DNA of 64,000 nt, taken from assembly GCA_963760795.1 (NCBI GenBank), contig CAVXEP010000029.1:96001-160000 (forward strand), in the 5' to 3' direction. Position numbers and translations under genes: made by a program. The notes under the pieces are model-generated. The model was not told the DNA's origin and searched no databases. It saw only the letters and a program-made list of their open reading frames with translations. This stretch comes from an uncultured delta proteobacterium (GTDB lineage Bacteria > Desulfobacterota > Binatia > UBA9968). This document shows positions 1 to 64,000 of this stretch, piece after piece. Every line of letters starts with the position of its first letter. Position 1 is the first letter of the stretch.

Positions 1-1284
1 AATGAATTCAAATAATTCGGCCAGCGATTCCTTGGCGATCTCGCCACTCGACGGGTCGTAAATGTGAATCTGTTTCTTGCCCATGGCGAAGGGATTCTCC
101 GGCCGGGGATCTTGTGTCGCCATGTCGACGCGAAATGTCAGGTCGCGCAGCGCCGTCGGTAAACCGGCGCGAATGCGCTTCTCCCAGTCGGTGTCTTGGA
201 TCAAGTCGACGCCGTAGTGCAGCTCGTTGAGCGAAAGCGTACGATCGAACGCCATCTTCCATTTCACCTCGCGATGGAGCACGGATTCCCATTCCTTACC
301 GAGCGCCTCATGCTCGCTTTTCTGCCGCCCCCAGCGGGAAACTTCTTGCAGAAGCGACCAGTCGGTCAAGTAAAGATAGTCTTCCATGTGCTCCAGCGGA
401 TTGCCGGGAAACAGCAATTTCATGGTCTCAGGAAAGATATCGCGCAAGTGCAAGTCGATCGCCCTGGTAGTGCGATGGTAATAAACGTTGGTGTAGAGGT
501 AGAGCCGGGCGTTGAGAAAAGTTGTCAGTGCATTGTTGCCGGCCTTGTGCACCGTTAGACCTTTAGGCGAAAAAAAGGTGTAGTGGAGCAGGCGCTCGCG
601 ATCCACGGGTCCGGGATGGACACCGCACATGTACGAGTCGCGCGAGACGTAATCCAAGTTGTCGAAAGTGAAAATACCGCCCGTCAGCGGTTGCAGAAAG
701 CGCACCCATCGGGGTTTGTGGTTATCCTCCTTGCCGTTTTTCTTGATCGGAAAGGCGACATCCTCGGGACGTAATTCTTCGCCGGCGGCGAAAGGCCCGC
801 TCGGGCTGCGGCGCAATTGACTGATGATGTCGCCCAAATATTTTAGGATAATCCTTTGACCTAAGTCTTCATGGCTGATTTCATAGTGGTGCAGAAAGTT
901 ATCGTCGAAAAAATGGCCGAAAGGGCCATGACCGATGTCGTGCAACAGACCGACGACGCGCATGTATTGTTCGATATAAGGCGCCGACGGGCACTCGTCG
1001 CCTAGGACTTTGCGCAACGATGGATATAAGTGCTTACCGAATTCGCCAGCCATATGCATGGCGCCCAAGGAGTGTTGAAACCGGCTATGTTCCGCCGACG
1101 GGTAAACCCAACGGGCGCTTTGCAGCTGGTATATGTAGCGCAGCCGCTGCACCCATGGTGAATCGATCAACGCCTTCTCAGTCACCTCGCCTTTCGATTC
1201 CGGCACGGTGAACTGAATGTAGCGATGGATCGGGTCGGCGATCAGCGCCGTGCCGCCGAATTCGTTATCGATCAACTGTGACAT
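1..1284 (-). CDS. HD-superfamily phosphohydrolase (dNTPase/YdhJ-like), 3' end runs off the window
   Basis: Own translation from ATG 1284: MSQLIDNEFGGTALIADPIHRYIQF...WVQRLRYIYQLQSARWVYPSAEHSRFQHSLGAMH...GLLHDIGHGPFGHFFD. These are the DPIH, QRL..I.Q, H(S/T)RF.HSLG and HD.GHGPF motifs. Not in the ORF track because it is truncated. Confidence 0.9.
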   Translation of the reverse strand, partial: MSQLIDNEFGGTALIADPIHRYIQFTVPESKGEVTEKALIDSPWVQRLRYIYQLQSARWVYPSAEHSRFQHSLGAMHMAGEFGKHLYPSLRKVLGDECPSAPYIEQYMRVVGLLHDIGHGPFGHFFDDNFLHHYEISHEDLGQRIILKYLGDIISQLRRSPSGPFAAGEELRPEDVAFPIKKNGKEDNHKPRWVRFLQPLTGGIFTFDNLDYVSRDSYMCGVHPGPVDRERLLHYTFFSPKGLTVHKAGNNALTTFLNARLYLYTNVYYHRTTRAIDLHLRDIFPETMKLLFPGNPLEHMEDYLYLTDWSLLQEVSRWGRQKSEHEALGKEWESVLHREVKWKMAFDRTLSLNELHYGVDLIQDTDWEKRIRAGLPTALRDLTFRVDMATQDPRPENPFAMGKKQIHIYDPSSGEIAKESLAELFEFI

Positions 1285-1348
1285 CTCTTCGCTTTGGTCG
1301 GACTGGTAAATTCCCAGGCATCAACCGATGCCGTCGTCACGACCTGTA

Positions 1349-1768
1349 TTACAGTTCGAAAATCACCTGAGCGACCCATTGATCGCCGGTTTTTTGCATG
1401 CGGCTCTTGTGCTCCGCCACCGTAGCGATTTCCTGTTTGATTTCATGGCGGTCGGGATCGCTCTTCTCGCCGCAGACTTCGGCTTTAACGATCGTATCTT
1501 TGACTTCGGTGATTTTGAATTCTTTAAGCAGATAGCCGCCGCCCTGGTACAGGTAGAGCAGCTCGCGCAGCCAGTTGACGATCAATTCATCACGATCGGC
1601 GCCCTCGACCTCGAGAGGCAGACTCTCTTTGACTTCGATCTTGTCGATGTCGGCCATGACGTCGAACAAAGCGAGGCCCGAGTTTACAAACAAGTCCGCC
1701 TGTGAGTCGCCGGTGATACGCACGGCCAATTCGCTTTGGTGTTGGGTGATGCGGTATTTGTTGTCCAT
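1349..1768 (-). CDS. Archease-family protein (divergent)
   Basis: 139 aa with archease-like pattern (G...LF.N.GLALF, D.DELIVNWL.ELLYL, GE..D..RH....EI, W.AQVIF at the C-terminus). Confidence 0.8.
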   Translation of the reverse strand: MDNKYRITQHQSELAVRITGDSQADLFVNSGLALFDVMADIDKIEVKESLPLEVEGADRDELIVNWLRELLYLYQGGGYLLKEFKITEVKDTIVKAEVCGEKSDPDRHEIKQEIATVAEHKSRMQKTGDQWVAQVIFEL

Positions 1769-1774
1769 GATCGA

Positions 1775-2080
1775 TCAGCCTTTAGAATCAAACGCGGGCG
1801 CTCTGACTTCCTCCAAGAGATGGTCTATTATAAATCGCCGTCCGGCAAAATCGTCATCCAATAAGCGGCGAATCTCTGGACGGTCATAACAATCAATACA
1901 GGTAAGAATATCGGTCGGATCGGTCAATTTCAGATATCGCACCGGTGGTGTGTCGGTTTTAGAATTGACGATAACGTCCCAATCGCTATGGCCGGTGTGC
2001 AGGAGATAATAATCAACCCTGTAGCTTTTCTGCGTGTGTATTGTGCCCCGAACTTCTCTACCACAGTGGTAACACCGCAT
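1775..2080 (-). CDS. Small hypothetical protein with two CxxC motifs (possible Zn-binding)
   Basis: CYHC at the N-terminus and CIDC later; AGGAG RBS; tightly packed in the operon. Confidence 0.7.
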   Translation of the reverse strand: MRCYHCGREVRGTIHTQKSYRVDYYLLHTGHSDWDVIVNSKTDTPPVRYLKLTDPTDILTCIDCYDRPEIRRLLDDDFAGRRFIIDHLLEEVRAPAFDSKG

Positions 2081-2090
2081 AGTCTCCTAT

Positions 2091-2840
2091 TTATACCCGG
2101 TTTATCAGGCTCGCCGCAAACCCGGCGCCAAAGCCATTGTCAATGTTGACCACAGTTACTCCGGCGGCGCATGAATTGAGCATGCCTAACAGCGCCGACA
2201 GTCCATGAAAACTGGCACCGTAACCTATACTCGTTGGTACCGCGATTACCGGTTTCGCAACCAAACCGGCGACCACGCTGGGTAACGCACCTTCCATGCC
2301 AGCGACGACGATTAAGACCGCCGCGCCGTCGAGCTTGGCTCGATTGCCGAACAAGCGATGAATGCCGGCGACACCGACGTCAAAAAGCCGCTCGACCTTG
2401 TTGCCCATCATGGTCGCCGTGAGCGCCGCTTCCTCGGCAACCGGGATGTCCGAAGTGCCCGCCGAAACCACCAGAATGATGCCTCTACCGGTGGCGCGGA
2501 TCGGCTTGGCCGTCCAAGTTGCTGCCTGGGCGATGGGATACAGTTTCAAGCCGAGGCGGTAGCGTTTCAGTTGCTCTATCTGGCGATCATGTAATCTGGT
2601 GATCAGAACGTTGCTTTTACGCCGCTGCATGACCCGCACGATGGAGGCGATGTCTTTGGTTTGTTTGCCCTGACCCATGACCACTTCGGGAAAACCTTGA
2701 CGCAAAGCGCGATGATGGTCGAGCTTGGCAAAACCGAGGTCTTCAAAAGGCAGATCGCGCAATCGCTGCAGCGCCTGAGCGATAGTGACTTTGCCCCGCT
2801 GTACGCGTTCGAGAAGTTTTTCCAGTTCCTCGGCGTCCAT
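2091..2840 (-). CDS. larB: Nickel-pincer cofactor biosynthesis protein LarB (AIR carboxylase-like)
   Basis: LDHHR.LRQGFPEVV, AGTSD.PVAEEA, DVGVAGIHRL, VAGMEGALPSVV, PVIAVPTSIGYG and NIDNGFGAG motifs. Confidence 0.92.
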   Translation of the reverse strand: MDAEELEKLLERVQRGKVTIAQALQRLRDLPFEDLGFAKLDHHRALRQGFPEVVMGQGKQTKDIASIVRVMQRRKSNVLITRLHDRQIEQLKRYRLGLKLYPIAQAATWTAKPIRATGRGIILVVSAGTSDIPVAEEAALTATMMGNKVERLFDVGVAGIHRLFGNRAKLDGAAVLIVVAGMEGALPSVVAGLVAKPVIAVPTSIGYGASFHGLSALLGMLNSCAAGVTVVNIDNGFGAGFAASLINRV

Positions 2841-2908
2841 GGTTTAATCGGCAATCGCGTCGGTCATGATAGGCAAGCAGGCATACTAGTGGTTCTTTTG
2901 GCGCGAGG

Positions 2909-3898
2909 CTACGGTTTTTTGAAATGGTCGTGGCCCGCTGCTTTGACTGCGATAGTGGCGCCGCTGGCGTCAACCACATGGACGCCGTTGCCAACCGGCG
3001 TGCATAAGCCGATCCGTGAGATCGCTACGCCAGCCAGCCGGTTAAGTTTTTCGATGCGCTTTCTCCGGCGCGGGGGGGCGCAGAAAAGTAACTCGTAATC
3101 CTCGCCGCCGCTCATAGCGCAGCGCATGCCGATTTTGCCCGCCAGCGCACGATAAGCGTTCGACAGCGGTAGTTTGTCTTGTTGGATGGTCGCGCCGACA
3201 TGGCTAGCTTGGCAGATATGGTCCAAGTCCTGAATTAAACCGTCGCTGATATCGATCATCGCCGTGGGCAGATTTCGTTGCGCCAGGAGTGCGGCTGCGG
3301 CAAGGCGAGGCGTCGGCCGGTGATGGCGCTTGAGCAATTGTGCCATAGCGCGGCTCTGCCGCAGCTGCTTCCGCCGTAGCAGCGCCAAACCAAGTGCGGC
3401 GTCGCCAAGGGTACCGGTGACATAAATATCGTCGCCGACATGGGCGCCGCTACGGCAAATCGGTTTGCTCGGCGGATGACCGATGACGCACACCGAGATC
3501 AGCAACGAATCGGCTAGGTTCGTGTCGCCACCAACGACGGTTACCCCATGCTTTTTTGCCAAGCCGTTGATGCCGCGGTAGAGCTCGTCGAGTTGTTTGC
3601 TGTCGAAGTTCGCGGGAATGCCGAGGGAAAGCATCGCGTACGCGGGCACACCGCCCATGGCGGCGATGTCGCTTAGATTAACCGCGAGAGATTTGTCGCC
3701 CAGATCGGCGAGGGATGTCCATCGGAGATCGAAATGAATGCCCTCGATCAACAGGTCGGCGGTGACGAGCGACGATCCTTGCGGATGATCGACCCAAGCG
3801 GCATCGTCACCAATCCCTAGTCGTACGCCGCGGCCCACCGAAACCCTACGGCGGATTCTATCGATAAGACCGAATTCCCCGAGCCGGCTGAGTTTCAT
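2909..3898 (-). CDS. thiL: Thiamine-monophosphate kinase
   Basis: [37 protein letters not shown] and GGEDYELLF motifs; start set at MKLSRLGEF. Confidence 0.95.
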
Positions 3899-3988
3899 GA
3901 AGGTAGGCGAGCATAGCCTCATTGAGAGGGAGATATCACTGCGTTGGGAATTTCTTTGCAGCAGTGTTGCGGCAACTGCACTACAGTT

Positions 3989-6493
3989 CTACGGTCGCAA
4001 AGGAATCGATTTCTCGCGATGCCGTTTTATCACCGGTCGAACCGGGCGCTTGGCCAAACGTCTTTTGCTGGCGCGAACACGGGCTTTTTCGCTCGCGGAA
4101 TGTGATTTTCCAACCGGTTTAACCCGCTCGATCAACGCGACTTTCAGGACATCCGACATATTCTGGGCAACCACCCAACGGAGCTTGCGCCGGAGTGGCT
4201 TGGGAATTTCATCGAGATCTTTTTCGTTGCGCTCGGGAATGAGGATGGTCTTGATGCCGGCGCGGAACGCCGCGAGGGATTTCTCTTTGAGGCCGCCGAT
4301 CGGCAACACTCGGCCGCGCAAGGTAATCTCGCCGGTCATGGCGACATCACGGTTCACCGGTCGTTTGGTCAACGCCGAAATCAGCGCGGTTGCCATGGTA
4401 ATGCCGGCTGAGGGACCGTCTTTGGGAATCGCTCCGGCTGGGACATGAATGTGGATGTCGAGCTTCTGATAAAAGTCTTCTTCAATGCCGAGTTTGTTAG
4501 CGTGCGCGCGAGCGTAGCTGACCGCCGCCTGGGCGGACTCCTTCATCACATCGCCGAGTTGGCCGGTAAGCGTAAGGTTGCCCCGGCCTCGGGATAGCGA
4601 GGCCTCGACATAAAGAACCTCACCACCGGCGGTCGTCCATGCCAAGCCGGTGGCAACGCCGATTTCATGGTGCTCCTGTTCGGGTTCGGGCAAAAACTTC
4701 GGCGCGCCGAGAAAGCTATGCAAATTTCCCCTTGTAACGCGGGTCAACTCGTCTTTGCCTTCGGCGACTTTGCGCGCGACCTTGCGGCAGATCGAGGCAA
4801 ACTCCCTTTCGAGATTGCGCAGGCCGGCTTCCTTGGTGTACTCGGCGATAATACGCAGCACCGCGTCGTCGGAGATTTCCAAGCGTTTGAACGCGATGCC
4901 GTTATCGTCAAGCTGCCGCGGGATGAGATACTTGCGCGCGATCTCGAGCTTTTCCTCGTTGGTGTAGCCCGACAGCTGAATTACTTCCATGCGGTCCGCC
5001 AGGGCGGCCGGAATCGGATCGAGCAGATTCGCCGTGCAAATGAACAACACGTTGGAGAGATCGAACGGTAAATTCAAATAATGATCGCTGAACGCGTGAT
5101 TCTGTTCCGGGTCCAAGACTTCCAACAGCGCGGCCGACGGATCGCCACGAAAATCGGCGCCGACCTTGTCGATCTCGTCGAGCATAAAAACCGGATTGTT
5201 CGAACCGGCTTGTTTGATACCCTGAACGATGCGCCCTGGCAACGCGCCGACGTAGGTGCGCCGATGGCCGCGAATCTCCGCTTCATCGCGGACACCGCCG
5301 AGCGAGATGCGCACGAAATTACGGCCGAGGGCGCGGGCGATGGACCGGCCTAACGAAGTCTTACCGACTCCCGGTGGGCCGACGAAGCAAAGTATCGGAC
5401 CTTTGATCTTGCGCCGTAGCTTGTTGACCGCGAGATATTCGAGGATGCGTTCCTTGATTTTCTCGAGGTTGTAATGATCTTCGTCGAGCACCTGTTTGGC
5501 TTTGCGAATATTGAGATTGTCCTTGGTCTTTTTGCTCCAAGGCAGTTCGACGAGCCAGTCTAAATAAGTGCGCACCAAGGAGGCTTCCGAGGATTCCGGA
5601 TGCATCTGTTCCAGGCGGCGCAGCTGCTTGTCCGCTTCGCGCTTAACCTCCGTCGGCATCTTGGCCTTTTCGATCTGTTTTTTGACCTCGCCGAGTTCTT
5701 CGGCGCGTTCGTCGCCTTCGCCAAGCTCTTGCTGGATTTGTTTGAGCTGCTCGCGCAAGTAGTAGTCGCGTTGCGTCTTGCTCATCTCTTCTTTGGCTTG
5801 GTTCTGAATGCGTGCCTGCATGGTTGACAGCTCGAGCTCGCGGGTGAGCAGCTCGTTGACTTTTTTCAACCGCTCGATTGGATCGAAGACCTCGAGAATC
5901 GCCTGGCTCTCCTCGATCTTGAGCCGCAGATTCGAGGCCACCAGATCGGCGAGCACGCCGGGATCGCTGATGTTATCGGTGACCATGACGATTTCCGGCG
6001 GCAGGTTCTTCAGATTCAAAATTTGCTCGATCTTCTCCTTGGCCGAGCGCATCAGCGCTTCGACCTCGATCGGCACTTCCGGTAACGTCGGCTCGATAAC
6101 TTTCCGGATTTTGATTTCGAAAAACGGCCGCTCGCGCAGATAGCTGTCGACTTCCCCCTTGGCCAACCCTTGGACGAGTATTTTCACCCGGCCGTCGGCC
6201 AACTTGAGCATGCGCATGATCGACGCGATGGTGCCGACTTTGTGGATATCTGCTGGATTGGGATTTTCCTCGGCGGAGTTTTTCTGCGAGACGAGAAAAA
6301 TCAAGCGGTCGCGGGAGAGCGCCTCCTCGACGGCGCGAATCGAAATATCGCGGCCGACGAACAGCGGCAACATCATGTACGGGTAAATGACGATGTCGCG
6401 GATCGGCAGTAGTGGCAGAATCTCGGGAATCTCAACTTGAGTTCCTTTGTTGTCCGGGCTCTCCACTTTCCATTCTGCGTCACTCATGGGCAC
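3989..6493 (-). CDS. lon: ATP-dependent Lon protease
   Basis: LON N-domain, Walker [15 protein letters not shown], catalytic PKDGPSAG and IGGLKEK. Confidence 0.97.
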
Positions 6494-6630
6494 TCCAATT
6501 GACCACTTAACTTAATCACGTTGCATGGGTAGGTCAACCAGAAAGAAGCTCGGCGGCAGAATTAATTATCTGGGGCGAAGGCGGTAGACTCAAATGGGCC
6601 GGTATGAGAATAACCCTATCGGCACAAAGA

Positions 6631-7745
6631 TTAGTCGAAAAGTTGCTTCATCTTGTCGAAAAATCCCTTCGACATGGGATTGACATCCTCACCACCGATG
6701 GCGGCAAACTCTTTGAGCAGCTCTTTTTGCTTACTGGTCAAATGTGTCGGCGTTTCCACCGTGACGCGCACATGCTGGTCACCTTGCTGAAATCCTTGCA
6801 CGTCTTTGACGCCTCGGCCCTTCATGCGAAAGAGTTTGCCGGATTGTGTGCCGCTAGGGATCTTCATTTTCACTTTGCCATCAAGAGTCGGCACGTCGAT
6901 CTCCGCGCCCAACGCGGCTTGAACGAAACTGATCGGCACGTCGCATAAGATATCGAGATTCTCGCGCACGAAAATCGGGTGCGACTCCACCTGGACGACG
7001 ACATAGAGATCGCCAGGACTGCCACCCACCGGTCCAGTCTCACCCTCGGCGCGCAGTTTCAAACGCGATCCGGTATCTACGCCAGCGGGAATTTTTACGC
7101 TCAGCGTATGCATGGCGCGCATACGGCCGGCCCCGCCGCAGGTGACGCAAGGATCTTTGATAATTGTACCCTGACCTTGGCATTTATCGCAGGTGCGCGA
7201 GACGCTGAAAAAGCCCTGTTGAAAGGCAACCTGGCCGCGGCCGCGGCATTTCGGACAGGTTTCTGGCGTGGTTCCCGGCTTGGCGCCGTTGCCGCGGCAG
7301 GTCTCGCAGGGGCCATGGCGCGGAATCTTGATCTTTTTCTCGGTGCCTGAAACCGCTTCCTCGAATTTCAAAGAGAGATTATAGCGGAGATCGTCACCGC
7401 GCGATTGGCCGCGGCGCCGGCCACCGCCACCGAAGAACTCGCCGAAAATATCGCCGAAGACATCTTCAAAGCCACCACCGGAAAAGTCAAATCCACGCCT
7501 GCGGGGCCACCGTCACCGAATGCCGCATGGCCAAACTGATCGTATTGGGCGCGTTTCTGCGCGTCGGAAAGAACTGAATAGGCTTCGGAAATCTCCTTGA
7601 ATTTTTCTTCTGCCTGTTTGTCGCCTGGATTGCGGTCCGGATGATATTGCAGTGCTAACTTTCGGTAGGCCTTTTTAAAATCATCCTCGCTCGCGTTGCG
7701 GTTGACCCCGAGTAGCTCGTAGTAGTCTTTCTTAGCTGCAGCCAA
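6631..7745 (-). CDS. dnaJ: Chaperone DnaJ, split by a 1-nt frameshift near 7497
   Basis: J-domain ([13 protein letters not shown]) in ORF 7368..7826 and four CxxCxGxG repeats plus the C-domain in ORF 6631..7371. Restoring one G in GGC G[G]T GGA TTT GAC gives a continuous G/F linker. Start is TTG 7745. Confidence 0.93.
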
Positions 7746-7781
7746 GGGTTTCCTCGTGTCATTCTCGACCGGAATGAGCAA

Positions 7782-7819
7782 CAAAGCCCCTCTCCACGAT
7801 TTTCGGGAGAGGGGCTTTG
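7782..7819 (-). terminator. Stem-loop between dnaK and dnaJ (terminator/attenuator-like)
   Basis: CAAAGCCCCTCTCC...GGAGAGGGGCTTTG 14-bp inverted repeat. Confidence 0.7.
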
Positions 7820-7848
7820 ATTGCACTAGGTCCGTTTAGGTCTCGATG

Positions 7849-9771
7849 TTAGTCCTTTACCTCGGTGAAGTCAGCGTCAACAACATCGTCCTTTTTCTTG
7901 CCGCCGCCGGCTCCCGCACCTTTATCGTCGGTTGCTTCACCGGCCTGTTGCGCCGCTTGCTGCTGCGACGCCTTGGCGTACATCGCCTCCGCCAACTTGT
8001 GCGACGATTGGCTTAAAGCCTCAGCGGCCTTACGCATGGCCTCCGCATCCTGGCCCTCAAGCGTTTCTTTGGCTTGCTTTAACGCCGCTTCGATACTTTC
8101 CTTGACGCCGGCGTCAAGATCGCCGCCGTATTCGCTGAGCGACTTTTCAGTGGAGTACATTAGCGAGTCCAATTGATTGCGCGCTTCAACGGTTTCTTTT
8201 TTCTTCTTGTCGTCGTCCGCGTGAGCTTCAGCTTCGCGGACCATTTTCTTAATCTCTGCTTCACTAAGTCCCGTGGAGGCGGTGATCTTAATCGATTGCT
8301 CTTTACCCGTTCCCAAGTCCTTCGCCGCGACATGCACAATACCGTTGGCGTCGATATCGAACGTTACCTCGATTTGCGGCAAGCCGCGGGCCGCCAGCGG
8401 AATACCGACGAGATCAAACTGTCCTAGCAGCTTGTTATCCGCCGCCATTTCTCGTTCGCCCTGAAACACGCGGATAGAGACGGCTTGCTGATTATCCTGA
8501 GCCGTGGAAAATACCTGGCTTTTTTTCGTCGGTATGGTGGTATTGCGATCAATCAATTTCGTGAATACGCCGCCAAGGGTTTCGATACCCAATGAAAGCG
8601 GTGTAACGTCCAATAACAAGACATCTTTGACTTCGCCGGTGAGAACCGCGCCCTGGATCGCTGCGCCCATGGCCACCACTTCATCTGGATTGACGCCTTT
8701 GTGCGGTTCCTTGCCGAAAATTTTCTTAACCCGCTCCTGAACCGCTGGCATGCGCGTCATACCGCCAACTAGGATAACTTCGTGAATATCGCCGGCGCTG
8801 AGTCCGGCGTCTTTCAAAGCTTGCCGGCATGGGCCTTCTGTACGGTCAACCAAATCGGCGCACAGCGCTTCGAGCTTGGACCGGCTCAATTTAATATTGA
8901 GATGCTTCGGACCTTGTTGGTCCGCGGTGATGAACGGCAAATTGATGTCGGTTTCCATAGAAGACGACAGCTCGCATTTAGCCTTTTCACCGGCCTCTTT
9001 AAGGCGTTGTAATGCCATCCGATCTCTGCGCAAATCTATCCCTTGGTCCTTCTTAAACTCATCGGCGAGGTAATCGATGATTCGTTGGTCAAAATCTTCG
9101 CCGCCGAGAAAAGTATCGCCATTGGTCGATTTGACTTCAAATACGCCGTCGCCCAGTTCTAGAATCGAGATATCGAAGGTGCCGCCACCCAGATCGAACA
9201 CGGCGATCTTCTCGTCTTTTTTCTTGTCCAAGCCATAGGCAAGCGCCGCCGCTGTGGGTTCGTTGATGATGCGCAAAACGTTGAGGCCGGCGATTCGGCC
9301 GGCGTCTTTGGTCGCTTGCCTTTGACTATCATTAAAGTAAGCCGGTACGGTGATCACCGCCTCGGTTACTTTCTCACCGAGATAATCCTCGGCGCTCTGC
9401 TTCATTTTTTGCAGAATGAATGCCGAAATCTCCGCGGGACTGTAACCCTTGCCGCGGATTTCCACCCGAGCGTCGCCGTTGTCGTTGCCGGTGATTTTAT
9501 ACGGCAGCACGCTCGAGGCCTTCTGCACCATCGGGTCGTCGGTGCGCCTACCGATCAAACGCTTCACGGCCGAAATGGTATTTTCTGGATTGGTAATGGC
9601 CTGGCGACGAGCGATTTGACCAACGAGACGCTCCCCGCTTTCCGTAAATGCCACTACGGACGGGGTGGTCCGGCTACCTTCCGAGTTGGCGAGTACATTG
9701 GGGTCGCCGGTTTCCATGATCGCTACACAGGAGTTGGTCGTGCCAAGGTCAATTCCGATAACTTTTGCCAT
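7849..9771 (-). CDS. dnaK: Chaperone DnaK (Hsp70)
   Basis: [25 protein letters not shown] motifs and C-terminal VVDADFTEV. Confidence 0.99.
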
Positions 9772-9821
9772 TTTGCTTACTCCTCAGAAACGCTTTCAAA
9801 TCTTACGCCGACGCGGGTTAT

Positions 9822-10448
9822 TTAATCATCGGCTTGGTCGTTTTCAACCTCGGTTTCTGCGTTTTTTTTCTCTTGTGATATCGCTGCCTTAGATACCGTT
9901 ACCAAGGCTGGCCGCAAAAGTCGGTCGCGCATCAAGTAACCTCGCTGATGCGCTTCGACAACGGTGTTAGGCGAATGTGTAGCGCTTTCCACCTGAGCAA
10001 GCGCTTCATGTTGGGCCGGATCGAAGGTCAAGCCAACCGCGACGACCGGTTGAACTCCATGCTTAGCTAAGGTATCGAGGAACCCTTTGAGCACCATGTC
10101 GACGCCTTCAACCAGGAGCTTGCCGTTACCACTGCTGGAAGCATGGCCAATCGCCCGTTCAAGGTTGTCAATTACCGGCAATAAGTCTTTGACGAGGGTT
10201 TCGTTGGCATAGCGGACGCTTTCCTCGCGATCACGGGCGGTTCGTTTTTTGAAGTTGTCCATATCGGCGACCTGCCGGATATATCGATCATAGTTGTTTT
10301 TTGCTTCTTCTTCTTTGGCATTCAACCGAAGCCGCAGCTCGGCAATCTCGCCGTCTCGGTCTGCGACATTGTCTTGCTCTTGACTAACCCCTTGATCCGT
10401 TTGGTCGTCGTCGGATGACCCGGCAATTTTGCTATTTTCATCTGCCAT
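9822..10448 (-). CDS. grpE: Nucleotide exchange factor GrpE
   Basis: ADMDNFKKR, DLLPVIDNLERA, FDP..HEA, GY...DRLLRPA.V.V; start MADENSK with GGGGAG RBS. Confidence 0.95.
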   Translation of the reverse strand: MADENSKIAGSSDDDQTDQGVSQEQDNVADRDGEIAELRLRLNAKEEEAKNNYDRYIRQVADMDNFKKRTARDREESVRYANETLVKDLLPVIDNLERAIGHASSSGNGKLLVEGVDMVLKGFLDTLAKHGVQPVVAVGLTFDPAQHEALAQVESATHSPNTVVEAHQRGYLMRDRLLRPALVTVSKAAISQEKKNAETEVENDQADD

Positions 10449-10481
10449 GTTGAGTGCTGACTCCCCAATTATAGTCGCAAA

Positions 10482-10510
10482 AACGTAATCACGATGGCGC
10501 CTCCTGTCAA
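10482..10510 (-). promoter_or_regulatory. Putative sigma70 promoter of grpE-dnaK-dnaJ
   Basis: TTGACA-N17-TACGTT on the minus strand. Confidence 0.5.
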
Positions 10511-10610
10511 GTTTCTCCGCTTTAAAAACACTTGTTAAATTAAATAGTTGTAGTGGTGCAGAAAAAATGTTAGGGTACCCGTGTACGGTTGCACGATAAC
10601 CCTCCTGTTC

Positions 10611-11393
10611 ATGCGCTCGAGCCAAACAACCCCGGCTATTGTACTGCGTGCCCGGCCCTATGGCGAGTCAGATAAAATTGTTTCATTCTTAACCGAGGAT
10701 TTTGGTAAACTGACAGGCATCGCCAAGGGTGCGTTGCGTTCCCGGCGGCGGTTTGTCAATTCGTTGGAACCGTTTTCACTGGTGACCCTGCGCTTCCAAG
10801 ACCGCGCCCATGGTAATCTCGCTTTTCTCATCGGTGCGGATCTCCTATTCGGCTTGCGTCAGTTGGCCTCAAGCCTGGAACGAATTTCCTATGCCGCTTA
10901 TCTGGTAGAAATCACCGATGGCTTGATTAGCGATCGCGAAGAAAACTTGGCGGTCTTCCAACATTTACGGGATGGATTGCAGTATTTGGATGAAATCGGC
11001 AGTTCGCTCAGGTTTTTGACCTACTACGAACTCAAGTTGCTCCATTTGGTTGGTTATCGTCCGGCGTTGGATGTTTGTCAGCGCTGCGGACAAGCGCGCA
11101 GTCAAGCCCGGTTAGGCCAATGGCACTTTAGCCCCGCCGATGGCGGTGTGTTGTGCGATTCTTGCTCGCGGCTGCGCCGCGAAGTGTTACCATTGGGCCA
11201 TCTTGCTGCCAACATGCTTTCGACGCTGCAAACCGATTCCCACAATCGAGGCAATCGGGTTTCACTACCAGCGTCCGTCATCAGAGAGATGCGCTCGGTT
11301 TTGCTGTGCTTTATTCAGTATCAGATGGATCGTGAGATCAAATCCGCCGCATTCTTAAATCAGTTTTCTGCATTGGAAAACCCGTTAGCTTAG
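10611..11393 (+). CDS. recO: DNA repair protein RecO
   Basis: AIVLR...YGESDKIV.FLT...GK...IAKGA..SRRRF, with CxxC...CxxC Zn motif. Confidence 0.93.
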   Translation: MRSSQTTPAIVLRARPYGESDKIVSFLTEDFGKLTGIAKGALRSRRRFVNSLEPFSLVTLRFQDRAHGNLAFLIGADLLFGLRQLASSLERISYAAYLVEITDGLISDREENLAVFQHLRDGLQYLDEIGSSLRFLTYYELKLLHLVGYRPALDVCQRCGQARSQARLGQWHFSPADGGVLCDSCSRLRREVLPLGHLAANMLSTLQTDSHNRGNRVSLPASVIREMRSVLLCFIQYQMDREIKSAAFLNQFSALENPLA

Positions 11394-11433
11394 GAACTTA
11401 GAGTCGTATAGACAACTGCGAGGATCTACTCCC

Positions 11434-14148
11434 ATGGCCGTAAAAAATCGCCTCACCTACTCATTTAGCGCTGGTAAAGCTGAGGGCCATGCGCGAATGC
11501 GCGAGATCCTTGGTGGTAAAGGCGCCGGGCTCCATGAAATGACGCGCATCGGTATCCCAGTGCCGCCAGGCTTTACGATTCCAACCTCGGTGTGCAGCTA
11601 TTTTTATGCCCACCGTCGGCGCTATCCAGAGGGGCTAGAAAATGCAGTCGCCAATTCCCTAAGAAAAATTGAAAAGACCCTCGGTCGACGTTTTGGCGAT
11701 CCAGCAAATCCGCTGTTACTTTCGGTGCGTTCTGGTGCGCGCGAATCCATGCCCGGTATGATGGATACGGTGCTTAATCTCGGGCTCAATGACCGCACCG
11801 TGGAAGGTTTAGCGGTGCACTCGCAGAATCGACGATTCGCCTACGATTCCTATCGGCGCTTTGTCCAGATGTATGCGGATGTCGTGATGGGAATAAAATC
11901 TAATGACAAAGATGCCGTCGACCCTTTAACGCAAATTCTCGAAAGCAAGAAAGCTCGTCGCGGCATTCGCCATGACACCGAGCTTTCGGCCGATGATTTA
12001 CGCCAGCTGGTGACCGAGTACAAGCGCGAGATCGAATCAAGACTTGGAAAGGAGTTTCCCGTAGATCCCTATGAGCAATTGTGGGGCGCCATCGGCGCGG
12101 TCTTCGGATCGTGGAACAACGATCGAGCCATCGCCTATCGCGAACTTTACCGTATCCCGCATCATTGGGGTACGGCGATCACCGTGCAGGCGATGGTGTT
12201 CGGCAACCTCGGCGATGACTGCGCGACCGGCGTAACCTTTACCCGCGATCCTGCGAGCGGAGAAAAAAGCTTCTACGGCGAATTTCTGGTCAATGCCCAA
12301 GGCGAAGATGTCGTCGCTGGCATACGCACACCCAGATCGATAGCGGATCTCAAACAGATTATGCCGAAGGCTTTCGGCGCACTCCGGCGCATTTGCCAGC
12401 TTCTCGAAAGGCATTTTCGCGATGCGCAAGACATCGAGTTTACCATTGAAAACGGGAAGTTGTGGCTGTTGCAAACCCGCACCGGCAAGCGTACCGGCTT
12501 CGCTGCGCTGCGCATCGCCGTCGATATGGTCAGCGAACGGATCATCAGCCAGCGAGAAGCGTTACTACGGGTTGAACCGGATCAACTCAATCAGCTGCTG
12601 CGGCCCATCTTCGATCAGCAGGTTAAGGCGCGTGCACATCAGGAGAAACGTCTCCTCGGTCGCGGTTTGCCCGCCGGACCTGGGGCTGCCACCGGGCGAA
12701 TCGTCTTTTATGCCGAGGATGCGGTGGCTTGGAACCAGCGCGGCGAGCGCGTTATTCTTTGCCGCGTTGAAACCAGCCCGGACGATATTCGCGGCATGGA
12801 CGCGGCACAGGGTGTGTTGACTGCAAGGGGAGGGATGACGTCCCACGCCGCGTTGGTCGCCCGCCAGATGGGTAAAGTCTGCATCGCCGGCTGCGAAGCT
12901 TTACAAATTGACTATGCGGCGCGCACGCTTCAGGTCGGGCAAACCGAACTGCACGAGGGCGATTGGATTTCCATCGACGGTAACACCGGTGAAGTCTTCC
13001 ACGGTGAGATTCAAACGCTGCCTTCGGAGATTCTTCAGGTTCTACTGACCCGTTCACTGGAACCTCGGCAATCGAAAATTTACCGACATTTCACCAAACT
13101 CATGAAGTGGGCGGATCAAACTCGCAAGCTCGGTGTGCGAACCAATGCGGATCAGCCCGATCAAGCGGCCATCGCCAAGGCATTTGGCAGCGAAGGCATC
13201 GGCTTATGTCGCACCGAACATATGTTTTTCCAGGGTGACCGGATTCAAGCCGTGCGCGAAATGATCCTTGCCGATGATGAGACAGGCCGGCGCCGCGCGT
13301 TAGCGAAGCTGCTACCCATGCAGCGGCAGGATTTCAAAAGTATCCTTGAAATTATGGGTAATCTGCCAGTGACCATTCGCACTCTTGACCCGCCGCTCCA
13401 TGAGTTTTTGCCCAAGACCGATGCAGAAATCCGGGAGCTTGCTCAGGTTATGGGTGTTGCAGTGGAGACCCTGCGTAACAAGGTCAATGTGCTGCAAGAA
13501 TTCAATCCGATGTTGGGCCACCGGGGCTGCCGCTTGGGCATATCCTATCCTGAGATTACCGAAATGCAGGCACAAGCGATCTTTGAAGCCGCCTGTGAAC
13601 TCCGGCGAGAAGGCCAGAATCCATTCCCGGAAGTCATGATTCCCCTGGTCGGCTCGCGCCAAGAGCTCCATGAACAGAGGGTCATCGTCGACAAAGTCGC
13701 TAAACAGACGATGCAAACGTATGGCGTCAAAGTACACTATTCGATAGGCACGATGATCGAACTGCCGCGCGCCTGCATGGTTGCCGATGAAATTGCTGAA
13801 GAAGCGGAGTTCTTTTCTTTTGGCACCAATGATTTAACCCAAACTTGCTTAGGCCTATCACGCGACGATGCCGGCAAGTTCCTACCCAGCTACGTTCTTC
13901 AAGGTCTGCTGCCTGACGATCCATTTGTCAGTATCGATCGGGACGGTGTCGGTGCGCTCATGCGCATTGCTATCGCCAAAGGCCGCCAGCGCCGCAAGGG
14001 ATTAGAAATGGGTATTTGCGGTGAGCATGGTGGAGAAACGCGTTCAATAGAGTTCTGTCACCAAATCGGTTTGGATTACGTCAGTTGCTCGCCGTACCGC
14101 GTGGCGATCGCTAAATTAGCGGCAGCTCAGGCTGCACTACGTCAATAA
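11434..14148 (+). CDS. ppdK: Pyruvate, phosphate dikinase
   Basis: LGGKGA.L.EM, SVRSGA..SMPGMMDT, phospho-His motif GGMTSHAA, FFSFGTNDLTQ and GICGEHGG. Confidence 0.97.
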   Translation: MAVKNRLTYSFSAGKAEGHARMREILGGKGAGLHEMTRIGIPVPPGFTIPTSVCSYFYAHRRRYPEGLENAVANSLRKIEKTLGRRFGDPANPLLLSVRSGARESMPGMMDTVLNLGLNDRTVEGLAVHSQNRRFAYDSYRRFVQMYADVVMGIKSNDKDAVDPLTQILESKKARRGIRHDTELSADDLRQLVTEYKREIESRLGKEFPVDPYEQLWGAIGAVFGSWNNDRAIAYRELYRIPHHWGTAITVQAMVFGNLGDDCATGVTFTRDPASGEKSFYGEFLVNAQGEDVVAGIRTPRSIADLKQIMPKAFGALRRICQLLERHFRDAQDIEFTIENGKLWLLQTRTGKRTGFAALRIAVDMVSERIISQREALLRVEPDQLNQLLRPIFDQQVKARAHQEKRLLGRGLPAGPGAATGRIVFYAEDAVAWNQRGERVILCRVETSPDDIRGMDAAQGVLTARGGMTSHAALVARQMGKVCIAGCEALQIDYAARTLQVGQTELHEGDWISIDGNTGEVFHGEIQTLPSEILQVLLTRSLEPRQSKIYRHFTKLMKWADQTRKLGVRTNADQPDQAAIAKAFGSEGIGLCRTEHMFFQGDRIQAVREMILADDETGRRRALAKLLPMQRQDFKSILEIMGNLPVTIRTLDPPLHEFLPKTDAEIRELAQVMGVAVETLRNKVNVLQEFNPMLGHRGCRLGISYPEITEMQAQAIFEAACELRREGQNPFPEVMIPLVGSRQELHEQRVIVDKVAKQTMQTYGVKVHYSIGTMIELPRACMVADEIAEEAEFFSFGTNDLTQTCLGLSRDDAGKFLPSYVLQGLLPDDPFVSIDRDGVGALMRIAIAKGRQRRKGLEMGICGEHGGETRSIEFCHQIGLDYVSCSPYRVAIAKLAAAQAALRQ

Positions 14149-14225
14149 CGAACATTTATCGATAACTGATGTGTCCGGCATTGGCTTGATCACTTTAATC
14201 TTATTGTGATACGCTTTACATTTTA

Positions 14226-14254
14226 TTGACAGAAATTTGGGGATCAACGATAAT
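14226..14254 (+). promoter_or_regulatory. Putative sigma70 promoter of pilB
   Basis: TTGACA-N17-GATAAT, 22 nt before the pilB ATG. Confidence 0.6.
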
Positions 14255-14276
14255 TTGGTACTAAGCTTACCAAATT

Positions 14277-16004
14277 ATGGAACCACGCATAGCGGAACTT
14301 CTTGTCAAAGGCGGCATTGTCTCCCGCGAACAACTCTTTGAAGCGCAAAAAGGAGAGAAGGAAAACAACTCCACCATCGCCAAGGAACTCGTTCGATTAG
14401 GTTTGACCACCGAAGACACTCTCGCAGAATTTTTGGCCAAGCAATTTGGTATCGAGTGCGTTGAACTGGTCGCGGCCGACATCGACGACTCGGTCTTTTC
14501 CGTAGTACCCCCGCAGATTGTTCAAAAGCACCAGCTCATTCCCTACAAGCTGATCGGCTCTACTTTAACCGTTGCCATCGCTGACCCGACAGATCTAGTC
14601 GCCATCAACGAGGTCAAGTTTGTCACTGGTTACGGTGTCCGGGCCTTGATCGCCACCCCCACTGGAATAAGGAAGGTTCTAGAGCATCGTTTTGGCGGGG
14701 TGAGCTACGACGATGTGTTAAAAAAATTCGGCGACGGCGAGATGGAGGTCGTCCAAGAAAACGACGACGTCAATCTGCAAGAGCTGCAGCAAGCCACCAT
14801 GGATGCACCGGTGGTCACGCTTGTCAACGCGATCTTGGCGGATGCCGCCAAACGTCGCTGCAGCGACATTCATATCGAGCCCTACGAGAAAGTGTTTCGG
14901 GTACGGTTCCGCATTGACGGTGTGCTCCAGGAAATCATGAGTCCACCGTTGCGGCTCAAGAATGCCTTGGTATCCCGTCTGAAAGTCATGGCGGGACTCG
15001 ACATCGCCGAGCGCCGTTTGACCCAAGACGGCCGCATCAAGCTCAAGATGGGTACGGGCGGTGAGTTGGATATCCGCGTATCGATTTTGCCCACTCTGTT
15101 TGGCGAGAAAGTCGTCATGCGCTTGTTGGACAAGTCCAACTTGCAGCTTGACATGGCCAAGCTCGGCTTCGATCCGCCAAATTTGAAAGACTTTCAAGAC
15201 GCGATTCATAAGCCTTACGGCATGATCCTGATCACCGGTCCGACCGGTAGCGGTAAATCGACAACGCTTTACTCAGCGTTATCTGAACTCAACAAACCGG
15301 ATGTGAATATTTCCACCGCCGAAGATCCCGTCGAGTACAATCTGATGGGTATCAATCAGGTACAGGTCCGAGAGCAGATCGGCCTAAATTTCGCCGCGGC
15401 CTTACGATCATTCCTACGTCAAGACCCGGATATTCTCATGGTCGGTGAAATCCGCGATCTGGAAACGGCGCAGATAGCTATTAAAGCAGCGCTCACCGGC
15501 CATCTAGTTTTGAGCACGCTGCATACCAACGACTGTCCCGCCACCGTCGATCGACTGATCAATATGGGTGTGGAAACATTTTTATTGACCTCTTCGATCA
15601 ATCTCATTCTAGCGCAACGATTAGTTAGAAAAATCTGCGATAAGTGCAAAGAGCCGATCGAGATCAAACCGGAAGTTTTGATTAATCTTGGGATCGATGC
15701 CGCCGATATCAGCGCGGGCTTTCCGACTTTTCACGGAAAGGGTTGCGCGAACTGCAGTGGCACCGGCTATCGGGGCCGCTTAGCCGTTTACGAAGTGATG
15801 GTGATGCATGAAGCAATCAAGGAACTGATCAATAAAGGCGTATCGTCGATGGAACTCAAACGCGAAGCGGTAAAGCTTGGCATGAGCACTCTACGCATGA
15901 GTGCCTTGCAGAAAGTTCGCGACGGATTCACCACCGTGGACGAAACCATTCGCGTGACCGATACGGATAAAGGGTTTGGCTCGGTGTTCTCGCTGGGGTT
16001 TTAA
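14277..16004 (+). CDS. pilB: Type IV-A pilus assembly ATPase PilB
   Basis: MshEN-like N-terminus, GPTGSGKST, LRQDPD..MVGEIRD, STLHTND and tetra-Cys motif. Confidence 0.95.
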   Translation: MEPRIAELLVKGGIVSREQLFEAQKGEKENNSTIAKELVRLGLTTEDTLAEFLAKQFGIECVELVAADIDDSVFSVVPPQIVQKHQLIPYKLIGSTLTVAIADPTDLVAINEVKFVTGYGVRALIATPTGIRKVLEHRFGGVSYDDVLKKFGDGEMEVVQENDDVNLQELQQATMDAPVVTLVNAILADAAKRRCSDIHIEPYEKVFRVRFRIDGVLQEIMSPPLRLKNALVSRLKVMAGLDIAERRLTQDGRIKLKMGTGGELDIRVSILPTLFGEKVVMRLLDKSNLQLDMAKLGFDPPNLKDFQDAIHKPYGMILITGPTGSGKSTTLYSALSELNKPDVNISTAEDPVEYNLMGINQVQVREQIGLNFAAALRSFLRQDPDILMVGEIRDLETAQIAIKAALTGHLVLSTLHTNDCPATVDRLINMGVETFLLTSSINLILAQRLVRKICDKCKEPIEIKPEVLINLGIDAADISAGFPTFHGKGCANCSGTGYRGRLAVYEVMVMHEAIKELINKGVSSMELKREAVKLGMSTLRMSALQKVRDGFTTVDETIRVTDTDKGFGSVFSLGF

Positions 16005-16086
16005 GTCGGTATGACCGAATGACTATCACTAGGCATTCTGAGATCGGATGCGATTGAATTTGACAAAAGTCGGGACGAATTGACCT

Positions 16087-17313
16087 ATGGCTATATTTGT
16101 TTGGGAAGGGCGAACCGCACAGGGGCGAATCGTTAAAGGCGACACTCTCGAGGCGCCGAATCTCGAAGCCGCATTAGCGCGCCTGCGCGAACAGCGGATA
16201 CGGCCCGTTGCCAACAAGGTACGGGAAAAGGGCGCTGGGCTTGATAGAGAATTAAATATCCCCGGCTTTGGCCCCACTGTCTCGACAAAAGAAGTCTCTG
16301 TGGCTACCCGGCAGCTGGCGACGATGATCGATGCCGGCCTGCCGATTGTGCAGTGCCTCGACATCCTTGGTGAACAGTCCGAGAACAAGTTGCTACGCAC
16401 TACGATCAACACTGTACGCCGGGATGTCGAGGGTGGCTGTACGCTTGCAGACGCGTTGCGGAAACATCCAAAGATCTTCGATGACCTTTACGTTAACATG
16501 GTGGAAGCGGGAGAGGCCGGCGGTATTCTCAACACCATCCTCAATCGAATCGCACTATTTATAGAGAAAGCGAGCAGGCTAAAAAAGAAGGTCAAGGGAG
16601 CAATGATCTACCCCGTCGCCATCGTAATGGTGGCGATCATTGTCGTCGCCGTGTTGATGATTTTTGTCATCCCAGTCTTCGCCGATCTCTATGGCAGTAT
16701 GGGAAAGGCACTGCCGGCGCCGACGCAGATTTGTATCAACATCAGTAACGTTTTCGTCGCTTATTGGTGGCTCATGTTGGCGATCGGTATCGGCGTCGTG
16801 ATGGCCATCAAGTTCTACTACAAGACACCTCATGGGCACATGAACATCGATCGGCTACTTTTACGGCTGCCGGTGATTGGCGACTTGCTCAGAAAGGTTG
16901 CTGTAGCGCGGTTCACGCAGAATATGGCGCTGTTGTTGAGTTCTGGAGTCCCGATCCTCGACGGTTTAGCGATTACGGCCAGAACCGCGGGCAATAAAGT
17001 TGTCGAGAAGGCCATCATGGAGAGCCGGGCGAGCATCAGTAAAGGTAACACCGTGGCTGATCCATTGCGGGAAAGTAAGATTTTTCCGCCTCTGGTTTGT
17101 CAGATGGTTGCCGTAGGCGAAAGCACTGGTGGGCTAGATGTGATGCTCCGGAAAGTCGCGGAACTGTATGAAGAAGAAGTCGATGACGCGGTCAACAATT
17201 TAACAGCTATGATGGAACCGGCGATTATGGTGGTGTTAGGCGTCATCCTCGGTGGCTTGGTCGTTGCTATGTATTTGCCGATCTTCCAAATGGGCTCACT
17301 GGTTGGCAACTAA
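16087..17313 (+). CDS. pilC: Type IV pilus platform protein PilC (GspF family)
   Basis: RQLATMI.AGLP, AGE.GG.L, KVKGAM.YP, MVAVGE.TG.L and AMYLPIF motifs. Confidence 0.95.
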   Translation: MAIFVWEGRTAQGRIVKGDTLEAPNLEAALARLREQRIRPVANKVREKGAGLDRELNIPGFGPTVSTKEVSVATRQLATMIDAGLPIVQCLDILGEQSENKLLRTTINTVRRDVEGGCTLADALRKHPKIFDDLYVNMVEAGEAGGILNTILNRIALFIEKASRLKKKVKGAMIYPVAIVMVAIIVVAVLMIFVIPVFADLYGSMGKALPAPTQICINISNVFVAYWWLMLAIGIGVVMAIKFYYKTPHGHMNIDRLLLRLPVIGDLLRKVAVARFTQNMALLLSSGVPILDGLAITARTAGNKVVEKAIMESRASISKGNTVADPLRESKIFPPLVCQMVAVGESTGGLDVMLRKVAELYEEEVDDAVNNLTAMMEPAIMVVLGVILGGLVVAMYLPIFQMGSLVGN

Positions 17314-17364
17314 CAGACTGACACGTCCCCCACATTATTGTGATGCGACCGAGGTTAACTGAAT

Positions 17365-19416
17365 TTGAGTGACGAACGAAAAGATCTGAACGAGAAAATC
17401 AGATGGTTACTCCTGCTACGGGTAGTTATCCTTAGCGTTTTTCTCGGCGCGACGGCGCTCTTTCATTTCTTCCAAACGGAGTCAGACATCCGTTTCCTTG
17501 TCAGTCTCTCTGTACCGCTAATCCTTGCCTACGCGATCTCGATCGCTTCGGCGCTGTTCTTGCCGCGGTTGAATCATCTGCGCGCATTCGCTCATGCCCA
17601 AGTCACTTTTGACGTTTTTCTAATTACCGGGATTATTTGGATCACCGGAGATAGCTCCAGCCCATTTTCTTTTCTCTATAACTTAGCCGTGATCGACGCG
17701 GCTATATTATTGTTCTACCGAGGCGCGTTTATCGCCGCGGGAAGTTCAAGCATATGTTATGCTGCGCTGCTCTTTTGGGCGCAACATTGGTGGCAAAATG
17801 GCAATACTGCGGCGGTATCTGGGCCGTCGTTAGTTACCATGGTTATCAATATCGGCAGTTTCTTCGTGATCGCCGGCCTGAGCGGATTTCTCGCCGACAA
17901 GCTTGGCGAAACTCAGAAGCTGTTGAAAGAAAAACAGATCGACTTTCAGGAGCTCGATGCATTCAAAGAAGCGCTCTTGCAGGGTATTGGCAGCGGCGTT
18001 GCCATTACCGATAATCAGGGTCGCATTAACTATTTTAATCAGCAAGCGCAGAGTTTGATTTCGCTTGCTGAAGCTGCGGTGATGGGCAAGCGGCTCGATC
18101 AAATCATCCTCGGCTTGCGATATGATTTTCGACGCGGAGATCGTAGTGGTGCCGTGTATAGCGAAGAGCTTCCGTTACCCGGCTTGCAGGGAAGCCAGAA
18201 ACAAATCCGACTGACGCTCGCTCCACTCAGCGATTCCAACCAACAGCTGCTCGGGTATGTCGCCATTTTCGAGGATGTCACAAAACAGAAACAGACCGAA
18301 GAAAAAGTTCGCATCGAGGAAGAACTGCGCAGATCGCGGGAAATCGAATTACCGGCATCTTCTAAGGGTCTCGATTCGGTGCCTTTTCGCTTCGAAGGAG
18401 TCGTAGGCAAAAGCGGGGGCATCGAAAAAATCTACCAACTCATTCAAAAGGTCGCGGCCGGCTGCACCAACGTCTTGATTTCCGGTGAAAGTGGCACTGG
18501 AAAAGAACTGGTGGCTAGGGCGATTCATTTAAACGGACCGCGGCAAGGTAAGCCTTTTGTCGCCGTCAATTGCGGCGCCATCCCAGAAACTTTGATTGAA
18601 AGCGAATTATTCGGTCACGTACGCGGGGCTTTTACCGGCGCCGTGGCGGATCACAATGGGTTATTCAAACAAGCGGATCAGGGAACCATATTTCTCGATG
18701 AAGTGGGTGAATTGCCGCTGCACCTCCAAGTCAAACTATTACGCGTGCTGCAAGAGAAAAGCTTCACGCCGGTCGGTGCTAACAAACCGGTTAAGGTAGA
18801 CGTGCGCGTGATCTCGGCGACCAACCGGGATCTGCGCAAGGAATTGGAGGAAGGAAGATTCCGCGAGGACCTTTATTACCGGCTCAACGTTGTCCATATG
18901 GTATTGCCGCCGCTGCGCAGCCGCAAAGAAGATATCCCCTCCCTTGCCCACTACTTCCTCCGGAAATTCGCGGCTTCCCTTGACAAGAACGTCGAAGAAA
19001 TATCTAGCGGAGCGCTGATGCAGCTGATGAACCATACGTATCCTGGAAACGTCCGGGAGTTGGAAAACATCATAGAGCACGCTGTGGCGGTGACCAACAA
19101 GAATATCCTGACGGATGAGGATCTACCACTTCAAGTAAAAGGTGTACCGAGCGCCGATGATACCAATGCGTTCGACCGGACTACACTGGGTGGTGCGGAG
19201 GTATTTTTCAATAAAGGGCTGTCGTTAGATGTTGAGCTAGAGACCCATGAAAAATATATATTGGTGGGCGCGTTAAAGCGCGCCAATGGCGTTCAGAAGA
19301 AGGCGGCGGAAATCCTCGGAATCAATTATCGTTCACTGCGTCATCGCTTGGAAAAATATGAGCTTCTTGGATCAAAAAATCATTCTTTTTCTGAACAAAC
19401 CAATGATTCCGAATAA
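17365..19416 (+). CDS. PilS-like transmembrane/PAS sensor fused to a PilR-like sigma54 activator (AAA+ and Fis HTH); no HisKA, HATPase or receiver domain
   Basis: About six hydrophobic segments (WLLLLRVVILS, D..LIT..I..TG..SSPFSFLY), PAS (GVAITDNQGRINYFN...FEDVT), then GESGTGKE, ESELFGH..GAFTGA, FLDEVGE, FREDLYYRLN, YPGNVRELEN and HTH KAAEILGINYRSLRHRL. Confidence 0.88.
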   Translation: MSDERKDLNEKIRWLLLLRVVILSVFLGATALFHFFQTESDIRFLVSLSVPLILAYAISIASALFLPRLNHLRAFAHAQVTFDVFLITGIIWITGDSSSPFSFLYNLAVIDAAILLFYRGAFIAAGSSSICYAALLFWAQHWWQNGNTAAVSGPSLVTMVINIGSFFVIAGLSGFLADKLGETQKLLKEKQIDFQELDAFKEALLQGIGSGVAITDNQGRINYFNQQAQSLISLAEAAVMGKRLDQIILGLRYDFRRGDRSGAVYSEELPLPGLQGSQKQIRLTLAPLSDSNQQLLGYVAIFEDVTKQKQTEEKVRIEEELRRSREIELPASSKGLDSVPFRFEGVVGKSGGIEKIYQLIQKVAAGCTNVLISGESGTGKELVARAIHLNGPRQGKPFVAVNCGAIPETLIESELFGHVRGAFTGAVADHNGLFKQADQGTIFLDEVGELPLHLQVKLLRVLQEKSFTPVGANKPVKVDVRVISATNRDLRKELEEGRFREDLYYRLNVVHMVLPPLRSRKEDIPSLAHYFLRKFAASLDKNVEEISSGALMQLMNHTYPGNVRELENIIEHAVAVTNKNILTDEDLPLQVKGVPSADDTNAFDRTTLGGAEVFFNKGLSLDVELETHEKYILVGALKRANGVQKKAAEILGINYRSLRHRLEKYELLGSKNHSFSEQTNDSE

Positions 19417-19610
19417 CAAAATTTGTCAAACCGCCAATTACCACATTCCGTAAATTTGAATCTTCTAGATTTATATCCCTTTCTTTGATGTCCATTGATT
19501 TGCAGCGAGAATTTCTAACCTATTGAATTAACGTAGTTTTGAGCGAACTAAGTTGATAGGCTGTCAATATTCTTCCCCCAATTCCGTCACTCAACAGCCT
19601 TGCCAAAGTT

Positions 19611-19625
19611 TGGCCTTTCAATTGC
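19611..19625 (+). promoter_or_regulatory. Sigma54 (-24/-12) promoter of pilA
   Basis: TGGCCTTTCAATTGC = GG-N10-GC, about 150 bp upstream of pilA and just downstream of a sigma54 activator gene. Confidence 0.75.
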
Positions 19626-19773
19626 GTTAGTGAGGTTTCAACGGTTTAGATTTTATAACGCTTATTCTCAAGGAGGTGGCTATCGACGGCATTGAAGCCC
19701 TGACCATAGAAAGTTTCTGAAAAGGAAAAAGCTTTGAAGTAGAAAAATAATTCCGAAAAAGGAGTGTCTAGAG

Positions 19774-20163
19774 ATGAAGAAATTACGTTCGCAAAGTGAA
19801 TCTGGTTTTACCTTGATCGAGTTGCTGGTGGTGGTTGCCATCATCGGTATTTTGGCGGCGATCGCGATACCTCAGTTCGCGGCTTATAGAAAGCGCGGCC
19901 ATGAGGCTCAGGTTAAATCCGATTTGAGAAATGCTGCGGTGGCCCAAGAAGCCTATTTTGCCGCGAAATCAACTTATCTTGCTGCTACGATGGCGAGTGG
20001 TACCCCTCCCGGGTTTAATGCGACCACCGGTGTTACAGTGATCGCGGCCGTCGTTGCTAACTCCAATGCCTTCACGCTGACCGCCCAGCACACAAATTGC
20101 AGCAGCAACACTTGGACATTCTCTAGTTCAACAGGCCAGATCACCGGCGCCGCTTGTCCGTAA
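19774..20163 (+). CDS. pilA: Type IVa major pilin
   Basis: Leader MKKLRSQSESG|FTLIELLVVVAIIGILAAIAIPQF with E5 and P22; C-terminal Cys pair; AGGAG RBS; terminator follows. Confidence 0.93.
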   Translation: MKKLRSQSESGFTLIELLVVVAIIGILAAIAIPQFAAYRKRGHEAQVKSDLRNAAVAQEAYFAAKSTYLAATMASGTPPGFNATTGVTVIAAVVANSNAFTLTAQHTNCSSNTWTFSSSTGQITGAACP

Positions 20164-20186
20164 CCTGCTCGATTTCCGACCTGTCT

Positions 20187-20224
20187 ATAAACAAGGGGGG
20201 CTCAGCTGAGCCCCCCTTGTTTAT
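20187..20224 (+). terminator. Rho-independent terminator after pilA (perfect 38-bp palindrome)
   Basis: ATAAACAAGGGGGGCTCAG|CTGAGCCCCCCTTGTTTAT followed by a T-rich tract. Confidence 0.85.
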
Positions 20225-20273
20225 TTCTTCCTTATTCAACGATGGTTTTATTCACACTCGATTAGATCGCAAA

Positions 20274-22673
20274 ATGATTCCTCAGAAATCGTTGCGCCTC
20301 GACTTGTTCGCTTTGCTCCTCTTGGCGATCTTTGTCGTAGGTTTTTGTCAGGATTTAGTATTTTGGGGTGAGGTGCCTTCTTACCGTGATTTGACTAACT
20401 ACTTCTATCCGCTTCGTTACAGCCTGTACGAAAGTTACCGTGCCGGAGAGCTGCCGCTGTGGGACCGTCGTTTTGCTCAAGGCTTTCCTAATCTTGCCGG
20501 GCTTCAATCAGGCGTGTTCTATCCTCCTCATTTAGTGTTCTTGGTACTTTCATTTTTTCAAGCTATTCGCGCACTTTTTATTTTCCATTTTTTCATTGCA
20601 GTGATTGGCACATATTGTCTATTGCGTAATTGGAACTATACGCGCGACTTGGCGATCATTGGCGCCTTACTCTTCACGCTAGGCGGTGTGACGGTTTCGC
20701 TCACTAATCTGCTCAATCATTTTCAAAGCGCGGTGTGGCTACCCTGGCTGATCTTGGTGTGGGAACGTCTGCTGATTCGGCCCCGCTGGAGTGCCTTTCT
20801 TTCATTCGTATTTGTTGCTGCGCTGCAACTGCTTGCAGGCTCCCCGGAACTGTATGCCATGAGTATGGGGTTAGTGTTACTTCATGCTGTCTGGATTCGT
20901 GACTCACGAACAGAAGTATCCTACGGCAGAATCGTCGGTCTTCTTTTGGCGGGTAACGTTGTCCTGCTATCGGCTATTATGGCCCAGGCTCTACCAACTT
21001 TCGAACTGCTGATGCAATCACGAAGAGGCCTCTCAATACCTCAGTCTGAAGCGCTGATGTGGTCCTTCGAGCCATCAAGCCTTTTGAATCTGTTTTTTCT
21101 AGACAAGGAGGTTGAGCCCGAGATTTCGGCCGGGGTGCGATTATATTTTACGCGGAAGGTTCCATTTCTACTCAGCAGCTACTTGGGGATAGCGGTGCTA
21201 TTCGGAGTTGCGCTTTGGCTTTGCTACGGGAGTCGACGGGAAAAACTTATTTTAACGGGTCTTAGCTTGGGCACACTAGCCTTGGCATTGGGTAGTAACG
21301 CGCTTCTTTATCCCTTCATACTTAAACACGTTCCGGCATTAACAGCCGTTCGTTTTCCCGAAAAATTATTCTTTTTAACAAATGCATTGCTGTTATTCAT
21401 GGCAATGCGAGGACTTCAGGCTTTTTCACTCGACCGAAAGAAAACAACTATTGGGCCGACAATTGTCATGGGCGTCATCTGTATTCTATGGGCAAGCGCG
21501 TATATTATCTCGGTTGCCAAATCGGAGCTCGTATCTGACTTCATTGCGCTGGCAAGTAATATACCGCCGCTTTCGGAAGCCCATGCAAAAGCCTCAGCTT
21601 CAGTATTAGCCAATCTACAACGACAGCTACTGCTCTCGCTAGCGCTAGCTTTTCTCTTAACTCTTACCAGAACGCAATATCTTAAGCCGACGTTTTGTTC
21701 AATCCTTCTTGTCTCGATTGTATTCGTCGATCTGACATGGGCGCACCGAAGCTTCCTGTTCACTCTTCACCCCAATAAAGTCAGTGCGAGTCCACCGGTT
21801 TTGCAGCCATCCGAAGCCGGTTCAACGAGATGGTTTTTCTATCCTGCTCCCCAGGACCTTCACCCGGCGTTTTTTACCGTATGGGGGCGACCTACGTATC
21901 GAGACGGAGTAGCGTTATCATATCAAAATTACTTGCCAAACGTCGGCGTACTCAGCGGAATCGAATATTTTCAGGAAATTGACGCGCTGCTTCGTAAACC
22001 TTATTCGGAATTTCTAAGTGTGGCGAACAGCATGAAATTCCAGAATCAGATCAAGTTATTACGGACGTTTAACGTTGGATATATCGTAAGTTTTCGCGAG
22101 CTGCCAGAGCAGGGCGTGCGACTGATTCGTCGCTTTCCAGAGTATTTCTCGTGGCTCTACAAAGTGGATAATACGATACCGCGGGTCGTGATCGTGCCGA
22201 GGTATACTGTGGAAAAAGAGCCAGCCAAGATCCTGCAACGCCTAGCATCCGCAGATTTTGATCCTGATAAAGAAGTAATACTGAGTGAACTTGTGACACC
22301 CAGGCCTTTAGCGATATTGAAAGCGCAAGCGAAGATCACAAGCTATAAGAACAGCCGGGTGACAATACAAGCAACGACTAATGAAGCTGGCATTCTCATC
22401 CTCGCAGATTCTTATTATCCTGGATGGAAAGCTTATGTTGATGGTAGCGAAACAACGCTTTTGCGGGCCAATCACTTTTACCGAGCTGTGGAAGTCTCGA
22501 AAGGTAATCATAAAGTGGAATTCCTCTACGATCCCTTGTCATTTAGAGTCGGTATGATTGTTTCATCAGCCACTCTTCTTATACTCGGATTTGTGTCATT
22601 ATTACTGTTTCTGCGACGACGCCCAGGTTTTGTACGAGCGCCCGCAGCAGAATTGGACCTCGCCAAATTCTAA
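20274..22673 (+). CDS. YfhO-family multi-pass membrane protein (GT-C glycosyltransferase-like)
   Basis: RD...YFYP, GELPLWD....G.P, FYPP, RFPEK and C-terminal LILADSYYPGWKAYVDG...GNHKVEFLYDP.SF; start set at MIPQKS. Confidence 0.8.
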   Translation: MIPQKSLRLDLFALLLLAIFVVGFCQDLVFWGEVPSYRDLTNYFYPLRYSLYESYRAGELPLWDRRFAQGFPNLAGLQSGVFYPPHLVFLVLSFFQAIRALFIFHFFIAVIGTYCLLRNWNYTRDLAIIGALLFTLGGVTVSLTNLLNHFQSAVWLPWLILVWERLLIRPRWSAFLSFVFVAALQLLAGSPELYAMSMGLVLLHAVWIRDSRTEVSYGRIVGLLLAGNVVLLSAIMAQALPTFELLMQSRRGLSIPQSEALMWSFEPSSLLNLFFLDKEVEPEISAGVRLYFTRKVPFLLSSYLGIAVLFGVALWLCYGSRREKLILTGLSLGTLALALGSNALLYPFILKHVPALTAVRFPEKLFFLTNALLLFMAMRGLQAFSLDRKKTTIGPTIVMGVICILWASAYIISVAKSELVSDFIALASNIPPLSEAHAKASASVLANLQRQLLLSLALAFLLTLTRTQYLKPTFCSILLVSIVFVDLTWAHRSFLFTLHPNKVSASPPVLQPSEAGSTRWFFYPAPQDLHPAFFTVWGRPTYRDGVALSYQNYLPNVGVLSGIEYFQEIDALLRKPYSEFLSVANSMKFQNQIKLLRTFNVGYIVSFRELPEQGVRLIRRFPEYFSWLYKVDNTIPRVVIVPRYTVEKEPAKILQRLASADFDPDKEVILSELVTPRPLAILKAQAKITSYKNSRVTIQATTNEAGILILADSYYPGWKAYVDGSETTLLRANHFYRAVEVSKGNHKVEFLYDPLSFRVGMIVSSATLLILGFVSLLLFLRRRPGFVRAPAAELDLAKF

Positions 22674-22699
22674 GTCGTAGTCCCTGTTGTCGTTGCATT

Positions 22700-23200
22700 G
22701 AGATGACTATTGCAGCCCGCGCGGGCCGAGGTGCTTCGATGGTCCTGGGCGTGTGGGTCTGCTACTAACGTTCTTTGTTCTTATTTCTCTCACCTGTTGC
22801 TTCGAAAAATCGCCGATGATCGATTAGAGTTTTCGTCTCATGGCTGGATATTCTCATCTTAGGTGGAGCGATCGCAGGATTAATCCGAAACCTCCGCCGC
22901 CAGCAAAAGCTCTGGCGGCTTTGCCTCTTCTTTTCTTAAATATCGACGATAGCAGTCACAGGGGCAAGAGAGAGATTTGGTGCTGGCACATAGAAGGTAT
23001 GGTTGACGCTTGGCAAATCGGTGGCTGTTTTTGAAGAACCCTGCTGAAACGATCTTTTTTCCGCTAAGCTCAAAATGGTCGTGCTTAACATGTTTCTCGG
23101 GGTTGTCGTGTTTTTTTTGGGCCCGGGATATTTAATGAGTCATCCCTTCTCACAAAAGTTTCTGACCTTAATCGAAACAGTCATTTGTTACCAGAAGCTT
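22700..23200 (+). pseudogene. Decayed GT39/ArnT-like glycosyltransferase N-terminal remnant
   Basis: Fragment AGYSHLRWSDRRINPKPPPPAKALAALPLL resembles the AGY....D.R.NPEHPPL.K.LAALPL motif; stops and frameshifts surround it; boundaries approximate. Confidence 0.55.
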
Positions 23201-23584
23201 GGCCCAAGCATGGTGTCAACGCCCACTCCCTCTAATCATTTTGTCTAATCCCTCGAACGCTGATTTAGCGCAGTAGCGGCCGTCTCCGTTGCGGCAGCAA
23301 CCTTAATCGTACTCAAACTATTAACAGTTAAGAACCGGATCAGTTCTGGCGTTCGTAGGGCAGTTGTCATGCCGCAATACCGCTGGAGGCTCGCCAAAGT
23401 TCATGTCGTCGATGTTAGAATCGCCTCAGTCGTTGCTCACCGATGACAGGGCTGGCACCCATGTCATTCGATGAGAATCATTAAGTCAATCTTCCCCAGC
23501 TTCAACAAGTTGGCTATATCCAGCCGGCGATGAATGGCGCTGGGAACTAAAACAACTTACAATCTCATAGATATGGAGGCACTC

Positions 23585-24004
23585 ATGATACAAAAACTTC
23601 TTGCGGTGTCACTAACCACATTGTTACTTTTCTCCTCAACGATGGTTTTTGCCCAAGCTTTCGGTGATTATGGCAGAGTGGTTGGGGGTCTTTCTCAGGG
23701 GCAAGGGGTAGCCGGACCCAGAGCTCCGGATAGCGCGCCACGAGGCGGTTCTGAAGCCGGTGGTGTGAGTGATGCTAAGGGTAAAGCAGTCCCCAGTCGT
23801 CTCGTGGTGGCGGCTACAGCGGCTGGCCTCTATCCCAAACAAGACGATGAATCAGAACAATTCGCCCAACTCGCCCGGGGTGAAATTCTTGTCCCAATGG
23901 GCCAAAGCAGCGGTGGCAATGACTGGTATATGGTCAGGACTCAGCAGGGCATGATCGGCTGGGTTAAGTCAGCCGACGTGAGAGAAGAGAAAGTCAAGAA
24001 CTAG
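23585..24004 (+). CDS. Exported protein with C-terminal bacterial SH3-like domain
   Basis: Signal peptide ending VFA|QA; C-terminal L..GE.L......WY.V....G..GWV pattern; GGAGG RBS. Confidence 0.75.
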   Translation: MIQKLLAVSLTTLLLFSSTMVFAQAFGDYGRVVGGLSQGQGVAGPRAPDSAPRGGSEAGGVSDAKGKAVPSRLVVAATAAGLYPKQDDESEQFAQLARGEILVPMGQSSGGNDWYMVRTQQGMIGWVKSADVREEKVKN

Positions 24005-24231
24005 TCTTTGCGATTCCGCGCGTTGACTCCATTGTTGTGTTTCGACACTTCCGGCGAATAATCAAGCAAGCCGCCCGAGTGTTGAGTCTAAAGTGAGAAG
24101 CAGGCAGTTACGCCTACCTAGACTCGCGCTCTCCGCTCCTGAGTTTTCTCTGAGATTTCATTCAACTACGCGATTGTTTCCGACCACTGGGTGGGTGCGG
24201 AGCGGCACCGAAGCTGCTCAACCACCAAGCC

Positions 24232-24390
24232 ATGGCATTCCCGATTGCTAAATCCAAAAAAATTCTCATCCCGGATGTTCCGCCGCCGACCACTCGTAAA
24301 TCGGAACCAGGGCTGGTCATTGCCGGGATTGGAATTTTATGCGGGTCGGTGGTGATCGCGGCGATGCTGTTCGTCTTTCTCGGCGCGTAA
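24232..24390 (+). CDS. 52-aa small protein with C-terminal transmembrane helix
   Basis: Own translation MAFPIAKSKKILIPDVPPPTTRKSEPGLVIAGIGILCGSVVIAAMLFVFLGA*. Confidence 0.45.
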   Translation: MAFPIAKSKKILIPDVPPPTTRKSEPGLVIAGIGILCGSVVIAAMLFVFLGA

Positions 24391-24573
24391 GTCACCAGCA
24401 AGGAAAGAGTTATCGATGATAGGTCTATTTAGGGTCGTCCCACTAGTGACACTTCTCGTACTGGTTGTCTAAACTCAAATAACCGCACGCCGCGGAATTG
24501 TTAACCTGTCGGTTTGTCGGAGGGGACGGGGTAGCTCTCGGCAGAATTTCACCGTTCGCTAATAAGGAATAAG

Positions 24574-25950
24574 TGAACAACTGCCACCTGATGTCGAACA
24601 CCTAAGTGCCATATGATGTCGAACAGCTCTGCTAGGGTCGGTGAAAACACTGATGAAGGACAACCGACCATGGTTAAAAACATTCTACGGTCGAAAGACG
24701 TAAAGCGATGGTGAGTGCGGTCCGTCAGGGAGAATCGTTGCGCCGGGTAGCTCGACGCTTTCGCGTGAGCGTTTCCACGGTGCACTATTGGGTCGAGCGG
24801 AGTGAGGGAAGAAGACTGAGCAGGGTCGACTGGCAGGATCGGTCCCATCGACCCCGCAACATTCGCCGGACCAAGCGAAGCGTTGAGAACTTGATTGTTA
24901 AAGTACGGACTCAGCTCAAGGACCGTAGCGTCCTAGGCGAATACGGAGCGCAAGCCATTCAGCGAGAATTGGTCGCAAGCGGGGCAACCGGGGTTCCCGC
25001 ACTGCGCACCATCGGGCGCATTTTGGAGCGGCGTGGTGCATTGGATGGTCGGTATCGAAGACGCCATCCACCGCCGCCAGCCGGCTGGTACTTGCCCGAT
25101 GTCGCAGCGCGAAGAAGCGAGTGGGATAGCTTCGATGTCGTCGAGGGATTGGTCATCGAAGGTGGAATTGGAGTTGAGGTTCTCAATGCCGTGTCGCTGC
25201 ACGGAGGATTGGTTGCCTCTTGGCCCGATCGCACCATCTTGGCTCATACGGTGGTCCAATCCTTGGTTGAACACTGGCGAACCTTTGGGCTGCCAGCCTT
25301 TGTCCAATTTGACAACGACACTCGTTTTCAAGGCGCTTCATCAGTTTAAGGACACCATTGGAAGAGTCATCCGCCTTTGCCTGAGCCTAGGAGTGACCGC
25401 AGTCTTTGCTCCGCCACGGGAAACCGGCTTCCAAGCCGCAGTCGAAAGCTTCAACGCTCGCTGGCAAGCCAACGTTTGGCAGCGCTTCCATTTCGACTCC
25501 CTTGCGGACTTGCAGTCTCAGTCCGCTAAGTATTCGGTCGCCTACCGTCAACGTGCTCGATTGCGTATCGAGGCCGCGCCCCGCAGACGCTTGTTTCCTC
25601 GCTCTTGGAAGCTCAATCTCCAAGCTCAGCTGATCGGCTGCATTATTTACCTGCGCAGAACCGATGCTCACGGTCGCGTGAGCCTGCTCGGTCACTCCGT
25701 TATGGTCAACCGTTCTTGGCCTCACCGTTTGGTCCGAGCCCATGTTGATCTCACCGCTCACCAGATCCGCTTCTACGCACTTCGACGTCGTGAACCCAAC
25801 TGGCATCCGCTCTTGAAAACCGTCGCTTATCACTTCCCCGAAAGGAAATTCATCGATGTACGAAAATCTTGACATAATTAGCTGTTCGACATCCTGTGGC
25901 ACGTACACGATTTAGGATTAAAGTGTTCGACATCAACTGACATGTGTCTA
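24574..25950 (+). mobile_element. Insertion sequence (about 1.38 kb, IS481/ISNCY-like) with imperfect terminal IRs and 5-bp target duplication
   Basis: Left end TGAACAACTGCCACCTGATGTCGAACAC and reverse complement of right end TAGACACATGTCAGTTGATGTCGAACAC; ATAAG at 24569-24573 and 25951-25955; GATGTCGAACA motif twice at each end. Confidence 0.85.
24708..25872 (+). pseudogene. DDE transposase with HTH, +1 frameshift near 25338
   Basis: HTH (SLRRVARRFRVSVSTVHYW), D..D, QFDND, QAAVESFN; the two ORFs join if one T is removed from GCTTCAT. Confidence 0.8.
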
Positions 25951-26015
25951 ATAAGTTTTTAGATTAAGTCGGCGGGGGTTCCGATTTGCCGCTTGATAAA
26001 CACGAGATCTTAGTC

Positions 26016-26435
26016 TCAAGCGACGGTCAGGCGCTTTAATATGGAGTCGTTGCCGATGACGTGAAACTCCATGTAGTCGATCAACCCACGAGCGACAACA
26101 AAATAACGCTGCAACTGTTCGGCGGAGGACTGTTGCACCGGCGCGGGGCTTTTTGTCGCGCGAAATGATTGAACCTCTTGGACTAAACCGCGCAACGCCG
26201 GTGGTAATACGTCCCACACGCCGGTTGTCTGGCAAATCGACACTAGATTCTGATGGTCGAGCTGCCGGGGCACGCTGCCGTGATTCTCGACGAGTGCGGC
26301 TTTAATCGCTTTTTCAACGGCTTCTGCCAATTTGTCGAACTGTGCTGGGTTGGTCTTTCGATCTGGAGCGTTCTCCGACACTAATTTGATATGGTCGCGT
26401 GCTTCACGCAACCACGGCTCCGCAAATAATCCCAT
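26016..26435 (-). CDS. HEPN-domain protein
   Basis: W...A..H, A.EKAIKAAL and H.NL..I pattern of HEPN; AGGAGG RBS. Confidence 0.65.
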   Translation of the reverse strand: MGLFAEPWLREARDHIKLVSENAPDRKTNPAQFDKLAEAVEKAIKAALVENHGSVPRQLDHQNLVSICQTTGVWDVLPPALRGLVQEVQSFRATKSPAPVQQSSAEQLQRYFVVARGLIDYMEFHVIGNDSILKRLTVA

Positions 26436-26642
26436 AAACGCCTCCTAGAACGAACGACAAGTGGTTATGATAGGGTTCAAGCAAATATTTTACAAGTAAT
26501 TGTTTACCTAGCCGGCGCCATAAACAGAGCTGCATCGGGACAAATAATGGTACTGATTCAGGATCCGTCGCTCAAGACCGTAGGTCATTGTCGATCTAGG
26601 ATCAATTGGAGCGTTTCTGGTCATTCAAGAATTGCGTGCCAT

Positions 26643-26676
26643 AAAAAAAGCCCCCGAGCTTTCGCTCAGGGGCTTT
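26643..26676 (-). terminator. Rho-independent terminator downstream of the aldolase gene
   Basis: AAAGCCCC-GAGC-TTTC-GCTC-GGGGCTTT hairpin, with a T7 tail on the minus strand. Confidence 0.8.
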
Positions 26677-26705
26677 AATTTCTGTTTCAGCGCTACTGTT
26701 TATCG

Positions 26706-27665
26706 CTATGCTGCGGAGCGTGACCGTGCGGCCTCCACTAACGGGCGGTATTTCTTGTTAAGTTCCATCCAATGGGCCGCGCGCTTATGTGCTTTGTCTA
26801 GCTCGGCTTCGGGGAACGTTACGAACGGAACTCGGGTCGGCCCGACTTTACAGTAGTCCGCGAATTCCGCCGGCCGCTTATTTCCCGCTCCCGGAACCGG
26901 CTTGCCAGCACCGACGCCACCCAAGTCTTCGATCACTTCCATCATCTTGGCCACGTCGCCTTTGCGGGCTTGCTCCAAGAGGTAGAGGATCGGCCAAGGT
27001 CCCATCCACACTTCTGTGGACCAGCAACCGGCGGCACCCATGGCGTAGTAGGGGTAGAGCTGCGTCTGATTGACGAACACGCTAATCTTTCCCCGGACAA
27101 TTTTCTGTAAATTCATGAATGCTTGAGTCGTGCGATGGCTGTCTTTCATGCCAATGATGTTTGACTTCTTAACCAATTCTCTGAATGCCGCCACTGGAAT
27201 CGTGAATTTATGATTGCCAGGGTTGTGATAAATTACGATGTTCAATGTCGGGAAAAGGTCGGCGATGTCATGATAGAACTTCACCGCGTCCTGGACATGC
27301 AAAGTTTCGTAATAAGGTACGCCTAGCAAAACACCTTCCGCTCCCAGATCCTTTACAAAGTTCATTTTCTGGATGACTTCGCGGGGATTGGGGCTGGTTA
27401 CACCAATAAACAGCGGCACGCGTTTTTTAACAGCATCGACGGTGGCAACGGCCAAGGTCTTAAATTCATCGAACAGTAAGTTGTAGCATTCGCCATAGGT
27501 ACCGGTGGTGGCGATATTGTTGACGCCGTCTTTGATGATCTTGTCGACGCCTTCTTTCAAATTATCCACCGCAATGGTTTGCGTGGCACGTAAATCGGTT
27601 GCATCCACGGTGGCGAAGGCGGGCATCATGCCCAATACGCCGTTGAACTCATTCGCTGTGATCAT
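26706..27665 (-). CDS. DHDPS/NAL-family hydratase-aldolase, NahE/PhdJ-like
   Basis: N-terminus like NahE (MP..AT.DA.D.R), GTYGEC, YHNP...KF and Schiff-base Lys in IGMKDS. Confidence 0.75.
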   Translation of the reverse strand: MITANEFNGVLGMMPAFATVDATDLRATQTIAVDNLKEGVDKIIKDGVNNIATTGTYGECYNLLFDEFKTLAVATVDAVKKRVPLFIGVTSPNPREVIQKMNFVKDLGAEGVLLGVPYYETLHVQDAVKFYHDIADLFPTLNIVIYHNPGNHKFTIPVAAFRELVKKSNIIGMKDSHRTTQAFMNLQKIVRGKISVFVNQTQLYPYYAMGAAGCWSTEVWMGPWPILYLLEQARKGDVAKMMEVIEDLGGVGAGKPVPGAGNKRPAEFADYCKVGPTRVPFVTFPEAELDKAHKRAAHWMELNKKYRPLVEAARSRSAA

Positions 27666-27899
27666 TGTATTACCTCCTGAGATTTATTGTAGATTTAGGG
27701 TCTTTGCGACGACACTCTTGTGAAGCCGCGCCCTAGTTTCTTTCCGCCTTGTTAACAGTTCTTCAAACAAATTGTCAAACGACCCTCGCTACCTGCTTTT
27801 CAATCTCTCTGGGGTTACTTGTCCGCAGCTCGCTTCGATTGTTTGATCCGTTCGATCTGATACCCCGCTGCTTGCGGTGGGTATTCGCAATGGAAAGAC

Positions 27900-27975
<76 letters not shown>

Positions 27976-27995
27976 TTATCTGTGAAATCAACAAC

Positions 27996-28312
27996 CTAAC
28001 CCTCATGCTTGGTGAGGGGAGAAACAGGTGCTGTGAATTGCGTTGTGAAATGATGGGCAATTTTCTCGACCGCTTCTGATTTATGATTTGGGCCCAAGTG
28101 CGCGTATCGTTGTAACATCTCAAGCTCTTTCCACCCCCAAGTTCCTGGATCGTTCGCATATCCACTCCAGCCACAGCTGATCTGCTGGCAAATGTATGGC
28201 GCAGAATATGGAGAGCAATATTGGATAATTTAGCATGCTTCCAAACAGTTTTAAACGCTGAGCGAATTCTCTCAAAGCGCGAGCTATCATGTATAAGAAA
28301 ACATGTTCCCAT
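27996..28312 (-). pseudogene. Tyrosine recombinase/integrase C-terminal remnant
   Basis: LHILRHTFAS...GVD.RTIQELGG.KSL, then after a frameshift MLQRYAHLGPNHKSEAVEKIA; N-terminal part missing. Confidence 0.85.
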
Positions 28313-28721
28313 CCAGCTGTTCGAGCCCAGGGTCGATGCACCGCCGAACTTGAGCTGTAAGATCGTGCTAATCCAGGCGTAGCGGCAAATCCGGGGTCCA
28401 AACTGCAGTCTGGCTAGACTAGATGCGTTAGTATTTTTCTGAGAGCGTTACTTGGAATTCAGACTACTTCTTTGTGTCTTTCAAGATTTCATTCAGAAGC
28501 TTGCGAATCGGTTCCATTTCACTCCACTCGGGACGGCTATCGATGTCCGTGTACTTTTCGCCTGGTTTGCGTCTGACATCGGGTATTTACCTATGAAAAA
28601 TCACCGGTTGAAACAAAAGAACCATCACGGTTCGACGACGAATCGATGTACCTCACAGCTGGCCGGTACAAGTGGATGGAATTCAGTTCGTCACGCCGAA
28701 TGCGCTTGCGCTCGCAAGTTC

Positions 28722-28751
28722 TTGACACGAATAAACATGCGAGGGTAGTAT
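28722..28751 (+). promoter_or_regulatory. Putative sigma70 promoter
   Basis: TTGACA-N18-TAGTAT upstream of the hydrolase gene. Confidence 0.6.
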
Positions 28752-28819
28752 CGCCGAGACATTATCCTACGTTGTAAGACATCGGACAATTACTGGTATA
28801 GAAGTTGGAGGAGAAACAC

Positions 28820-29689
28820 ATGGCTTCGAAGGAATTGGACGCCATCGCGCCCTTTGAGAAATATTACGATGCCGCCGGCATTCGCACGCGTTGCTTTGAG
28901 AAGGGTGAAGGCAAGCCGCTCATCTTACTTCATGGTGGTGGCGGCCATGCTGAAACATGGGTCAGAAATATTCTACCGTTGTCACAAAAGTTTCGCGTTC
29001 TAGCCATTGATTATCTTGGTCACGGCTATACGGACAAACCCCATATCACTTACAACATCGATGCTTTCTCCAAGCATTTGATCGACTTCATGGATGCCGC
29101 CGGGATCACGAAAGCTCATCTGGTCGGCGAATCGCAGGGCGGGCAGATCAGCGTGTTGACTACCTACAGACACCCGGAACGGGTTGACAAACTGGGGCTC
29201 ATCGTCGGCGGTATTCCCTCCAACGAACATGGTTACATGGCGGGGCAGAACCGACTGCAAGACTTGAGCCGTGATGCCACCGAGAAACCGACTAAGGAAA
29301 CGATTCGAAAACGCATGGAGTGGCTGTTTCACGATCCGAAAACGTTGCCGGACGAGTTGGTCGAAATCAGATTGAAAATCTACAGCAACCCAGATTTTCA
29401 GCGCGTGTCCAAAAGCGGCGATCGCACGATCTATAATCTGATTGACAAGATTCCCAAGCTGCAAACACAAATCCTCTTTTTCTGGACCACCCATAATCCC
29501 ACCTGCCCTTGGCCGGTGGCGGACAAGGTTCACCAGTCAGTGCCGGGCTCGCGGTTTGTGCTCGTGGATAAATCGGGTCATTGGCCGCAGTACGAGAGGT
29601 ATGAAGAGTTCAATCGCGTACTTCTTGAGTTCTTTGACGATAGGCAAGATGAAGTTCTGATCGACACCTATCGAAAACGTTACTGGTAA
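28820..29689 (+). CDS. Alpha/beta hydrolase (meta-cleavage-product hydrolase-like)
   Basis: LLHGGGG, GESQGG nucleophile elbow, SGHWPQ.E; GGAGG RBS. Confidence 0.85.
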   Translation: MASKELDAIAPFEKYYDAAGIRTRCFEKGEGKPLILLHGGGGHAETWVRNILPLSQKFRVLAIDYLGHGYTDKPHITYNIDAFSKHLIDFMDAAGITKAHLVGESQGGQISVLTTYRHPERVDKLGLIVGGIPSNEHGYMAGQNRLQDLSRDATEKPTKETIRKRMEWLFHDPKTLPDELVEIRLKIYSNPDFQRVSKSGDRTIYNLIDKIPKLQTQILFFWTTHNPTCPWPVADKVHQSVPGSRFVLVDKSGHWPQYERYEEFNRVLLEFFDDRQDEVLIDTYRKRYW

Positions 29690-29744
29690 GACTCTGCAAT
29701 GGTACTGGTGTCATGTTTTTAAGTCACAACCGAGACGATCACCC

Positions 29745-29946
29745 AGACGATAAGAAGACCGCAAAGATTATTCTCGGCCGCGTTACTGTTGCTTTGCGCA
29801 GGCATCTCGCATGCCGGTGAAGCACGGCAAGCAGCCTCGGACGAGTGGGAAAAGATTTTAGCGGAGGCAAGCAGGCTGGGAAGGTGACTCTTGTAATCAA
29901 CCTGGGCACGCCGGAATTTCGCCAAGCGGTGACGACCGCTTTTGCC
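29745..29946 (+). pseudogene. N-terminal remnant of an ABC solute-binding protein
   Basis: LFSAALLLLCAGISHAGEARQAASDEWEKILAEA / KQAGKVTLVINLGTPEFRQAVTTAFA matches the W..I...AK.EG start of the intact paralogues; frameshifted and truncated. Confidence 0.7.
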
Positions 29947-29955
29947 CTCCCTGGG

Positions 29956-30035
29956 TGTCGCTGAACGCAACGAAGCATCTCGTCGTTTCTGCCGCTTATG
30001 AGGACGAGGTTCCTCGGCTTCGCCTCGGAATGACA
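29956..30035. repeat. REP-like imperfect inverted repeat pair
   Basis: TGTCGCTGAACGCAACGAAGCATCTCGTC ... GACGAGGTTCCTCGGCTTCGCCTCGGAATGACA. Confidence 0.6.
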
Positions 30036-30084
30036 TCATGACACAATCTCTCAAGCCGCTAGGCTGGCGACAACACTTTAGGAG

Positions 30085-30173
30085 CCCTTCGACGAAGCTC
30101 AGGCGAACGGATAAAAGCTTTATTTGTAATGTCTGACAACCGTTCGTGGTGAGCCCAGTCGAACCATGAACGG
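30085..30173. repeat. REP-like imperfect inverted repeat pair (second type)
   Basis: CCCTTCGACGAAGCTCAGGCGAACGG ... CCGTTCGTGGTGAGCCCAGTCGAACC. Confidence 0.65.
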
Positions 30174-30262
30174 GGTTTTCACACCGCCTGTTGAAGAGGA
30201 TGATCCCCTCCCGCGAACCCACAAAGTCTTTCCCTGCCTCAAGATGCGGCGGTTGTTTTAAA

Positions 30263-31120
30263 CTATGCGCCAAGAAAATCTGTAATGAGCTTACTGACGA
30301 TGGCCGGCTGATCGTTCTGCACTTGATGTCCGGCGTTGGCGACGTAATGAAACTTTATCTTGGGCAGCATTTTTTCGAGTTGCCGTCCGAGCTCCACCGG
30401 GGCAAAACCGTCGTCCTCGCCCCAGATAAAAATCGCCGGGATCGTTAGCTTGGGCAGCGTGTCGCGCATGTCGTACTTGAGCCGCAGGTTGGCGTCCTTG
30501 GTGAGCCGCTGCTGGCCCTGTTGAAATAACTGCCGCGCGGCTTCGGCGCCCGGGCGATTGGCGCAGTCGTTGCGAACTTTGACCAGCTCGTCGGTGATCA
30601 AACTCTTGTTCCACACAATGGTTTGCAGGAATGCCCGCATGGATTCTTCGCTGCCGTTGTAGGCGCGGATCGCTTTCATGCCGGCGGTCATCGGTATTTC
30701 CATGCCCATGGCGCCGGCGATGGTATTGCTCGCGATTAGCACGAGCTTGTCGACGCGATCGGGATGTTCCAGCGCGTATTTGGCCGCGACCCAGGCGCCT
30801 TGGGAGTTGCCGCCGACGATGGCTCTTTCGATGCAGAGCGTGTCCATGAAAGCTTCGAGCTGGTCGGCGCGGCTTTGCACACCTTCACTAGCGGGAAAGT
30901 AAGGATCGGTTTCACCGAAGCCGCCGACACTGTCGGGAGCAAAGACCTCAAATTTAGGCGCGAGAGCCTGCATCGCATGGGCGAAGCCTGCTTCACCGGA
31001 CGAGCCAGGTCCGCCGCCATGGCACAACACCACCGCGGGTCCATTGTCGCCGCACTCACTGTAATGAGTGCGAATTCTTCCCGCCATTACATCGCGTTGG
31101 CGCAAAACAAATTCAGCCAT
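30263..31120 (-). CDS. Alpha/beta hydrolase (meta-cleavage-product hydrolase-like)
   Basis: HGGGPGSS, GNSQGA, WGEDD.F.P and AGHQVQ. Confidence 0.85.
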   Translation of the reverse strand: MAEFVLRQRDVMAGRIRTHYSECGDNGPAVVLCHGGGPGSSGEAGFAHAMQALAPKFEVFAPDSVGGFGETDPYFPASEGVQSRADQLEAFMDTLCIERAIVGGNSQGAWVAAKYALEHPDRVDKLVLIASNTIAGAMGMEIPMTAGMKAIRAYNGSEESMRAFLQTIVWNKSLITDELVKVRNDCANRPGAEAARQLFQQGQQRLTKDANLRLKYDMRDTLPKLTIPAIFIWGEDDGFAPVELGRQLEKMLPKIKFHYVANAGHQVQNDQPAIVSKLITDFLGA

Positions 31121-31244
31121 GTTTATTTTCCTCCGATCGGCGCTTGTAGTTGGCGCGCGTGTGATCGCGCGGTTTGTCCCAAATGTTAGGTTCGAGAAAT
31201 GTGTAGGCGTGGGACGAAGCCATGGCGGCGACCAGTTGACCCAT
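31113..31244 (-). pseudogene. Truncated N-terminus of a class III extradiol dioxygenase
   Basis: Own translation MGQLVAAMASSHAYTFLEPNIWDKPRDHTRANYKRR..., paralogous to MGSLVAALASSHAFAVAPPEKWDELRERNRTVYAQR (33362..34321); GAGG RBS retained. Confidence 0.8.
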
Positions 31245-31283
31245 GGGTTTGTTCCTCTCCGGTGCGGTTTTGCCGGTGGTGAC

Positions 31284-32312
31284 TTACGGGTTGGCGCCCT
31301 GTTTCTGTTTCTCGGCGAGCATCATCGCTACCTCGACGATCATATCCTCCTGGCCGCCGACGACTTTGAGCTTGCCCAGCTCGACCAGAATATCGCGGGC
31401 ATCGACGCCGAACTGCTCGGCGGCCTTGTCGGCGTGCAGCAGGAAACTCGAGTAGACGCCGGCGTAACCCATGGTGAGACTCACTTTGCCGATGCGCACC
31501 GGCTTGGGCATGATCGGCCGCACGATATTCTCCGCTACGTCCATGATCTTCCACAGATTGATTCCGGTCTCGTAACCCATCTTGTCGAGCACGGCGGCGA
31601 TGACTTCCGTCGGCGTGTTGCCCGAGCCGGCGCCGAGGCCGCAGGTGCAAGCGTCGATCCAGCGCGCGCCGGCCTCGATGGCGGCAACGCTATTGGCGAC
31701 CGCTAGGGACATATTGTTGTGACCGTGAAATCCAACGCCGATTTTGAGCGCGTCGCGCAACGCGGCGACGCGTTGGCGCACGGTGTCGGGCATAAGCGCG
31801 CCCGCCGAATCGGTCACCAACACAACGTCGGCGCCGTAGCTCTCCATCAGCTTTCCCTGTTCGGCGATTTTTTCCGGCGCGGCCATGTGCGACAACATCA
31901 GCATGCCGATCACTTCCATGCCCATTTTCTTGGCGACGCCGATGTGCTGCTCGGCGATGTCGGCCTCGGTGACGTGAGTAGCGATCTGCGCCACCTTGGC
32001 GCCGTAATCGGCGGCCATTCTTAAATCATCCTTGGTGCCGATGCCCGGCAGCAGCAAGACGGCGAGCTTGCCTTTCTTGATGACCTCGGAGGCCGCTTGG
32101 ATGAGCTCCATCTCGGACTGTTTGGAAAAGCCGTAGGTGACCGTCGAGCCGCCCAGACCATCGCCATGGGAGACTTCGATGATCTCCACGCCGGCATCGT
32201 CCAAACCGCGCGCCACGCTGCTGACTTGCGCGGCTGTGAGCTGGTGGCTCAGCGCATGGCTGCCGTCGCGCAAAGAACTGTCGAGAATGTGGATGAAAGT
32301 TTTTTCTGTCAC
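31284..32312 (-). CDS. mhpE: 4-hydroxy-2-oxovalerate aldolase (DmpG/MhpE)
   Basis: [47 protein letters not shown]; GTG start overlaps the stop of the dehydrogenase. Confidence 0.93.
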
Positions 32313-33232
32313 AGGGTTGCCTCCGCCTTTGGCTTTTTCCAAGTGCCCGCCACCCAATGGCGGGCAATCTCTTCGCCGACTTTCACCGCCGCCGAAGTCA
32401 TGATGTCTAAGTTGCCGGCATATTTGGGGAGAAAATCCCCCGCGCCCTCGACTTCGACGTACAGGGTGACTTTCTTTTTGCGCCCGCTGTTGGGCTGATC
32501 TTCGATCAATGGTTTAGCCCGCAGGCGATAACCCGGCACATATTGCTTGATCCGCTGAACCATGGATTCAATGGACTCAAGGATCTTGTTGGCGTCGCCA
32601 TCCTCCATCAAGCCATAAACCGTGTTGCGCATGAGGATCGGCGGCTCGGCGGGATTGAGCACGATGATCGCCCTGGCACGGGCGGCGCGACCGATCTTCT
32701 CCAAGCCGCGCGCCGTGGTGTCGGTAAATTCGTCGATGTTTTGCCTGGTGCCTGGACCGGCGCTTTTGCTGGCGATGGTGGCGACGATTTCAGCGTACTC
32801 CACGGCAGCTACCTGTTGGAGGGCGGCCACGAGCGGTACGGTTGCCTGACCGCCACAGCTCACGAGATTCACATTTGATTCACCTATATGCTCTTCGAGA
32901 TTTACCAACGGGATCACGTAGGGACCCACCGCCGCGGGGGTCAAATCGATGGCAATTTTCCCCGCCCCGCGCAGCAGCGGCGCATGTTTCTTGTGGGCGC
33001 TTGCAGTGGTTGCATCGAACACCAAGACAAATTTATCTTGCTGCTTGAGCAATCCCTCGATGCCTTCAGTAGTAATCGCCAGTCCCTCCTGGCGCGCCCG
33101 CGCCAACCCCTCGGATTCCGGAATGATGCCGGCCATGATCACGGGATCAAGGAGGCTACTGCGTTTCAGTTTGTACATGAGATCCGTGCCGATATTGCCG
33201 GAGCCTAAAATTGCTATGGGGGTTTTCGCCAT
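32309..33232 (-). CDS. mhpF: Acetaldehyde dehydrogenase (acylating; DmpF/MhpF)
   Basis: [36 protein letters not shown] and YAGNLDIMT. Confidence 0.95.
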
Positions 33233-33361
33233 AAGGGTCCTTGGTTCTAGCCCGGATTATTCACCGCAAGTCCGCAATTGAGGCGAAACCTTCAGTTCCT
33301 TTGCCTTCCACCTCGATTGGCACCGTGTAACTGATCTTCGTCGGGGCATGAATACTCCGGG

Positions 33362-34321
33362 CTAGCTGTTCGCTGCCAGCGGCCATTGCGCCACCGCCAT
33401 TCCCATCAGGCCTCGATATAACGGTTCATAGGCAAGCACTTTCGCCGGCACGGCTCCCACCACCCCCGCCAGAACGATCCAGCTTCTGAGCTCGATTTCT
33501 CCATGATCCAGTAATTGCGCCGAAGTAAGATCGGCGAGCTTGCGGCCTTCTCCATCCGCCATCCACTTGAGGATTTGACGATCGAAGTCCTCGCTGATCT
33601 GCCCATAGCCGAACGGGCCGCGATAGAATCGCCAGGGATAACCCGCGGTAAAGTGAGAAAGGCCGCCCGATGCATAAATAGCGATGCGCTTATTAGCCAG
33701 ATGGTTGCGAATGATATTGCCGAGAATTTGACCAAAGGCATAGCAACGCGCCGGTGTCGGACCTGGGGGGTGAATCGCGTTCACATAGATCGGTACGATC
33801 GGCAAATCGGCGGCCGGCAAGAGGATGCGCATGAGCGGCTCGGCGTGGGCATGGGAGATAAGCCGCTTGTCTGGAAAAGTTTCCGAGAACGAAAGGTCAA
33901 AGCCACCTTCCACCGCTTGGTCGAGAATCGTCCGCGCGATCTCAGCGTCGCAGGGATAGGTCCGTTGTTCTTTAAAGAGCCGGTCGAAGAAAACGGCCTC
34001 GTCGCCGGTGTAAATCGCGAACTGGGGAACGTTCTGTGAATTATAGTTTTCGTTCTGATCGTCGCCGATAACGATCAACGCGTCGGGCTTTGACTGCTCA
34101 AGAATGCGCTTGAGCTCGAACAAGCCATTGCGCACCCGGCCGTAGCGCGTTTGCACGTCGTCCGAGCTTTCTTCGCTGAGGCGCGGATGGGGAGGTGGCA
34201 CGGCGATATTCTGTCGTTGCGCGTAGACGGTGCGATTGCGTTCCCGTAGTTCATCCCATTTTTCTGGCGGGGCAACGGCGAAAGCGTGGGACGACGCCAA
34301 GGCGGCGACTAACGATCCCAT
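33362..34321 (-). CDS. Class III extradiol ring-cleavage dioxygenase (LigB/PhnC/DesZ-like)
   Basis: ASSH, IGDDQ.EN, SHA, ASGGLSHF and G..E.RSWI motifs. Confidence 0.87.
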   Translation of the reverse strand: MGSLVAALASSHAFAVAPPEKWDELRERNRTVYAQRQNIAVPPPHPRLSEESSDDVQTRYGRVRNGLFELKRILEQSKPDALIVIGDDQNENYNSQNVPQFAIYTGDEAVFFDRLFKEQRTYPCDAEIARTILDQAVEGGFDLSFSETFPDKRLISHAHAEPLMRILLPAADLPIVPIYVNAIHPPGPTPARCYAFGQILGNIIRNHLANKRIAIYASGGLSHFTAGYPWRFYRGPFGYGQISEDFDRQILKWMADGEGRKLADLTSAQLLDHGEIELRSWIVLAGVVGAVPAKVLAYEPLYRGLMGMAVAQWPLAANS

Positions 34322-34367
34322 AGGTGCTCTCCTAGTTTATACATTGTGGCTTCGACATGGGGGACGA

Positions 34368-35450
34368 TCATTTTCCCAGAGCCTTTTGTAACCGTTCTTC
34401 AAGCTTGGGGGCTACTTCTCTCTGCCATTCCTCGGAATACTGGTCGATGTCGTACTTGACCCCGGGTTGTGGCAGGACGTAATCCGGAACCAAACTAGTT
34501 GGCACGTCGACGCGTCGACTGGGTTCCAGCAGCGCGCGAGAGACTATTTCCTGCCCCTCTCTCGACGCGACCCAGTTCAGAAACAGGGTCGCAGCATTGG
34601 GATGCGGCGGATTTTTCATCATCGCGATTGTGCTAAAGCCGCCGAGCAGGCTTCCCGGTCCATCCTTGGGAAAAACTCGCACTAGCGGAAAGCCCTCTTT
34701 TCTAAATCGCTCGATCATCGATTGCACCGGCGCCAGGACGATGGGGTAGGTGCCGCGCGCCGCCCATTCGGCAACTTGGCGGTGCTCCCGGGTGAGAGTC
34801 ACCTGCTGCCCCTGGTATAACTTGACGACAAACTCTTCGCCAAACTTCTCGATCAAATAGCGCCCGACGGCCTGACCGGCGCCGCCGATGCGGGGATCGA
34901 ACCCGCCGATCTTACCCTTCCATTCGGGCTTAAGAAGATCCTTCCACGAGGTGATTTGCTCCGGCTTGACGATGTCCCGATTGACGAACAGGTCGGTCAT
35001 CACCCACTCGGTGGTCTGCAGGCCGAAGCGGTTTTTGCTATCGACCCACTTAAGCTTACCACCGCGCCAGTTCTTGGGCTCCTTTACTTCCGGCAAATAA
35101 AACTTGTCGTCAATCGGTTCCGCCAAGTTCTTATCCATAAGAATCAGAATAGTTCTGGTTCCGCCGGTGTACATATCGATGCTCGGTTTTCCAGCCAGCG
35201 CTTCGCGTTCCATTCGAGTGACCACTTCGAAGCCGAGACCTAGATATTCAACGTTAATGCCATAGGCTTTTTTGAAACCCTCGGTGAGGCCTTGACTCAA
35301 CTCGCGGATCGACGGGCCGTTGACGACGACGGTGCCTTCCTTTTTCGCTTCGGCGACGATTTTGTTCCAGGCGGTTTGGCCCTTGCCGCTATGCGGGAAG
35401 CAAACGATGACGCCAAAGATAATGGCAGTAACGGCGATCCGTTTGATCAC
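34368..35450 (-). CDS. ABC transporter solute-binding protein
   Basis: Signal peptide, W..IV..AKKEG, DLL.P.WKGKI...DPR..G.G and PPHPNAA.LF.NW..SREGQ. Confidence 0.85.
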   Translation of the reverse strand: MIKRIAVTAIIFGVIVCFPHSGKGQTAWNKIVAEAKKEGTVVVNGPSIRELSQGLTEGFKKAYGINVEYLGLGFEVVTRMEREALAGKPSIDMYTGGTRTILILMDKNLAEPIDDKFYLPEVKEPKNWRGGKLKWVDSKNRFGLQTTEWVMTDLFVNRDIVKPEQITSWKDLLKPEWKGKIGGFDPRIGGAGQAVGRYLIEKFGEEFVVKLYQGQQVTLTREHRQVAEWAARGTYPIVLAPVQSMIERFRKEGFPLVRVFPKDGPGSLLGGFSTIAMMKNPPHPNAATLFLNWVASREGQEIVSRALLEPSRRVDVPTSLVPDYVLPQPGVKYDIDQYSEEWQREVAPKLEERLQKALGK

Positions 35451-35520
35451 AGTTGGTTCTCCTTAGTTTCTTGCGCTGCGAAGTTTTGAGTCCGCAACTA
35501 GAATTGCTTTCAATATCGTC

Positions 35521-36751
35521 TCACCGCGGAGAATGCTCCACCGGCACTTGGTGCGACATGTAGACCTCTTTGCGGTGGGCCGCCGACTCCAGCACGCCGA
35601 GGCAGACTTCAAGGGTCGCCTCCCCCCAGCGACCATCGTGGGCGACCGGGCGGTTATTGACGACCGCCTCGTACAGTTCAGTGACCTCGGCGGCGCGACC
35701 GGTCAAACCGCGGGGAATGGGAACTTCCGAGCGCTTGCCGTCGCCGTAAACGATAATGCCATCGGGCGACTGGCGCATTTCGCCGTTTTCACAGCTCACG
35801 ACTGTAAGACCGAAGAATTTCTGATGCTTGACCTCGAACGATTCACCGACCAGGCCGGGCCAGCCGTGCACGGCTTGTTCTTTGTTAATGCCGCGCACGC
35901 CGTAGCGCAGCTGCTCTTTGAATTGTTCGAGCTTGGCCTCCCGGCCCGGGCCGCTGATCTCGTTTATGCTGCGGCGGGCGTGCGCATTGGTATCTTGATG
36001 GCGAATGTAGCCGCCTTCGCCGACCCAGCTGTAGAGTTCGGCGGTGTCGAAAAAACCGTAGCCACTGTAAACCATGGTCGCCGGCACGCGATTCTCAAAT
36101 TCCAAATAGCAGGTATACGCGCCCTCCGGCCGGGTCATATCCCACAAGCCGGTCATGGCGCGCACGCTGCGCACCATAGCCGCCACCGAGTAGTCTCAGA
36201 ACGTCGACATGATGGGGGCCTTGATTCAATACGACGCCATGGCTCGAATTCAAATCTTTGTTGGTGTAGGGCCGAACCATAAAGTCGTTGTAGTTCCAGG
36301 TGTGGATCATGGTGACCGCGCCAAGCTCGCCGCTCTCAATGATCTCGCGCATCTTGCGGATCGCCGGATCGAAGCTATGGGTGTGGCCGCACAGGAGCTT
36401 GACGTTGCTCTTGCGCGCCGCCGTGTTCATCGCCTCGCATTCGTCGATGGAGAGCGCCATGGGCTTTTCGACAATCACATGCTTGCCACGCTCGGCGGCG
36501 GCGATGGTGTGACTGGCGTGAAACTCATGGGGTGTGGCGACGTAGACTGCATCGACATCGGCGCTCTGGCACATCTCTTCGACGCTTTGATAAGTCCTGC
36601 CGCTGAATTCTTCACGGAAGGTCTGCAAGGCATTGGGCCGCGCATCCGCCGCCGCGGTGACTTTGATATAGGGCAACCTGACGATTTCCGGCAGGACTCT
36701 GGTCGCGGCTTCACCCAGTCCGGCAAAGCCCAATCGCAATATTTCGTTCAC
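35521..36751 (-). CDS. Gfo/Idh/MocA oxidoreductase, phthalate cis-dihydrodiol dehydrogenase (OphB)-like; +1 frameshift near 36178
   Basis: GFAGLG, ATPH..H, VEKPMA, GHTHSFD, NQGPHHVD in 36095..36751, continuing as MVRSVRAMTG.WD.TRP.EGAY in 35521..36186. Confidence 0.85.
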
Positions 36752-36762
36752 CGCATGGTCTC

Positions 36763-38034
36763 CTAGCTTGATTTCTTAGTCGACAGCTTGCTTTGAATAT
36801 ACTCTTTCCAGGGGGTCGACTCAGGCACGAGATCTTCGCAAGCGACCAACGGGAAGCGATTTCGCTGCTCGTCGCGGGCAACATTCGCCGGCTCCCGTCC
36901 AGTTTCTAAACCCCGCATGGCGCTCAGTAATACCTTGCGCGCGGCGAGCATGGGTCGATCCATCGGCGTCAGGTGTTCTTTGGTTCGGTCCATGATCGGT
37001 CCCATGCCTTCGGTGACGCAGAGGTCTTGGATCTGGAAGTTAAGCCCCATACCGCTGTAGCCCTCCTGTTGCATCGTTTGGCGCTGCTGATTATAGCGAT
37101 TGGCTCGGTTGTTAATCGGCCGATAGTCCGGGGTCATCTGCGCTCTGCTTCGTCGCAGAGTCTCCGCGGAGATCGGTCCGGTGGTGCTATACATGAAGGT
37201 ATATTTCCAATGGCGCATGTCGTCGATGGGCACATGCCAGTTGACCGAATAACCGCCCATGGCGTAACCGCCACCGCCGAAGGTGGTCAGATTGGGCAGC
37301 ACGAACTCGGTGACATAAAGATGATAATACCCCGGCTTGGCGTTGCGCCAAATCTTGTAGCTGCGTACGCCGTATTCGGTTAGTTCCGCATCGTAAGACT
37401 CCTGACCGGGCGCAGCGCCACGGGAGTTGAGCCTTTCGAGCTCGGCGCCGACACCATAGCGCTTAAGCGTGTTATTGTTGTAGTGCAGAAACGAGAGATG
37501 GGCGAGATCGATATTGCCTTCGTTGCCCTGGAGATAGTTACAGTCGCTGTAGAGCTTGATGGCAAAGGTGTGATCTTGCGGCGCATTGAGGAACTGGTAG
37601 CTCGGAAAAAACGGCGGCTCCCCCGGTCCCATATAGGCAAAGATCACTCCCGCGCGTTCCGTAACCGGATAGGCTTTGTGGCAAATAGAAGCGCGGAAAC
37701 TTTTTCCGCAATCTTCTTCGCCCGGCATGTCGACGATCTTGCCGTTAATATCGTACAGCCAGCCATGGTAGATGCAGCGCAAACCGCCGTCCTCGAGTCT
37801 ACCGTAGCTCAAGTCGGCGCCGCGGTGGGCGCAATGGCGATGGAGCAAGCCCAGCTGCCCGCGGTCGTCGCGAAAAAGCACCAACTCTTCGCCCAGTAGC
37901 GTTACCGCTAAGGGAGCAGCGCCAGCGGGCAGTTCCTCGGCGAGGGCCGCTGGCTGCCAGTAGCGGCGCATCAACTCGCCGCATGGCGTGCCGGGCCCGG
38001 TGCGAGTCAGTAAGTCGTTCTCTTCCCGTAGCAT
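36763..38034 (-). CDS. Rieske oxygenase alpha subunit, phthalate 4,5-dioxygenase (OphA2)-like
   Basis: EN.LLT.TGPGTP.G.L.RRYW, CAHR...CIYHGW, EGNID.AHLSFLH and QD...TE.MG. Confidence 0.9.
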   Translation of the reverse strand: MLREENDLLTRTGPGTPCGELMRRYWQPAALAEELPAGAAPLAVTLLGEELVLFRDDRGQLGLLHRHCAHRGADLSYGRLEDGGLRCIYHGWLYDINGKIVDMPGEEDCGKSFRASICHKAYPVTERAGVIFAYMGPGEPPFFPSYQFLNAPQDHTFAIKLYSDCNYLQGNEGNIDLAHLSFLHYNNNTLKRYGVGAELERLNSRGAAPGQESYDAELTEYGVRSYKIWRNAKPGYYHLYVTEFVLPNLTTFGGGGYAMGGYSVNWHVPIDDMRHWKYTFMYSTTGPISAETLRRSRAQMTPDYRPINNRANRYNQQRQTMQQEGYSGMGLNFQIQDLCVTEGMGPIMDRTKEHLTPMDRPMLAARKVLLSAMRGLETGREPANVARDEQRNRFPLVACEDLVPESTPWKEYIQSKLSTKKSS

Positions 38035-38051
38035 GAGCGGAGATTGGTGGC

Positions 38052-38843
38052 CTAGATAAATCGAACCGATACCGATCCCAAGCCGTCAAATGTCGCTTGC
38101 AGCAAATCGCCCGCGCTAACATCGGCGGCGCCGCACAAAGCGCCTGGCATGATAATATCTCCGGCGCTGAGACTGACGCCGAATTGGCCCACGGCGTTGG
38201 CCAGCCATGCCACCGCAACGGCGGGATGGCCGAGCACGGCGCCGCCGGCGCCGGTCTGCACGATGTCGCCGTTTTTTTCCAAGATCATCCCCACAAGTTT
38301 AAGATCCCGCTCATCGACGCGGCGCGGCGAACTGCCGAGCACGACGCGCGCCGAGGAAGCATTGTCGGCGATGGTATCGCAGAGTTTGATTTTCCAACCC
38401 TCGATGCGGCTGTCGATGATTTCCAATGCGGGAACGACGAATCGCGTCGCCGCCATGACCTGCATGGGGGTGACGCCCGGCCCCGTCAAATCGCGGTCGA
38501 GTATGAAAGCAATTTCCGGTTCGATCTTCGGTTGAATGAGTTCGCTCACGCGAAACGAGGTCCCGTCCTGCAGCACCATGCCGTCAAGAATATGGCCATA
38601 GTCGGGCTGATCGACATTGAGCATTTTTTGCATCGCCTTGCTGGTGAGCCCGATTTTCTTGCCGACGACTTTGGCGCCGTCGGCCTTTTTCATTTCGATC
38701 ATGGCGAGTTGAATCTTGTAAGCTTCATCGGTATCGATTTTTGGATATCGTTCCGTGAACGGGCGGAGCACGGTTTTCTCACGCTCAGCCCGGTAGAGGT
38801 TCTGTGCTTCTTTGCGAATCTGCTCTGAGTTTAAACCTTCCAC
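38052..38843 (-). CDS. mhpD: 2-keto-4-pentenoate hydratase (MhpD/DmpE)
   Basis: GKKIGLTSKAMQ..L.VDQPD.G, PKIEPEIAF, EIIDSRI..W.I...DTIADNASS and GHP..AVAWLAN. Confidence 0.9.
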   Translation of the reverse strand: MEGLNSEQIRKEAQNLYRAEREKTVLRPFTERYPKIDTDEAYKIQLAMIEMKKADGAKVVGKKIGLTSKAMQKMLNVDQPDYGHILDGMVLQDGTSFRVSELIQPKIEPEIAFILDRDLTGPGVTPMQVMAATRFVVPALEIIDSRIEGWKIKLCDTIADNASSARVVLGSSPRRVDERDLKLVGMILEKNGDIVQTGAGGAVLGHPAVAVAWLANAVGQFGVSLSAGDIIMPGALCGAADVSAGDLLQATFDGLGSVSVRFI

Positions 38844-38920
38844 GTTCCTACCCCGATCTCACTGCGTGTAATGCTTTCTCATTTTGTCGCCCGTCTCATA
38901 TGCCAAGACTATGTTTCGAG

Positions 38921-38949
38921 ATTCTAGTAAACAGCAATTTGCCTGTCAA
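38921..38949 (-). promoter_or_regulatory. Putative sigma70 promoter of the mhpD operon
   Basis: TTGACA-N17-TAGAAT on the minus strand. Confidence 0.7.
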
Positions 38950-39233
38950 TCGGACTTTTGCTTTTAGAAACTTCGTCTGACACCGACTATCATGCTGCGT
39001 TTAAAGAATTGAGCTAAAGCAGGCGCCGCTAACGTACAACCCCGGGAGCCCGCCCAGCCGTTAAACTCGATGAACGCGCCTTGCTCCCCCATGCCGTCAC
39101 TTGATGGGACATTTGGATTTCTTTGCGTTCATCCGCCGATTGCAGAAACGCTAGAACGACTTCGAGCGTTGCGTCGCCCGGCCCGGTAAACCCTCAACGG
39201 AATTTTTCCGCCATCGCATGCTCGTTACCGGCG

Positions 39234-40523
39234 CTATTTGCCGTTGGCCAACACCGCCTCCAGCTTCGCGTACTTCTCCTTAATATAGTCTTTCCAAGAT
39301 GTCTGGCCCGACAATAGATCATTGCAGGCATTGATGACAAAATAATTGCGCGCCGGGTCGCGCACGACGTTGCGCGGCTCGCGCCCTTCCTGCAAGTCGC
39401 GAATGGCGCGGATCATCAGCTTACGCGCCACGATCACCGGCCGGTCCATCGGCACCAAATGTTCTTTGGTGCGATCCAGCATGGCTCCCATGCCTTCGGT
39501 GATGCATAGATCTTGCACCTGGAAATTATAGCCGATGCCGCTATAGCTTTCGCTGGTCATGGAGTCTCGGTCTTGTTGGTAACGGTTCGCCTTGTTGCGG
39601 GTCGGCCGATAGCCTTCCAGCATATCGGCGCGGCGCCGTTTGACCGCGGCTTTATCGATGGGCGCGGTGCGGCTGAAGATAAACGTATACTTCCAGTGAT
39701 GCGTGTCATCGATGGGGACATGCCAGTTGACGGAAAACGAGCCGTCGATGTCGTATTGCTCGCCGTAGAACGCGGTGAAACTTGGCAACACAAATTCCGT
39801 CATGTAAAGCCGGTATTCATCGGGCCGCTCGGTGTGGCGGCGGATCTTGTAACTGCGCACGCCGTACTCAGTTAACTCGACTTCATAAGACTCTTTCTGC
39901 GGCGCGGCGCCGCGCGGATTTATTTTTCCGTTCTCCGGCGGCGCTTCCTGGTCACGGTTATTGGCGTTGTAGTGCAAAAACGACAAATGGCCGAGATCGA
40001 TATTGCCTTCGTTGCCTTGCAAATAGTTGCAGTCGCTGAAGAGCTTGATCGAGAAAGCGTTTTCCTCGGGAACATTCAAGAATTCATATTTGGGAAACAA
40101 TGGCGGCTCGCCCGGCCCCATATATGCGAACACAGTACCCGAGCGCTCTTCGCAGGGATAAGCGGCTTGGCAGATGGAATCGCGGCCTTCTCCACCTGAA
40201 ACCTCGCCGGGTTGGTCAAGGCAGCGCCCTTTAACGTCGAACAGCCAGCCATGGTAAATACAGCGCAGCCCGCCGTCTTCGACTCGTCCATAACTCAGAT
40301 CCGCGCCTCGATGGGCGCAGTGACGGTCGAGTAAGCCCGGCCGGCCGTTGACGTCGCGGAACAAAACTAGATCTTCGCCCAACAAGCGAACTGGCAAGGT
40401 GGCATTACTTCCCACCACAAGTTCCTCCGACAGCGCAACCGGCAACCAATAACGGCGCATGAACTCGCCGCATGGCGTGCCGCGATCTGTTTGCGCTAGT
40501 AAATCGTTTTCAGCCTTGTCCAT
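39234..40523 (-). CDS. Rieske oxygenase alpha subunit, phthalate 4,5-dioxygenase-like (paralogue of 36763..38034)
   Basis: CAHRGADLSYGR.EDGGLRCIYHGW and CNYLQGNEGNIDL.HLSFLH shared with the paralogue. Confidence 0.9.
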   Translation of the reverse strand: MDKAENDLLAQTDRGTPCGEFMRRYWLPVALSEELVVGSNATLPVRLLGEDLVLFRDVNGRPGLLDRHCAHRGADLSYGRVEDGGLRCIYHGWLFDVKGRCLDQPGEVSGGEGRDSICQAAYPCEERSGTVFAYMGPGEPPLFPKYEFLNVPEENAFSIKLFSDCNYLQGNEGNIDLGHLSFLHYNANNRDQEAPPENGKINPRGAAPQKESYEVELTEYGVRSYKIRRHTERPDEYRLYMTEFVLPSFTAFYGEQYDIDGSFSVNWHVPIDDTHHWKYTFIFSRTAPIDKAAVKRRRADMLEGYRPTRNKANRYQQDRDSMTSESYSGIGYNFQVQDLCITEGMGAMLDRTKEHLVPMDRPVIVARKLMIRAIRDLQEGREPRNVVRDPARNYFVINACNDLLSGQTSWKDYIKEKYAKLEAVLANGK

Positions 40524-40535
40524 GGATCTTCCCGA

Positions 40536-41678
40536 TTAACGTTTTTTGGCGAGCTCCAGTCCTTCCTCGAAGGCATCGATGATCGGTTTGCGCTCCAGCC
40601 ACTCCTTGCGCGCGTCGAGATCTAAATAGTCGACCTTCGGGTTGCGCACTTCTTCGGCGGTGACGTCGTCTTTCGGAATATCGATACGCAGCGAATCGAC
40701 GCCGCCGAGTCCCGTTTTGTTCAATTCCCGTTGCAATGCCAGTTGTCCGTCGCGCGAGAGAAACCAGTTGATAAAAACCCGCGCGGCGTTTGGATGGGGC
40801 GCGTTAGTTGGCAAAACGATCGTACCGTAGAGAGACACGAGGCCGGCGCCTTCGCTCATAGCGCCGAAGGTGTCGACGGGCAGACCCTGCGCGTTGGCTT
40901 TGCGCACTTCATCGGCGCTGCAAAAAAAGCAGATGGCGAATTTGCCGTTGGCCAGCCAGTCCACGCCCTGACGCGTTTCGCGGAACAACGTCACATCCAT
41001 CTGCCCGAAGAGCCGTTTGATGAATTCCGGACCGATCTTCGGACTATAGTAGAAAAAGCGCATGGCACCGTTGCCAGGTCCAGGTTGGCGAATATCGCGC
41101 GCGCCGACCCTGCCTTTCCACTTCGGATTTAAGAATTCCCAGATAGATTTGATCTCACCGGGCTTTACCAAATTCGAGTTGTAATAGATCGAGCCGTACT
41201 GCGGGCTGCCGACGAAGCGCAAAACATACTGCTTCTCGGCATCGGCGTAATGATGTTTCCCCTGCCACCACTTCGATTCATCGAGCACTTCAGGAAGAAC
41301 CAGCGCAGGCTTGATCGGGTCGAGCATCTTGCCTGCGTGAAACACGGTCAAATTGGGATTGATGCCCTCGACGATCACGTCAGCGATGTATTTACCGGCG
41401 CGTCGCTCGGCAGTGATCTGCTGCATGATCTGCGGCGGGCTGCCGCCGGTACGGACAACTTTAATTTCGGGAAACGCCTTTTGAAACACACCGGCGTCGA
41501 TAACCGGCCCCCACTGACCGAGGTAGAGGGAAAGCTGCCCTTCCTTCTTGGCTGCCTCGACGATTTTTTTCCATTCGCGTTCGTGTTGCGATTGTCCGCG
41601 CGCCGGATCCCGTGTGTACACAAGCGCCAAAGCGATACTCGTGAAGACGAGGGCGAGTCTGCCAATTCGAATCGACAT
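40536..41678 (-). CDS. ABC transporter solute-binding protein
   Basis: EWKKIVEAAKKEG, ERRAGK..AD and APHPNAARVFINWFLSRDGQ. Confidence 0.85.
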   Translation of the reverse strand: MSIRIGRLALVFTSIALALVYTRDPARGQSQHEREWKKIVEAAKKEGQLSLYLGQWGPVIDAGVFQKAFPEIKVVRTGGSPPQIMQQITAERRAGKYIADVIVEGINPNLTVFHAGKMLDPIKPALVLPEVLDESKWWQGKHHYADAEKQYVLRFVGSPQYGSIYYNSNLVKPGEIKSIWEFLNPKWKGRVGARDIRQPGPGNGAMRFFYYSPKIGPEFIKRLFGQMDVTLFRETRQGVDWLANGKFAICFFCSADEVRKANAQGLPVDTFGAMSEGAGLVSLYGTIVLPTNAPHPNAARVFINWFLSRDGQLALQRELNKTGLGGVDSLRIDIPKDDVTAEEVRNPKVDYLDLDARKEWLERKPIIDAFEEGLELAKKR

Positions 41679-41690
41679 CTTATCTCCTTA

Positions 41691-43328
41691 TCAGCTGCTG
41701 GCTTTTTCGCCGCGCCGGCCGAACATGTCCTCGGTGATGGGCTTTTGCCGCTTGGCCATTTCTTCGCCGATCTCGAGATACTGTCCGTTGACGATCATAT
41801 TGGCGAAGCGCTGCATCTCTTCGCTCCAGTAGCCTAGCTCGTAGCCATGCCAGGGCGGACGCAATTCCGGCTCGGGCAAATCTTTCTGTTGGCGCCACAG
41901 CTCAATGGCTCTATTCATAAATTGTTTGCGTGGCAAGGCTAGGGGCGGGTAGGGATACTTGCGGGTGGCGTTGACGATCAACCGGCTGTACTGATCGCGG
42001 GCGCCCGACGATTCCATTTTCCCCTGGCCTGAACCAGTGACCGCGGCAGATGGATCCAAACCGCCCAGGCCGCCGCTGACGATTTTTAAATCCTCTTTCG
42101 GTTTGGTACGAAAACTCATCGCCCAGATGATCAGTTCTGGATCGTTGAGCGGAATATCGTTATCGACGATGACCATATACTTCGCCGGACCACTGGTTTC
42201 GAGCTCGGCGACGATTTTTTGCACCTCGCCTTGGCTCACACCGTCATTGACGCGAATCAAACAAAAGTCGCTGCCGCCGCCGAACTGGGGGAATTGCACT
42301 TCAACCACCGGCAAGCTCTTCTCATATTTTAAAATATGATAGAGCTGTGCCGCGTGGGTGAAGCCCCAGACAAGGTTGGTGTCGCTGGGCGGAAAGCCCA
42401 CGGTTACCGGGGTGAACCAGGCGCCCTTGCGATGGGTGATGGCGGTGACTTTGAAAACCGGCCGGACGTTATAATCGACGTTCAAATAACCTGGGTACTC
42501 GCCGAAGGGGAGACGCGGTTCCGCCGTCTCCGTCGACACGATGCCTTCAATGACAGCTTCGCAGTAGGCGGGGACTTCCAGCGGGACGGTCTTGCAGCGC
42601 ACCATTTCAAGCGGCGCCCCCGATAGTCCGCCGGCGATGGCCAATTCGTCGACACCATAAGGAATATCGGCGGAGCCGACCAACATGACTTCCGGTGTGC
42701 AGCCGATCAGGATGGCAAGGGGCATGCCTTCGTTGCGAAGGCGCGCCGCTTGCCAGTGGTAGCGCATGGCGTCATGCACCGAGCCGATGGCCGCGACCAT
42801 GCGGTCCTTGGCGCGGAAAAACGCATTGTAGGTTCCGACATTACGGATACCGGTCGCAGGATCACGAGTGATCATCGGCAGACCGGTGCGCAGAATGCCG
42901 CTGAAGCCGGGTTCTTCTACCGGCACTGGAAAAGCGTCGAGACCGATTTCTTGCAAGGTGTCGCCGGTATGGACTTCTTCGTGTACCGGTCCGTTTTCTA
43001 CGATGGTCGGCGCGATAGGATTGGCAAGGGCGTGATGCCACTTGTCGAGCAGCTGGACATAATTCTCGCAACCGAGAGCGATCGCCAGAATATCGGTTGA
43101 GGCGCCATAGATGCCCGAGAGCACGGACATGTCGTACCGACCGTGGGCACTGCCGACAACGTTTTCGAACAGTAGCGCTTTTCTTTTCGTTTCGGGCAAA
43201 CCGCGCATCTGCACGCGAAACAGCGCACCGATCTCAGTGTCTTTGTTAACTTGTTCTTTGAATCGGTAAAGCTTACCGACCGACTCGAGATGTTGAACTA
43301 ACGCTCTAAGATCGCGAAAATTGCCCAT
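41691..43328 (-). CDS. UbiD-family (prFMN-dependent) decarboxylase with non-canonical active-site motifs
   Basis: F.DLR.....LE..G.L, ALLFENV, ITRDP.TG.RNVGTY, LEVPA..E.VIEG, PFGEY.GY, AITHR and IVDNDI. Confidence 0.88.
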   Translation of the reverse strand: MGNFRDLRALVQHLESVGKLYRFKEQVNKDTEIGALFRVQMRGLPETKRKALLFENVVGSAHGRYDMSVLSGIYGASTDILAIALGCENYVQLLDKWHHALANPIAPTIVENGPVHEEVHTGDTLQEIGLDAFPVPVEEPGFSGILRTGLPMITRDPATGIRNVGTYNAFFRAKDRMVAAIGSVHDAMRYHWQAARLRNEGMPLAILIGCTPEVMLVGSADIPYGVDELAIAGGLSGAPLEMVRCKTVPLEVPAYCEAVIEGIVSTETAEPRLPFGEYPGYLNVDYNVRPVFKVTAITHRKGAWFTPVTVGFPPSDTNLVWGFTHAAQLYHILKYEKSLPVVEVQFPQFGGGSDFCLIRVNDGVSQGEVQKIVAELETSGPAKYMVIVDNDIPLNDPELIIWAMSFRTKPKEDLKIVSGGLGGLDPSAAVTGSGQGKMESSGARDQYSRLIVNATRKYPYPPLALPRKQFMNRAIELWRQQKDLPEPELRPPWHGYELGYWSEEMQRFANMIVNGQYLEIGEEMAKRQKPITEDMFGRRGEKASS

Positions 43329-43347
43329 AATACTCCTCGAATTAAAT

Positions 43348-44511
43348 TTACTTCGCTTCTTCTTTTGAACCTTTGCCCAATATGCTTTGCACCAGCTTCA
43401 CATAGCCGTCTCTTTGCATCCATTCCTCGCGGCTATCCAAGTCCATGTAGTCAACGCCGTCGCGCCGCCGGTTATCGGCGGGAATATCGTCTTTGGGAAA
43501 GTCGATGCGCAGCGAATCCGGCGGCTCTTCTTGACCGCCGCTAAGCGCTTTTTGCAGCGTCAATTGACCTTCTCGTGATAACAACCAGTTGATAAATACC
43601 TTGGCTGCGCTTGGGTGCGGCGGTGACTTCGGCAGCACGAGGGCGCCGTAGCCGGAGACCAGACCGGCGCCTTCTTTCATGGGCCCAAAAGTATCCACCG
43701 GAAGTCCCTGACTTGCGGCCTTATAAACATCCGACGCGCAAAAAAAACAAATCGCATATTTCCCATTGGCCAACCAATCGACACCGACACGCCCGTCGCG
43801 AAACAACGTAATATCCATCTGGCCGAACAGACGTTTGATAAATTCCTGGCCGATGTGTGGACTGTTATAAAAAAAGCGCATGGCGCCATTGCCGGGCCCA
43901 GGTCGGGTTACGTCACGCGCAGCGATTTTCCCCTTCCATTTCGGATTGACGAAATCCCAAATGGATTTGAAATCCTCTTCTTTTGCCAGCTTGGTGTTGT
44001 AGGAAATCGAGCCGTACTGAGGATTGCCGGAGAATTTGAATATGAATTGATTGTCCGGATCGGCGTAGAGATGTTTTCCGCGCCACCATTTCGCTTCGTC
44101 GACCACGTCCGGAAGAATCAGGACCGCCTTCACCGGATCCAACATTTTCGCCTGTAACAGTTCGCGGCTGACATTGACGCCAATCACGACTACGTCCGCC
44201 GAAAACTTGTTGGCGCGTCGTTCGGCCATGATCTTTTGCGACAAGTCTGGCACGCTGCCAGTCACCAGCGACAAGCGTATATTGGGAAACGTCTTCTGGA
44301 ACACATTGGCGGTTTGGATGGCGTTGCCCCAGGTGGCGTACATGTAGACGTTGACCTGGCCTTCTTTGTAAGCGGCTTCGACGGTGCGGCTCCACTCTGT
44401 GGGCACGGATGGCGCCGAGGCAGCGAATGTCGATGAAGGTTCGCGTAAACCGCTCATGACTAACGTCAGTAATGCCGCCGTCAAATATTTGCTGCGTCGA
44501 TCACCACGCAT
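43348..44511 (-). CDS. ABC transporter solute-binding protein
   Basis: Close paralogue of 40536..41678 (GPGNGAMRFFY, LANGK.AICFFC); start at MRGDRR with GAGGA RBS. Confidence 0.85.
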   Translation of the reverse strand: MRGDRRSKYLTAALLTLVMSGLREPSSTFAASAPSVPTEWSRTVEAAYKEGQVNVYMYATWGNAIQTANVFQKTFPNIRLSLVTGSVPDLSQKIMAERRANKFSADVVVIGVNVSRELLQAKMLDPVKAVLILPDVVDEAKWWRGKHLYADPDNQFIFKFSGNPQYGSISYNTKLAKEEDFKSIWDFVNPKWKGKIAARDVTRPGPGNGAMRFFYNSPHIGQEFIKRLFGQMDITLFRDGRVGVDWLANGKYAICFFCASDVYKAASQGLPVDTFGPMKEGAGLVSGYGALVLPKSPPHPSAAKVFINWLLSREGQLTLQKALSGGQEEPPDSLRIDFPKDDIPADNRRRDGVDYMDLDSREEWMQRDGYVKLVQSILGKGSKEEAK

Positions 44512-44641
44512 AGAATCCTCGATTATCGTCGCTGTAAAAACCTTACGGTTTAGAACTTTTGCCATGATGGCAGCTCTGTGACAAATAACGATCGTGATCA
44601 TTCAACCGGGTAGGGGCGGAATATTTTTCGACCCTATTCAA

Positions 44642-45625
44642 TCATAAATAGCCGGAGTCGCGATAATAGGCGTCGGCGCCGGGATGAAGCGGGATCAGGC
44701 AATCGCGGCACATCGCTTCCGGGCGGATCTCGGCGGCCAGCGAGGCATGCTTGCCGCCGCCATACTTTTTCTCGATTACCTGACGCGTGTCAACGGCGGC
44801 CCGCGTAATTTGATAGGCGATCTCATCGGGTAACTCTGCGCTGCTGAAAAGCAGCCAGCCGCCAAAACCGACTGTGCGTATTTCACGGGTTAAGCTCGGA
44901 AAGCGCTCGGTGCCAAGGACGACTTTACCCAAGCCGAGCTTTTGGTCGAGGCGACCGATGATCTCCTCGTTGACGGATAGAAAGTCCACCTCGGTCTTGG
45001 CGATCAACTGATCCCACATCGGCATCATCTGCGCTTCATTGAACACCGCTTCAACCTTGCCGTCCATCATCAGCGGTAAGCCTTCAGTGGTTTTGCCGGA
45101 GAAAGTAACGTCGCCGCCCCACTGTTGGAGCATCTCAAGGCTGCCGCCATATTCCTTGAGCACAGAATCGACGACGAAGGAAACCAGGTCCAACTGATCG
45201 TGGTTCTTTCGTCCAGTGGCAACTTTCAACGGATAGCGGCGTTCGACCAAGTCGTCGAGGGATGCTATGCCCGTCGCCTTGGATACGGCGAACAGCACGC
45301 AATCATGATGCGGATAGCTGGCGATGGCGCGCAAGTTTGGATGCGCCGTCTTGAATGGTCCCGTACCGTTCATCGCTAGCCACGCGGTCGCGGTGGGCGT
45401 GGTGATGCCGAAATCGAATTCTCCGTTGGCGACGGCAACGGGGTTGCCCAACGCTCCCAAGCCAAAACGCGGTGTAAACACGCCGACCGAATAACCGCGC
45501 AGCGGGCCTTTGCCATAACTACTGAGCACCCGGGCGATCTCGGTGGCGATGACCCACCAGGGATGATTCGCCTGCTGGGTGACGAAGGTGACGGATTTGT
45601 TTTCGCGGCCAGTATCCATGGGCAT
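44642..45625 (-). CDS. TAXI-family TRAP solute-binding protein-like
   Basis: NLRAIA, GI.SL.DL, DG.V.A, LP.E.AY.IT and IPLHPGA..YYR..GYL C-terminus. Confidence 0.75.
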   Translation of the reverse strand: MPMDTGRENKSVTFVTQQANHPWWVIATEIARVLSSYGKGPLRGYSVGVFTPRFGLGALGNPVAVANGEFDFGITTPTATAWLAMNGTGPFKTAHPNLRAIASYPHHDCVLFAVSKATGIASLDDLVERRYPLKVATGRKNHDQLDLVSFVVDSVLKEYGGSLEMLQQWGGDVTFSGKTTEGLPLMMDGKVEAVFNEAQMMPMWDQLIAKTEVDFLSVNEEIIGRLDQKLGLGKVVLGTERFPSLTREIRTVGFGGWLLFSSAELPDEIAYQITRAAVDTRQVIEKKYGGGKHASLAAEIRPEAMCRDCLIPLHPGADAYYRDSGYL

Positions 45626-45639
45626 GGCTTTTTTCTCCG

Positions 45640-46623
45640 CTACTGGCTGGCCACCGCCAACAGCGCGCGCTTGGCCAGGGTTTTGGCCAAGTCGACTTTG
45701 TACTGATTCATCTTCAATGGTCGGGCATCGGCGAGGGCGATTTCACTTGCCCGGCCGGCCGAAGCCTCGTCTATCTTCTTGCCGTGCAGAAAATTCTCGG
45801 CCTCGACGCTGCGAAACGGATGAGTGGCGACGCCGCCGAAGACCAATCGCACGCCGTCGGCCTGCGCCGGTCTTTCCTCGGCGACGGCCGCCACGCTGGC
45901 CATGGCGAAATCCCATGACTTGCGATAGGCGAACTTAATATAGGTGCTGCGCACCGGGCGATAGGGAACTTCGATCTCGCTGATGATTTCATCATGCTGC
46001 AAGATGTGACACTGCAACCGGCTACCGATCCAAACATGCCCCGGGAAAAAATCTTCCGCGGCAACGGTGCGCGCGCCGCGAGATGACGCGATGTGGATTA
46101 TTGCATCCAACGCCACCAGCGCCGGCGCCAAGTCGGACGGATGATTCGCCAGACAAAGATGGCCGCCCATGACGCTGCCATATATGCTGCTGTCGCCGCC
46201 GGCGAGATCACAAAATTTTCCACCAGATTTCCAGCAGGAAAATCCATCTTGTAAATACCAACACCAAACATCCTGGCAAAGATTGCCGCCGATGGTGCCG
46301 AAGTTGCGGATCTGCGGCGAAGCGACGACATGGGCCGCTTGGGCCAACGCATGGTAACTCGCTTGAACATCGGCTGACGCGGCGATCTGGGTTAGCGTGG
46401 CGAGGGAGCCGATTCGCAAGCCAAGGTTTTTCTCATGACGAATCTGGTTTAAACCGCGAATGGTTTTCAAATTGACCAGGACTGTGGGCGTGACAATATA
46501 CTTTTTCATACGAAAGAGAATGTCCTGGCCGCCGGCGATGACGCGGGCGGCTTCGCCATGTTGTCCGAGTAATGCGACCGCTTGCTCCAGCGAAGTCGCA
46601 TTGTAATGTTCGAAATCCTTCAA
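45640..46623 (-). CDS. Molybdenum hydroxylase FAD-binding (medium) subunit with 4-Cys insert
   Basis: IAGGQD, VASPQIRN.GTIGGNLCQ and C-x8-C-x7-C-x18-C insert like PaoB/HcrB. Confidence 0.9.
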   Translation of the reverse strand: MKDFEHYNATSLEQAVALLGQHGEAARVIAGGQDILFRMKKYIVTPTVLVNLKTIRGLNQIRHEKNLGLRIGSLATLTQIAASADVQASYHALAQAAHVVASPQIRNFGTIGGNLCQDVWCWYLQDGFSCWKSGGKFCDLAGGDSSIYGSVMGGHLCLANHPSDLAPALVALDAIIHIASSRGARTVAAEDFFPGHVWIGSRLQCHILQHDEIISEIEVPYRPVRSTYIKFAYRKSWDFAMASVAAVAEERPAQADGVRLVFGGVATHPFRSVEAENFLHGKKIDEASAGRASEIALADARPLKMNQYKVDLAKTLAKRALLAVASQ

Positions 46624-48959
46624 TGTCCGCCTCCGTTGACCGCCGCCAGTGCTTTAAGCACGCGGTCCGGACTCATCGGTAGTTCGTAAAGCCGCGCCCC
46701 CGTGGCATTGTAAATCGCGTTGGCGATGGCCGGTGCGACGCCGACATAGGGGATTTCCGAGCAGCCCTTGGCGCCAAACGGGTGGGTCGGTTCGCCCAAC
46801 TCAACCATGATCAGTTCGATATCCGGAATATCCAGAATGCCCGGTGTCTTAAGATCGAGGAACCATTGATTGAGCGGCGTGCCGGTGCGCGCGTCGAAGC
46901 GGAATCCTTCGCTCATGGCATAACCGAGCCCCTGGGAGACGCCGCCACGAATTTGCCCTTCGACGATTAACGGATTGATGGCGCGGCCGACATCGTGGGA
47001 GGAAATGAAACGGCAGATTTTTACTTCACCGGTGCCGGTATCGACCTCGACTTCGGCAAAAGCCGCGGCGAAACCGTAGGCGAACAGAAGTTCATCCTTC
47101 GAGTTGTAACGGTAACTCGCTTTCAACACACCGCCGTTGGCCGCGGCGATCTCGCTGAAGCTAACTTTGCGCGCGGGTAGCCCGGCAACGGCGATGCAGC
47201 GATCGGTTACCACGAGTTGCTCCAGCGGCGCTTCGAGTTTTTCCGCGGCGTGGGCCAGAAGCTGTTGCTTCATCGCTTCAGCAGCCCGAGTGGCGGCAAT
47301 GCCGGCGCAATAAACTGTGCGGCTCGAGTAGGGACCGGAGTCGAAGGGACAGTTGCCGGTGTCGGCGTTGTCACCGCCGATGACGTTGAGCGGCAGCTGC
47401 AAAACCTCGGCGACCATCTGCCGCAGTGTCGTCTGCTGCTCGGCGCCTTGGTCCGGTGTGCCGGAAAAAAGTGAAATCGCGCCGCCGCCATCGACCTCAA
47501 CGCGCGCTTCCGAAGATCCCGATGGATTGCTGCCGCAGCTGTGGATGACCATCGCCATGCCGATGCCGCGCTTGAGCGCCGCGCCGTTGGTATTGGGCGC
47601 TTTCACGCGGCGTGACCAGTCGATCTTGGCCGCGCCTTGGCGCGCGGCTTCTTCGACGCCGACTGAAGACATGACTTTGCCGATGACCGAACACAGCGGA
47701 TCGCCTTCGTAAATGCGATTTTTTAGGCGAAATTCCAGCGGGTCCATATCGATGCCATGGGCAAGCTCATCCATCACCGTCTCCACGGCGAAATGACTCT
47801 CGGCATCGGCGCGGCCGCGATAGGGGCCGGTGGATGGATGATTGGTGCGCACGGTGAATACTTCCCACAGCACATTGGGAATCTTGCGGTAGAGATCCAT
47901 CGGCCGGGTGCAGATGGACTTGGCGATGTTTTCGCCCAGTCCGCCGAACATCCAGAAGCCGTTGTCCATGAACGTGCGCGCTTTGAAAGCGGTCATGCGG
48001 CCATCTTTTTTGGCGCCGGCTTTGACGTAGTGAACCAGTGCCGAGCGGTTGTGTGAGTCGAGGCTCTCTTCTTCGCGGGTGAACCAGACCTTGACCGGTC
48101 GTTTAGTTTCCCGCGCCATGAGCGCGGCGAGGACGGCAAAACGGCCGAGCACTTTTACGCCGAAACCGCCGCCAATTATGCTGGATATTATCCGCACCGA
48201 TTCCTTGGGCAAATCGAGAACCTTGGCGACCGCGCTTTGAACTTTGAACGGATCTTGAACCGAGCACCACAGGGTGCATTGACCGTTCTCGTAGAGGGCG
48301 ACGCAACCCCGCGGTTCATGGGGCACGCCGCTAACATGGGCCTGGTGAAACACTCGCTCGACAATCGTCTCGGCGTTGGCGAAGCCTTCGTCAAGATCGC
48401 CGCGCTGATTGACCCAGGTGGGGATTTCATTGGTGCCGCCCATGACGTTGGTGTGGCTGTCGTTGTCTTTGCTCGCTTTGCCGGGGGCGGCATCTTTCCA
48501 CCAATCAGCGCCGGAGTTGGGTAAATGCAAGGTCGACATCGGCGAATCGTCGCGCACCGCGGCTTCAGTATCGAAGACCGCGGGCAGGACTTCGTAGGTG
48601 ACGCGAATCGCTCGAGCCGCTTCCTCGGCGATGTTCCAATCCTCGGCGACCACTGCGGCGACGGAATCGCCGACGAATGAAACTTCTTCATCCAGCGGGT
48701 AGAGTTCGTCTTTGTAGGGACCAAAAAGTGTCCGTGGCACATCTTTGTGGGTCATGATTTTCACCACGCCCCACATTTTTTCCGCTGCTGAGGTATCGAT
48801 TCTTAAGATCCTTGCATGGGCGTGCGGGCTGCGGGTGAATTTCATCCATAGCATCCTCGGCAACGTAATGTCAGCGGGAAATTTCACCGAGCCGTCGGAT
48901 TTTTTGGCGGCGTAGACCGGCGCGAAGTTTTGTCCGACTACCGACAGATCTTCTTTCAT
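46620..48959 (-). CDS. Molybdenum hydroxylase (xanthine dehydrogenase family) large subunit
   Basis: RSPHAHARI, GGGFG.K, YRG, DPLEFRL.N, SSRT, D.GRAINP..VEGQ..GG..QG.G and GAKG.SE; start MKEDLS. Confidence 0.92.
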   Translation of the reverse strand: MKEDLSVVGQNFAPVYAAKKSDGSVKFPADITLPRMLWMKFTRSPHAHARILRIDTSAAEKMWGVVKIMTHKDVPRTLFGPYKDELYPLDEEVSFVGDSVAAVVAEDWNIAEEAARAIRVTYEVLPAVFDTEAAVRDDSPMSTLHLPNSGADWWKDAAPGKASKDNDSHTNVMGGTNEIPTWVNQRGDLDEGFANAETIVERVFHQAHVSGVPHEPRGCVALYENGQCTLWCSVQDPFKVQSAVAKVLDLPKESVRIISSIIGGGFGVKVLGRFAVLAALMARETKRPVKVWFTREEESLDSHNRSALVHYVKAGAKKDGRMTAFKARTFMDNGFWMFGGLGENIAKSICTRPMDLYRKIPNVLWEVFTVRTNHPSTGPYRGRADAESHFAVETVMDELAHGIDMDPLEFRLKNRIYEGDPLCSVIGKVMSSVGVEEAARQGAAKIDWSRRVKAPNTNGAALKRGIGMAMVIHSCGSNPSGSSEARVEVDGGGAISLFSGTPDQGAEQQTTLRQMVAEVLQLPLNVIGGDNADTGNCPFDSGPYSSRTVYCAGIAATRAAEAMKQQLLAHAAEKLEAPLEQLVVTDRCIAVAGLPARKVSFSEIAAANGGVLKASYRYNSKDELLFAYGFAAAFAEVEVDTGTGEVKICRFISSHDVGRAINPLIVEGQIRGGVSQGLGYAMSEGFRFDARTGTPLNQWFLDLKTPGILDIPDIELIMVELGEPTHPFGAKGCSEIPYVGVAPAIANAIYNATGARLYELPMSPDRVLKALAAVNGGGH

Positions 48960-49477
48960 CGGTGACCTCCGCGGAGCTCCACGGCCGCTTGTTGAACCGC
49001 TTGAACCACCGAGGTGTATCCTGTGCAGCGACAAAGCACGCCCGCGAGGGCGATTTTAATTTCTTCGTCGGTCGGAACGGGATTATGGTCCAACAACCCC
49101 TTCGCCGCCATGATCATGCCCGGCGTGCACCAGCCGCATTGCGCGGCGTAGAGCATGGCGAAATGCTTTTGTAGCGGATGGGGCTCGCCTTCGGTGGCCA
49201 GTGCCTCGATGGTCTGGATCGCTTTGCCCTCGGTTTCGACGGCGAGGGTTAGACATGAGTAAGCATCGACACCGTCGATGAGCACCGTGCACGAACCGCA
49301 GCCGCCGTAATCGCAAGCTCGCTTGGTTCCGGTCATATCCAAGACGTTGCGCAGCACATCGTTTAAAGTCCAGGTAGTCGAGACGTTGACGCGGTGAGAT
49401 TTACCGTTAACGGTTAACTCGATGTCGCGAAAATGGCGGGGATCTGCGGATTTCGTTTCCTCGCTCGGTTCTGGCAC
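48956..49477 (-). CDS. Molybdenum hydroxylase (2Fe-2S) small subunit
   Basis: GTK..C..G.CG.CTV, QCGWCTPG and LCRCTGY. Confidence 0.93.
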   Translation of the reverse strand: MPEPSEETKSADPRHFRDIELTVNGKSHRVNVSTTWTLNDVLRNVLDMTGTKRACDYGGCGSCTVLIDGVDAYSCLTLAVETEGKAIQTIEALATEGEPHPLQKHFAMLYAAQCGWCTPGMIMAAKGLLDHNPVPTDEEIKIALAGVLCRCTGYTSVVQAVQQAAVELRGGHR

Positions 49478-49479
49478 GG

Positions 49480-50352
49480 TTAATTCCCCTTTAAAAAGTC
49501 AAGGACAGTTTTATTGAACTTTTCTACTTCATCGTTTTGCACCTGATGACCTGATTTTTCAAACACGTGAAAGGCGCGCAAATTTGGCAGCAGGTCACGC
49601 AGTTCATAACCCAAGTCAATGGGCGCAAAGCGATCTTCTTTACCCCAGATCATGATGGTTGGAATGGTTAGTTCGGGCAGACGATGCTTCAAACTATATT
49701 GCTGGCGGAGATTGCCCTCCGTCTTTAACCGTTGGCGATATTTGTTATGGCTGCGTTGCGCTTCCAAGGCGCCCGGCAAAGTGGCAAGTTTAAGCCGCCC
49801 GTCGATCAGTTCGTCGGTGATGCCACTCTTATCACAAACCAGGCCATCGATGACCGCCCGCATGTTTTCGCGGGTTGGCTCTTCGGTGAAACGGCGCATC
49901 GCCTTTTGCCCCTCGCTGGGCGCCCGTTCGAGCTCCATGGCGCCGGCGATACTGCCGGATGCGACGAGGACCATTTTTTTCACCCGGTCCGGGTTGTCGA
50001 CCGCGTAGCGTGCCACGCCGTAGGCACCCATGGAATTGCCCATGAGATACACCTGATCTAAGCCAACGGCATCGATGAAATCGGCCAGATGATCGGCGAG
50101 CAATTGATCGGTGTGCGTGATCGCGGGCTTGTCGGTTAGCCCAAAGCCGATGCGATCGAGGGCAAAGACCTGAAAGTGTTGGGCCAATGCCGGAATATTG
50201 CGCCGCCAGCCATACTCGCCGCTCGCTCCCGGCCCGCCCCCATGAACCAAGACGATGGGTTCGCCCTCGCCCGCGACTATGAAACGAGTCTTGATTCCGT
50301 TGGCGCGCACATAAAGCGATTGCCAAGGTTTTGCCTGAGTTGTTTCTGCCAT
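49480..50352 (-). CDS. Alpha/beta hydrolase (meta-cleavage-product hydrolase-like)
   Basis: HGGGPGASG, GNSMGA, WGKEDRF.P and SGHQVQ. Confidence 0.87.
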   Translation of the reverse strand: MAETTQAKPWQSLYVRANGIKTRFIVAGEGEPIVLVHGGGPGASGEYGWRRNIPALAQHFQVFALDRIGFGLTDKPAITHTDQLLADHLADFIDAVGLDQVYLMGNSMGAYGVARYAVDNPDRVKKMVLVASGSIAGAMELERAPSEGQKAMRRFTEEPTRENMRAVIDGLVCDKSGITDELIDGRLKLATLPGALEAQRSHNKYRQRLKTEGNLRQQYSLKHRLPELTIPTIMIWGKEDRFAPIDLGYELRDLLPNLRAFHVFEKSGHQVQNDEVEKFNKTVLDFLKGN

Positions 50353-50375
50353 GATCCCTCCTGATTTAATCGCTG

Positions 50376-52085
50376 TTAATGAACGCCCAATGTATAGCCC
50401 GATTTTCTCACCGCAACTGCCAAAAGAGTCCCTAGCCCGACAAGAATAGTGCCGACCACCGACGCGGCGGAGTAGTCCTCTGCCATCAAATATCCCAGCT
50501 GAAGCACCGAAAGCGGCTCGCTCTCACCGGTGGTTAGAAGCACGATACTGCCAACCTGGCGGCTCACCGAACCAAAGATCATGACCGCGACCACGGCTGC
50601 GGTGGGCAACATCAAAGGCACCAGGATATGGCGCAAGGTAAACCAGAAAGAGCCGCCATTGACGCGCCCCGCCTCTTCCAGGTCGGCGCCGAGCTGGAGA
50701 AACGAACTCTTGAGCATCTGCACGGAAAAAGTCATGACCGTTAATGCCAAGATGAGCACCAGAAATACGCGGCTGCCATAAAAGAATTGCGCCAGCGAAC
50801 TATGCAGCGAGAAAAACATGTAACCCAAGCTGAGCACGATGCCGGGGATCATGAACGGCAGCCAGGTGACCAGATCGAAGGCCCAGCGCAGCGCGTATTG
50901 CGTGCGGGCGATCACGTAAGCCAGCAGGCCGAAGGTGACAATCGCGACCGCCATGGTGGCGCCGCCGAGCGTGACCGTGTTCTTCAGCGCTTTGAGAAAG
51001 CCCGTGTCACCGAGCACCGTGCCCCAATGGCGCAGCGACCAGAGCCGCTCCAGCTCGAAATGGCCGAATAAATTCATCACGCTGCCGGTAACGAGGAAGG
51101 TCAGCGGGATGATCGTCGCCAGACTCGCGACGGCGAACACACCCACAGCGACGGGCCAACGCCACTTGCCGAGCTCGAAGAGCGTCGACTTGAAGCGGCC
51201 GGTAACGGTCGTGTAGCGGTTACGCTGGCTTACCCATTGCTGCAGGATCACGAGCGGCAGAATGATGACGAGAATGAACATGCTCAACGCCGTGGCGCCG
51301 CCATAGTTCATGGGCGTTTGATGGATCAACGAATAGATCTTGGTGCTGTAAACCGAAAAGCGAAACGGTGTGCCGAGCACCAACTCGATTTCGAATGATT
51401 CAAAAGAACGGATCAACGACATCAGCGATGCCACCAGGATCATCGGCGCGCTCGCTGGCACGACGATGCGAAATAGGGTCTTCAGCGCGCCGGCGCCCGA
51501 CATGCGCGCTGCTTCTTCGAGGCTCGCATCCATGTTGCGAAAAGCCGCGGCCATCATCATGACTTTGGTGGATATACTGAGAGAGGTCAGATGGGTAAAA
51601 ACAATGCCGCCGAGGGAATAAATACTCGCCGGCGCGTCGGTGAATAGGCCGGTGCGGATTAGAAGCTGATTGCCGAGTCCGAATTTCGGATCCCAAACCA
51701 AAATCCATCCTGAAGTGACGGCCAGAGTCGGGATGAAAAAAGTGATCCAGAAAAGCAGTTCAGCAAAGTGTGCACCGGGCATGTCGGTGCGCGCCACGAC
51801 CCAGGCGATCAAAATGGCAATCGGAATGGAAATAACTTGCACCAGAACGGTTACGACGACCGTGTTCAGCAGCGCCTTGGCGATGCCGGGCTCGTTAAAT
51901 GCCGCGAGCCAGGGCGCAAAGCTCACGCCGCCGCCGTCGCTTTGCAAACTCGACATGAGCAAAAGATAGATCGGCGAGAGAACCGATGACGCCAAAAGGA
52001 CCAGCAGCACGGTCAGGAGCAGGGAGCGCGGCTCGAACCAAAAAGACTCGCGCAGGCGATCCGGTGAGACTGTTGCGGAGGTCAT
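50376..52085 (-). CDS. ABC transporter permease (FbpB-like, duplicated TM domain)
   Basis: Two EAA loops (DASLEEAARMSGA, DLEEAGRVNGG) and many TM segments. Confidence 0.9.
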   Translation of the reverse strand: MTSATVSPDRLRESFWFEPRSLLLTVLLVLLASSVLSPIYLLLMSSLQSDGGGVSFAPWLAAFNEPGIAKALLNTVVVTVLVQVISIPIAILIAWVVARTDMPGAHFAELLFWITFFIPTLAVTSGWILVWDPKFGLGNQLLIRTGLFTDAPASIYSLGGIVFTHLTSLSISTKVMMMAAAFRNMDASLEEAARMSGAGALKTLFRIVVPASAPMILVASLMSLIRSFESFEIELVLGTPFRFSVYSTKIYSLIHQTPMNYGGATALSMFILVIILPLVILQQWVSQRNRYTTVTGRFKSTLFELGKWRWPVAVGVFAVASLATIIPLTFLVTGSVMNLFGHFELERLWSLRHWGTVLGDTGFLKALKNTVTLGGATMAVAIVTFGLLAYVIARTQYALRWAFDLVTWLPFMIPGIVLSLGYMFFSLHSSLAQFFYGSRVFLVLILALTVMTFSVQMLKSSFLQLGADLEEAGRVNGGSFWFTLRHILVPLMLPTAAVVAVMIFGSVSRQVGSIVLLTTGESEPLSVLQLGYLMAEDYSAASVVGTILVGLGTLLAVAVRKSGYTLGVH

Positions 52086-52243
52086 CGGCAGTTCAAGGTT
52101 CTACGTCAGAACCGTGGCTCTGGAGCTTGGACGAATTCGCCGGGTTGCACCTCGATCGCCGCAGCGTTGTAAGCATTGCTCGCCGTATTAACAAGTGGGA
52201 CAAAGAATGTTTCCTTTCGTGGCTCGCCGGGCGTGGAATTTAA

Positions 52244-53545
52244 CTAGAACGCTTCTCGCAGTGTATTGAAAGGCGCGCTGTCCATTGAAGCAGCTGTTTC
52301 TTTGCCATTGGACTTCTGACCCGTCATATGGCCGCGCGCATTGCGGGTGGCGAATTTACGCCAGTAGATCACGTCTTGATCCAGGGGCGACAGGTGTTCC
52401 GGTCCAAAGGTCGCATTGCGTAGCACGCGGTGATCCTGGCCAATAAACATGCGGTCATGGGTGATGCTAAAAATCTTATAATAAAGTTTCCACGCCAACT
52501 TATCGAAGCCTTCAAAATTACCGGTGAGGGCGCACATGTTGTAAAGATGATAGCGGTCGATGGGGATGATGAACTGGGTAAAGTACATGGACTTGTGCAC
52601 CGTGTGGACATAGCAGGGGAGCACATGGAGAAACGAGCCAGCCGCGATGTTGGGGATGAAATTCGTTTTTGGTTTGGTCTTGGGCGAACGGATGCGCCAC
52701 CAATTATTGACCGGAAATTTTCCTAAACCGGGAAAATCCATCTGATAGACCAGTCCGTCGGTGTTCTTGGCGCGCACATGGGAGGCTTCGAGGATCTTGT
52801 GGTCGTGCTCGACGAAGTTAAAATTGGGCTTGCCGTCGACCACCCGGTACTGGAGCCGGCGCAGCGCAAACTGCGGCGAAAGCCGATGCAAATAGGGTGC
52901 GTGCAGGCCGTCGATGAAGTTGTCGAAAAGAAAAGCCCAATTCGTCGTCCAAACTTTGGTGAAATGGATCAAGCTGGTCACGCCCGGCACTTGCATCGCC
53001 ACCGGCAGGTCTTCCTCGACCGCAACCGGCTCCATATCACCGATCCAAACCCAGATCATGTCGAGCCGTTCTTCAACCGGATAGCTTTTGGTCTGGACCT
53101 TCCCGGTCATCATCGAGTTCGGCCCTTCTTGAATGCAGGCGCGCAGTTGCCCTTGGCCGTCAAAGGTCCAACCATGATATGGGCAACTGAGAGTTCCCGA
53201 GCCGGGAAAACGGATATGGCCGTTTGACAGGCTTGCGCCGCGGTGGGGACAGCGGTTGGCGATGCCATGCACTTTGCCGCCGTCGCGCCAAAAAGCGATG
53301 TCTTCGCCGAGCAAGCGGCGCCGAAGGGGTCGGTTTTTTAGCTCCGTCGCCAGCATCACCGGATACCAATAGTTGCGAAATCCTTGCTCGGGCATGTTCC
53401 AGCGGGCTAGATGCGCGCGCGCTTCTTCCGGCAGCTGGGGCTCCGAACCGATACCATGAATTTCCCGCTCGAAAAACTCTTCGTGGCTGCGTTCCTGAGT
53501 GAACAGCGTCGTCAGTTCGTTCTTATAGAGTCGTCGCAGTTTCAT
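52244..53545 (-). CDS. Rieske oxygenase alpha subunit (CarAa/OxoO-related)
   Basis: GFRNYWYPV, CPHR...CPYHGW, NW....DN..D..H..YLH and F.GQD; start uncertain. Confidence 0.85.
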   Translation of the reverse strand: MKLRRLYKNELTTLFTQERSHEEFFEREIHGIGSEPQLPEEARAHLARWNMPEQGFRNYWYPVMLATELKNRPLRRRLLGEDIAFWRDGGKVHGIANRCPHRGASLSNGHIRFPGSGTLSCPYHGWTFDGQGQLRACIQEGPNSMMTGKVQTKSYPVEERLDMIWVWIGDMEPVAVEEDLPVAMQVPGVTSLIHFTKVWTTNWAFLFDNFIDGLHAPYLHRLSPQFALRRLQYRVVDGKPNFNFVEHDHKILEASHVRAKNTDGLVYQMDFPGLGKFPVNNWWRIRSPKTKPKTNFIPNIAAGSFLHVLPCYVHTVHKSMYFTQFIIPIDRYHLYNMCALTGNFEGFDKLAWKLYYKIFSITHDRMFIGQDHRVLRNATFGPEHLSPLDQDVIYWRKFATRNARGHMTGQKSNGKETAASMDSAPFNTLREAF

Positions 53546-54662
53546 GAGAACGATCTCCTTTGTCCGTGGAAAGCACCACACATTTGTCGGGCGCCAACTG
53601 AAGCTGTACGATATCGCTGGAAGAATAGGCCTTGCCGTTTAGCGCGGCGCGGACGCGCAGCTCGACACCGCTTACGTCGACGGTGTAGTCGCCCATTCCC
53701 TGCCAAGCGCTTTGCTCCTTGATTCGCCCTGCGATGATATTCTCGCCGACGGCAGCCGCTCCGGGCGTTAGCATGATGTTTTCCGGGCGCACTGAGACGA
53801 GCACCTTGGTTCCTCCGGCAAAAGCGCCGGAAAAGCTGCATTGGAGGAGTCCGAGATCGGTTTCGACAGTTTGCACGGCCGGTCCATGGACCGGCCGGCG
53901 CAGCATGCCGTTGATCAAATTGGTCGAGCCCATGAAGTCGGCGACAAACTGGCTGGTGGGCCGTTCGTAAACCTCGCCCGGCTTGCCGATCTGCAGAATG
54001 CGCCCGCTGCTCATGACGGCGACGCGGTCGGACATCTGGATGCTTTCAAGCTGATCATGGGTCACATAAAGCGTCGTGATGCCGAGCTCGCGCTGGAGCC
54101 GCTTCAGTTCCGAGCGCATGCGCTCGCGCAGTTTGGCATCGAGATTACTGAGCGGTTCATCTAGCAGAAGCAGGTCCGGTTCCTTGACCAGTGCGCGCGC
54201 CAATGCAACACGCTGTTGTTGACCGCCGCTTAACTGTGTCGCCGGCCGATCGGCAAGGCCGGCCAAGCCGACTAGCTCCAAGGCCCATCCGACTTTGTCG
54301 GCAATCGTCTTAGCATCGCGCCGGCCGGACGCGCGCAGGGGAAAGGCGACATTGTCGAACACATTCAAGTGCGGCCAGATCGCGTAGGACTGAAACACCA
54401 TGCCGATGTTGCGGTGGTTCGGATCGACATGGATTCTGTTTGCCGAATCGAAGACAGTCTTACCGCGTAAGGTGATCTTGCCCCGTTGTGGCCGCTCCAA
54501 TCCGGCTACGCATCGTAAAGTGGTAGATTTGCCGCAACCGGAGGGACCGAGCAGCGTAAAAAACTCGCCGGACTCGACGGTGAAGCTGACATCGTCGATG
54601 GCATTCACCGAGGCCGCACCGCGCACGGTGAACTGTTTCACGAGGTTCTGGACTTCGAACAT
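53523..54662 (-). CDS. ABC transporter ATP-binding protein (PotA/FbpC-like)
   Basis: [34 protein letters not shown] and TOBE tail. Confidence 0.95.
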
Positions 54663-54691
54663 GAGGCATCAATCATGAAAAATGAACGGAG

Positions 54692-55789
54692 CTAGGGGAT
54701 GAGTTCCCGCAGAATCTTTTGCGCCGGCGCGAGAAACTTGGTCATGGCTTCTTCTTTGTGTGCATAGAGATATTTAATGCCAGGTTTCGGCGCGTCCTCG
54801 GGATTGATCACTGGCACGTCCGTGCGCGCGCTGGGTTCGCCGCGCGCCTCGGAAACAAGTTTTTGACCGTCACGGGAAAGCAGCCAGTTGATAAACACCT
54901 TGGTCGCGTTTGGATTGGGCGGGTTCTTGAAAATGGCGGGGCATGAACCGTTGGTTCCGGCGCGCGCCAGTTCAGGAACGAAGAGATCTGCGATATTCAG
55001 TTTGACGCCGGCATCTTTGAATCTCTGTTGCGAGTCGGGGCTGACGCTGGTGAGCGAGATCGGACGAGTCTTGCGCACCACCTGTTCCGCGACTTCGACG
55101 TTGCCTTTCATGAGCAGCACATCTTGATCGACGAAAAGTTTTTTCAAGCCGTCCCGGCCATAACGTTGAAATACCGCGGCGGCTAGCGATTCGCCAGCGC
55201 CACCGACCCGAGGATCGACCGAGACGAGTTTACCTTTGAGCGCCGGATTGAGTAGGTCGTCAAAGGACTTGATCTTCGGATCGGCAAGCGCATCTCTGTT
55301 ATAGGATCCGGTGGAGATGGTGTAGAACATGCCGAAAATATGTTTCTGCTCGACGTCGAGAAAGCGATCTTTGATGCCGCCGATCCAGGCGGAATCATTG
55401 AGCACCTCCGGCAAGGTCATATAGTCCCACATGGACTCCAGACCGCCCTTATTCTTCAAATCGAAAATCTCCGCGCCGGGGCCGAAGGTGTAAACATCCC
55501 AAAGGAACATTTTTGCGCTCTGCTCCTTGGCCACCCGCAGGGGGAATGCCGGCAAAGCGGCTGCGGTAATTTCGAGTGTGATGCCGGGGTAGCTGTCTTC
55601 GAAGCCTTTTTTAAAAGCCATGGCGAATTCGCGGCGCGGCGGGCAGGCGCATTTGACGACACCCTCGCGCTTGGCTGCCTCCACAGTCGCCTTCCAATCT
55701 GCAGCGGGTTTGGATTGGCCGAAAATGGGCAAGCTATAAAGCGTGAAAAACAAGATCGCGGTTAGTTCGAACGCAAATAGTTTCTTCAT
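54692..55789 (-). CDS. ABC transporter solute-binding protein
   Basis: Signal peptide, WKATVEAAKREG, DPRVGGAG and PPNPNATKVFINWLLSRDGQ. Confidence 0.87.
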   Translation of the reverse strand: MKKLFAFELTAILFFTLYSLPIFGQSKPAADWKATVEAAKREGVVKCACPPRREFAMAFKKGFEDSYPGITLEITAAALPAFPLRVAKEQSAKMFLWDVYTFGPGAEIFDLKNKGGLESMWDYMTLPEVLNDSAWIGGIKDRFLDVEQKHIFGMFYTISTGSYNRDALADPKIKSFDDLLNPALKGKLVSVDPRVGGAGESLAAAVFQRYGRDGLKKLFVDQDVLLMKGNVEVAEQVVRKTRPISLTSVSPDSQQRFKDAGVKLNIADLFVPELARAGTNGSCPAIFKNPPNPNATKVFINWLLSRDGQKLVSEARGEPSARTDVPVINPEDAPKPGIKYLYAHKEEAMTKFLAPAQKILRELIP

Positions 55790-55899
55790 CTCTGCCTCCT
55801 AACCTCGTAGTGGCCCGCTAGGGCTGAGCGTTCTTGACCCTAATCGCATAGTGTCCGCTATCCGAGTCCCGGTCTCGCGATACGAAACGCGGTACCGAC

Positions 55900-55929
55900 A
55901 TCCTATTTTGACTATCTCTTCTTTGTCAA
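55900..55929 (-). promoter_or_regulatory. Putative sigma70 promoter of the long leftward operon
   Basis: TTGACA-N18-TAGGAT on the minus strand, overlapped by a TTGAC-N12-GTCAA inverted repeat. Confidence 0.55.
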
Positions 55930-56131
55930 GGATTGCGCTTCATCGCACCCCTGACGCGACGGTTGCGGCGAATTTTCATTTACACGGGATCCCTGTACTG
56001 AGGTTTTGCTTGACACCATAAAATTTCTTCTAGTATGGGAAGTAGCGAGACTCGATCCTGTGATTCGCGACCGGCCGATACGCTGGACTCATGATCCGGC
56101 CTGGGGGCGCGCGCATCCATCGATTGTGAAG

Positions 56132-57844
56132 ATGCGACAAAAAATTTCACCTGCAGGGCCGGCTCGATCCGGTGGCGAGCTGGCGCTCGGGGTCTGCGCA
56201 CTCGCATTTGTTGCGCTCTTTGCCGCCACCCCCGTAGCTTTTGTCATCGTCAATAGCTTCAATATGGCTTCGCCGGGCCATCCTTTTCTTCCGGCACTCG
56301 ACGGATGGCGCCAAGCGTTTGCCGACGAAAAGACGCTCGGCGCCATCGGTTACAGTTTTCTACTTTCGATTCGGGTAGTGATCGGAATTGCGATCGCTTT
56401 TGCGCTGGCGTGGCTGCTGGTGCGAGTACGCATCCCCGGCCGCTCGACAATTGAATTCTTTCTTTGGCTCGCCTTCTTTCTGCCCACGCTGCCGCTCACG
56501 CTGGGTTGGATACTGCTATTGGATCCAAATTACGGGCTGATCAATCAAGCCTTGCGTTGGCTGCCTTTCGTTCACCAGTCGCCTTTCAGTATTTACTCGG
56601 CGGCCGGGATTATCTGGGTTCATTTGACGCTGACGACGGTGCCGGTGATGACGATTTTACTGATGCCGGCGCTCCGTCAATTCGATGCCGCGATCGAGGA
56701 GTCGTCGCTGGTCTGTGGCGCCGGGCCGTTGGCCACGTTACGGCGCATCACTTACCCCTTGCTCTCGCCGACGATTCTCACCGTTGTCATCGCCGGCTTG
56801 ATACGCAGCCTCGAGGCCTTCGAAATCGAGCAGCTGCTTGGCACGCCGGCGGGAATCAGCGTCTACTCGACGAGGATTTATGAACTGGTGTCCTGGGAGC
56901 CGCCACGTTTCCCGGGGGCCATGGCGCTCAGTACGTTTTTTCTCGGTGTGTTGCTGCTCTTGGCGCTATTCTATCAGCGCTATACGGAGAAAAGAGAATT
57001 CGTAACTATGACCGGCCGCGGTCTTTCGTTGCGTCCGTTGATGGTCGGAAGTTGGCGCTATGCGGTGTCTAGTCTCTGCTGCGCTGGCCTGGTCATTGGC
57101 ATCCTACTGCCCATGGCGATGCTCGTCATCGGCTCGTTCATGCGCCTTTACGGTTTTTTCGGGGTGAAATCGCCGTTGACCATGCACCACTGGTTGACGG
57201 CGTTTAGGGATCCGCTATTTCTCGGTTCGCTTAAGAATACCTTGATAATCGGTTTCGGCGTAGCCAGTGCCGGTGTGGCGATTTACGCGCTGCTAGCCTA
57301 CTCGATCGTCCGGTTGCGCGTGCCATTCAGCGCGACAATTGGATTGCTCGCCTGGTTGCCTTGGGCCGTTCCCGGTATTCTTCTCGGTGTCGCGCTTTTG
57401 TGGTTGCTGTTGTCGATTCCGGGTGCGTCGTTGTTTTACGGCACCATGCTGCCGCTGATTATGGTGTTGGTGATCAAAGAGATGCCGATCGGGACCCACA
57501 TGATGAAGGCTGCCTTCGGGCAGGTGTCACAGGACTTGGAAGATGCGTCGCTGGTCTGCGGTGCCAGCCGTTTCACGACGATTCGGCGAATCGCGCTACC
57601 CATGATCGTGCCGACGCTGGTGAGCATCTTTGCCATCGTCTTCGTTTCCGCCATACGGGATATCAGCACGATCATTCTATTGATCACGGCGCGCAACCGC
57701 TCGTTAGCCGTGTTAATGATGGAATATTCCCGCGGCGGCCAGCTAGAAGTCGCCTCGATCATCGGCGTCATCATCGCCGTGGTGGCGATCGCCGCGGCGA
57801 TCGTCGCGCGCCGGCTAGGATTGACAGCGGGCGTGGCTGCGTAG
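56132..57844 (+). CDS. ABC transporter permease (FbpB-like)
   Basis: Two EAA loops (DAAIEESSLVCGA, DLEDASLVCGA); paralogue of 50376..52085; start approximate. Confidence 0.88.
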   Translation: MRQKISPAGPARSGGELALGVCALAFVALFAATPVAFVIVNSFNMASPGHPFLPALDGWRQAFADEKTLGAIGYSFLLSIRVVIGIAIAFALAWLLVRVRIPGRSTIEFFLWLAFFLPTLPLTLGWILLLDPNYGLINQALRWLPFVHQSPFSIYSAAGIIWVHLTLTTVPVMTILLMPALRQFDAAIEESSLVCGAGPLATLRRITYPLLSPTILTVVIAGLIRSLEAFEIEQLLGTPAGISVYSTRIYELVSWEPPRFPGAMALSTFFLGVLLLLALFYQRYTEKREFVTMTGRGLSLRPLMVGSWRYAVSSLCCAGLVIGILLPMAMLVIGSFMRLYGFFGVKSPLTMHHWLTAFRDPLFLGSLKNTLIIGFGVASAGVAIYALLAYSIVRLRVPFSATIGLLAWLPWAVPGILLGVALLWLLLSIPGASLFYGTMLPLIMVLVIKEMPIGTHMMKAAFGQVSQDLEDASLVCGASRFTTIRRIALPMIVPTLVSIFAIVFVSAIRDISTIILLITARNRSLAVLMMEYSRGGQLEVASIIGVIIAVVAIAAAIVARRLGLTAGVAA

Positions 57845-57941
57845 GAAAGTTAGTTGAGCGCGGCTTCAACCGGTATTAGGGGAATGTTTCCGGTCAATCT
57901 CAGTGGGCGGACATTCCGATATTCGAATCGCGGGAGGAACG

Positions 57942-58775
57942 ATGTCTGTAGCGCATGAACCCGAGGGCAAGTACATCGACGCGAAGGATCTCAGGCTCCA
58001 CTATCACGAGTTCGGTGGTGGATTCCCGGTTATTTGTATTCACGGCGCCGGACCAGGTGCGTCAGGGTGGAGCAACTTCAAAGGCAACATCGATGCCTTC
58101 GCGCCACACTATCGGGTAATTCTTTTCGACATGCCTCAGTTCGGCAGGTCGTCAAAGCCGATCATCAAAGATCAGCGTCTGGCTTATACAGCCGATATCC
58201 TCGACGCGTTTATGGCTAAGTTAGGCATCGAAAAAGCACACTTTATCGGCAATTCCATGGGTGGCCAGGCGGCACTTAAGCTCGCTGTCGATCATCCCGC
58301 GCGGGTCGATAAGTTAGTCGTTATCGGTAGCGGCGTGATCAAAGCCGGCAGCATATTCCAACCGATGCCTTTGGAGGGCATCCGCAACATCGCCAATTAT
58401 TATAAGGACAGCGGTCCGAGCGTGGCAAAAATGCGCCAGTTGTTGGAAAGCCTGGTGTCGAACAAATCGCTGGTGACCGATGAGCTGGTGCAGGAACGCT
58501 TCGAAGCGAGCATCGATCCCGAGCTGATCGCGCTGGCGAAACATGGCGCGCCGGGCACCGAGGATCTTTATTTCGATTTGCTCAAGGTGAAAGCCAAAAC
58601 GCTGATCGTCTGGGGTCAGGACGATCGCGCCGGCGCGCTCGATGTCGGCCTCTTTATGCTGCGCCGTCTCGCCGATGCGCGCCTGCATATATTTCCACGC
58701 TGCGGCCACTGGGCGCACGTGGAGCATCGCGACGAGTTCAATCATGAAGTGCTGAATTTTTTTCGCAACGCGTGA
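57942..58775 (+). CDS. Meta-cleavage-product C-C hydrolase (BphD/HsaD/MhpC-like)
   Basis: HGAGPGASGWSNF, GNSMGG, WGQDDR and CGHWA..E; GGAGG RBS. Confidence 0.9.
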   Translation: MSVAHEPEGKYIDAKDLRLHYHEFGGGFPVICIHGAGPGASGWSNFKGNIDAFAPHYRVILFDMPQFGRSSKPIIKDQRLAYTADILDAFMAKLGIEKAHFIGNSMGGQAALKLAVDHPARVDKLVVIGSGVIKAGSIFQPMPLEGIRNIANYYKDSGPSVAKMRQLLESLVSNKSLVTDELVQERFEASIDPELIALAKHGAPGTEDLYFDLLKVKAKTLIVWGQDDRAGALDVGLFMLRRLADARLHIFPRCGHWAHVEHRDEFNHEVLNFFRNA

Positions 58776-58787
58776 AGCGCCGCAACC

Positions 58788-60161
58788 ATGGCCATCGATG
58801 ATTCTGTTGAAGTAGCTGCCGCACCACTGGCGCTCGGCAAAGAGCGGCAGCAGTGGCTCATACGCGCGTGGGACGCCATCGACGAGAATAAGCTCGGCGA
58901 GCTCAACCGCATGATGGCGAGCATTCCGAGCCCGACGGGCGAAGAGCGGCAGCTAGCGCAGATGTTAGTCGGCGTGATGAATGGCAGTGGAATCGACGGT
59001 TTCTACCAACCGATGGATGACGATCAAGGCAACGCCGTCGGTCGCTTGCCGGGAACTGGAACCGGTGCGGATCTCTTGCTCTACGCGCCCTTGGATACGG
59101 CATTTTCCAACAACGAGGAAGAGGAATGTCCGTGGATCGGCGAACGCTTGCCGGTCGAGATGACCGCAATGGCGCTGCTGCGCGATGGCGATGTCGTCGG
59201 CAATGGCGCGGAAAATCCTAAGGGCTATGCAGCCTGCGTAATTGCCGCGGCACAAGCAATAAGAGCGGTCGGTGTACCGCTCAAAGGTTCGCTCATGGTC
59301 GGCTTGGGCTCAGGGGGGATGCCGACCAACCGGCGGCCCAATTTTAAAAATTTCAATGCCGGTCAAGGCGCCGGCTGCGCCTTTATGTTGGCACAGGGGA
59401 TACGCGGCGATTTTGCGATCATCGCTAAACCGGGATGGTCGGTGGCTTGGGAGGAGGTCGGGTTGTGTTGGTTCAAAGTCATTGTCCGCGGCGATTTGAA
59501 TTACACCGGCGTACGCCATGTCGTCAAAGGCCGAAATCCCATTGTTCACGCCGCCAGGGTGATCGGTTTGCTCGAGGAGTGGTTTACCGAGTACACGGAG
59601 AAGAATACTTCTGGACTGGTGGCGCCGCAGGGTTCGATTAATGCCATCCAAGCGGGTTGGACCCACAAGCCGGCGTTTGTCCCGGCGGCTTGTCATTTTT
59701 ATGTCGATCTGAGGATCAGCCCGCGCGTCAGTCCGCAGGAAGCGAAGCGGCAATTCGGCGAAGCCATTGAACACATCGTCAAGGCAAGTCCTGACTTGTC
59801 CGTCGACTGGGAGATGATTCTCAGCATCCCAGGGAGCTATACCGATCCCCAGAACTGGATCGTTCAATCCTGCACGCGGGCGTGGGAGTTTGTCGAAAAC
59901 AAAAAGCATCTGCCGCGCACCAAAACTAGCGGCGCCACCGATGCCAATATCTTGCGCGCCGCGGGAATTCCCACCGCGCGTCTCGGCATGCCGCGCGTGA
60001 CCAATGCCAAACAAAGTGAGCGCAGCCGATTTTCCATGGAGACCTGCAACGTCGGTGCGATGAAAGAACTTACTAAAGCTTTAATCTATGCCGCCATCGA
60101 TACCTGCACTCGCGAGAGAGGCGAAATCATCCGATCTTCGATGGACAAGGCCACGCTATGA
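58788..60161 (+). CDS. M20 (ArgE/DapE)-fold protein lacking canonical metal ligands
   Basis: IPSPTGEE, GNAVG...G...G..LLL, LKG.L, G.....V.V.G, I.AG.....VP..C...VD.R and GATDA..L...GIP. Confidence 0.78.
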   Translation: MAIDDSVEVAAAPLALGKERQQWLIRAWDAIDENKLGELNRMMASIPSPTGEERQLAQMLVGVMNGSGIDGFYQPMDDDQGNAVGRLPGTGTGADLLLYAPLDTAFSNNEEEECPWIGERLPVEMTAMALLRDGDVVGNGAENPKGYAACVIAAAQAIRAVGVPLKGSLMVGLGSGGMPTNRRPNFKNFNAGQGAGCAFMLAQGIRGDFAIIAKPGWSVAWEEVGLCWFKVIVRGDLNYTGVRHVVKGRNPIVHAARVIGLLEEWFTEYTEKNTSGLVAPQGSINAIQAGWTHKPAFVPAACHFYVDLRISPRVSPQEAKRQFGEAIEHIVKASPDLSVDWEMILSIPGSYTDPQNWIVQSCTRAWEFVENKKHLPRTKTSGATDANILRAAGIPTARLGMPRVTNAKQSERSRFSMETCNVGAMKELTKALIYAAIDTCTRERGEIIRSSMDKATL

Positions 60162-61273
60162 TTGAACCGCAGCGGCAGCGCAAAATAGGCAGCAGTCCAT
60201 GGCCACGCTACGAAGAGGCGGCGCTGGGGTTTCGCGACTATTGGTACCCCGCGCTCCTGTCGCATCATTTGCGTCGCCGGCCGGTGGCGCTGCAAATTCT
60301 TGGCGAGCCTGTGCTGTTCACGCGCTACCAGGGAAAATGTTTTGCCCTAGAGGACCGCTGCGCCCACCGCGGCATCCCGCTTTCCCAGGGCCGCTGCGAA
60401 TTCCCCGGCACCAACACGATTACTTGCCGCTATCATGGCTGGACGTATAACGCCGCCGATGGCGTATGTGTGGCAGCACTGACCGATGGGCCGGATTCAC
60501 CCATCGTCGGCAAAGCGAAGGTAAAGACTTATCCATTGGCGGAGCGCAAAGGTTTGATCTGGATTTATATCGGTGACGGTGCGCCGCCACCGTTGGAGAA
60601 TGATGTTGCCCCTGAGATCTTGCGCGACGACGCGGTGTTGGGCGTGCGCGTGACCGAGCGAACCGGTAACTGGCGATTGGCGGCGGAAAACGGCTTGGAT
60701 CCATCCCACGCCGCCTACCTGCATCGAAATTCCTGGCTTACCTTGTTGCGAAAATTTCCCGCCGCAAAAACCAACGTCGCGGCGCAGATTGTCGATCAGT
60801 GGGTCGGATACACCCAGAATGCGCCGCTCATGGAAGCGAGCTATCCGGGCTTAGGGGTTTGGCCCAATGGCGAGTGGTGGAAATGGCCGCGTAAAGGTTC
60901 GCCGACAAAGACTCAGTTGCGGTTGCCCGGCTACTTGCGCGTGAACCCCTTTCCAGCGCCTGACATTGTTCATTTTGAGTGGTATGTCCCTGTAGACGAG
61001 AGGCACCACCGTTATTTTCAATTTTCCGTCATGTGGGCATCGGGTTTTCAGGCATGGCGGTTTCGTCTGGCCTACTGGCTATGGTGGCGTTGGCTAGCCC
61101 ATGGCCAATTCAACGGCCAGGACGCTCGAATGGTCAAATTGATGGAGCCGTTCTATGCCGAAGAAGGTGGCTGGGAGCGCGAAAGGTTGTATCGCCCCGA
61201 TGTCGGGCTCACCGCGTGGCGCAAACATTGTCACGAGCAAGCTCGCGCTGTGCAGAGTCGCTGCTATAGATGA
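60158..61273 (+). CDS. Rieske oxygenase alpha subunit, carbazole 1,9a-dioxygenase (CarAa) / 2-oxoquinoline 8-monooxygenase (OxoO)-like
   Basis: W..Y..A.LGFR.YWYP, DRCAHRG, TITC.YHGW, KTYP..E.KG.IWIY.GDG.PPPL..D, NWRLA.ENG.DPSH...H, FEWYVPVDE and FN.QD. Confidence 0.87.
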   Translation: MIEPQRQRKIGSSPWPRYEEAALGFRDYWYPALLSHHLRRRPVALQILGEPVLFTRYQGKCFALEDRCAHRGIPLSQGRCEFPGTNTITCRYHGWTYNAADGVCVAALTDGPDSPIVGKAKVKTYPLAERKGLIWIYIGDGAPPPLENDVAPEILRDDAVLGVRVTERTGNWRLAAENGLDPSHAAYLHRNSWLTLLRKFPAAKTNVAAQIVDQWVGYTQNAPLMEASYPGLGVWPNGEWWKWPRKGSPTKTQLRLPGYLRVNPFPAPDIVHFEWYVPVDERHHRYFQFSVMWASGFQAWRFRLAYWLWWRWLAHGQFNGQDARMVKLMEPFYAEEGGWERERLYRPDVGLTAWRKHCHEQARAVQSRCYR

Positions 61274-61367
61274 GCGCTGCGCCAAATCGTCGTAGTTCTG
61301 ATATGGATTTGAATCTCATGATTTTCGTTGGCCAGGATCAAAACCCCGGCAGACAAGGCGAATTGCG

Positions 61368-62294
61368 ATGTTGGGACTAGGATTAGCGGTATCCCATGCT
61401 CCGTCAATGTTTCGCAGCCTGGAGCATTGGCCGAAGATTCATCGTGTGCTGACGGCGGGCGTGCCACAGCCGCCAGAGTTGGCTGACGAAACCACGGCGC
61501 TGCTGCAAAGCTATCTCGTTCGAATCGACAACGGCTTCGAGGTTCTCAGAATGCAGCTCGCGGCATTCAAGCCGGACGTTTTGTTGGTCATCGGCGATGA
61601 CCAGGGCGAAGTTTTTACCGCAGCGAACATGCCGTCGTTTTGTCTGTTCACCTGCGCCGAGGTCCATGGCTCCCTCAACATCGGTCTGATCGGTGAGCCT
61701 GAAGAAGAGAATCATGTCACGCTACGCTGCGCTAGTGATTTGGCAAACCATTTACTAACGGAACTGAACCGGCAGGGATTCGGGGTTTCGGAAAGCCGGG
61801 AACTCAAACCGCTGGGCCGGCCCAAGCGCGGTCTTGGTCATGCTTTTACGCGGCCGACGGTTAAGGTTATCCCCGAGCTAAACGTTCCCATTGTTGCTTG
61901 TCATGTGAACTGCTATTTCCCACCGATGCCGTCGGCGCGCCAGTGTTACGAACTCGGCCAGGCGATCGCTGGCGCACTCAAAGATCGGCCGGAACGAGTG
62001 GCGATCATGGCTTCCGGTGGACTCTCCCATGATCCGCGTGGGCCGCGCGCCGGTTGGATCGACGCGCCGTTGGATCGTTGGGTGCTCGAACAATTGCGCG
62101 CCGGCAACGGTGCAGCGTTATGTCACCTGTTTGAATTCGATTCGGACACGCTCCGAAGCGGTACCGGTGAAATCAGGAGTTGGATCGTCGTCGCCGGCGC
62201 ATGCAATGGCGCCAGCGCCGAGATTGTCGATTATATTCCAGCGCATCATGCCGTGACCGGCTTGGGATTCGCATATTTTGATCTGTCGAGGTAG
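61368..62294 (+). CDS. Class III extradiol ring-cleavage dioxygenase
   Basis: AVSHAP, IGDDQ.E.F, GHAF, ASGGLSH and G..EIRSWI. Confidence 0.87.
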   Translation: MLGLGLAVSHAPSMFRSLEHWPKIHRVLTAGVPQPPELADETTALLQSYLVRIDNGFEVLRMQLAAFKPDVLLVIGDDQGEVFTAANMPSFCLFTCAEVHGSLNIGLIGEPEEENHVTLRCASDLANHLLTELNRQGFGVSESRELKPLGRPKRGLGHAFTRPTVKVIPELNVPIVACHVNCYFPPMPSARQCYELGQAIAGALKDRPERVAIMASGGLSHDPRGPRAGWIDAPLDRWVLEQLRAGNGAALCHLFEFDSDTLRSGTGEIRSWIVVAGACNGASAEIVDYIPAHHAVTGLGFAYFDLSR

Positions 62295-62327
62295 GAAGAC
62301 GGTGTATCCAACTGAAAGGAACCGCTC

Positions 62328-62912
62328 GTGAGCCCAGCAGCGGAAGAGAATTCTTCTCCAACGGATGTGACAAAAACCGGCAAGGCTGGAGTGCGCTACC
62401 GTGAGGAGGCGCTCGAGGCTTTTTACGACGGTTTCAAAGCGGCGGGAATCGACTTCGCGGCGTATCTGCCCGACAGCATGCTCGACGGCATTGAGCAACT
62501 AATGATCGAGCGCGGCGGTATTGAATGCTATCAGTGCTCGCGCGAGGATGAAGGCATCGCCATGGCGATGGGCGCATTTTTGGTCGGCAAACGGTCGGTG
62601 GCGCTCATGGAAGGGTCCGGCATCGGCATGTCAGGCTTGATTCTCGCCCGCGGGATTGTGCAGAAAACTCCGACGATGCTGGTCATCGGCCACAACAGCA
62701 CTCTCGGTGAGCGTTTCGATTATCATGGCGCGACTCGATTGGTGGCGGAACCTGTGTTGCGCGCCCTCGACATTCCCTATCATGTGCTCTTTGACCCCGC
62801 CGACATCCGCAAGGTGATCGTCGAGGCCCAAGGAACCATCGAAGGGCAACGCATTCCGGTCGGCATTTTGGTGCCGAGCCATGTCATTCGCGAAAGCGGA
62901 GTCAGCCGATGA
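62328..62912 (+). CDS. ThDP-dependent decarboxylase alpha subunit (ComD/phosphonopyruvate decarboxylase N-half-like)
   Basis: YLPDS.L, REDEGIA.A.GA.L.GK..V.LM..SG.G. Confidence 0.8.
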   Translation: MSPAAEENSSPTDVTKTGKAGVRYREEALEAFYDGFKAAGIDFAAYLPDSMLDGIEQLMIERGGIECYQCSREDEGIAMAMGAFLVGKRSVALMEGSGIGMSGLILARGIVQKTPTMLVIGHNSTLGERFDYHGATRLVAEPVLRALDIPYHVLFDPADIRKVIVEAQGTIEGQRIPVGILVPSHVIRESGVSR

Positions 62913-63502
62913 AGCGGACCGATGTCCTGCAACACATCGCTGCACTGCGCAACGGCGATCCGATGATCATCAGCCCCGGTTTGGCGAACTACCCGGTCGC
63001 CCAAGCGAAGGATGAACCGCTGACTATTTATAACATGGACATGCCCTACACTACGCCCATGGCTCTGGGCATGGCCCTGGGTTGGCCGGAGCGCAAAGTG
63101 ATCTCCATCGAGGGCGATGGATCGATGCTCGCGGGACCCGGCGTGTTGTCGACGATCGCTCGTTACCGGCCCAAGAACCTGCTGATGTTTATTTTCGACA
63201 ACGGCGCGTACTTGACCACGGGCTCGGGTAAAGCTCCGACGGCAACGGTGTTCGGTACCGACATCGAACAGTTGGCACGGGCGGCGGGCATGGAAAATTG
63301 CCGAACTGTGAGCGAGCTGGACGCGGCGAAGCTCGCGGTCAACGCAGCCTTTGCGAAACCAGGCCCATGGTTGGTCGTCGCCAAAGTCGACAAGCAGGAC
63401 CGTCCGGTGGAGCGGGGGCAACATGCGTTGCCTATGTATGTTTACGAGGCGGGTCTGGTCTTTCATCGCACCGCGTTGCAAGCAAGGTCGGCTACGACGT
63501 AA
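62909..63502 (+). CDS. ThDP-dependent decarboxylase beta subunit (ComE-like)
   Basis: ALG.ALG.P, GDGS.L...DNG.Y..TG ThDP-binding motif; ATGA overlap with the alpha subunit. Confidence 0.82.
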   Translation: MKRTDVLQHIAALRNGDPMIISPGLANYPVAQAKDEPLTIYNMDMPYTTPMALGMALGWPERKVISIEGDGSMLAGPGVLSTIARYRPKNLLMFIFDNGAYLTTGSGKAPTATVFGTDIEQLARAAGMENCRTVSELDAAKLAVNAAFAKPGPWLVVAKVDKQDRPVERGQHALPMYVYEAGLVFHRTALQARSATT

Positions 63503-63532
63503 CCAGAAGTTTCAGCGAAAGGGGATTACCAG

Positions 63533-64000
63533 ATGTTCCAGTCCAGCATTCGTCGCATCATTCTGTCGGCGGTGATGATGTCGATCGGCGCCGCGCCGGC
63601 CGAAAGCCAAGAGTGGAAAACCAAGTGGGATAAAGTCCTGGCGGAGGCCAAGAAAGAGGGTAAGGTCGCGGTCGCTGGACCTCCGGGGAGCGCCTATCGC
63701 GAGGTGATGCGCGGCTTTGAAAAAAAATATCCGGAAATCACGCTGGAGTTTCAAAGTTTTACGCCGACTAACTTCACCGCGCGCTTCGCCAAAGAACGTC
63801 AAGCGGGACAATTTCTTTGGGATCTCTATGTAACCGGGCCCACCGGATTCGATATCGCCGCGAAGAAGGCGGGAGATCTGGACCCGATCCGGCCACTGTT
63901 TATTCTTCCCGAAGTGCTCGACGAAAAAGTCTGGTTCGGCGGCTTCGACAAAGCGTTCTTGGATTCCGAAAAAAAATACATCTTCGCATTCCAAGCGCAA
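63533..64000 (+). CDS. ABC transporter solute-binding protein (partial, runs off the window)
   Basis: Own translation MFQSSIRRIILSAVMMSIGAAPAESQEWKTKWDKVLAEAKKEGKVAVAGPPG...; not in the ORF track. Confidence 0.85.
   Translation, partial: MFQSSIRRIILSAVMMSIGAAPAESQEWKTKWDKVLAEAKKEGKVAVAGPPGSAYREVMRGFEKKYPEITLEFQSFTPTNFTARFAKERQAGQFLWDLYVTGPTGFDIAAKKAGDLDPIRPLFILPEVLDEKVWFGGFDKAFLDSEKKYIFAFQAQ

Follow-up and report, generated by a model that had tools for sequence, protein, structure and literature searches.

A single gene that joins a PilS-type membrane sensor to a PilR-type sigma54 activator was found in the window of 64,000 nucleotides analysed here, which belongs to a genome of Candidatus Binatia, a group of uncultured soil bacteria. 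In our opinion, the findings as a whole are probably best explained by a one-component, membrane-integral and phosphorylation-independent PilR-type activator of pilA, derived from a pilS-pilR pair and working in the way proposed below. PilS-PilR is the textbook circuit of pilin autoregulation, and the way in which its six-helix domain signals to the cytoplasm has yet to be explained. The gene order pilB-pilT-pilC-pilS-pilR-pilA, that of P. aeruginosa, is also seen in loci of Desulfuromonadales, Myxococcales, Nitrospirota and Acidobacteriota; in the window the place of the pilS-pilR pair, between pilB-pilC and pilA, is filled by the fusion, as the initial annotation had stated. The features of the locus are collected in Table 1.

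Table 1. Features of the fusion gene, its product and the surrounding pil locus (positions in the window)
Feature	Position	Strand	Evidence
pilB, type IVa pilus assembly ATPase	14277..16004	+	TIGR02538 736 bits, over cut-off; T2SSE, MshEN
pilC, platform protein, directly upstream of fusion	16087..17313	+	T2SSF twice; PilC NCBIfam models
Fusion gene, PilS-type sensor and PilR-type sigma54 activator	17365..19416	+	single ORF, 683 aa
6TM_PilS membrane domain, aa 4-186	17374..17922	+	Pfam PF25323, 67.4 bits against cut-off 27
TM1 Arg19 codon, motif LLLR19VV	17419-17421	+	translation; invariant column
PAS domain, aa 200-309	17962..18291	+	Pfam matches PAS_4, PAS_9, PAS
Post-PAS charged helix, aa 306-326	18280..18342	+	AF2 helix; homologous to PilS PAS-to-DHp helix
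Junction, aa 322-339	18328..18381	+	outside both PilS and PilR profiles; predicted disordered
Sigma54-interaction AAA+ domain and lid, aa 347-597	18403..19155	+	PF00158 242.9 bits; PF25601 84.8 bits
Walker A GESGTGK, aa 374-380	18484-18504	+	translation
GAFTGA, aa 421-426	18625-18642	+	translation
Walker B DE, aa 445-446	18697-18702	+	translation
HTH_8, Fis-type DNA-binding domain, aa 625-665	19237..19359	+	PF02954, 41.5 bits
TTGTCA, candidate enhancer (UAS), 7 bases past fusion stop codon	19423..19428	+	enriched in orthologous spacers
Conserved block TTCTAACCTATTGAATTAACG between candidate UAS and promoter	19513..19533	+	kept among genus-level relatives
Second TGTCAA	19562-19567	+	sequence
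Sigma54-type -24/-12 element TGGCCTTTCAATTGC (GG-N10-GC)	19611..19625	+	sequence and orthologous spacers
pilA, 129-aa prepilin, leader then G|FTLIE, Glu5 present	19774..20163	+	N_methyl, ComP_DUS, TIGR02532
Intrinsic terminator-like hairpin after pilA, 17-bp stem	20187..20224	+	sequence

The open reading frame starts with TTG. Upstream of this codon the frame is open for two codons only (685 aa), and inspection of the translation and of the letters themselves revealed no other ATG, GTG or TTG start ahead of the first transmembrane helix (TM1). The domain set, as given by Pfam and by profile boundaries, is that proposed initially, namely a six-helix membrane domain and a PAS domain followed directly by AAA+-HTH, with neither kinase nor receiver; HisKA, HATPase_c and Response_reg gave no Pfam match in the protein at E<=0.01. 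The AAA+ region consists of Sigma54_activat (aa 347-512) and AAA_lid_14 (aa 518-597). The Arg in the first helix, the GAFTGA and Walker A/B motifs of an intact AAA+ domain and the Fis-type HTH, all named in the initial annotation, were read in the translation or matched by Pfam, and the linker quoted there, EEKVRIEEELRRSRE...FRFEGVVGKS, occurs in the translation as written. The columns of Walker A, Walker B and GAFTGA are without variation in an alignment of 46 sequences, and the catalytic motifs are intact. In the AF2 model, the membrane domain is composed of helices 2-37, 42-68, 72-94, 100-143 and 153-207, and the predicted strands of PAS lie across residues 211-304.

By its domains the protein is a bEBP, having AAA+ with Walker A/B and GAFTGA together with HTH_8, and the genome contains rpoN (TIGR02395, 445.8 bits, over the cut-off). 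It shares with PilS the 6TM_PilS domain and the TM1 Arg and lacks HATPase_c and HisKA with its phospho-acceptor His; it shares with PilR the AAA+-HTH clade and the adjacency to a pilin gene with a sigma54 promoter and lacks the receiver with its phospho-acceptor Asp. Since the protein lacks both the receiver and the kinase core, the latter from shortly ahead of the phospho-His onward, it can be controlled by neither phosphotransfer nor phosphatase activity. The best NCBIfam alignments of the fusion are with PrdR, NifA and TyrR, every one of them under its cut-off. No other 6TM_PilS match occurs in the genome, and of the about 26 bEBPs encoded there the fusion alone has several hydrophobic segments.

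The origin of the two halves can be traced with profiles of their separate relatives. Positions 7-333 of the 562 in the PilS-kinase profile correspond to residues 3-321 of the fusion and positions 137-459 of the 463 in the PilR profile to residues 340-671, with 18 unmatched residues between them; the PilS match stops about 11 positions ahead of the H-box. BLASTP gave 27-30% identity to PilS for residues 1-321 and 44-52% to PilR for residues 341-672. Each of the 10 fused sequences tested has similar breakpoints, with the PilS match ending at profile positions 322-336 and the PilR match beginning at 117-142. The column of the kinase histidine, occupied by His in 98% of 104 kinases, is R325 in the window and is never His in nine fused representatives. 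The transmembrane domain of the same fusions retains every position conserved in the kinase-type PilS: the column of R19 holds Arg in 104/104 kinase-type and 9/9 fused sequences, and Q79, D83, T94, G95, S99, F101, Y105, G120 and A125 are further signature positions common to both. The detail about R24 of PilS and E5 of pilin in P. aeruginosa reportedly goes back to Kilmury and Burrows in 2016.

A tree of the AAA+-HTH regions (75 rows) placed the fusions and 25 PilR rows, encoded beside PilS kinases, on one side of a branch with a starred value of 98, and 22 of the 24 other bEBPs of the same genome fell on the opposite side. Judging by these sequence comparisons, the fusion arose from a pilS-pilR pair, and the segment lost begins about ten residues ahead of the kinase phospho-His, takes in the ATP-binding domain and the entire receiver, and stops a few residues short of AAA+. 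The fused clade of Binatia comprises 22 rows (starred value 99), and this tree, a quick one, set the fused representatives P0163 and P0142 apart from it. Repeated independent fusion was considered and dropped: the AU test does not reject a single clade of 24 fused rows (p = 0.668), the constrained tree being 8.3 log-likelihood units better, and repeated fusion is therefore not claimed.

The connection between PAS and AAA+ varies from 7 to 41 aa and is poorly conserved outside the window's family, being Gly/Ala-rich in P0135 and 13 aa long in P0163; inside this family its first 20 residues are well conserved. In the AF2 model pLDDT is < 50 at residues 327-338. As the linker is both poorly conserved outside the family and modelled as disordered, tight allosteric coupling is not evident.

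A gene of this kind might also be produced by mis-assembly or be a functionless remnant of a deletion, and frame breaks do occur in orthologues at the loci L084 and L091 (two of the 20 picked loci described below) and at L178. Nevertheless, the probability of an artefact or of decay is close to nil. Four runs, each of a different study (2 DNA studies and 2 RNA libraries), supplied independent contigs that bridge the junction at 18290-18400 with no joints reported, the data being contigs that carry neither expression level nor RNA ends and RNA libraries being able to carry DNA; the initial statement that the gene has no frame break holds. The same architecture is present in >100 genomes and 120 protein clusters. 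In addition to the intact catalytic motifs, every module is under purifying selection, with dN/dS well below 1 (0.03-0.41): in four unsaturated comparisons the values were 0.04-0.10 for the transmembrane domain, 0.06-0.20 for PAS, 0.03-0.06 for AAA+ and 0.05-0.14 for HTH, the linker having the highest ones among the five modules (0.10-0.41).

The fusion is not an isolated case; in 12 of the 20 Binatia families sampled it is what usually occupies this locus. Matches at E<=1e-110 were found in 106 of 301 Candidatus Binatia genomes, and nearly all of them run in one frame from residues ~1-10 to ~590-683. The domain scan and synteny search in related genomes suggested by the initial annotation showed the fusion recurring next to pil genes: among 20 hand-picked Binatia loci from 9 families, the order pilB-(pilT)-pilC-fusion was found in 19, 17 of them intact and 2 with frame breaks. 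In all 19, pilC lies directly upstream; a pilin gene is situated downstream in 14, and none was detected directly downstream in the other 5. In the family f3 of the same order, 0/21 gave a 6TM_PilS match, and the best AAA+ matches (L174 and L175) belong to kinase-bEBP pairs of the usual kind, without pil genes in the vicinity.

The GG-N10-GC promoter announced ahead of pilA proved to be a sigma54-type element with a place conserved in relatives. As a pattern, TGGC-N7-TTGC is not rare in the window (8 observed against 3.7 expected, 6 of 100 shuffles reaching 8), and the element is more than chance because its place is conserved in orthologous spacers: 13 of the 15 Binatia spacers scored have it and, in an alignment of 14 spacers, so do all 12 that reach the column. 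TTGTCA stands ahead of it in 17 of 21 orthologous spacers, against a maximum of 10 in shuffled spacers, and stays aligned in the genus-level alignment. The core of the PilR site of P. aeruginosa is reportedly TGTC. The conserved block between the candidate enhancer and the promoter may be a DNA-bending (IHF-like) site. Rfam models gave no match at E<=1 in 19380-19820.

The position of the candidate enhancer, so close behind the gene's own stop codon, and the membrane proteins encoded by the neighbouring genes would also suit a constitutive activator with no signal input, whose anchor only places the protein near the locus, the locus itself being kept at the membrane because PilC, the regulator and PilA are inserted co-translationally. 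Such an activator is very unlikely, because the PAS domain and the PilS signature residues are conserved and because the N-terminal domains of one-component bEBPs (DmpR, XylR, NorR, NtrC1) generally regulate AAA+.

We infer that the fusion activates pilA, that its N-terminal module exerts negative control and that it acts while still in the membrane. According to the mechanism proposed for this one-component activator, the six transmembrane helices would leave both termini in the cytoplasm, and the input module, consisting of the PilS-type transmembrane domain and PAS, would keep AAA+ inactive and sub-hexameric via the post-PAS helix and a flexible tether of ~20 residues. When the state of the input changes, the protomers would form an ATP-hydrolysing ring, the Fis-type HTH would bind TTGTCA-type sites just past the gene's own stop codon, and the GAFTGA loops would remodel sigma54-RNA polymerase at the -24/-12 promoter, so that pilA transcription would run to the terminator-like hairpin.

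The tether also invites another explanation, sequestration with regulated proteolysis, in which a cut in its disordered part (aa ~327-345) frees a soluble AAA+-HTH fragment that activates pilA. Its predicted disorder, its variation in length and sequence between families and its dN/dS, the highest of the five modules, agree with such a cut, and a freed fragment would sidestep the building of a ring in the membrane. We consider it quite unlikely, however, as a mere anchor needs neither the full PilS signature (R19, Q79, D83, TGG-S-F-Y) nor a conserved PAS domain, and both are under strong purifying selection. Moreover, no protease gene is conserved at the fusion locus among the Binatia loci compared, and the good conservation of the first 20 linker residues within the window's family also speaks against a cut.

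As for the input of the membrane-bound activator, by analogy with PilS of P. aeruginosa it would most likely be unassembled inner-membrane pilin, a full pool meaning off and a depleted pool meaning on. PAS domains commonly bind small ligands, and the conserved PAS of the fusion could carry its own, different signal; redox state, a metabolite, the state of the membrane or a surface cue, perceived via PAS or the transmembrane domain, may be thought of. The 89%-complete genome yielded no PilT above the family cut-off, and therefore the pilin pool would not be refilled by retraction as in P. aeruginosa, which weakens the analogy with retraction-driven sensing of the pool. Still, a membrane-bound one-component activator of pilA responding to a signal other than pilin is unlikely, since the transmembrane domain keeps all positions conserved in the kinase-type PilS and the gene still adjoins pilA in the 14 loci mentioned. 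In addition, the excerpts of PMC6058289 and PMC11960060, devoted to intramembrane autoregulation by PilA and PilS, name no input of PilS other than PilA itself.

Only tentatively, and with somewhat less than even confidence, may it be suggested that the fusion is the first integral-membrane bEBP, its six-helix PilS-type domain reading the pilin pool and gating the AAA+ ring at the cytoplasmic face without phosphorylation or proteolysis, with the pilA enhancer held there. If this is true, one polypeptide would suffice for a pilus subunit to govern its own transcription. To our knowledge, no bEBP has been proven to form a hexameric ring from protomers with six helices each or to reach DNA at the membrane. 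For sigma54 biology the question arises whether an enhancer-binding ring can assemble and work when each of its protomers is anchored by six membrane helices.

Among the known systems, PilS-PilR of P. aeruginosa shares with the fusion a six-helix sensor carrying the TM1 Arg, a PAS domain and an AAA+-HTH of the PilR clade, and in both cases the genes are placed between pilC and pilA, with a sigma54 promoter ahead of pilA; the fusion differs in being one polypeptide, with the activator integral to the membrane and with the kinase core and receiver absent. One-component bEBPs, such as DmpR, XylR and NorR, also have a sensor (PAS, GAF or V4R) joined directly to sigma54 AAA+ and HTH_8, and the control in the fusion, as in them, is phosphorylation-independent and probably exerted by intramolecular repression. 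They are soluble, whereas the sensor of the fusion has six PilS-type transmembrane helices and its AAA+ belongs to the PilR clade. In regulators of the NtrC1/DctD type, which have a phosphorylated receiver, a dimeric module at the N-terminus, together with a linker helix, prevents AAA+ from forming rings until the signal arrives. The logic proposed for the fusion would be similar by analogy, although it has no receiver and its post-PAS helix is followed by a tether predicted to be disordered.

ToxR, CadC and TcpP combine a sensor and a DNA-binding activator in one membrane protein having a single transmembrane helix and a winged-helix domain and acting at sigma70 promoters with no ATPase. The fusion is like them in this combination and shares no homology with them; in both cases sensor and activator reside in one membrane protein, and therefore the DNA to be bound would have to be brought to the membrane. 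If the transmembrane domain drives the AAA+ activator directly, the layer of kinase and phosphatase being gone, the output would be a simple read-out of the state of the sensor, and the fusion would be a handy natural system to dissect PilS signalling.

The claim that no description of this architecture was known stands for the literature searched, in which no earlier account was found, though databases already list such proteins under the names 'sigma-54 interaction domain-containing protein' or 'response regulator PilR'. As receiver-less proteins bear the latter name in some sources, genomes of this class would be credited by mistake with a PilSR phosphorelay.

The search beyond Binatia was carried out as a contig scan with the N-terminal regions of P0142, P0141 and P0163, in which two peptide patterns matched 237 stretches only. 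It gave 80 loci, 5 fused and 75 unfused. Three of the fused loci are labelled Binatia, and the two others, labelled 'Deltaproteobacteria' and 'uncultured bacterium', nest in the Binatia clade. The unfused loci comprise 73 with the transmembrane domain and kinase core in one ORF, 1 with them in pieces and 1 cut by the end of the locus. The fused relatives of P0142 number only two. Candidates for relatives outside Binatia are a 54-member cluster of 677 aa, given as 'commonest Bdellovibrionota' in the Atlas, and a 1011-aa regulator of Planctomycetota from the same source.

The pilS-pilR position is occupied by a single open reading frame, which begins with TTG, stays open for just two more codons upstream and has a GAGG 10 bases 5' of its start. 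Its product of 683 residues joins a PilS-type sensor to the AAA+ and HTH domains of a PilR-type regulator in one polypeptide. It satisfies the definition of a bacterial enhancer-binding protein (bEBP), but differs from the two-component pair of PilS and PilR in having neither the histidine and ATPase that define PilS nor the receiver that defines PilR. HisKA, HATPase_c and Response_reg gave no match in the Pfam scan of the protein, and no NCBIfam equivalog exceeded its cut-off, the top one being PrdR (374 bits vs 795 required). The motifs quoted in the initial annotation (LLLR19VV, the linker text, GAFTGA, Walker A and B) are all present, as is the GG-N10-GC element it had placed before pilA. 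In the source genome (G000), which contains rpoN, the fusion gene is the sole 6TM_PilS match, and, out of some 26 bEBPs, only its product shows several hydrophobic segments.

Features of the fusion gene, its product and its surroundings (nucleotide positions in the window; residues of the fusion protein)
Feature	Position	Remark
Pyruvate phosphate dikinase gene	11434-14148	neighbour
pilB	14277-16004	neighbour
pilC	16087-17313	neighbour
TGGC-N7-TTGC	17253-17267 (+)	last 60 bases of pilC, ~100 bases 5' of fusion start
Fusion gene	17365-19416 (+)	
TGGC-N7-TTGC	17988-18002 (+)	within fusion gene
TTGTCA	7 bases 3' of fusion stop codon	spacer
Conserved block	19513-19533	spacer
TGTCAA	19562-19567	spacer
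-24/-12 element (GG-N10-GC)	19611-19625	spacer
Leader block AAGGAGGTGGCTATCGACGGCAT	19670-19692	5' leader of pilA
pilA	19774-20163	neighbour
YfhO-like membrane protein gene	20154-22673	neighbour, directly 3' of pilA
Terminator	20187-20224	17-bp stem, 3' of pilA
6TM_PilS	residues 4-186	Pfam, 67.4 bits (cut-off 27)
PAS	residues 200-309	Pfam
Sigma54_activat	residues 347-512	Pfam, 242.9 bits
AAA_lid_14	residues 518-597	Pfam
HTH_8	residues 625-665	Pfam
Membrane helices	residues 2-37, 42-68, 72-94, 100-143, 153-207	AF2
PAS fold	residues 211-304	AF2
Helix after PAS	residues 306-326	AF2
Disordered stretch before AAA+	residues 327-338	AF2
Disordered stretch between AAA+ and HTH	residues 594-618	AF2

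The fusion architecture is not an artefact. As the initial annotation had stated, there is no frame break. The PAS-to-AAA+ junction (18290-18400) is not mis-assembled: contigs from four runs, with no joints reported, span it, two from DNA (X1, study P1, window 18139-19232; X5, study P2, 17962-18761) and two from RNA (X15, study P8, 18173-18397; X16, study P9, 18206-18431). Such contigs do not reveal how strongly a gene is expressed, and DNA can be present in RNA libraries. The orthologue is broken by frame breaks or stops in the loci of three genomes (L084, L091, L178); at L084 the adjoining pilB and pilC are likewise broken, which hints that this assembly contains sequencing errors.

Residues 1-345, used as query in a word-indexed protein search that scored 7999 candidates, gave 639 matches at E<=0.001. 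The 120 matches listed are 62-98% identical to the query, and all carry PF25323 and PF00158; HTH_8 is found in 117 of them, the remaining three being entries of 408-580 aa. Among 301 genomes sampled from the class Candidatus Binatia, each at least 80% complete and including one unpublished genome (G201), 6TM_PilS was matched in 158, and the whole fusion protein found a match at E<=1e-110 in 106. Nearly all these matches lie in a single frame that starts at residues ~1-10 and ends at ~590-683; only contig-end fragments, one split gene (G029) and three PAS-AAA+ paralogues depart from this. By family, matches were found in f1, that of the window (24/28 genomes), f2 (2/4), f4 (3/4), f6 (1/1), f7 (3/3), f8 (11/19), f9 (13/51), f12 (12/16), f13 (13/16), f15 (18/26), f18 (4/5) and f20 (1/1), and were absent from the genomes searched in f3 (0/21), f5 (0/12), f10 (0/52), f11 (0/23), f14, f16, f17 and f19. 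In f8 genomes (G087, G094, G101, G108, G122, G129 and others) the match extends no further than residue ~590-599, where the AAA+ lid ends, within open frames of 795-1618 aa; the C-terminus may differ there, or the frames may be over-extended.

Many sequences of this kind are present in databases, where their names are generic or misleading, e.g., 'sigma-54 interaction domain-containing protein [Candidatus Binatia bacterium]' or 'response regulator PilR (NtrC family)'; the Atlas calls one cluster 'PilS-like transmembrane/AAA...'. Full-text literature searches, largely outside subscription journals, revealed no account of a fused PilS-PilR or membrane-integral bEBP, and this protein is possibly the first membrane-embedded sigma54 activator. 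It is a natural case in which a textbook two-component system is cleanly short-circuited.

Residues 1-345 were also searched exhaustively against 1.84 billion cluster representatives, with 15604 matches at E<=0.001. Among the best 150, 113 were 500-800 aa long, 9 of them fused and 104 not; five of the latter were scanned with Pfam, four (P0138, P0139, P0143, P0145) having 6TM_PilS, HisKA and HATPase_c and the fifth (P0264) 6TM_PilS, HisKA and PAS. A profile of 103 kinase-type PilS sequences aligns over its positions 7-333 of 562 with fusion residues 3-321, ending ~11 positions short of the AHEIRNP H-box, and a profile of 24 PilR sequences over 137-459 of 463 with residues 340-671; residues 322-339 are matched by neither. 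Breakpoints fall at similar places in all ten fused sequences tested. In the column where 98% of the 104 kinases have their histidine, the fusion protein has R325, and none of the nine fused representatives has His there.

In a quick IQ-TREE analysis of AAA+-HTH domains (75 rows), a 98* branch places the fused proteins together with PilRs encoded beside PilS kinases, and 22 of 24 other G000 bEBPs on the opposite side. Binatia fusions form one clade of 22 rows (99*). Two fused representatives are placed elsewhere among PilRs; a single fused clade was not rejected by the AU test (p = 0.668). Of 80 loci surveyed in other phyla, 75 are non-fused and, where flanks are present, lie downstream of pilB, pilT and pilC, with a bEBP gene directly 3' in 28; the five fused ones either are Binatia or group within the Binatia clade. 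The most economical history is a single in-frame loss, from an adjacent pilS-pilR pair, of the kinase core and the receiver. Further membrane-embedded bEBPs may occur in groups other than Binatia: an Atlas cluster ('commonest Bdellovibrionota', feature score 0.99) comprises 54 members of 677 aa, and a 1011-aa Planctomycetota sigma54 regulator matches residues 2-660 of protein P0272 in structural alignment (TM-score 0.53, Atlas).

In 20 loci hand-picked from 6TM_PilS-positive genomes to span families, with a bias towards good matches, the order PPDK-pilB-(pilT)-pilC-fusion was found in 19 (17 intact, 2 with frame breaks), the remaining one (L087) having a kinase; a pilin gene follows the fusion in 14 of the 19. 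G031, of the same order as G000, has two systems (L176, L177): one has the fusion at pilB-pilC-X-pilA, and in the other, at a separate locus, two other pilin genes come after a classic PilS(kinase)-PilR pair.

The spacer 5' of pilA comprises 357 bases. Taken alone, the TGGC-N7-TTGC pattern has 8 occurrences in the window vs 3.7 expected, and the -24/-12 element derives its weight from conservation in place: 13 of the 15 Binatia spacers scored contain it, as do, in a 14-row alignment of close relatives, all 12 spacers reaching its column. Two further matches on the + strand, in pilC and in the fusion gene, may be due to chance or possibly serve autoregulation. Of 21 spacers, 17 have TTGTCA 5' of the element (shuffle maximum 10), a count that overstates independence because many spacers come from close kin. 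The leader block, kept among genus-level relatives ~80 bases 5' of the real ribosome-binding site, had no Rfam match.

Taken as a whole, these data make it fairly probable, in our opinion, that the protein is a one-component PilR-type activator of pilA under TM-PAS control. The PilS-type module would keep AAA+ from assembling into an active ring as long as the input is unchanged; after a change the ring, acting from TTGTCA-type sites adjoining the gene, would then remodel sigma54-polymerase at the pilA promoter. The carriers are uncultured soil bacteria, in which we infer the function of the protein, including pilA activation, its negative control, the ligand identity and action in the membrane.

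The arginine of the first helix is present in 104/104 kinases and 9/9 fusions, which also have Q79, D83, T94, G95, S99, F101, Y105, G120 and A125 in common. According to two reports on P. aeruginosa, PilS contacts PilA directly, and build-up of membrane pilin lowers PilR activation (PMC6058289, PMC11960060); by analogy, unassembled pilin is the likeliest input, at slightly less than an even chance, and the rival view is that something else serves as the signal. Against four relatives with unsaturated dS, dN/dS is 0.04-0.10 for the TM module, 0.06-0.20 for PAS, 0.10-0.41 for the linker, 0.03-0.06 for AAA+ and 0.05-0.14 for the C-terminus with HTH. A constitutive activator, merely anchored by its membrane part, is another rival to the proposed TM-PAS control.

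The AF2 model (mean pLDDT 78.8, pTM 0.40) contains a disordered tether before the AAA+ domain, and a third rival is a cut in it that releases the activator. Six TM passes, together with a basic N-terminus, would place both termini in the cytoplasm. Of 116 fused sequences parsed, 97 have a linker of 41 aa; in the family of the window it is well conserved (KQKQxEEKVRxEEELRRxRE, then a variable part), and in other families it has 7-38 aa of dissimilar sequence.

Several minor observations concern the pilus genes. In f1, pilC directly follows pilB without pilT, other Binatia families having pilB-pilT-pilC. No pilT_fam match exceeded the cut-off in G000 (89% complete), the sole matches being PilB itself and a 635-aa ATPase (contig C12); a prepilin peptidase was found, and the pili of this organism may be non-retractile. 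The YfhO-like ORF (839 aa) has a listed TTG start 5' of the terminator, so its true start is probably later. The gene is kept 3' of pilA in f1, f20 and f4 and occurs 3' of pilR in several Acidobacteriota loci; its product is a candidate pilin glycosyltransferase. Elsewhere in G000, a cluster of three bEBP genes (C9:28406-33106; L009, L013, L018) includes two short ones (read as 281 and 333 aa and perhaps truncated at the locus ends), which sit within the PilR clade of the AAA+-HTH tree.
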